Below the pieces are notes generated by a model. It was not told where the DNA came from, did no database searches, and saw only the letters and a list, made by a program, of their open reading frames with translations. Made by a program: the position numbers and the translations under genes. Positions 1-29,793 of a DNA stretch of 29,793 bases are shown here, in pieces. Origin of the DNA: Propionibacterium ruminifibrarum (lineage in GTDB: Bacteria > Actinomycetota > Actinomycetes > Propionibacteriales > Propionibacteriaceae); assembly GCF_900289195.1 (NCBI RefSeq), contig NZ_OMOH01000015.1:1-29793 (forward strand), given 5' to 3'. Every line of letters begins with the position of its first letter. Position 1 is the stretch's first letter.

Positions 1-120
1 AGACCGATCCGCCACCGGATCATGACAATCACCCCCAGGGCCCGTGATGTCCCCATCGTCACACCGGCCCGGCCACATCGGGAAGACCCAACCCGAACCT
101 GGGGAAAACCAGCGGATCCG

Positions 121-1776
121 TCAGGAGCGGTCCGCCGCCCTGCGCACGGCGACGAGTGCGTCGTGGTGCCGTTGCAGCTCGGCCTCGATGGGGTCGATGA
201 CGGCCTCGTCGGACACCTTCGAGATGGCCTCGACGAGTGCGTCGACGGCCCTGCGCCGCGCCGCGCGGGCACCGGCGAGGACCCCGAAGCGGGAGAGGAC
301 GCCGAGCACGACGCCGAGGATCACTCCGGCTCCGGCCAGCACGACGGGCGCCGGGATGGTCCACCAGTCGGGTGTGGGAATCGCGCCCATCGACAGGTGC
401 CTGAGCAGCAGGTTGATGCCCAGCCAGCCCAGGCCGACGATCACGGCGGCCATGAGGAGCCACTGCAGGAACCGAACGATCCCCCACCACCACTGGCCCT
501 TGCCGAAGCGCAGGTCGGTGCTCGCGACGGCCTTGTCGAGGCCGGCCGGCAGCTGATCGAGGCGTCCCTTCGAGGCGGCACGCACGGCGTCGGCCCAGCC
601 CTGGGGCAGCCCGCGTGAGGCGTCGTCGCTGATGGCGCGCAGTGCCGTGCCGACGCGGGCCTGCTCGACCCCGCCCGTGGTGGTCTGCAGGCTGGTGCGT
701 TCGATCGCTGTGGGGCCCGTCAGGTCCTGGCCGAGTTCCTTCCTCCTGCCCTGCGAGCGGTCGAGGTGCAGGTTGCGCAGCGGGTCCGGCCGCAGCCTCT
801 GCACCCACGACACGAAGGGCCAGCCGGTGGCCGCCTGGCCCCGCCTGCTCGTCGAGGTGAACACGGCCTCGCCGACGCGTTCGACACCGGCGGCCTGGCC
901 GAGTGCGGCGTCGAGCTGTTCGACGCGGTCGGGGCTGACCTGGGCCGGCACGTCCTCGCCGATCGCCCCCATCAGTGCCGCGGCGGCCGCGTCGATGTCG
1001 GCGCTCAGCCTGGCCGAGCTGGCCCGCTTGGCCCTGACGACCTCGGTCAGCCGGCCCGTCAGCTCATCGACTCCCGTGCCGGTGAGCGCCGAGGTGCACA
1101 GCAGCGGCACCCCGCCCAGCCCCTCGGAGTCGAGGAGCCTGCGCAGGTCACCGGTGGCCTGCGCCAGTTGCGGGGCCGTCAGACGATCGGCCTGGTTCAG
1201 GACGACGACCATGACGTCGGCGTGGCCCGCCATCGGCCGCAGGTAGCCCTCGTGGAGGGCCGCGTCGGCGTACTTCTGCGGGTCGACGACCCACACGAGC
1301 ATGTCGACCAGGGCGACCAGGCGGTCGGCCTCGAGCCTGTTCTCGCGCTCGGTGGAGTCGTGGTCGGGCAGGTCGAGCAGCACCAGTCCGTCGAGGCCCT
1401 TGTCAGGGCCCATGTTCGTGCGCACCGGCACGTCGAGCCAGTCGAGCAGCCCGTCGGGATTGGCGGCGCCCCAGCAGGCAGCCATGGCTCGTCTCGTCGT
1501 GGGGCGCTGCACCCCGCTGCGGGCGAGCTGGGCGCCGGCCAGGGCGTTGAACAGGCTCGACTTGCCCGAACCGGTGGCCCCCGCCAGGGCGACGATCGTG
1601 TTGTCGCCGCTGAACGCGAGCCGCTGGTCGGCCCGCCGGGTGATGTCCCGCGCGTAGCCGAGGACGTCGGCGTCGACGCGGCCCTCACTCAGGGACACCG
1701 CCTCGGACAGGGCGCTGATGCGTCTGCTGAGCTTCGTCAGCGCGGCGCGGCGCCTGCGGTCGGCTCCGATGTTCAT
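121..1776 (-). CDS. dynamin-like / YfjP-type P-loop GTPase with C-terminal transmembrane hairpin
   Basis: 551-aa ORF. Walker A GATGSGKSS, G3-like LLDLPDHD, G4-like NQAD. Two C-terminal hydrophobic helices (WWWGIVRFLQWLLMAAVIVGLGWLGINLLL and IPAPVVLAGAGVILGVVLGVL). Its ATG overlaps the stop of the upstream GTPase gene (ATGA at 1773-1776). Confidence 0.8.
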   Translation of the reverse strand: MNIGADRRRRAALTKLSRRISALSEAVSLSEGRVDADVLGYARDITRRADQRLAFSGDNTIVALAGATGSGKSSLFNALAGAQLARSGVQRPTTRRAMAACWGAANPDGLLDWLDVPVRTNMGPDKGLDGLVLLDLPDHDSTERENRLEADRLVALVDMLVWVVDPQKYADAALHEGYLRPMAGHADVMVVVLNQADRLTAPQLAQATGDLRRLLDSEGLGGVPLLCTSALTGTGVDELTGRLTEVVRAKRASSARLSADIDAAAAALMGAIGEDVPAQVSPDRVEQLDAALGQAAGVERVGEAVFTSTSRRGQAATGWPFVSWVQRLRPDPLRNLHLDRSQGRRKELGQDLTGPTAIERTSLQTTTGGVEQARVGTALRAISDDASRGLPQGWADAVRAASKGRLDQLPAGLDKAVASTDLRFGKGQWWWGIVRFLQWLLMAAVIVGLGWLGINLLLRHLSMGAIPTPDWWTIPAPVVLAGAGVILGVVLGVLSRFGVLAGARAARRRAVDALVEAISKVSDEAVIDPIEAELQRHHDALVAVRRAADRS

Positions 1777-3620
1777 GGCCGCTCCCCCGCCTCGTCGATG
1801 ATCTCGGCGTCGATGACGGCCCCCAGACCGTCCGCCTCGACCCGCTGGATCTCGACGGCCTCCCGCGGGGCCCCGCCCGGCTGCCCGCCGGCCTGTTCGC
1901 GGGCGGTGAGCTCGGCCGGGGCCGGAGCGCGGCCGGCCCGGGCGGCCTCGACGGCCGCGATGGCCTCGTCGAGTCGGGACGCCACGGTCTTGTCCACACC
2001 GAGATCGGCGAGCAGCGCCTGGAAGCGCTGCGACTCGCCTGCCATGAGCTCCCCCACGCGCGCGTCGAGGTGTTCCTTGGCGGTCTTGGCCAGGCGCCGC
2101 ACCGCGTCATCGCCGAAGATCGATTCGAGCAGCCGCTGGGCAACGACCGTGGTGCCGCCGGCCACGCCGATCTCGGCGCCCGACAGGCCCGCGGTGTGGG
2201 CGAAGATGACGATCATGAGGGCGGCCCCGACACCGTTGACGCCCGCTGCCACCAGCCGGGCCTGGGTGCGTTTGCTCTTGCCCTGCTCGCTGACGAGCTG
2301 GAGCACGTCGGCCTGCCAGTCGCGGATGACGTCGCGGGCGCGTTCCTCGAAGCCCTCGGACGTCCTCGCCAGGTCGGGGTGGGCCGCGATGATCTCGCGG
2401 CCGGCCGGGTTGGCGCGCCAGGCTGTTCCCGCGCGCTCGGCGGCGGCCTGCGCCTGGTCGATGATGAGGGCCTCGAGCCCCGATCCGGCGGCGGCCGAGG
2501 CCTGCACCGCCTGGGGCGGTTCGCCCCTGATCATGGAGGTGAGGCGGTCCCGCAGCCAGCTGATCCTGTTGTCGATGACGCGGGTGAACTCGCTCGTGCC
2601 GACGTAGTCCTGCCAGCGGGTGAGGACCTCGCCGCGCAGCAGGGTGCCGTCGGCGGAGCGGACGCTGATGGCGCGGGCCGCCTCGTCGAAGGCCGATGCG
2701 GCGTCCCGGCGCAGCTGGCGGACGATGCCGGCCTGGCCGCGCACGGCCCCGGCGAGTTCGCGGGACTGGCCGATGATGGCGCGTACGGCGCCGTCGAGGG
2801 TCTGGGCTATGACGGCGTCGCGGCGCTGGTTGTCGGCGGCCAGGGTGGCCAGGTAGGTGCGGATCGGTGCGACTGCGGCGTCGGGCAGCAGCCCCGCCTC
2901 GTCGGTGAGGGTCTCGGGCACGGCGAACAGCGGCGACTCGGCCAAGCCGCGGTCGCTCATGAGACGGGCCAGGTCGGCTGGCACGAGCTGCATGCCGGCC
3001 GGCGGGATACGGTCGCAGACGACGGCGACGGCCGCGCCCCGCTCGGCCGCTGAGGTGAGGAACTGCCACGGCACGGCGTCGGCGTAGCGGGCGGCCGAGG
3101 TGACGAACAGCCACAGGTCGGCGGCCTGGAGCAGTTGCGCGGCCAGCCGGCGGTTGGCCTGGGAGACCGAGTCGATGTCGGGGGCGTCGAGCAGCGCCAG
3201 GCCCCTCGGCAGGCTCGGCTCGGGCACGAGCTGGATCGAACCGGTGCCTGTCGTGCTGACGGTCGTGCGGGCCAGGCCCGGCAGGATGCGTTCGTCGTCG
3301 AACCAGTGCTGCTCGGCGGGGTTGAAGATGAGGACGGGGCTCGTCGTCGTGGGACGGATGACTCCGGCGCGCGACACCACGCGGCCGATGAGCGAGTTCA
3401 CCAGGGTGGACTTGCCCGCCCCGGTGGAGCCACCGACGACGGCCAGCAGTGGCGCGTCGAGGTTGGCCAGGCGCGGAAGGACGTAGTCGTCGAGCTGGTC
3501 GAGCAGGGCTCGGCGCCCTGACCTGCTCTGCTCGACTGACGGTCCTGGCAGGGGCAGCCGGACGGACTCGAGTGCGCTGCGCAGGCCCCTCAGCGCGCCG
3601 GCGAGTTCGGTGGCACCCAT
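1773..3620 (-). CDS. dynamin-like P-loop GTPase (partner of the downstream GTPase)
   Basis: 615-aa ORF. Walker A GGSTGAGKST, G3-like LLDAPDID, long helical C-terminal half with one hydrophobic, paddle-like segment (VNGVGAALMIVIFAHTAGL). 4-nt overlap with the next gene. Confidence 0.8.
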   Translation of the reverse strand: MGATELAGALRGLRSALESVRLPLPGPSVEQSRSGRRALLDQLDDYVLPRLANLDAPLLAVVGGSTGAGKSTLVNSLIGRVVSRAGVIRPTTTSPVLIFNPAEQHWFDDERILPGLARTTVSTTGTGSIQLVPEPSLPRGLALLDAPDIDSVSQANRRLAAQLLQAADLWLFVTSAARYADAVPWQFLTSAAERGAAVAVVCDRIPPAGMQLVPADLARLMSDRGLAESPLFAVPETLTDEAGLLPDAAVAPIRTYLATLAADNQRRDAVIAQTLDGAVRAIIGQSRELAGAVRGQAGIVRQLRRDAASAFDEAARAISVRSADGTLLRGEVLTRWQDYVGTSEFTRVIDNRISWLRDRLTSMIRGEPPQAVQASAAAGSGLEALIIDQAQAAAERAGTAWRANPAGREIIAAHPDLARTSEGFEERARDVIRDWQADVLQLVSEQGKSKRTQARLVAAGVNGVGAALMIVIFAHTAGLSGAEIGVAGGTTVVAQRLLESIFGDDAVRRLAKTAKEHLDARVGELMAGESQRFQALLADLGVDKTVASRLDEAIAAVEAARAGRAPAPAELTAREQAGGQPGGAPREAVEIQRVEADGLGAVIDAEIIDEAGERP

Positions 3621-3727
3621 GCAGATTCCTTTCCTCCGCCCCGTTCGGCGAGAAGCCGGCCGGGGGCCGCAGTCCCGTCACTGCGCCGGGGTCACCGCGC
3701 GCAGGCGACACGCGGCTGGGCTTCAGG

Positions 3728-5173
3728 CTATCGCTGGGGAGCGCCGACCGGAATCTGGGTCTGAGGTGGCGGCGCGAAGACGGGCGGCTTGGGACGACGG
3801 CGCGGCAGGTGGGCGCGGATCCAGCGCTTGGCGTTCTGCCGGGTCCAGTTGGGTGGTTTGACCGTGAGGCCGTCGGTGGTGTCGAGGGCCCGGCCGCGCA
3901 GGGAGCGGATGTGGAAGAGGAGTTCTCGTTCGCGTCCGATGGCGGCGTCGTCGATCAGCCCGTTGATGACGCCCATGCGCAGGTGCGCGAGCTCGGACAT
4001 GTCATGGATGAGCCGGACGGTGGCGATCAGGCGGCGGGGGCCGCGCAGGGTGGCGGCACAGATCAGCTTGAGGCGCGAACGGTAGCGGCTGAACATGATC
4101 GGGTCCTGCCTGCTGAGCCAGCCGTTCGCGACGAAGTCCTCCAGGCGGGCCCACATCTGGCGGGACTCTGCCAGGGCCAGGCGGATGTAGCGCAGGAGCA
4201 GGAAGAGGATGATGAAGGCGCCGATGGTGACCGTCGTCGTCGTGTCGATGCCGACCGTCTGGGTGCCGTTGAACGCCATGTGGGCGCACGCGGCGAAGCA
4301 GAACCCGGCCAGTGGCGCGAGGACACGAACGAGTTTGCTGCGGTTGCGCAGGGCGACGCCGACGCCGATGGCAGTGAAGGTGGCGAACAGCGGGTGGCCC
4401 CAGCAGGTGAGCAGGCCACGCAGGTAGAAGATCTGCCGCAGCGCGTCGTCTGCGTCGACGCCGTAGACGAGCGAACCGTACAGGTACATGCGGATGTAGT
4501 AGACGATGTCCTCGACCACGGCGAAGCCGAGACCTGACAGGCCGGCCATCGTGATCATCTGGATGACCGACAAGAACCTGTGCCGCACGAGGATGGCCAG
4601 TAGGAACAGCACCGTCGCCTTGGCCGCCTCCTCGACGAAGGGGGCGATGAAGATGGCGGCGCGGGCGCTGCCCATCTCGTCGGCCTCGTCGGCGGTGACC
4701 ATGGCCGCGGCCCACGTGTTGACCACCAGCGAGACGTAGACGGCCACCACCCCGCCCCACACCAGGGCGACGGCCTTCAGGCGCAGCGTCGTGGGCCGAA
4801 GACGGTCGAGGAGGAAGTAGACGACGAGGCCGATGGCGAGCGTGACGAGCGCCAGTTTCGTGCACTTCCACAGCGCCTCGTTGAACTGGGCGATGGTGGG
4901 TGTCGAGCGGGTGCCGGCCTGCTGCTCGGTGTAGTCGCCGACGGCCGTGGTGATGTTGGTGAGGTACACCCGGTAGGTGAGCCACAGCAGGAACCCGCAG
5001 AACGGGAAGAACGCGACCGTCACCCAGTTGAGCGGGCTGCGACGGAAACGCCGCCAGCCGGTCAGTCCCGGTTCGACCGGGCGCGGCAGGCCGGCGATCC
5101 TGCGGGCGCGGCGCTCACGGGCCGGCGACGAGTCATCGCGGCGCTCGGTGGGTGCGGGCAGTTGCGTGGACAC
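3728..5173 (-). CDS. PrsW-family intramembrane metalloprotease
   Basis: 481-aa polytopic membrane ORF with a GTG start. Carries PrsW-type motifs FVEEAAKA (EExxK), HPLFATFTAIG and HMAFN. Long basic C-terminal tail. Confidence 0.7.
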   Translation of the reverse strand: MSTQLPAPTERRDDSSPARERRARRIAGLPRPVEPGLTGWRRFRRSPLNWVTVAFFPFCGFLLWLTYRVYLTNITTAVGDYTEQQAGTRSTPTIAQFNEALWKCTKLALVTLAIGLVVYFLLDRLRPTTLRLKAVALVWGGVVAVYVSLVVNTWAAAMVTADEADEMGSARAAIFIAPFVEEAAKATVLFLLAILVRHRFLSVIQMITMAGLSGLGFAVVEDIVYYIRMYLYGSLVYGVDADDALRQIFYLRGLLTCWGHPLFATFTAIGVGVALRNRSKLVRVLAPLAGFCFAACAHMAFNGTQTVGIDTTTTVTIGAFIILFLLLRYIRLALAESRQMWARLEDFVANGWLSRQDPIMFSRYRSRLKLICAATLRGPRRLIATVRLIHDMSELAHLRMGVINGLIDDAAIGRERELLFHIRSLRGRALDTTDGLTVKPPNWTRQNAKRWIRAHLPRRRPKPPVFAPPPQTQIPVGAPQR

Positions 5174-5372
5174 GCGGCAAGGTTACCCCGGGGCATCCGG
5201 TGACCCATGGGCCGAACACCCAGCTGCCGGCATCCCCGGGACGGCTCAGGGCCGTGGCAGCATCGTGACAGTGCGCCCGCTGATGCCATCAGACGAGTCT
5301 CTGCCGCTGTCCGCGTGGCGCACCGCTAACACGTCGGGGCGGTGCACCTGCTGATGCCCCGCCCCAGGGGAG

Positions 5373-5445
5373 CGGCCCGGGTGGGAATCGAACCCACGCG
5401 CGACAGATTAGAAGGCTGCTGCTCTATCCGCTGAGCTACCGGGCC
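5373..5445 (-). tRNA. tRNA-Arg (anticodon TCT)
   Basis: The reverse complement reads GGCCCGG-TA-GCTCAGCGGATAGAGC-A-GCAGC-CTTCTAA-TCTGT-CGCGC-GTGGGTTCGATTCCCAC-CCGGGCC-G. The 7-bp acceptor stem is perfect and the T-arm (GTTCGATTC) is canonical. One mismatch in the anticodon stem. CCA is not encoded. Confidence 0.85.
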
Positions 5446-5562
5446 CCGCTGCGATGCATTGTAGACGGCACGGGGACCGTCTCCGCCCCGCCATGGATCG
5501 CCGCCGAGGAAACCGCCCGGCACGGCGCACCGGAGTGCCGCAGGCGGTGGGACCATGACGAC

Positions 5563-6765
5563 GTGGCAGCAGAACGGACGAACCAGACCCTGGCCCGCAC
5601 TCTCATCGCGGTCTACGGGCCCACCGTTCTCGCCTCGATCGGTTTCGGCGCCGTCATCCCGCTCGTCGCCATCCAGGCCCGGGCTCTGGGCGCGAGCGTG
5701 GGCGTGGCGGCGTTCATCACCGCCCTCACCGGCATCGCCCAGGTGATCGGCGACCTGCCGGCGGGCACCGTCACCGACCGGATCGGCGAGAAGTACTCGA
5801 TCGTCCTGGCCTGCCTCGTCGACGCGGCGGCGATGGCCGTCGTCTTCTGCTCGGGCTCCCTCGTCGTCCTGGCCCTGGCCGTGTTCTGCCACGGGCTCAC
5901 CGGGTCGGTCTTCGGCCTGGCTCGGCAGACCTATCTGACCGAGCGGGTCCCCCTGGGCTGGCGGGCCCGGGCCATGTCCACGCTCGGCGGCGTCATGCGC
6001 ATCGGCTGGTTCGTCGGCCCGCTGGCGGCCGCGGCCATCGTCAACCGCTGGGGTCTGACGGCGGCGTTCGCCTTCGCCGCCGCCATGTCGCTCGTCGCGG
6101 CAGCCGTGACGCTGACGATGCCGACCCTGCCCGGCGAGGAGCCGGGTCTGGCCGGTATCAGGCAGCGCAACCGGGGCGAGCACGCCCGCACCCTCTCTGT
6201 GCTGCGCAGGAACCGTCACGTTCTGCTGACCCTGGGCGTCGGCTGCCTGGCCCTTCAGCTGGTCCGCGCGGTGCGCCAGACGATCGTCCCGCTGTGGTGC
6301 GAGGCGCACGGCATCTCTGCCGCCACGACGAGCCTCATCTACTCGATGTCGATGGGGTGCGACGTGCTGCTCTTCTTTCCCGGCGGCTTCATCATGGACC
6401 GGCTCGGCCGCCGCTGGGTGACGCTGCCGGCGATTTGCACGATGAGCATCGGCCTGCTCGTCCTGCCCCTGACCCACCACGTGGGGACGATCGTGCTCGT
6501 CGCCGCCCTGCTCGGCCTGGGCAACGGCGTCTCGTCGGGCATCATCGTCACGCTCGGGGCCGACGCCTCACCGGTGCGGGGCCGCGCCCAGTTCCTGGCC
6601 GGCTGGCGTCTGTTCGCCGACTCCGGCAACGCGCTCGGCCCGCTCGTCGTGAGCGGTGTCGCCTCGCTCGCCGGGCTGCCCGTGAGCGCCCTGACCGTGG
6701 GCGGGATCGGGCTGCTCGGCACGTGGTGGCTCGCCCGTCACGTGCCGCGCACGGTCGAGGCCTGA
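5563..6765 (+). CDS. MFS transporter
   Basis: 400-aa ORF with about 12 hydrophobic segments. MFS-like loop DRIGEKY after TM2 and a second-half loop DRLGRRW. GTG start. Confidence 0.8.
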   Translation: MAAERTNQTLARTLIAVYGPTVLASIGFGAVIPLVAIQARALGASVGVAAFITALTGIAQVIGDLPAGTVTDRIGEKYSIVLACLVDAAAMAVVFCSGSLVVLALAVFCHGLTGSVFGLARQTYLTERVPLGWRARAMSTLGGVMRIGWFVGPLAAAAIVNRWGLTAAFAFAAAMSLVAAAVTLTMPTLPGEEPGLAGIRQRNRGEHARTLSVLRRNRHVLLTLGVGCLALQLVRAVRQTIVPLWCEAHGISAATTSLIYSMSMGCDVLLFFPGGFIMDRLGRRWVTLPAICTMSIGLLVLPLTHHVGTIVLVAALLGLGNGVSSGIIVTLGADASPVRGRAQFLAGWRLFADSGNALGPLVVSGVASLAGLPVSALTVGGIGLLGTWWLARHVPRTVEA

Positions 6766-6766
6766 G

Positions 6767-6789
6767 GGCCCGGCAGTGCCTCCCGGGCC
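6767..6789 (+). terminator. GC-rich stem-loop just after the MFS stop codon
   Basis: GGCCCGG (6767-6773) pairs with CCGGGCC (6783-6789) around a 9-nt loop. No U-tract follows. Confidence 0.3.
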
Positions 6790-6905
6790 AGGCATCCGCT
6801 GCCAGCGGGGCGCCGCGCACGCGCAAGCGAGGAGTTGGACCGCCACGTTCCAGTGGTCCCGCGCCGCCGGGGCCCGGCTGGGTCCCGGGGTTAGAGTTGG
6901 CCGAC

Positions 6906-7535
6906 GTGAACAACAACATGCTGGTGTGGATCGACTGCGAGATGACAGGGCTCGACCTTGCCCACGACGAGCTCATCGAGGTGGCCTGCCTGGTCACCGA
7001 CGGTGAGCTCAACATCCAGGGCGAGGGCGTCGACGTACTCATCAAGCCCAGCGACGCGGCGATGGCCAACATGGGTGAGTTCGTCACCGAGATGCACACC
7101 GCCTCGGGCCTGCTCGAGGAGCTGAAGACCTGCACGACGACGATGCGTGAGGCCGAGGAGCAGGTGCTCGCCTACATCAGGCAGTACGTGCCCGAGCCGC
7201 GCAAGGCGCCGCTGGCCGGCAACACCATCGGCACCGACCGCACCTTCCTGGCCAAGGACATGCCCGAGCTGGAGGCCCACGTGCACTACCGCAACGTCGA
7301 CGTCAGCTCGATCAAGGAGCTGGCCCGCCGCTGGTACCCGCGCACCTTCTTCAACGCGCCGGCCAAGAACGGCAACCACCGGGCCCTCGCCGACATCATG
7401 GAGTCGATCGAGGAGCTCGCCTACTACCGCGAGGCCGTCATGGTGCCCGAGCCCGGCCCCACGGCCGACGAGGCCAAGGCGATCGCCGCCCGGTGCCAGG
7501 GCAGCGTCACCGGCTTCGGCCGAACGGCCGGCTGA
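6906..7535 (+). CDS. orn: oligoribonuclease (DEDDh 3'-5' exoribonuclease)
   Basis: LVWIDCEMTGL (Exo I), GNTIGTDRTFL (Exo II) and HRALADIMESIEEL (Exo III). I place the start at GTG 6906 or ATG 6918. The track ORF beginning at 6294 is an over-extension. Confidence 0.9.
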   Translation: MNNNMLVWIDCEMTGLDLAHDELIEVACLVTDGELNIQGEGVDVLIKPSDAAMANMGEFVTEMHTASGLLEELKTCTTTMREAEEQVLAYIRQYVPEPRKAPLAGNTIGTDRTFLAKDMPELEAHVHYRNVDVSSIKELARRWYPRTFFNAPAKNGNHRALADIMESIEELAYYREAVMVPEPGPTADEAKAIAARCQGSVTGFGRTAG

Positions 7536-7620
7536 CCCCCACGGACCCCGCTGGACAGGATTTGGGGCGAGGCCTCCAGGTCGGCTACTATGTCCTGGCT
7601 GCCTGCTCGCAGGCGGCAAT

Positions 7621-7696
7621 GGTGGATGTAGCTCAGTCGGTAGAGCCCCTGGTTGTGGTCCAGGTGGTCGCGAGTTCAAGTCTCGTCATCCACCCC
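7621..7696 (+). tRNA. tRNA-His (anticodon GTG)
   Basis: G(-1)+GTGGATG acceptor, D-arm GCTCAGTCGGTAGAGC, anticodon arm CCTGG-TTGTGGT-CCAGG, T-arm GCGAGTTCAAGTCTCGT, 3' acceptor CATCCAC-C. The extra 5' G is the tRNA-His hallmark. Confidence 0.93.
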
Positions 7697-7702
7697 GCAA
7701 CG

Positions 7703-7726
7703 GCCCCGGTCCCATGGGATCGGGGC
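7703..7726 (+). terminator. near-perfect 24-nt palindromic hairpin after tRNA-His
   Basis: GCCCCGGTCCCATGGGATCGGGGC is self-complementary apart from one G-T pair. It sits between tRNA-His (+) and the 3' end of the convergent ltrA-like gene (-). A TTTT run lies about 10 nt downstream. Confidence 0.4.
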
Positions 7727-7791
7727 TGTCAGGCATTTTGGCCCCGAGATGCCTCGTCTGGTCTTCTGTCTCTCGCCACCACCGACCGGCT

Positions 7792-8958
7792 TCACCGGAC
7801 CGCACTGAACTCGTCGCGCTGGGGCACCCCCGCCGAGACGGGGGCGAGCGTCTCCCACAGCGCCACCGCGACGACGATCGCGGCCACCGCGGTGAGCGCG
7901 ACCCAGGCCGGCAGAACGGTGGCGGCCGGCGCGACGAGCGCCGCATTCGCCACGACGCCGAGCAGGCGCGAGCGGTAGATGCGGCGGAAGGTGCGCAGGC
8001 GCACGACGAGGAAGACCGTCAGGAAGGCGACCGTGCCGATGCACAGCAGCGAGGCGGCGAACCAGCCGGCCGGCTCCGCCGTCTCCTCGAACACGAGGTG
8101 CAGGGCGGCGGCGACGGCGATGATGCCGCCGACGAAGAGCAGGTGACCGTAGACGAGCAGCCCCCGCACCACGTCGAAGGGCGTGTCCGCGGTCTCAAGC
8201 CTCCTGAGCACGAGCCCCGAGGAGTGGTGGAAGTACGACCACCACAGGCCCGCGATGAGGGCGAACGCCGCCACCAGGGCGGCGCCCTGCTGCCAGCTCA
8301 CGTGCTCGGCCTCGCTCAGTGGCTCGCCGACACCGACCAGGGTCTCCCCCAGCGCGACGATGACGAGCAGCCCGAAACGCTCGACGACGTTCTCGGCGTC
8401 GTAGCGGGCCGCGCGCATCTTGGCGCGCAGCAGCACCGGGCTGGCGAACTCGGCCAGGGCCGCCGCCGACCAGAGAACAAGCTGGCCGCGGCCGCCGAGC
8501 AGGGCGCCGGCCGTGAGCAGCGGACCGGTCAGGACGACACCGACCAGATCGGGCTGGAAGACGCGCCAGGTGGAGCGCACCAGGCCGAACACGATGAGCA
8601 GGCGGGCCGCCCAGCAGGACAGGGCGAAGGCCAGGGCCCTGCGTCCGAAGGCGTCCGGCACGCAGACGGCCATGACCAGCGTGACGAGCCCGATGAGCAG
8701 GACGACGAGACGGCTCCTGTCGCGCGAGGCGTCGCGCATGCTCATCTGGATGCTCGTGATGCACCACAGCCAGTAGATGACGGCCAGTAGGATGACACCG
8801 CGCAGGACGGCCACCGTCCCGCCCTCGCGCAGCACGCCGCTGATGCCGGCGACCGCGAACACATAGACGAGGTCGAGGAAGAGCATGACCTCATCGACGC
8901 GGTGGTGCGCGAGCGGGGGCATCGTGGGCCGGCTGTCGCCGGGGCTGGCAGTGGACAT
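7792..8958 (-). CDS. low-temperature-requirement protein A (LtrA)-like membrane protein
   Basis: Polytopic membrane ORF with an LtrA-like N-terminus (VMLFLDLVYVFAVAG ... VIYWLWCITS). I place the start at ATG 8958 (MSTASPGD). The upstream part of the 487-aa track ORF overlaps the GNAT promoter region and is Pro/Ser/Arg-rich. Confidence 0.65.
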   Translation of the reverse strand: MSTASPGDSRPTMPPLAHHRVDEVMLFLDLVYVFAVAGISGVLREGGTVAVLRGVILLAVIYWLWCITSIQMSMRDASRDRSRLVVLLIGLVTLVMAVCVPDAFGRRALAFALSCWAARLLIVFGLVRSTWRVFQPDLVGVVLTGPLLTAGALLGGRGQLVLWSAAALAEFASPVLLRAKMRAARYDAENVVERFGLLVIVALGETLVGVGEPLSEAEHVSWQQGAALVAAFALIAGLWWSYFHHSSGLVLRRLETADTPFDVVRGLLVYGHLLFVGGIIAVAAALHLVFEETAEPAGWFAASLLCIGTVAFLTVFLVVRLRTFRRIYRSRLLGVVANAALVAPAATVLPAWVALTAVAAIVVAVALWETLAPVSAGVPQRDEFSAVR

Positions 8959-9085
8959 GGCCCCGATGCTAACCGGGTCGCGGGAGACCGGCCGGCTGCG
9001 GCGAGCGTCTCCCGGCGCACACGGCGGGACCGGCCAACGGGCCGACGCGGCGGACCGACCTGGAGGAGAGATGGGGAGGACAGCG

Positions 9086-9586
9086 ATGAGCGTCACCATC
9101 GAGCAGCTCACGGCACAGGACGTCGAGGGCGCCCGCTCGGCGTGGAACGAGGTCGTCGCGGCAGGCGACGCGTTCCCCCAGATCGATGAGCTCGGCCCCG
9201 ACGAGGCGGCGGACTTCTTCGCCTCCCAGTCCTTCACAGGTGTCGCCAGGGACACCGGCAGCGGCCGGGTGCTCGGCGTCTACATCCTTCACCCCAACAA
9301 CGTCGGGCGGTGCGGCCACATCGCCAACGCCAGCTATGCGGTGTCCGGGGCCAGCCGCGGCCGGGGCGTCGGGGAGCAGCTGGTGCGGCACAGCATGAGC
9401 ACGGCGGCGCGGCTGGGTTTCCGCATCCTCCAGTTCAACGCGGTGGTCTCGACGAACCATTCGGCCCGGGCGCTGTACGAACGGCTCGGCTTCGTCGAGA
9501 TCGGCCACGTCCCCGGCGGGTTCCGCTACGACAGCGGCGAGTACGCCGACATCACGCTGTACTACGCGGACCTGACCCGCTGCTGA
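9086..9586 (+). CDS. GNAT-family N-acetyltransferase
   Basis: Acetyl-CoA-binding motif RGRGVGEQLV and a C-terminal NHSARALYERLGF motif. ATG 9086 is preceded by GGAGGA (9075-9080). 166 aa. Confidence 0.85.
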   Translation: MSVTIEQLTAQDVEGARSAWNEVVAAGDAFPQIDELGPDEAADFFASQSFTGVARDTGSGRVLGVYILHPNNVGRCGHIANASYAVSGASRGRGVGEQLVRHSMSTAARLGFRILQFNAVVSTNHSARALYERLGFVEIGHVPGGFRYDSGEYADITLYYADLTRC

Positions 9587-9640
9587 AGGACGCCTGCCAA
9601 AGGTGAGAAGGCCGCCCTGCACGAGCCGGCATCTCGTAGA

Positions 9641-10429
9641 GTGCGCACCATGGTCATCTACTCCATGATGAACGTTCTCGTCTCAGTCATCGCCATCCTC
9701 GCCCTCGTCGCCCTGCTCCTCCTGGTCCTGCTCAGGATGCGCCCGGGCCAGCCCCGCACCTTCGCGACCATCGGCGCCGCCTGCCTGCTCGCCGACCGCG
9801 TGTGGAACCTCGTCTTCTACCAGCTGACGCGGGGGTTCTTCTCCAGCTACAGTGAAGCGCCCCTCATCATCAACCTGTTCGTCTCCAACCTGTTGTTCTT
9901 CGCCGGGGTGTTCCTGCTGGCCTTCGCGGCCATCAAGGCATCGTCCAGGCAGGTGACGCCGATCGTGGGACAGGTCCAGCAGCCCTACCAGCAGTTCCAG
10001 CAGCCCCCAGTACAGCAGCAGATGCCGACGCAGAGCGCCCAGAACTTCCCCCAGCCCCAGCAGTACGGCTACCAGCCCCAGGAACAGCAGGCCCCGCAGT
10101 ACAGCCAGCCCCAGGAGTACGGCGACCAGCCCGCCACCACTGAGCAGCAGGCCCCGCAGTACGGCACTCAGACCCAGCAGTTCGGCGCTCAGCCCGGCTA
10201 CCAGCCCCAGGAGTACGACGACCAGCCCGGCACCACCGAGCAGCAGGTCCCGCAGTACGGCCAGCCCCAGCAGTACGGCACTCAGCCCGACTTCCAGGCC
10301 ACGGAGCTGCAGACCCGGCAGCAGGAGACCCAGGACCCGGCCCAGCAGGACCCCGGGCAGGGCACCTGGACCCAGCCCAGCAATCCGTACACCCAGCCGC
10401 AGAACCCCTTCGCCCCGCCCCAGAGCTGA
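9641..10429 (+). CDS. membrane protein with Gln/Pro-rich repetitive C-terminal tail
   Basis: About 3 N-terminal TM helices, then roughly 150 aa of Q/P/Y/G-rich low-complexity sequence containing repeated EQQAPQYG and QPQEY units. Start is GTG 9641 or ATG 9650. Confidence 0.6.
   Translation: MRTMVIYSMMNVLVSVIAILALVALLLLVLLRMRPGQPRTFATIGAACLLADRVWNLVFYQLTRGFFSSYSEAPLIINLFVSNLLFFAGVFLLAFAAIKASSRQVTPIVGQVQQPYQQFQQPPVQQQMPTQSAQNFPQPQQYGYQPQEQQAPQYSQPQEYGDQPATTEQQAPQYGTQTQQFGAQPGYQPQEYDDQPGTTEQQVPQYGQPQQYGTQPDFQATELQTRQQETQDPAQQDPGQGTWTQPSNPYTQPQNPFAPPQS
10082..10290 (+). repeat. in-frame tandem repeats inside the Q/P-rich gene
   Basis: CCCCAGGAGTAC recurs at 10109 and 10205, giving a 96-nt (32-codon) period. 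GA(A/G)CAGCAGG(C/T)CCCGCAGTAC recurs at 10082, 10142 and 10238. Confidence 0.8.
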
Positions 10430-10503
10430 GCGGACTCGACGGGGCGGCTGACAAGCCCCGACGGTCCGCTCCCCTCTCGTCCTTCACCAATGACCGGGCC
10501 GGT

Positions 10504-10542
10504 GCGTCCGGGAGAACCGTCTGGTGAGGTTCTCCCGGACGC
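10504..10542. terminator. perfect 15-bp stem hairpin between convergent genes
   Basis: GCGTCCGGGAGAACC - GTCTGGTGA - GGTTCTCCCGGACGC. It lies between the stop at 10429 (+) and the stop at 10575 (-). No U-tract. Confidence 0.55.
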
Positions 10543-10574
10543 GTACCGGATCTGTCTCTGCCTCAAGATCACCG

Positions 10575-11681
10575 TCAGGCGGGCCTTGTCGTCGCGGGCC
10601 GACGCGAGGGCACGATCATGCTGAGTGCGGCAAGAACCAGGCCGGCGCAGCCGGTCAGGACCAGTGGCAGACCCGCCCTGTTCCAGACCCCGGTGCCCAT
10701 GTAGATGATCTGACGCATCCCCTCGCCGATGAACCGCTGGGGCACCCAGCCGTACACCCAGTCCTGCCAGAAGGCGGGCAGCACCTCCAGCGGCAGGATG
10801 CCGCAGGAGGTGCCGAGGGCGAAGACCCCGATGGCCACGAGTGCACCGAGGGCCGGGTGGATGTCGAAGGCGCTGGTGAAGACGAGCATCAACGCGGCGG
10901 CGGACATCCACAGGAACCCGAGCGCGGCGGCGCTCACGTCCACGTCGGCGATCAGCCGGAGCATGCACCACACGACTGCGCCGACCAGCAGCGACAGCAC
11001 CGCGATGCCGCCGAGCTGCTTGCCCAGGGCCGGCAGCCTTGACGCCCGCCCCAGTCCTCGCACCGGCACGACGAGGAGCGACAGCAGGGCCGAGCAGATC
11101 AGGCTGAACAGGACGGTCGGCATGACCGAGAGCTGCTGGGAGAGCATGGTGCCGATCATGTTCGTTGCGGCCGTGCTCGGCCCCGCGTGGATGACCTCGA
11201 TGTCGGTCCCCACGCCCATCTGCTCGAAGACGCTCGCGATCTGCGTCCTCATCAGGTTGGTGACGAGCGGGCTCTTGGCGTTGTCGAGTCGAACCTGAAG
11301 ACTCGGCTGTCCCTCACCGGTGGTCTGCGCGGCGGCCTGACGGGCCGTGAAGTCGGCGGGGATGATCACCGCGCCGTAGTACTCGTTGTCGGCCAGGGCG
11401 GCATCGAGCGCCTCCTGGGAATCCACCGGGGTCCAGGCGATCGTCGCGTCCGGATCGTCCGACTGGCCGACCATCGCCTCGACGACGCCGTCACCGGCGT
11501 TCACGTCCCCGGCCGGCGTACTCATGCCCTCGTCGAGCGAGAGCACGGCGAACTGCAGTCCCCTCGGGTGCATGTGGGTCATCGGGTAGAAGAGCAGCGA
11601 GAAGATGCAGGCCACGAGCAGCACGACCAGCACCGGCAGGCCGTACCGGCGGGCACCGAGTTTGTTCCCCATCAGTGTCAT
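10575..11681 (-). CDS. YhgE/Pip-like (DUF3533-type) integral membrane protein, putative efflux component
   Basis: 368-aa ORF with an N-terminal TM helix, a soluble domain of about 150 aa (AVLSLDEG ... YYGAVIIPADF), and about 5 C-terminal TM helices. Divergent from a TetR regulator. Confidence 0.5.
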   Translation of the reverse strand: MTLMGNKLGARRYGLPVLVVLLVACIFSLLFYPMTHMHPRGLQFAVLSLDEGMSTPAGDVNAGDGVVEAMVGQSDDPDATIAWTPVDSQEALDAALADNEYYGAVIIPADFTARQAAAQTTGEGQPSLQVRLDNAKSPLVTNLMRTQIASVFEQMGVGTDIEVIHAGPSTAATNMIGTMLSQQLSVMPTVLFSLICSALLSLLVVPVRGLGRASRLPALGKQLGGIAVLSLLVGAVVWCMLRLIADVDVSAAALGFLWMSAAALMLVFTSAFDIHPALGALVAIGVFALGTSCGILPLEVLPAFWQDWVYGWVPQRFIGEGMRQIIYMGTGVWNRAGLPLVLTGCAGLVLAALSMIVPSRRPATTRPA

Positions 11682-11727
11682 TCCTCCTCATCAGGACGCC
11701 CCAGCTGGCGCGTGTGGGACGTTGTCC

Positions 11728-11757
11728 GCCAATTTATTGGCCATGAAGGCCAATAAA
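11728..11757. promoter_or_regulatory. candidate TetR operator (overlapping dyads)
   Basis: Perfect inverted repeat TTTATTGGCC-ATGAA-GGCCAATAAA (11733-11757), plus GCCAAT-TT-ATTGGC (11728-11741). Located in the 142-bp divergent intergenic region. Confidence 0.55.
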
Positions 11758-11823
11758 AACGGGTAGAATGAGCCGCAGTGGCTAATTTCTTAGCGGTCGT
11801 CGTTCCCGGGAGCTGGAGGTGAC

Positions 11824-12474
11824 ATGGGCCGTCCCCGTTATGCGGCCAACGACGTGCGAGCCCGCCAGAAGCTGATCAACGCCTTCTGGCGGATCCTCGA
11901 ACAGGTGCCGTACGAGCAGATCACGGCGCGGCAGATCGTCGCAGCCGCCAACGTCAACAAGAACACCTTCTACTACCACTTCACGAACACCGAGGACCTG
12001 GCCGCCGCAGCGGTTCAGTCGCTCATGATCCGGCGGGTGCCCCTTCTCCTGCTGAGCGGAGAGATGAGCTCCGGCGAGCGCGTCCGGGAGCTGCTAGCCG
12101 AAGACCCCGAGATGGGCGTGAGCCTGCACAGGATCCACACTCTCAATGCGAGCAACGGGACCAGCCTGCTCCCCCTCCTCGAGAAGGAGTTTATGGGCAT
12201 CTGGCTGGATCTACTCGGACTGGAACGCGACGAACTGCTCCCCGAGGACCTGGCCGCGCTGCACTTCATCATCGGCGGTGTCCTCACCCTGCACCGGGTC
12301 ACCACGCTGGAGAACGCCCCCGACGTACTCCCCCGATTCATGGCCGCGCCCCTCGGCCAGGCCTGCGTCGCATACCTGCGGTCGCTGGCGAAGACGCGGG
12401 ACCTGTCTGACGCCGCTGACGGGTCCCGCGCACGGCGAGCCGGCACGCCGGCGGTCCACCGCCGCACGGCCTGA
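11824..12474 (+). CDS. TetR/AcrR-family transcriptional regulator
   Basis: N-terminal HTH signature ITARQIVAAANVNKNTFYYHFTNTEDL. 216 aa. Confidence 0.85.
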   Translation: MGRPRYAANDVRARQKLINAFWRILEQVPYEQITARQIVAAANVNKNTFYYHFTNTEDLAAAAVQSLMIRRVPLLLLSGEMSSGERVRELLAEDPEMGVSLHRIHTLNASNGTSLLPLLEKEFMGIWLDLLGLERDELLPEDLAALHFIIGGVLTLHRVTTLENAPDVLPRFMAAPLGQACVAYLRSLAKTRDLSDAADGSRARRAGTPAVHRRTA

Positions 12475-12483
12475 GCGTGCCGG

Positions 12484-13812
12484 GTGCGCGGTGCTGCCAC
12501 AATGGATGCCATGGCCTCACAACCGACAGCTCAGCTCCACCACGGGCGTCCGATCGACCCGGCGCTGCCCCGCAGGCTCTGGCGCGACGCGGCGATCGGT
12601 GCCGGCAACCTCGTGGCATGGGCCTCCCGCAGGGCCGGGCGCGGCAGTGGCGCCTCCATCCGGGGCCAGGTCATCACACGGCTGTACCCGATGATGTTCG
12701 CCGAACTCGTCGCCGGGCGGCGCATCGCCGCCGTGTCGGGCACGAACGGCAAGACCACCACGACGCACCTGCTGACCGCCGCGGCCGAGGCCGCCTGGGG
12801 CGGCCGCCAGGTCGTGACGAACGCCGACGGCGCGAACCTGCGCGAGGGCATCGCCTCGGCACTGTCGCAGAACGTCAAGGCCCCGGTCGCCGTCCTCGAG
12901 GCGGACGAGCAGATCGTCCCCGACCTCATCGCGAAGGGCCGGCCCGAGGTGCTCATCATGCTCAACTTCAGCCGCGACCAGCTCGACCGGCACCACGAGA
13001 TCGCCTCCCTGGGCAGGAAGTGGCGCACCGCCCTGACCGCGGCGGGCGAGAAGGCCCCGACCGTCGTCGCCAACGTTCACGACCCGCTCGTCACCTGGTC
13101 GGCCGAGGCCGCCGGCAGGGTCATCTGGGTCGACATGGGGCTCGGCGGGTGGACCGCCGACGCCGCCCTGTGCCCGAACTGCGGCACGATCCTGGCGTAC
13201 GACGCCGACGGCTCGTGGAACTGCCCCGGCTGCGAACTGGGCCAGCACCCGGCCGACTACACGGTGCGCGGCGACGAGGTCTCCGGCCCCGAGGGCGCCC
13301 ACTGGACCTTCGACCTTCAGGTGCCTGGGCGGTTCAACCGCGGCAACGCCACCTGCGCGCTGGCCGCCGCCATCGAGATGGGCATCGACCCGCAGACCGC
13401 GCTGCGGGCGATGAGCACGGTGAAGGCCCCAGCGGGCCGCTTCTCGATCGGCGCCTTCGGCGACAACAGGGCCCGCCTGCTGCTGGCCAAGAACCCGGCC
13501 GGCTGGGCCGAGTCGCTGCTCGTCATGGACTCCGACCCGGTCGTCCTGGCCATCGACTCGGCGATCGCCGACGGCACGGACGTCAGCTGGCTGTGGGACG
13601 TCGAGTTCGAGAAACTCGCCGGCAAGCACGTCATCTGCACCGGCCCGCGCGCCCAAGACCTCGCGGTGCGCCTGTCCTACGCCGAGGTGGACCACGAGGT
13701 CATCGGTTCGATCAATGAGGCGATGGCCCGCCCCTACGAGGGCACCGTCGACGTCCTGGCCACCTACACGGCCTTCCTCAATCTCTGCAAGATGGGTGGT
13801 GTCGAGTGGTGA
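12484..13812 (+). CDS. murT: lipid II isoglutaminyl synthase, Mur-ligase-like subunit MurT
   Basis: Mur-ligase P-loop VSGTNGKTTTTHLL, Cys4 ribbon CPNCG...CPGC, and a C-terminal DUF1727-like region. Directly followed by gatD, which it overlaps. Alternative ATG starts at 12502 and 12511. Confidence 0.85.
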   Translation: MRGAATMDAMASQPTAQLHHGRPIDPALPRRLWRDAAIGAGNLVAWASRRAGRGSGASIRGQVITRLYPMMFAELVAGRRIAAVSGTNGKTTTTHLLTAAAEAAWGGRQVVTNADGANLREGIASALSQNVKAPVAVLEADEQIVPDLIAKGRPEVLIMLNFSRDQLDRHHEIASLGRKWRTALTAAGEKAPTVVANVHDPLVTWSAEAAGRVIWVDMGLGGWTADAALCPNCGTILAYDADGSWNCPGCELGQHPADYTVRGDEVSGPEGAHWTFDLQVPGRFNRGNATCALAAAIEMGIDPQTALRAMSTVKAPAGRFSIGAFGDNRARLLLAKNPAGWAESLLVMDSDPVVLAIDSAIADGTDVSWLWDVEFEKLAGKHVICTGPRAQDLAVRLSYAEVDHEVIGSINEAMARPYEGTVDVLATYTAFLNLCKMGGVEW

Positions 13813-14582
13813 ACGAGCCAGTCAAGATCGTCGTCGTCTACCAGAGCCTGCTGGGCATCTACGGCGACCAGGGCAATGGGACGGTGCTCACCAAGCGCCT
13901 GACCTGGCGGGGCATCGACGCCCGGCTCATCACCGTCGAACCCGGCCAGCCGGTGCCCGACGACGGCGCCGTCTACTTGCTGGGCGGCGGCGAGGACCTC
14001 GCCCAGGTCACCGCGGTGCGCGAGCTGAAGGCCGACGGCGGGTTGTTCCGCGCCCTGGACAAGGGAGCCGTCCTGTTCGCCGTCTGCGCCGGCTACCAGA
14101 TCTGCGGCACGAGCTTCACCGTCGGCGACCACGACGAGGTCATGGAGGGCCTCGGCCTGCTCGACGTCACCACGCGCCGCGCCCCGCAGCGGGCCGTCGG
14201 CGAGATCCTCACCCGCTGGACGCGGCCGGACGGCTCCGAGAGCCTCATCACTGGTTTCGAGAACCACGGCGGCCACACTCGGCTCGGCCCGGACGCCAGG
14301 CCGTTCGCGCAGGTCGAGCTGGGCGTGGGCAACTGCGGCGACGGCACCGAGGGCGCCGTCCAGGGCAAGGTGATCGGCTCCTACCCGCACGGGCCGAACC
14401 TGCCGCGCAATCCCGAGCTGGCCGACCATCTGCTCGAGCTGGCGCTCGACACGCAGCTCGGCCCCCTGCCCCACGACCGGCTCAACGCCGAGCTCGACGA
14501 GCTGCGCCGCCAGCGCATCAATGTGGTGCGCCACTCGAAGAACCTCGCCGAGGACACCCGCTGGCTCGGCGAGCGCCAGTGA
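13806..14582 (+). CDS. gatD: lipid II isoglutaminyl synthase, glutaminase subunit GatD (CobQ-type GATase)
   Basis: Nucleophile motif FAVCAGYQICG and a downstream YPHGP histidine. The GTG start (13806 or 13809) overlaps the murT stop (GTGGTGA). Confidence 0.85.
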   Translation: MVNEPVKIVVVYQSLLGIYGDQGNGTVLTKRLTWRGIDARLITVEPGQPVPDDGAVYLLGGGEDLAQVTAVRELKADGGLFRALDKGAVLFAVCAGYQICGTSFTVGDHDEVMEGLGLLDVTTRRAPQRAVGEILTRWTRPDGSESLITGFENHGGHTRLGPDARPFAQVELGVGNCGDGTEGAVQGKVIGSYPHGPNLPRNPELADHLLELALDTQLGPLPHDRLNAELDELRRQRINVVRHSKNLAEDTRWLGERQ

Positions 14583-14812
14583 GCGTGGAGCGGCGGGCCG
14601 TGCCGCTGTCCGGCCTCACGTGAGGCGCCTGGACCGTTCCCCTCCCACTCCACCGCGGCCAGACGGCAGTGTCGGCTGCTTCCGCCCCGCATGGCCGGAC
14701 CCAGCTCTCGTGATCCGCGCCGGCCACGAACTCGCCCCGCGCACCGCCGGTGGTGTCACGTCCTGAGACGTTCAGGTGGAATGGCTAGCCAAGGCTCATC
14801 TCGTTCCCTACT

Positions 14813-14840
14813 ATCTTCACATGTACGAAGATATGAATTC
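14813..14840. promoter_or_regulatory. AT-rich, dyad-rich patch upstream of the ATPase-arsR operon (candidate ArsR operator/promoter)
   Basis: ATCTTC-N8-GAAGAT (14813-14832) overlaps TTCACAT-N8-ATATGAA (14816-14837, one mismatch). The local GC dip sits about 65-90 nt upstream of ATG 14902. Confidence 0.4.
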
Positions 14841-14901
14841 GTGCAGTTTCTGATGTCGCGGGGACCCGCCCCTGCCCGATCGTCCAGGAGGCCGCACCAC
14901 C

Positions 14902-16815
14902 ATGAGTGTGCAGGATCGCGTCACCGCGCCCACCAGTTCCCGGGCCACAACGAACTCCGAGTCCCTGCTGCGCCGCGTGGACCGGGCCGACGCGGCCCGG
15001 ACCCTGTTCGTCCTGGCCTGCACGATCGCCCTGGCGCTCGGCCTGGACTGGCCCGGCCCCCGGCTGCCGCTGGTCGCCGCGGTCGGCATCGTCGTCGGCT
15101 GCTGGCCGGTCGTCGTCGAAGCCGTCGAGGACCTTCGTGGCCGTCGGATGAGCATGGAGCTGTCGATGCTCATCGCGATCATCGCGGCCGCCGCCATCGG
15201 TGAGTGGCTGACGGCGCCGCTCATCACCGTGTTCGTCCTCGCGGCCGAGATCCTCGAGGACCTGTCGATGGACCGAGGCCGGGACGCCCTGACCGATCTC
15301 ATGGCCTTCCTGCCCGACCAGGTGCAGGTGCGCACCGCCGACGGCCTGACCGAGGTGGGGCTGGCCGAGGTGCACGAGGGCCAGGTCGTCGTCGTGCCGC
15401 CCGGCGGTCCGATCCCGGTCGACGGCCTGGTCGTCGCGGGGCGCTCTAGCGTCGACCAGTCGCGGATCACCGGGGAGCCGCTGCCCGTCGAACTCGCCGC
15501 CGGCGACCGGGTCTACGCCGGCTCGGTGAACCAGCTCGGGGTGCTCGAGATCGAGGCCGAGCACGTGGGCGCCGACTCCTCGTACGGGCGCATCGTCGAG
15601 ACGGTCCGCGCCGCCCAGGAGAACCCGGCACCCGCGCAGCGGCTGGCCGACCGGCTGGCCGGCTACCTCGTCTACATCGCCCTCGGCGGCGCGGTGCTCA
15701 CCTGGCTGGTCACCCGCGACCTGCGCGTCACCATCTCGGTCGTCATCGTCGCCGGGGCCTGCGGCATCGCGGCCGGCACTCCCCTGGCCGTCCTCGCGGC
15801 GATGGCCCGCGTGGCGCGCACCGGCGCCTTCGCCAAGGGCGGCGTGCACCTGGAGCACCTGTCGGCGGTCGACACCGTCGTCCTCGACAAGACCGGCACG
15901 CTCACCGCGGGACGCCCGGCCGTCTCGACGCTGAGGCCCGCCCCGGGCGTCACCGGCGACGAGCTTCTGGCCGCCGCCGCGGGCGCCGAACTGTTCAGCG
16001 AGCACCCGCTCGGCCAGGCGATCGTGGCCGAGGCCGCCGCGCGCGGCCAGCACCCCTCCGAACCGGCCGACATCGTCTACGAGCCGGGCAGGGGCCTCAC
16101 CGCCCGGCTGGGCGGACGCACCGTCCGGGTCGGCAACAGGGCCCTGGTACCCGGCGCCCCCGATCCCGGGGAGCAGATGGCCGCGACCTGCATCCACGTG
16201 GACGAGGACGGCCGCTACCTCGGTTCGATCCTGCTGGCCGACACGGTGCGCGAGACGGCGGCCGGCTGCGTGCAGGCGCTGCACGCCATGGGGTTGCGGG
16301 TCGTGGTCGTCACCGGCGACGCTCAGGCCTCGGCCCGGGCCGTCTGCGAGCCGCTGGGCGTGGACGAGATCCACGCGGGCCTGCTGCCCCACGAGAAGCG
16401 CGCGTTCGTCGAGCGGCTCACCGCCACGGGACACCGCGTGGCGATGGTCGGCGACGGCGTCAACGACGCCCCGGCCCTCGCCGCGGCGGACGTGGGCATC
16501 GCGATGGGCAGCGGCACCGAGATCGCACGGGCGAGCGCCGACGTGGTCCTCATCAGCTCCGACCTGGACGACCTGACCGCCACGGTCCGCACCGCCCGCC
16601 GGGCACGCCGGATCGTCATGGTCAACTTCGCCGGGACCATCCTCGTCGACCTCATCGGCATGGTGCTGGCCGGCTTCGGGCTGCTCGGCCCGGTCGGCGC
16701 GGCCGTCGTGCACGTGGGCAGCGAGACGGCGTTCATCCTGAACTCGGCCCGCCTCATCCCGACGGGGCGGGCGAACGAGCGGCACGGCGCCCCGGACGCG
16801 ACGGAGCCCTCATGA
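14902..16815 (+). CDS. P1B-type heavy-metal-translocating ATPase (short form, no N-terminal metal-binding domain)
   Basis: [21 protein letters not shown] (HP motif) and [19 protein letters not shown] at 14886-14891. The canonical CPC position reads GAC ([11 protein letters not shown]). Confidence 0.9.
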
Positions 16816-17306
16816 TGGACCGGCCCGGCGAGCCGCCCGCCGTCTGCGGGGGTCGGGCGGGCGGCGACGCCCCGGGCGCCTATTCTGTCCCCATGAGCGG
16901 CGACGAGAAGACCTGTACCTTCGGCATCGACAGCTCCTTCGTGGAACTGGCGGTCGAGGTGTTCGCGCTCATGGCCGATGCCACGCGCATCCAGATCATC
17001 CTGGCCCTGCGCGAGCACGAACTGCCGGTGAACACCCTCGCCGAGATCGTCGGGAAGGCGCCGGCGACCGTCTCGCAGCACCTGGCCAAGCTGCGGCTGG
17101 GGCACATGGTGAAGACCCGTCGGCAGGGCACGCAGATGTTCTACTCGCTCACCGACGAGCACGCCCGCCGCCTCATCACCGAGGCGGTCTTCCAGGCCGA
17201 GCACGCGCTGAGCGAGCGTCCACTGCACCACACCGAGGCGATGGACCCCGAGCAGCTGCGCCGCGAGGCCGACAAGGAGCTGACGAAGGCCGTCACCGGC
17301 GACTGA
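16812..17306 (+). CDS. ArsR/SmtB-family metalloregulator
   Basis: Winged-HTH [39 protein letters not shown], and a C-terminal alpha5-like TDEH...QAEH. ATG 16812 overlaps the ATPase stop (ATGA). Alternative start at ATG 16893. Confidence 0.8.
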
Positions 17307-17415
17307 GACAACGCGCCGGAAGGCGCACCAGCCCTGGGCCGGCACGCCGTGCCGCCTGCGACCGCCGCTGCCCCCAAACAGTCCGCAGTGCGGCCGAGTC
17401 ACCGACCGGGCTCAT

Positions 17416-17445
17416 GAAAAATCCCCACCGGTGAACGGTGGGGAT
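17416..17445 (-). terminator. rho-independent terminator downstream of tRNA-Lys
   Basis: On the minus strand: GATCCCCACCG-TTCAC-CGGTGGGGAT followed by TTTTT. 10-bp stem. Confidence 0.75.
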
Positions 17446-17456
17446 CCCTCGTGTCG

Positions 17457-17529
<73 letters not shown>

Positions 17530-17581
17530 GTGCGTCAAGGAACTATAGGCCCTTCCGCACCGACACGCAAATCAGGGGGTC

Positions 17582-17926
17582 TCACAGGTACAGGCCCGTC
17601 TGCCCCTCGGCCAGGTTCTCGTCGGCGACGGCGTGCAGGTCGCGTTCGCGCAGCAGCACGTAGGCCTTGTTGCGCACCTCGACCTCGGCCCGGTCCTGGG
17701 GGTCGAACAGCACCTTGTCGCCCACGGAGACGGCCCGCACGCTGGGCCCGACGGCCACGACGCGGGCCCACGCCAGGCGGTGGGCGATCTGCACCGTGGA
17801 GGGGATGAGGATCCCGCCCTCCGAGCGGCGCTCGGACTTGTCCTCGTCCACGCTCACGAGGATGCGCTCGTGGAGCATGCGGATGGGCAGCTCGGGCCCG
17901 GGGGCCGGTGTCTGCTCGTCAGCCAC
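17582..17926 (-). CDS. GroES-like co-chaperonin-fold protein
   Basis: The pattern RMLHERILV...GGILIPST...ARVVAVGP...VGDKVLF...YVLLRERDLHAV follows GroES. The GTG 17926 start overlaps the upstream stop. Alternative start at ATG 17878. Confidence 0.65.
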   Translation of the reverse strand: MADEQTPAPGPELPIRMLHERILVSVDEDKSERRSEGGILIPSTVQIAHRLAWARVVAVGPSVRAVSVGDKVLFDPQDRAEVEVRNKAYVLLRERDLHAVADENLAEGQTGLYL

Positions 17927-18215
17927 GGATCGCTCGCACGACGCCGCGGACCGACAGGCCGAAGACGGCGACACCGACGACGGCCAGGGCGACGGTGCCG
18001 ATGCGGTCCCATCGGGGGCCCGACTCGTCGACGAAGGCGCTCTTGGCGTTCTCGAAGCTGTCGTTGGCGAAGGTCTTGGCCTCGTAGACGGCCTGGTTCT
18101 TCACGGCCGTGGGATGCACCGTGGCCGTCAGGCCCTGCACGCTGCCGGCCACCTGGCGGCGCGAGGCGGCGATGCGCGCCCTGATCTGGTCGATGTTGGT
18201 CTCGGACTTGGCCAC
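17919..18215 (-). CDS. DUF3618-like small membrane-anchored protein
   Basis: N-terminal IDQIRARIAASRRQVAGSV coiled segment and a C-terminal TM helix (IGTVALAVVGVAVFGL). GTG 18215 lies 4 nt after GGAGGA. The upstream part of the track ORF is unlikely to be coding. Confidence 0.6.
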   Translation of the reverse strand: MAKSETNIDQIRARIAASRRQVAGSVQGLTATVHPTAVKNQAVYEAKTFANDSFENAKSAFVDESGPRWDRIGTVALAVVGVAVFGLSVRGVVRAIRG

Positions 18216-18438
18216 GACTTCCTCCAGTTGCTCGCGCCCCGCGCCATCACGGTCACGGGACCTTCGTTGGGACCTCTGCCGCCCTCCCGTGCCAGCACGG
18301 AGAACGGGCCTGCCAGTGGTACTGCCCCACAGCCTATTCCCACCACCACCCACGGTGACGAATCGGGGCCGGGCGAGCAGGCATCCGCACCCGGCGGGCC
18401 CCTTCGACCATGGTTGCCGACCCTCCTATGGTTGGGCC

Positions 18439-18918
18439 ATGACTTTCCTGACTGACGGCGACCCCGCCCCCGAGGTCGCCCTGCCCGACGCGGACGGACA
18501 GACGGTGCGCCTGTCCGATCACCGCTCCCGCACCGTCGTCCTGTACTTCTACCCGGCGGCCCTGACGCCCGGCTGCACGACGCAGGCCGTCGACTTCACC
18601 GGCCAGGTCGAGGCCTTCGCCGAGGCGGGGGTGGACGTCATCGGCGTCTCGCCGGACACCCCCGACAGGCTCGCCGAGTTCCGGGAGCGGAAGAACCTCG
18701 CGGTGACGCTGCTGGCCGATCCCGACCACGAGGCGATCGACGCCTACGGTGTGTGGGGCGAGCGCATGATCTACGGCAAGAAGATCACCGGGCTGATCCG
18801 TTCCACCTTCGTCATCGACGTGGACGCCGACGGGGCCGGCACCGTCCGCCGGGCGATGTACAACGTGCGCGCCAAGGGCCACGTCGAGCGCATCGCCCGC
18901 GAGCTGGGCATCGGCTGA
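18439..18918 (+). CDS. bcp: thioredoxin-dependent thiol peroxidase (Bcp / PrxQ peroxiredoxin)
   Basis: FYPAALTPGCTTQ peroxidatic-Cys motif. 159 aa starting at ATG 18439. Confidence 0.9.
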   Translation: MTFLTDGDPAPEVALPDADGQTVRLSDHRSRTVVLYFYPAALTPGCTTQAVDFTGQVEAFAEAGVDVIGVSPDTPDRLAEFRERKNLAVTLLADPDHEAIDAYGVWGERMIYGKKITGLIRSTFVIDVDADGAGTVRRAMYNVRAKGHVERIARELGIG

Positions 18919-18937
18919 GCGCCGCCGGCGCGGGGCC

Positions 18938-18963
18938 TGGAGACGGCGCACCGCTCGTCTCCA
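18938..18963 (+). terminator. stem-loop after bcp
   Basis: TGGAGACG - 10-nt loop - CGTCTCCA, located 20 nt after the stop and between convergent genes. Confidence 0.4.
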
Positions 18964-19087
18964 CGAGAGGGCCGGCACCGGCGCCCCTGCCGCGTCCCCG
19001 CGGGCCGCGGATGTCAGGCTGCTCATTTGGAGGGCGTGTCGGCGCCGTTCGCGCGTGCCCTGGGCGCATGTCGGCCGCGCACCGGAC

Positions 19088-20125
19088 TCACAGGTCGCGG
19101 GCGGTGGGACCCTGCTGGCGCAGCTGCTCGCGCAGGTAGTCGACCGAGGTGCGGGCCGTGACGGTGTTGGGGTCGTCGGGCCCGAACTCGGGTTCGATGT
19201 CGGCCAGGATCGCCTCGAAGACCTGCAACGACTCGGCGACGCGGCCCTGCTGGGCGAGCAGGTTTCCCATGTTGCCGCGGACCGCCAGCGTGAACGGGTG
19301 GGCCGCGCCCATGGTGGGTCCCACCTCGTCGGCGAGTCGGCCGAACTCGGCGATGGCCTCGTCGGCGCGGCCGAGCTTGCCGAGCAGTTCGGCGTAGTTG
19401 GCGCGGGTCACGAGAGCGTCGGGGTGGTCGGCGCCGAGCACCCGGGCCTCGTCGGGGATGAGCTGCTCGTAGACCTCCACGGCGCGGGCTGGCTGCTCGG
19501 ACTCGAGCAGGCACTCGGCGAGGTTGGCGCGCAGGGACAGGGTGTCTGGGCGGTCCGCGCCCAGCACGCGGGCCTGGTCGGCCGCGAGCGTCTCGAGTTC
19601 GGCGGCGGCCTGGTCGCTGTGGCCCGCGCGGCGCAGCATGTCGGCGTGGTTGGCGCGACTGACGAGCACGTCGGCGTTGTCCTTGCCGAGCACGGCGGTC
19701 TGGTCGGCGACGAACTCGGCGTACAGTTCGGCGGCCCGGGCCGGTTCGCCGGCCTCGCCGAGCCAGCCGGCGTAGTTGGCGCGGGTGGTGAGCGTGTTGA
19801 GGTGGTTGCGGCCGAGCAGACGCTCCATGTCGGCGGCGAGTTCCTTGTTGAGCTCGGCGGCGCGCGCCGGATTCCCGGCGCTGCCGATCCAGTGGGCGTG
19901 GTTGCTGCGGCCCAGCAGCACGTCGGCGCTGTCGGCGCCGAGGACGCGCTCCAGGTCGGGCAGCAGCTGCTCGTAGAGGCGTGCCGCGCGGGCCGGGTCG
20001 CCGCCCTCCCCCACCTGGGCGGCCAGGTTGGCGCGGCTGGCCAGCACCGTGGGGTGGTCCTTGCCGAGCTCGCGGGTCTGGTTGATGATCGTCTGCTCCA
20101 GCGGGTCGATCTGCTCTGACGTCAT
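19088..20125 (-). CDS. stand-alone TPR-array protein (TPR_10/TPR_12-like, 8 repeats)
   Basis: Eight 42-aa repeats of the form ARAAELYEQL-x-AD-x-RVLG-x-DHPDTL-x-x-R-x-N-x-A. No NTPase or other enzymatic domain is visible. Confidence 0.8.
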   Translation of the reverse strand: MTSEQIDPLEQTIINQTRELGKDHPTVLASRANLAAQVGEGGDPARAARLYEQLLPDLERVLGADSADVLLGRSNHAHWIGSAGNPARAAELNKELAADMERLLGRNHLNTLTTRANYAGWLGEAGEPARAAELYAEFVADQTAVLGKDNADVLVSRANHADMLRRAGHSDQAAAELETLAADQARVLGADRPDTLSLRANLAECLLESEQPARAVEVYEQLIPDEARVLGADHPDALVTRANYAELLGKLGRADEAIAEFGRLADEVGPTMGAAHPFTLAVRGNMGNLLAQQGRVAESLQVFEAILADIEPEFGPDDPNTVTARTSVDYLREQLRQQGPTARDL

Positions 20126-20310
20126 CGGTTCCTCGCCTTCCTGGCCCCGGCAGCGGGGTCCTGGTCCGTCGTGGCGCCGGGGCGGGCCCGGCGGGTCAAG
20201 TGTCGCAGATCATGTGGCCGGGCGGATCAGACCATGCCGGGCCCGGACACGACGGTGCGCGCCCACCCGCAGAGGATGGGCGCGCACCAGATGATTGGCG
20301 GTGCCGTCGG

Positions 20311-20568
20311 TTACTTGCGGCCGGTGATGAGGCTGTAGACGAACAGCACGAGGACCGAGCCGCCGATGGCCAGCAGCCAGGTGGTCAGCGAGAAGAACGA
20401 CCTGAGGCTCACGCCGAACAGCTCGCCGCCGAGCCAGCCGCCGACGATGGCGCCTGCGGCGCCGAGCAACATGGTGGCCACCCAGCTGCCGCCTCCCTGG
20501 TCCTTCAGGATGCGCTTGGCGATCGAGCCGGCGATGAGGCCGAGCAGGAGAAAACTGATGAGGCCCAT
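20311..20568 (-). CDS. GlsB/YeaQ/YmgE-family stress-response membrane protein
   Basis: 85 aa with 3 TM helices and the family-typical sequence MGLISFLLLGLIAGSIAKRI...GAAGAIVGGWLG. Confidence 0.85.
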   Translation of the reverse strand: MGLISFLLLGLIAGSIAKRILKDQGGGSWVATMLLGAAGAIVGGWLGGELFGVSLRSFFSLTTWLLAIGGSVLVLFVYSLITGRK

Positions 20569-20718
20569 GGGAACGTCCTTTCACTGGGCTTGCCCACGAG
20601 GCGGGGCATGCGTTGTGCTCGCGGCAGGGTCTGTCGATCTCTGGGCTCGCACGATGAGTCGAGCCTAGCCAGGTCGTGCGCTGGTGGCCAACCACCCCGA
20701 GGCCCGTTCAGGGTGCGG

Positions 20719-22116
20719 TCAACCCTGCGGTTCACCCGCGCGTAGTGCCTCCAGCTGGCTCCGGGTGGCGGCGGTGCTCTCGTCGTCGGAGCCGAGGGCC
20801 TGCTCCTTGTCCGCGAGCACCGCCTCCATGAGCAGGATGGCCTGCGCCCGGTCGCCGAGGGCGCCGACGAGTCGGGCGTACTCGTGGCGTGACAGCAGCG
20901 TGGACGGGTCGGTGGGGCCGAACAGGCGGCTCTGGTCGGCGATGAGGGTCTCGAACAGGTCCTTGGCGCGGTTCTGCTCCCCGTGGTAGCCGAGCTGGTA
21001 GGCGTGGTTGTAGCGGTCGCGGAGGGTCTGGGGGTCGTCGGGGCCGAAGACGCGATCGTCGTCGGCGATGAGTCGTTCGAGCTCGTCGAGGCCCTGCCGG
21101 GTCTGGCCGGCGAGCAGCCGCCAGACGGCCAGCACGCTGCGGCAGCGCAGCGTCTCGGGCTCGTCGGGGCCGCTCGCCTGGGTGCGGGCGGCGACGACCC
21201 TCGCGTAGACGTCGGCGGTCTCGGCCGCACGGTCGGCGAGGGCGTAGGCCTGGCCGAGCCATTCGAGGCTCGTGAGGGTGTCCGGGTGGTCTTGCCCGAG
21301 GGTCTGCTCGCGGTCGCCTGCGACGGCGCCGAAGGCGGCGATGGCGTCGTCCAGGTGGCCGGTGCGCAGCAGCCAGTAGGCCAGCTCGTGGCGCACGGTC
21401 ATCGTCTCGGGCTCGTGGGGGCCGCGCAGGCGGACCTCGTCGGCGGCCAGCCCCTGGTAGACCTGCAGGGCGGCGTCGGCGCGTCCGAGGCGTCCGAGTA
21501 CCGCGGCGTAGGTCTCGCGGGTCGCCATGAGCAGCGGCGAGTCGGCGCCGAGGACGCGCAGCTGGGCGGGCAGCAGCTGCTCGTAGACCTCGACGGCCTC
21601 GGCCAGCCGGTCCTGGTCGCGCAGCGCGGCGGCCAGGGCCGAGCGGGCGTCGAGCACCTGCGGGTCGTCGTCACCGAGCGCCCGCACCAGGGCGGGGACG
21701 AGTTCGCCGTACGCCTGGGCCGCCTGCCTCGTCTGGCCGGCCCGCAGGTGCCAGCCGCCGGCCCCGGCGCGGACGGCGAGCGTGTTGGGGTCGTCCGGGC
21801 CGTAGACGCGGCGCATGTCGGTGGCGAGCGCGGCGAACAGGGCGGCGGCCCGGGCCTCGTCGCCGGACTTGCCGACCCAGTTGGCGTGGTCGTTGCGTGC
21901 CACGAGCGTGACCTGGTGGTCGGGTCCGCCGATGCGGGTGCAGTCGGCGATGAGCTGCTCGTAGAGCGCAGCCGCGCGGGCCGGGTCGCCCGCCTCGCCG
22001 ATGTCGTCGGCCTCGTCGAGCCGGGCCGCGATGACGCGCGGGTGCTCCGGGCCGTACTCGCGTGCCAGGTCGTCGATGCTGGGCTCGGGGGCGTCGGGCT
22101 GGTTCTGCTGCGGCAT
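20719..22116 (-). CDS. stand-alone TPR-array protein (TPR_10/TPR_12-like, about 11 repeats)
   Basis: Eleven 42-aa repeats built on the same G-P/x-D-x-P-x-T-L-x-x-R scaffold as the 19088-20125 gene. Confidence 0.8.
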   Translation of the reverse strand: MPQQNQPDAPEPSIDDLAREYGPEHPRVIAARLDEADDIGEAGDPARAAALYEQLIADCTRIGGPDHQVTLVARNDHANWVGKSGDEARAAALFAALATDMRRVYGPDDPNTLAVRAGAGGWHLRAGQTRQAAQAYGELVPALVRALGDDDPQVLDARSALAAALRDQDRLAEAVEVYEQLLPAQLRVLGADSPLLMATRETYAAVLGRLGRADAALQVYQGLAADEVRLRGPHEPETMTVRHELAYWLLRTGHLDDAIAAFGAVAGDREQTLGQDHPDTLTSLEWLGQAYALADRAAETADVYARVVAARTQASGPDEPETLRCRSVLAVWRLLAGQTRQGLDELERLIADDDRVFGPDDPQTLRDRYNHAYQLGYHGEQNRAKDLFETLIADQSRLFGPTDPSTLLSRHEYARLVGALGDRAQAILLMEAVLADKEQALGSDDESTAATRSQLEALRAGEPQG

Positions 22117-22351
22117 GATCGCACCCTACCGGCCCCGGGGACGACCCCGCCGAACGGCAGACACCCGGACGGGTGGGACCTGCTCGTCGGGCATCGGGAC
22201 ACGCCTGGCCATCGAGGGCATCATTCCCTGTTGGCGCGGGATTCCCGGCTCCTCCGGGACGGTCCTGCCCCGCCTCGATGGAATCCTGCCCCGGTGGGGC
22301 CCACCGTCGCGCTGCGCCCGCGGGCCGGGGTGGCTAGACTGAACGGGCCCT

Positions 22352-22436
22352 GCCGGAGTGGTGGAACTGGTAGACACGCAGGATTTAGGTTCCTGTGCTT
22401 CGCGGCGTGAGGGTTCGAGTCCCTTCTCCGGCACCA
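22352..22436 (+). tRNA. tRNA-Leu (anticodon TAG), CCA encoded
   Basis: GCCGGAG acceptor, anticodon arm CAGGA-TTTAGGT-TCCTG, long variable arm, T-arm GAGGGTTCGAGTCCCTT, 3' acceptor CTCCGGC-A-CCA. Confidence 0.92.
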
Positions 22437-22572
22437 GCGATCATGAGCCGCCCTGGCCCCTTGGCCGCCCCATGCCCCCTCGCCGAGTCAGGCCATGGTG
22501 TACACCAACGCTCGTCGGAGCGGGAGAGTCGTGTCAGCCGCCCCGAGTCGTGAGTCCTCCTGTCAGTCGCCG

Positions 22573-22773
22573 ATGACGCCCATCAAGATCGACAGTGTGA
22601 CCGGCTCAAGGCTGCCGCCGAGCACCGCGCACGATGGGCGAGCGGACCGACGCCATGCCGTAGAGGAGGAACGCGGGGCCCGCCCGCGGAGGCTCCGCGA
22701 GCAGATCGCCGCGAACCCGCCGGACCATTCCTACTTCGACGAACTCGAGGAATGGCAGAGCGACCGATGGTGA
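22573..22773 (+). CDS. possible MazE-like antitoxin (may be degenerate)
   Basis: The call rests mainly on position. Its stop overlaps the ATG of the mazF fragment (ATGGTGA), and the acidic, Trp-containing C-terminus (FDELEEWQSDRW) resembles actinobacterial MazE tails. I do not recognise the N-terminal half. Confidence 0.3.
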   Translation: MTPIKIDSVTGSRLPPSTAHDGRADRRHAVEEERGARPRRLREQIAANPPDHSYFDELEEWQSDRW

Positions 22774-22874
22774 GTCGCGCGGCAGGTCAGGTCCACTGGG
22801 CCCGGCCCGACCCCGGTGTCGGGCACGAACAAGCGGGCACCGGACGGGGCCGGAGGGGAACCCTGAAGGGCTGA
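22767..22874 (+). pseudogene. 5' fragment of a MazF/PemK-family toxin gene
   Basis: Encodes MVSRAAGQVHWARPDPGVGHEQAG, which matches the conserved MazF/PemK N-terminus (MVSR..G-x-V/I-W-x-x-D-x-DP-x-x-G-x-EQAG). Similarity then stops, a stop codon follows after 35 codons, and there is no room for the rest before the MFS gene. Confidence 0.6.
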
Positions 22875-22888
22875 GACCCTGTCAATAC

Positions 22889-22904
22889 TTGCATTATTAT
22901 GCAA
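22889..22904. promoter_or_regulatory. AT-rich dyad just upstream of the MFS start
   Basis: TTGCAT-TATT-ATGCAA is a perfect 6-bp inverted repeat 11 nt before ATG 22915. A further ATGCA copy follows at 22907. Confidence 0.25.
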
Positions 22905-22914
22905 TCATGCAGTT

Positions 22915-24159
22915 ATGCTGAGGATCCTGCGACACCGCGTGTACTCGCATCTGTTCGGCTCGCTGGTCTGCTCGCTGCTCGGCAGCGGCCTGGCGACGGT
23001 GGCACTGGGCCTGGTGGCCTATGACATCGCGGGGACCAGCGCAAGCGCCGTGCTGGGCGCGATCTTCACCGTGAAGATGATCGCCTATGTCTTCGTCGCT
23101 CCCCTGGCCAACGCGGCCGTGGTCCACCTGCCCCGCCGGGCGGTGATGGTCGGTTCGGATGTCCTGCGCCTGGTTGCGGCACTGTGCCTGCCATTCGTGA
23201 GCGCAAGCTGGCAGATCTTCGTCCTCGTGTTCGTCCTACAGGCGGCCTCGGCGACGTTCACGCCGACCTTCCAGTCGGTCGTACCGGCGGTGCTGCCCGA
23301 CGAGGACGACTACACGAATGCCCTGTCCCTGGCGCGCCTGGCCGGTGACCTGGAGACGATCCTGTCGCCGGTGCTGGCGGCGGCGCTGTTGCTGGTGGTG
23401 CGGGCGAACACGCTGTTTCTCGGCACGGCGATCGGCTTCGCCGCCTCGGCGCTGCTCGTGGTGTCGGCGGCGATTCCCCACGACCTCGGGATCGCCGCCG
23501 ACGACGAGGAGCCCTTCTTCAGGCGGGCGAGGTCGGGCATCGAATTGTTCTTCCGGACCCCGGCGCTGCGGCCCGTCGTGGCGCTCAATGTGACGGTCGC
23601 CGCGGTCGTCTCGTTCGTGCTGGTGCAGACGGTGGTGATCGTCCGCTCGGACTTCGGCATGTCACAGACGGCGGTGGCGCTCTTCCTTGCCGTGAACGGG
23701 GCCGGTTCGATCGCCGCAGCGCTGGCGCTGCCCCGCGTCCTGCGCCGGCTGCCGGAACGCTCGGTGATGCTGCCGAGCGCGCTGCTGCTGTGCGCGGCGC
23801 TGGTGGCGGTGGCCGTGGCACTGACCGGGACGAACGGCCGGTGGACGCCGGGCGCGGTCGCCGCACTGTGGGCACTCATCGGTGTCGGCTGGGCCGGCCT
23901 CGAAATGCCGATCGGACGTCTCATTCCCCGCGCCGTCCCGGAGCAGCGGCTGTCCGCCGCGTTCGCCGGGCAGTTCTCGCTCTCGCACGGCTGCTGGCTG
24001 GTCTGCTATCCGCTCACTGGTGCGCTGGCGCACTGGGGCATGGGCCGAACCGCGCTCATCATGGCGTCACTCGGCGCCGTGGCGGCCCTCGCAGGCGTCG
24101 TACTGTGGAGACCTCAGCACCGAACTCAGAATGTTACGCGAACGAGTGGTGGATTCTGA
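22915..24159 (+). CDS. MFS transporter (EntS/MFS_3-like exporter)
   Basis: 414-aa ORF with about 12 TM helices and an N-terminal pattern (RNRxFxxLxxGxxxSxLG) typical of this MFS subgroup. Confidence 0.8.
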   Translation: MLRILRHRVYSHLFGSLVCSLLGSGLATVALGLVAYDIAGTSASAVLGAIFTVKMIAYVFVAPLANAAVVHLPRRAVMVGSDVLRLVAALCLPFVSASWQIFVLVFVLQAASATFTPTFQSVVPAVLPDEDDYTNALSLARLAGDLETILSPVLAAALLLVVRANTLFLGTAIGFAASALLVVSAAIPHDLGIAADDEEPFFRRARSGIELFFRTPALRPVVALNVTVAAVVSFVLVQTVVIVRSDFGMSQTAVALFLAVNGAGSIAAALALPRVLRRLPERSVMLPSALLLCAALVAVAVALTGTNGRWTPGAVAALWALIGVGWAGLEMPIGRLIPRAVPEQRLSAAFAGQFSLSHGCWLVCYPLTGALAHWGMGRTALIMASLGAVAALAGVVLWRPQHRTQNVTRTSGGF

Positions 24160-24224
24160 TCCAAGGGATCAAGACCTTCGTCCTTCGACAAGATGTTCGG
24201 CGAGCACCCAGTGGAACTCCAAGG

Positions 24225-24557
24225 TCAATTCTCACCAAGCTGTGCTCGCAAGACGTCAACAACCGGGGGCAGGTTGCTCTCAATGGTTTTCACAATGATC
24301 ACACTATTCACGAATGCATAGCCATGTGCCATCCGGTTCCTCATCCCCCTCATCTTTGGCCATTGATCACCCAGAATCGAGAGCAGAACACCATCCTCCA
24401 CATGCATGAGGGAGTCAATCCCTGCCGATAGTCTCATGGCGATGGCATCAAGCGTCAACTGGTCAGAAAGATCTCACGTGGAGTACTCCAACGCACGATC
24501 AAAATGTTCAAGCGCCTCAGTGATGAGTTCTTGAGTAGTTCGGTTCCTACGACTCAC
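24225..24557 (-). pseudogene. hepT: HepT (DUF86) toxin gene interrupted by an in-frame TGA
   Basis: GTG 24557 overlaps the mnt stop (GTGA). The frame reads VSRRNRTTQELITEALEHFDRALEYST-TGA-DLSDQLTLDAIAMRLSAGIDSL...MRNRMAHGY (Rx4HxY HEPN motif). The stop is at 24474-24476. The track ORF covers only the 77-aa distal part, starting at TTG. Confidence 0.7.
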
Positions 24558-25033
24558 AGTGGGACCGCCTCGCCAAGAATGCGTTCCCGCATGGCGGGAC
24601 GGATTGCGGTGTCAGGAACGAGATCGACACCAATTCCGAGAAGTTCTTCGAGCTCGATCTCGAGTCCGGCAAGATCCATGAGCCCGAGAGGCCGCTCCAT
24701 GTGGAACAGCAAGTCGACGTCAGAATCCTCACGATCATGACCAGTGGCGACCGAGCCGAAGACACGAACATTCGAGCCACCCGCCCTCTCAATGAGGTCG
24801 ATGACGGCTCTGCGAGACCTCCTGAGCCTTCGTGCGCGTGGCGTGGTGCCGTGGAAGTGGATGAGTCGTGACACCTCGGGCTGGCTGCGCCCGATCTGTT
24901 GTGCGATCTCGGCCTGGGAGACCCCCTCGGAAGCGGCCTTGCGGACTGCTTCGACCAGCCGGGCACGCGCCTGCCGGGTGGCCTCGTCGGCCTCACGGGC
25001 GATCCGCGCCAGGTCAGTCACCATGAAACTCAT
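24554..25033 (-). CDS. mntA: MNT-type nucleotidyltransferase antitoxin with N-terminal HTH domain
   Basis: HTH segment SQAEIAQQIGRSQPEVSRLIHF followed by the minimal NTase motif GSVATGHDREDSDVDLLF. Start is ATG 25033 or 25024. The remainder of the 277-aa track ORF is an over-extension. Confidence 0.75.
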   Translation of the reverse strand: MSFMVTDLARIAREADEATRQARARLVEAVRKAASEGVSQAEIAQQIGRSQPEVSRLIHFHGTTPRARRLRRSRRAVIDLIERAGGSNVRVFGSVATGHDREDSDVDLLFHMERPLGLMDLAGLEIELEELLGIGVDLVPDTAIRPAMRERILGEAVPL

Positions 25034-25130
25034 GATAGCAAATACTATAAATGCTGACCACAGGGGAATTGAGATGACTGGCTGGTGACGAACGGCACTT
25101 GCCCCGCGATAAAAGTATTCGGCGCGTACT

Positions 25131-25502
25131 GTGGAGACCCCGGTGCGATGCAGCGAGGTGAGCAGTGTGAGTCCCGTGGCACCCGATGAGGACGAGGTCG
25201 CGTACGCGGCCCGTGTCCTCAAGCTGCTCGCCGACCGTACGCGTCTGGCGATCCTGGCGATGCTCGGCCAGGACGAGATGTCGGTGACCGAGATCGCGCA
25301 GGCGCTCGGCCGCCCCATGCCGGCCGTCTCGCAGCACCTCGCCAAGCTGCGCACCGCAGGCCTGATCGGCGTGCGCAAGGACGGCACGACGAACTACTAC
25401 CAGAGCCCGAGCGAGCACGTGTCCGCGTTGGTGACCAACGCGCTCCAGCTCAGTGAGCACGCGCTGTACGACGAGCCGCCGCACCACCGACGTGCCCGGT
25501 GA
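25131..25502 (+). CDS. ArsR-family transcriptional regulator (orphan)
   Basis: [48 protein letters not shown]-terminal SEHV...LSEHAL resembles an alpha5 site. No adjacent transporter. Confidence 0.8.
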   Translation: METPVRCSEVSSVSPVAPDEDEVAYAARVLKLLADRTRLAILAMLGQDEMSVTEIAQALGRPMPAVSQHLAKLRTAGLIGVRKDGTTNYYQSPSEHVSALVTNALQLSEHALYDEPPHHRRAR

Positions 25503-25574
25503 CCGGAATCGCCGTCCGGCCCGTCGTAGCCGCACGGTTGAGGGCTCACTCGTGGGCGGCGTCCTTCTGGCGGG

Positions 25575-26225
25575 TCACGTGGCCCCGGCGCTGCGGTTCG
25601 TCGTGTGGACCGGTTGGTAGACGAAGTCCTTCTGGTAGTTCACGTCGTCCCGGTGGTCCAGCCACAGCTCGAACCAGCCGAGGAAGTCCTGGCGTTCGCA
25701 GCAGGGCTGGACGCCGACGTCGGCGAAGTCCCACACCTCGCCGGCGCACGGGCCGGCCGTGATGAGCTCGAACGTCTGCCCGCAGCCGACGTCGATCAGC
25801 TCCAGGCCCTGGTTGGCCATGGCCCACTCGATCAGCTCGTCCAGGTTCTCACGGTCCACGTGCACCCGTTCGGCGCCCTGGAGCCCCAGCGCGAAGTTCA
25901 CCTCGTTGTCCAGCTCGTCGTCGGTGAGCGAGTACTCGGCCTCCCAGACGAAGTGATTCACGAACCGGAACGGGGCGGACAGGTCCTTGCGCTCGACGTC
26001 GGCGAGCCGGGTGAGCCGGAAACCATCGACCATCGCCGCGCAGCCGTCACCGATCCGCTGCAGGAAGAGGCGGTAGCCCTCCGGCAGTCGCGTCCGGCAG
26101 GCCCGCTCGAAGTCCTCGATCTCGGCTTCGGTGAGCACCGGTCCCAGCTCGATGCCCTGCCGCTCGACCTTGTCCTTGATCCGGGCCAGTACCTGGGGGT
26201 AGTCCCTCGGGTCGTGAACGGGCAT
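25575..26225 (-). CDS. SMI1/KNR4 (SUKH-1) family protein, immunity-protein-like
   Basis: N-terminal signature LTEAEIEDFERACRTRLPEGYRLFLQRIGDG and acidic, Trp-rich C-terminal beta region. RBS GGGGAGGGGAG upstream. Confidence 0.75.
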   Translation of the reverse strand: MPVHDPRDYPQVLARIKDKVERQGIELGPVLTEAEIEDFERACRTRLPEGYRLFLQRIGDGCAAMVDGFRLTRLADVERKDLSAPFRFVNHFVWEAEYSLTDDELDNEVNFALGLQGAERVHVDRENLDELIEWAMANQGLELIDVGCGQTFELITAGPCAGEVWDFADVGVQPCCERQDFLGWFELWLDHRDDVNYQKDFVYQPVHTTNRSAGAT

Positions 26226-26412
26226 CGCTCCCCTCCCCTGCGGTGGTTCTCCGTATTCGACGCAATGCGCCTTGCCAGGAGGCTAACACGGACCATCGGC
26301 GGGCGCGAACAGTCTGCGTGCCCGCTCCACGAACCCCTGATCGGTTCGGGAGGGGTCGCTCACAGCGCCCGGTGTTTGTGTGCCGCGGCCTGCTTCGACG
26401 CACCGGGCACCA

Positions 26413-26718
26413 TCATGAGGTACCAACGGCACGCGCCTTGGCCACGGCATCGTAGACCCGCTTCACCGCGGGATCACGGTCAAGCCTGGGAGCCGTGAAC
26501 CCACGCAGCGCAAGGCCTTCCAAAAGTCTCAGAGGCCTCGGCCCGTGAGCGGCTTTGATCTCGGCGAGCATCTCCTCGCCTGTTGGCGTGGCAGTTTCTG
26601 TCCAGTAGTTCACTGCCCACATCATAGTGATATGATCACGAGCAAGCCGCACTGCACAAGTTCTGATCACATGGTCGATAGTAGCCGAGCTCCTACTGGT
26701 CTCACACGACCTTGACAC
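26413..26718 (-). CDS. hypothetical protein (the true start may be ATG 26625)
   Basis: Open frame only, with no motif I recognise. GC falls across its 5' end toward the low-GC island. Confidence 0.3.
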   Translation of the reverse strand: MSRSCETSRSSATIDHVIRTCAVRLARDHITMMWAVNYWTETATPTGEEMLAEIKAAHGPRPLRLLEGLALRGFTAPRLDRDPAVKRVYDAVAKARAVGTS

Positions 26719-26882
26719 CTTCCACCAGGCAGCAACTACTTCACAATATACCTATCCAAAAAGAATCGTTTATTAACAACTAAAAGCTGAATTACACAGA
26801 AGTCATTCATTAACACATCAGAAGCTAAAAGCAATCAAACTACAGCAGTCTTCGGTTCTAGCCTCATCCGATAGTACAGTGT

Positions 26883-26911
26883 ATTGTCTAGCCAGACTTA
26901 CTTGGGTATCA
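26883..26911 (+). promoter_or_regulatory. sigma70-like promoter candidate for the island operon
   Basis: TTGTCT - 17 nt - TATCAT, 26 nt upstream of ATG 26937. AGGA RBS at 26926-26929. Confidence 0.3.
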
Positions 26912-26936
26912 TCAACCAGTAATATTAGGATAATTA

Positions 26937-28091
26937 ATGAACAGCGTAAACAGTTCATCAAAAAACAGTGAAACTTTTTCACATGAAATAATGGAAACAG
27001 ATCTTAATTTAACCACTGAAGAATATTCCGAATTTGATGACTTGACACCAGCAAGGGGAAGAATTTCATACTCAAACGCAAGTCTTGATATCGCCGGATT
27101 GGTATCGCGACTTAACAAGGGAGATATAATTACCCCTCAAATTGGGATAAACGATGGTGAGCTAGAGGTAAATCCTTTCCAGCGAGGATTTGTTTGGTCA
27201 AGAAAACAAATGGACTCCTTTATTGAGTCGATGCTGCTAGGATACCCCACACCAAGTCTCTTTTTTGTCAACCAGACCGACGGCCGCTTGGTTGTACTCG
27301 ATGGACAACAACGACTCCAGACTCTTCGAGTATTTTATGATGGCTCATATGGCGACAAGGACTACAAATTATCACTTAAAGGTTCTCCATATGATAAACT
27401 GTCATACGCAAAGCTTGAAGCCGATTCGAGAAGATTTCTTGATAATACCTATGTCTCAGCAACTGTTATTCGACTCGAAGATAAACCACATGCAGTCGAA
27501 GCAGTCTATGATGTCTTTGCCCGCCTAAATTCGGGGGGCACAAAACTGACCCCACATGAAATACGAATGGCTCTCTACAATGGCAGCTTAATGCAGATGA
27601 TCGACGATCTCAACAAAGATAGTAACTGGCGAAATTTATATGGCAGCGATCCTAACAAACGGTTTAGGGATCATGAACTCGTTTTGCGAATCATTGCACT
27701 CTTCAAAGATGAAGAAAACTACCATAAGCCCTTAGGTGGATTTCTCAATAGTTTCGCCCAGGAGTACAGGAACGTCGATGCCAGTTCCTTTAAATCCGAA
27801 ATAGAATTGTTTAAATACGTCACTAATGCATATACCAAAAACTACAATTCTTTATTGTTCTCAACAAGCGAAAGAAGACAGATCAATTCATCACGGGTCG
27901 ATTCACTAATGGTTGGCGCGATGAGATATGCGGCTAAAGGCAATGAACTTACCTCAAATAAAGTAGTTAAAGTTATCGAAGCTCTAAACACAAACCAAGC
28001 CTACATTGACTCTACATCAGAATCTACTTCTGACGACACCAAGGTCCACACAAGAATATCTGAAGTTTATCGCGAGTTTAGTAATGACTGA
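26937..28091 (+). CDS. DUF262 (ParB/Srx-like, GmrSD N-terminal-type) domain protein
   Basis: NPFQRGFVWSRKQMDSFIESMLLGYPTPSLFF...VVLDGQQRLQTL (the QR-x-x-VW and DGQQR motifs), plus the distal FARLNSGGTKLTPHEIRMA block. 384 aa. No DUF1524/HNH-type His-Me motif is visible. Confidence 0.8.
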   Translation: MNSVNSSSKNSETFSHEIMETDLNLTTEEYSEFDDLTPARGRISYSNASLDIAGLVSRLNKGDIITPQIGINDGELEVNPFQRGFVWSRKQMDSFIESMLLGYPTPSLFFVNQTDGRLVVLDGQQRLQTLRVFYDGSYGDKDYKLSLKGSPYDKLSYAKLEADSRRFLDNTYVSATVIRLEDKPHAVEAVYDVFARLNSGGTKLTPHEIRMALYNGSLMQMIDDLNKDSNWRNLYGSDPNKRFRDHELVLRIIALFKDEENYHKPLGGFLNSFAQEYRNVDASSFKSEIELFKYVTNAYTKNYNSLLFSTSERRQINSSRVDSLMVGAMRYAAKGNELTSNKVVKVIEALNTNQAYIDSTSESTSDDTKVHTRISEVYREFSND

Positions 28092-28701
28092 AGAGCGCCG
28101 CCAATGGATTCCAGAAACAGTTGCACATTCACTTAATGAAATGCTGCATTTAGTCAAAGAAGTAAAACTATTCCATGAAAGCGAACCTCTTTCAAATACT
28201 TTGCATTTTTTATGCAACTGGCTTTTGGTTCGTAGCTGTGGACATATTGAAGTGACAGAGCAAGCTTGTATAGAAAATTTATATCAGAGGAAGTTTGGGG
28301 CTGTTGTTTACCACTACCTCGACGAGACATCTTTCAAGACTGGACGAAATCCTCGATATAGTAACCTTTTAATGATACTCAAGCGGATAGAGAACGGTGA
28401 TATACTCGCATCTAATTTAAAGAGTTTTTTGGACAATGATTATCTCGAAGGAAAAAAATACAAAGATTATCTCGAAATGATAGTCGAGGGCAGGAACGCT
28501 ATCGTTCACGGGTATAGCTTTGATATCGAGGCCATTCGAGCCTTAGACTGTGCCAGAGCATCTGCAGCAATTAGCAACTGGTACCTTGAGCAGTTTAAGC
28601 CTGGCGGCATCGCCGAACAGGCTGTGTCGCAAGATGATGAACCGAGTGAATCCGCAAACCACCGGAGAAGAAAGAAGACAGCTACACAACTAAAGAAATA
28701 G
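28084..28701 (+). CDS. HEPN-like protein (MAE_28990/MAE_18760- or RiboL-PSP-HEPN-like), putative RNase effector
   Basis: Near the C-terminus, MIVEGRNAIVHGYSF carries an Rx4H motif followed by G-x-SF. Predicted all-helical. ATG 28084 overlaps the DUF262 stop by 8 nt (ATGACTGA). Lys/Arg-rich tail. Confidence 0.6.
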   Translation: MTEERRQWIPETVAHSLNEMLHLVKEVKLFHESEPLSNTLHFLCNWLLVRSCGHIEVTEQACIENLYQRKFGAVVYHYLDETSFKTGRNPRYSNLLMILKRIENGDILASNLKSFLDNDYLEGKKYKDYLEMIVEGRNAIVHGYSFDIEAIRALDCARASAAISNWYLEQFKPGGIAEQAVSQDDEPSESANHRRRKKTATQLKK

Positions 28702-28924
28702 TAAATCAACAATAGCTCGATAGTTGAATTAGTTGATGATTATTCAACAACTGAGGCGACAGACATAGTGCGGCCAAGGGTGTCGAGGATTGCTGGGCTA
28801 CAGGTGTGACCTAGTTGTTGACGGTGTGGGTAGGGGCTGAGAAGAACGAGCAGGTCCCTGTGGCAGCAGGGTGAGGGTGCCAAAGCCTTCATCACGTCGG
28901 GTCAGCCAAAGAAAAACCTGCTCT

Positions 28925-29057
28925 ATGGCACACCGCTACGTCCCGCTCACCCTCGAGGGCCGTCGCCGCTTAGTCGCACGTTGCCAGCATCTCCCGATCG
29001 CGCATATCACGAGTAGCTCACGGACTTGCGTGTCGAAGTGGGTGAACCGGTGGCTGG
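28925..29057 (+). pseudogene. N-terminal fragment of an IS481-family transposase gene
   Basis: MAHRYVPLTLEGRRRLVARCQHLPIAHITSSSRTCVSKWVNRW matches the IS481 N-terminal HTH pattern (ARLT..GR..LV.R...P.AHVA...G.SR....KWV.RW). Similarity ends exactly where the opposite-strand transposase gene ends. Confidence 0.55.
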
Positions 29058-29062
29058 AGTGC

Positions 29063-29793
29063 TTAGTTGTAGTTGCGCATGACGTTGGTGACGCCGGTGG
29101 GGAGTCGTGTGGCGGGGGGCTGGTCTCGGCAGGCGGTGTGGGGTCGATGGTAGTTGTAGTGGATGTTCCAGATGGCGGCGGCTTGGGCTCGTTCGGTTTC
29201 TGAGTGGTAGGGGCGGGCGTAGAGAAGCTCCTCGGCCAGGATCCGGTTATAGCGCTCAACCTTGCCGTTGTGTCGTGGCGTGTAGGGCCGGGTCCGCTGA
29301 TGGGTGATGCCCTGGGTTTTGAGTCGGGCGGTGAACAGTTCGCTGGTGTAACACGGCCCGTTGTCAGTAATCACGCGAGTGATCTCGGTGATGCGGTGGG
29401 CTGCGAAGAAGGCTTGCGCGTTGCGCCAAAACTCCAACACGGTGGCGGCTTTCTCATCGGTATGGGGTTCGGTATAGGCCAGCCGGGAGAACCCGTCGAT
29501 TGCCGAGTGCAGGTAGGCGTAGCCGACCTTCTGCCGCGGGCCAGCCTTGCCGCGGCCGCGAGACCGCCAGCCCCCACCATCGGGGATCCGTCCGACCTTC
29601 TTCACATCCAGGTGGACCATGTGGCCCTTGTAGCGGGCAGTGATCTTGCCCGGCTTGCGCAACAGCTCGCCGTCGACATCAAGCCAGCGGCGACGATTCA
29701 ACCCCAGCCGACGAAGCCAACGACCGACAGTGGCCTGAGAGATCTCGACGCCTGTGTCGGTGAGCTCGATCCAGATCAACCGCGCCGACCACT
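29063..29793 (-). mobile_element. IS481-family transposase gene (DDE/rve core), 5' end outside the window
   Basis: HLDVKKVGRIPDGGGW (D), ITDNGPCYTS (D), RPYTPRHNGKVERYN (E) and the family-typical C-terminus YNYHRPHTA...VTNVMRNYN. The frame stays open to the window edge. Confidence 0.88.

Follow-up and report, generated by a model that had tools for sequence, protein, structure and literature searches.

A divergent DUF262-HEPN gene pair of Propionibacterium ruminifibrarum, a probable, horizontally acquired member of the PD-T4-2 anti-phage family

Two overlapping genes on a contig of Propionibacterium ruminifibrarum (NZ_OMOH01000015.1) probably constitute a two-gene anti-phage system of the PD-T4-2 family, divergent and acquired horizontally, which would operate by the mechanism that we propose below (probability roughly 80%). 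The genes lie in a stretch of 29,793 nucleotides, referred to here as the window, and encode a DUF262 protein (gene 1) followed by a HEPN protein (gene 2). A first-pass annotation, made from the sequence alone, had proposed a two-gene defence module at this position, a view supported by the domain content, family matches, synteny, and profile alignment presented here. It had also held that no system of this architecture was named or characterised, which proved mistaken. PD-T4-2 is listed as 'DUF262, HEPN' and is protective against T4 in Vassallo et al. 2022, and PADLOC contains PD-T4-2_A and PD-T4-2_B models. The annotation had itself counted a match to an already named system against its proposal, and gene 1 matches PD-T4-2_A with an E-value of 3.5e-47.

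The architecture is thus not new: a computational prediction of it dates from 2013, and in 2022 it was validated and given the name PD-T4-2. The annotation had mentioned a computational association of ParB-like genes with HEPN genes, and rightly so, as Table 1 of Anantharaman et al. 2013 includes a 'Ribo L-PSP-HEPN ... operon with ParB'. In Vassallo et al. 2022, PD-T4-2 from E. coli ECOR65 protects K-12 against T4 when cloned, and its deletion in ECOR65 brings T4 plaquing back. The same paper identifies the ECOR65 system as RCO39066.1 plus an unannotated second ORF (QOYX01000002, 338334-339873; Table S2), reports an HHpred match of PD-T4-2B to PF18735 at 97.8%, and notes that protection by the ten T4-selected systems generally extended to T2 and T6. 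Our assignment to PD-T4-2 was made through the PADLOC models and PD-T4-2_B-positive proteins, in place of the ECOR65 proteins.

The gene pair and its low-GC island

The features of the locus are as follows.

26937..28091, + strand: gene 1 (A component, 384 aa); from ORF, motifs, Pfam, PADLOC, and AF2 model
28084..28701, + strand: gene 2 (B component, 205 aa); from family Pfam matches, conservation, hhalign, and AF2 model
28084..28091, + strand: 8-nt overlap ATGACTGA of the gene 1 stop and the gene 2 start; read from the sequence
26720..28760 (limits approximate), no strand: low-GC island holding only these two genes; from composition profile and GC figures
26884..26930, + strand: candidate expression signals of gene 1; from a consensus scan, with the Shine-Dalgarno read from the sequence

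Re-reading of the coordinates and ORFs confirmed the two genes and the 8 nt that they share, as first annotated. The ATG at 28084 is favoured over an upstream TTG (28006) as the start of gene 2, because the N-termini of homologues read MPxWIPTTV and because an identical 8-nt overlap occurs in two relatives, the loci L081 and L084. In other relatives, the A and B genes mostly overlap by 4 nt or 1 nt, or abut. The 8-nt overlap suggests that genes 1 and 2 may be translationally coupled. Upstream of gene 1 there is a candidate Shine-Dalgarno sequence (AGGA, 26927-26930, 6 nt before the ATG). A candidate sigma-70-like promoter (TTGTCT-17-TATCAT, 26884-26912) agrees with the consensus at 9 of 12 positions; it comes from a consensus-only scan which found 9 sites where 4.4 were expected and which is no evidence of function.

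The composition profile places the gene pair at 41.0% GC, against 70.4% in positions 1-26400 of the window, so that the low-GC island first noted in this region is real. The surroundings of toxin-antitoxin, immunity, and IS genes that had been described are also present: the neighbours include a HepT-like/MNT toxin-antitoxin pair, an ArsR regulator, a weak SUKH match, and an rve-type IS transposase. The HepT/MNT pair, which is unrelated, lies 2.5 kb upstream. IS debris forms the right edge of the island, with the rve-type transposase at 29063-29779. A search for flanking repeats marking the island ends returned short, low-identity chance matches only, and Rfam and tRNA scans found nothing inside the locus of the pair.

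A recently transferred cassette could also be inert cargo, unexpressed or decaying in P. ruminifibrarum. The extremely foreign codon usage (41% GC in a 70% GC genome), the IS fragments in the flanks, and a promoter supported by a consensus match only would be in keeping with such a fate. We nevertheless consider it unlikely, since both ORFs are intact with all catalytic motifs kept, and the overlap and Shine-Dalgarno sequence are preserved.

The DUF262 and HEPN proteins

Gene 1 contains the motifs FQRGFVW (81-87), LDGQQRLQTL (121-130), and RLNSGGTKLTPHE (196-208), and matches the Pfam family GmrSD_N/DUF262 (2.5e-27). No Pfam match to DUF1524 was obtained for gene 1 or gene 2 at E<=1, in agreement with the earlier description of gene 1 as a DUF262 protein that lacks the DUF1524/HNH half. 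We recovered 1155 homologues of gene 1 at E<=1e-5; across 36 of its homologues, QRxFVW, DGQQR, and RLNxGGxxLTxHE are invariant. The protein consists of a ParB/DUF262 NTPase domain (~74-214) and, C-terminal to it, an all-helical domain (~217-383). Its AF2 model (pLDDT 84) likewise has a helical C-terminal half, and its best PDB matches are BrxU (2.2e-5), ParB/Noc, and SspE. Gene 1 is a predicted ParB/DUF262 NTPase whose nucleotide pocket (QRxFVW / DGQQR / NxGG...HE) is intact, and its helical C-terminal domain is of the type known in NsnA, GmrSD, and SspE as ParBDB (DNA-binding).

Gene 2 carries EGRNAIVHGYSF, in which R137 and H142 form an Rx4H motif. The motif had been placed near the C-terminus of the protein; it is present, but it spans residues 137-142 of 205, two-thirds along, and seems C-terminal only when set against a HEPN core of ~170 aa. 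Beyond the HEPN domain (~10-172), the C-terminus is extended by ~30 aa, an addition that is specific to the subfamily and has a basic tail.

Taken alone, gene 2 matches Pfam PF18735 at 5.8e-4 (20.3 bits), under the gathering score of 28.4, whereas its closest contig-borne relative, at 49% identity, reaches 30.6 bits, above that threshold. At the family level, 59 of 60 members match PF18735 (best E 1.3e-20), and 20 of the 60 match PDLC04028, a PADLOC model of PD-T4-2_B (best E 1.5e-10). Gene 2 itself matched none of the three PADLOC PD-T4-2_B models at E<=1, and direct PADLOC and NCBIfam scans gave no defence-family match. We do not count these null scans against a HEPN identity, because the family-level and profile-profile tests are positive. 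When the gene 2 subfamily was compared by hhalign with ten PD-T4-2_B-positive proteins, the two profiles aligned over 152 columns with 99.3% probability (E 1.5e-20), placing GHIE opposite GTIE and RNAIVHG opposite RNxFAHG at an identity of ~20%. Among the 60 family sequences, E56 (within GHIE) and H142 never vary, and at least 90% keep R137. A profile search with gene 2 collected 110 representative clusters at E<=1e-3.

The AF2 model of gene 2 is all-alpha (pLDDT 92). Its top Foldseek matches in the PDB are HepT/HEPN toxins, and these are weak (E 0.2-1, probability <=0.94, target-normalised TM-score 0.46-0.59). The HEPN family profile had no significant match among PDB sequences, indicating that this family has no solved structure. 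The predicted structures of genes 1 and 2 agree with the domains assigned to them. Gene 2 is predicted to encode a divergent HEPN protein of the RiboL-PSP type, bearing the catalytic signature E...Rx4H. The HEPN partner with an Rx4H motif proposed for gene 1 therefore stands, on the strength of the PF18735 matches of its family and of the profile alignment. BLASTP and hhalign detected no direct similarity between gene 2 and the HEPN partner of the IncX1 plasmid pair, even though both belong to PF18735, so the B component is very divergent within this family.

These proteins also bear on another reading, a split type IV restriction enzyme of the GmrSD kind in which gene 2 would be the nuclease half and would cut modified phage DNA. 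The cytosine of T-even phages is modified. PD-T4-2 acts on T4, and T4-selected systems generally act on T2 and T6 as well (Vassallo et al. 2022); gene 1, for its part, has the GmrSD_N match and a fold like those of BrxU and SspE. We regard a split restriction enzyme as very unlikely, because gene 2 has no DUF1524/HNH signal and the Rx4H of HEPN_RiboL-PSP proteins is an RNase signature. GmrSD and BrxU have a DUF1524 nuclease, either fused or as the GmrD partner, whereas the partner here is a HEPN protein. That the DUF262 half senses modified DNA would still fit the assignment to PD-T4-2.

Distribution and proposed mechanism

Among 80 genomic loci with a relative of gene 1, a HEPN gene occurs on the same strand at 78 and immediately downstream at 74, and all 74 downstream partner ORFs have the Rx4H motif. 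The synteny of the two families, on which the first-pass annotation had made its proposal depend, is therefore tight. The hosts belong to Actinomycetota, Chloroflexota, Acidobacteriota, Pseudomonadota, Cyanobacteria, and other phyla. No conserved third gene was found in the 80 loci, and no ATPase gene is conserved among them. Across many phyla, the DUF262 and HEPN genes are passed on jointly, as a cassette complete in itself.

The sole recurrent extra cluster at these loci was an antisense shadow ORF within the DUF262 gene, seen in high-GC genomes.

This gene context decides how the PADLOC scores of gene 1 are to be read. The best PADLOC match is NsnA (4.2e-55, 185.6 bits, profile positions 42-377 of 385), ahead of PD-T4-2_A (3.5e-47, 159.2 bits, profile positions 49-361 of 363), and NsnA, like gene 1, combines DUF262 with ParBDB. 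The pair might accordingly be a remnant or variant of Menshen (NsnABC) in which gene 1 is NsnA, with NsnB and NsnC lost or replaced. We dropped this reading, which we rate as highly improbable. In Menshen, an NsnB ABC-ATPase/DUF3696 gene and NsnC come right after NsnA; here the HEPN gene follows and then IS fragments, with no ABC-ATPase/DUF3696 or NsnC-like gene beside the pair. At 78 of 80 loci, moreover, the relative of gene 1 is partnered by a HEPN gene, and the loci have no third gene in common. In every test of a DUF262 protein paired with a HEPN protein, among them one whose HEPN protein is strongly PD-T4-2_B-positive, the NsnA model scored above PD-T4-2_A, which suggests that the top score of NsnA reflects the breadth of the model and not the type of system. 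The NsnA and PD-T4-2_A models thus cannot tell Menshen from PD-T4-2 without gene context.

Several observations point to a defence and mobile context. The pair that is 65%/49% identical to the present one adjoins a Type ISP restriction enzyme and transposases. The GC content of the pair is below that of its flanks at 67 of 74 loci. DUF262-HEPN pairs are also plasmid-borne and common on conjugative plasmids; in IncX1 they lie directly after the replication gene. These mobile contexts and the lowered GC could belong to what is primarily a toxin-antitoxin or addiction module, in which a HEPN toxin and a DUF262 antitoxin stabilise mobile DNA and do not serve phage defence. HEPN RNases are indeed the toxins of HepT-MntA systems, and toxin-antitoxin operons, too, have an upstream partner gene that overlaps the gene of the toxin. 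However, the named relative PD-T4-2 protects against phage both from its native chromosome and when cloned (Vassallo et al. 2022), and an NTPase of 384 aa whose catalytic motifs are conserved exceeds what an antitoxin needs. We think it improbable that addiction is the main function of the pair; the addiction and defence roles are in any case not mutually exclusive.

For a PD-T4-2 system, we propose the following sequence of events. The A protein encoded by gene 1 would act as the sensor and bind the HEPN protein in a complex that keeps it inactive. Upon infection, the A protein would bind phage DNA, possibly modified or otherwise non-self, in the manner of GmrSD, BrxU, and SspE. Its conformation would then shift as NTP is bound and hydrolysed, and this switch would free or activate a HEPN dimer. 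The dimer would cut RNA and so stop phage multiplication, maybe because the infected cell stops growing or dies. For the DUF262-HEPN family as a whole, the 'sensor plus suicide effector' mechanism is an inference; the literature that we searched yielded no mechanistic paper or solved structure for the family.

The present pair falls in a subfamily of about seven 90%-identity clusters. Its HEPN proteins are 205-219 aa long and end in a conserved tail (F-x-P-x-G-x-A-E ... S-x-N-x-x-R-R-x-x-x-A). The subfamily is further marked by the 8-nt gene overlap and by having no match to the current PADLOC B models, and its pairs are low in GC in two high-GC contexts (the present window and L081). It is possible, if rather doubtful, that this subfamily is a functionally distinct DUF262-HEPN variant, which might respond to another trigger, cut another RNA, or offer an additional surface for interaction. 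More widely, the locus could open a way into a ParB-type, NTP-gated switch that governs an RNase.

As a discovery, the locus carries little weight. What it does show is that the PD-T4-2 family reaches well into Actinomycetota and other phyla. The B models of PADLOC-DB v2 miss many members, among them the pair described here, several pairs from actinobacteria and from plasmids, and the common IncX1 pair; consequently, the census of PD-T4-2 is probably too low.

Comparison with known systems

PD-T4-2 is the closest named system. It shares with the present locus a co-directional pair in which a DUF262 protein of ~365-385 aa without DUF1524 precedes a small RiboL-PSP-type HEPN protein. Gene 1 has the A-component features, gene 2 has those of the B component (including Rx4H) by way of its subfamily profile and not by a direct PADLOC match, and the A gene directly precedes the B gene, to which no third component is added. 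Unlike in PD-T4-2, gene 2 is 205 aa long (vs ~165) with a C-terminal extension, escapes the three PD-T4-2_B models, and is ~20% identical to PD-T4-2_B-positive proteins. The E. coli system also differs in setting: the present pair sits in a low-GC island of an actinobacterial host. With the RiboL-PSP-HEPN family (PF18735), gene 2 shares the family assignment and the 'operon with ParB' context, but its own score of 20.3 bits lies under 28.4, a threshold that its 49%-identical relative passes at 30.6 bits.

Menshen (Millman et al. 2022; Gu et al. 2025) has a ParB-DUF262 plus ParBDB A component in common with gene 1, as well as the proposed logic of a DNA-sensing DUF262 protein that governs an RNase effector. 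The present pair differs by being without the NsnB ABC-ATPase transducer and without NsnC (inPIN plus BECR-type); its effector would be the downstream HEPN protein.

GmrSD, BrxU, and SspE share the N-terminal DUF262 NTPase with DGQQR, and BrxU is the best structural match of gene 1 (2.2e-5). Their effector is a fused DUF1524 HNH DNase or nickase, whereas here it is a separate, predicted RNase. HepT-MntA systems resemble the pair in that their HEPN protein is likewise small and all-helical and carries Rx4H; HepT folds are also the top PDB matches of gene 2 (weak, E 0.2-1). In contrast to HepT-MntA, the partner of gene 2 is a DUF262 NTPase and not a toxin-AMPylating nucleotidyltransferase, and the HEPN protein belongs to PF18735 and not to PF01934.

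The cassette and its surroundings

The features of the window that bear on the two genes are as follows.

22352-22436, forward strand: tRNA-Leu(tag), found by tRNA scan
24225-25387, reverse strand: HEPN-MNT toxin-antitoxin pair (Pfam), separate from gene 1 and gene 2
24225-24458, reverse strand: HepT-like ORF of that pair, 77 aa (PF01934, 1.7e-09, profile positions 37-118 of 120)
within 24225-25387, reverse strand: ORF upstream of the HepT-like ORF (NTP_transf_2, 1e-11; weak HTH match)
26413-26718, reverse strand: 101-aa ORF abutting the low-GC island on the left; no Pfam match
26937..28091, forward strand: gene 1 (A component), 384 aa, carrying FQRGFVW, LDGQQRLQTL and RLNSGGTKLTPHE
28084-28701, forward strand: gene 2 (B component), 205 aa, its frame opening 8 nt inside gene 1
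28871-29203, forward strand: short ORF; no Pfam match
29063-29779, reverse strand: rve/rve_3 integrase-core transposase ORF, its start near the window end

The overlap of the two genes (28084-28091) was read from the sequence as ATGACTGA. The mechanical ORF list started the frame of gene 2 at a TTG at 28006; we used the ATG start instead, with which the N-termini of homologues coincide (MPxWIPTTV versus MTEERRQWIPETV). Two relatives on other contigs display the identical 8-nt overlap. Gene 2 carries EGRNAIVHGYSF, where R137 and H142 form an Rx4H motif. The GC content of the pair is 41.0%, against 70.4% for the remainder of the window. The first-pass annotation had described two overlapping ORFs, their motifs, the low GC content and the neighbours, accurately in all but two details; the Rx4H motif, which it placed close to the C-terminus of gene 2, lies two-thirds along the protein. 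Inside gene 2, a near-perfect 17-nt direct repeat (28433-28476; ACAATGATTATCTCGAA / ACAAAGATTATCTCGAA, 27 nt apart) codes for DYLE...DYLE. It falls in a loop that varies across the family alignment and might have arisen by a short duplication within the gene.

The neighbours of the pair include the HepT-like/MNT pair, an ArsR regulator, a weak SUKH match and an rve-type transposase. Since the HepT-like ORF is only 77 aa long and its match begins at profile position 37, its N-terminus may have been lost or its start codon misassigned. Between tRNA-Leu(tag) and position 29793, about 7 kb of lower and uneven GC content (0.56-0.69, then 0.40) carry an MFS transporter, the toxin-antitoxin pair, ArsR, the SUKH-like gene, the DUF262-HEPN pair and IS fragments. 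This tRNA-adjacent stretch may be variable or a site of integration. The GC drop sets in at the start codon of the 101-aa ORF, and IS debris lies to the right of the low-GC island (28871-29779).

Domain content of the two proteins

Gene 1 matched GmrSD_N/DUF262 (2.5e-27) and displayed no Pfam match to DUF1524, in agreement with the earlier reading of a DUF262 protein lacking the DUF1524 half. Near full-length PADLOC matches were obtained to NsnA (4.2e-55), the DUF262 protein of the Menshen system, and to PD-T4-2_A (3.5e-47), from the two-gene anti-phage system PD-T4-2. The three nucleotide-pocket motifs were invariant in an alignment of 36 homologues (38-65% identity). The AlphaFold model (pLDDT 84) combines a mixed alpha/beta N-terminal half with a helical C-terminal half, and its closest PDB matches were BrxU (2.2e-5), also recovered by the sequence profile, ParB/Noc CTPases and SspE. 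A helical domain of this kind has been termed ParBDB and taken as DNA-binding (Gu et al. 2025). Together, these matches, motifs and the model indicate that gene 1 is a predicted ParB/DUF262 NTPase with a helical ParBDB-type domain.

The assignment of gene 2 as a HEPN protein held at the level of motif and family, whereas its own Pfam match fell below threshold (PF18735 HEPN_RiboL-PSP, 20.3 bits against a gathering score of 28.4). The PADLOC scan of gene 2 gave no match, and a word-indexed search recovered only six relatives (45-49% identity). Searching 1.84 billion representatives with a profile built from gene 2 and these six retrieved 110 clusters at E<=1e-3, mostly of 160-180 aa, and 60 of them were used for residue conservation and Pfam/PADLOC tallies. 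E56 and H142 were invariant and R137, G53 and G143 were conserved in at least 90%; 59 of the 60 matched PF18735 (best E 1.3e-20) and 20 matched the PADLOC PD-T4-2_B model PDLC04028 (best E 1.5e-10). Alignment of the gene-2 subfamily with ten PD-T4-2_B-positive proteins by hhalign gave 99.3% probability (E 1.5e-20, 152 columns), with GHIE/GTIE and RNAIVHG/RNxFAHG in register. The AlphaFold model is all-helical (pLDDT 92); its top Foldseek PDB matches were nearly all HepT/HEPN toxins with weak E values (0.2-1), and sequence search of the PDB detected no solved structure for the family. From the family matches and the hhalign result, we conclude that gene 2 probably encodes a HEPN protein of the RiboL-PSP type, divergent in sequence and a homologue of PD-T4-2B.

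The gene-2 subfamily displays a C-terminal extension (28596-28698, residues ~172-205) that is missing from typical family members of 160-170 aa. It has conserved positions (F-x-P-x-G-x-A-E and S-x-N-x-x-R-R-x-x-x-A) and in gene 2 is predicted to be helical (pLDDT ~80).

Conservation and genomic context of the pair

Scanning the gene-1 alignment against one genome per species yielded 80 loci, from hosts including Actinomycetota, Chloroflexota, Acidobacteriota, Pseudomonadota, Cyanobacteria, Gemmatimonadota, Rhodothermales and one Brocadiaceae genome. The gene-2 family HMM matched an ORF in 77 of them, and a 78th held an N-terminal fragment at a contig end; the HEPN gene was missing from the other two. 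It lay directly downstream on the same strand in 74 loci, most commonly with a 4- or 1-nt overlap or abutting, and insertions parted the genes in three. The synteny of the two families, raised earlier as a check, is therefore confirmed across genomes. All 74 adjacent partners carry Rx4H. GC content of the pair was more than 3 points below the flanks in 67 of these 74 loci (median -10 points) and more than 3 points above them in none. Identity to the window proteins was ~39% for gene-1 relatives and ~25% for gene-2 relatives; the B component diverges faster than A. Clustering of all flanking ORFs revealed no further conserved gene around the 80 loci.

The closest contig-borne relative (L081; 65% identity for gene 1, 49% for gene 2) is a low-GC pair (43%) adjoining DNA of 69% GC. 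In this stretch of L081 (1915-7762), a large Type ISP restriction-modification enzyme with Helicase_C, ISP_coupler, N6_Mtase and Type_ISP_C domains immediately precedes the pair, and Transposase_mut genes lie downstream of it, defence-island-like surroundings. Meanwhile, gene 1 matched 732 plasmid records (521 Escherichia, 532 conjugative), and the HEPN neighbour was examined in two, from Kocuria rosea and an E. coli IncX1 plasmid. PGAP annotates both pairs as 'DUF262 domain-containing protein' followed by 'HEPN domain-containing protein'. Their HEPN proteins matched PF18735 (3.6e-12, and 2.9e-13 in E. coli) and gave no match to PADLOC PD-T4-2_B. The E. coli pair (L086; NZ_CP047580.1 21371-23011) sits directly after a replication-initiation gene and before hns/topB; its HEPN protein has no direct similarity to gene 2.

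With PADLOC-DB v2.0.0 and a B-component cut-off of E<=0.001, the PD-T4-2_B models missed the HEPN partner in five of six further syntenic pairs (L001, L053, L081, L085, L086), and the sixth (L027) matched marginally. NsnA outscored PD-T4-2_A on every A component examined. These results suggest that automated tools may under-call PD-T4-2 or leave orphan NsnA matches. The failure of the B models on gene 2, the subfamily tail and the cassette's sharply foreign GC content are minor points of interest.

Putative mechanism and relation to known systems

The two genes overlap and are strictly co-inherited, the NTP pocket of the A protein and the E...Rx4H site of the B protein are intact in sequence, and the genomic context shown here is defence-island or mobile. 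By analogy with what is published on the DUF262 proteins GmrSD, BrxU and SspE, and with HEPN biology, the A protein would sense phage DNA, and NTP-dependent switching would activate or release a HEPN dimer that cleaves RNA. The literature searched gives no mechanism for PD-T4-2.

A GmrSD-type enzyme was rejected because DUF1524 is absent. Menshen (NsnABC) was likewise rejected, as no NsnB or NsnC lies beside the pair; nor is the higher NsnA score a sign of Menshen, since a DUF262 protein paired with a strongly PD-T4-2_B-positive HEPN protein has it too.

The architecture had been thought to lack a named system. It is already known as PD-T4-2, entered as 'DUF262, HEPN' from ECOR65 (QOYX01000002 338334-339873), which guards E. 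coli K-12 from T4 and whose deletion in ECOR65 brings T4 plaquing back; HHpred assigned its A protein to PF03235 and its B protein to PF18735 (97.8%) and PF18737 (96.9%) (Vassallo et al. 2022). The computational ParB/HEPN association mentioned in the first-pass annotation likewise had an earlier 'Ribo L-PSP-HEPN ... operon with ParB' entry (Anantharaman et al. 2013). Reviews and the Menshen study group PD-T4-2 with DUF262 systems without DUF1524 that 'remain largely uncharacterized'. The domain reading and likely defence role proposed at first are borne out by the Pfam and profile matches, the synteny and the PD-T4-2 precedent. Sharing the defining architecture of PD-T4-2 and homologous components, the window locus is one that we file, on sequence grounds, as a putative divergent member of the PD-T4-2 family.
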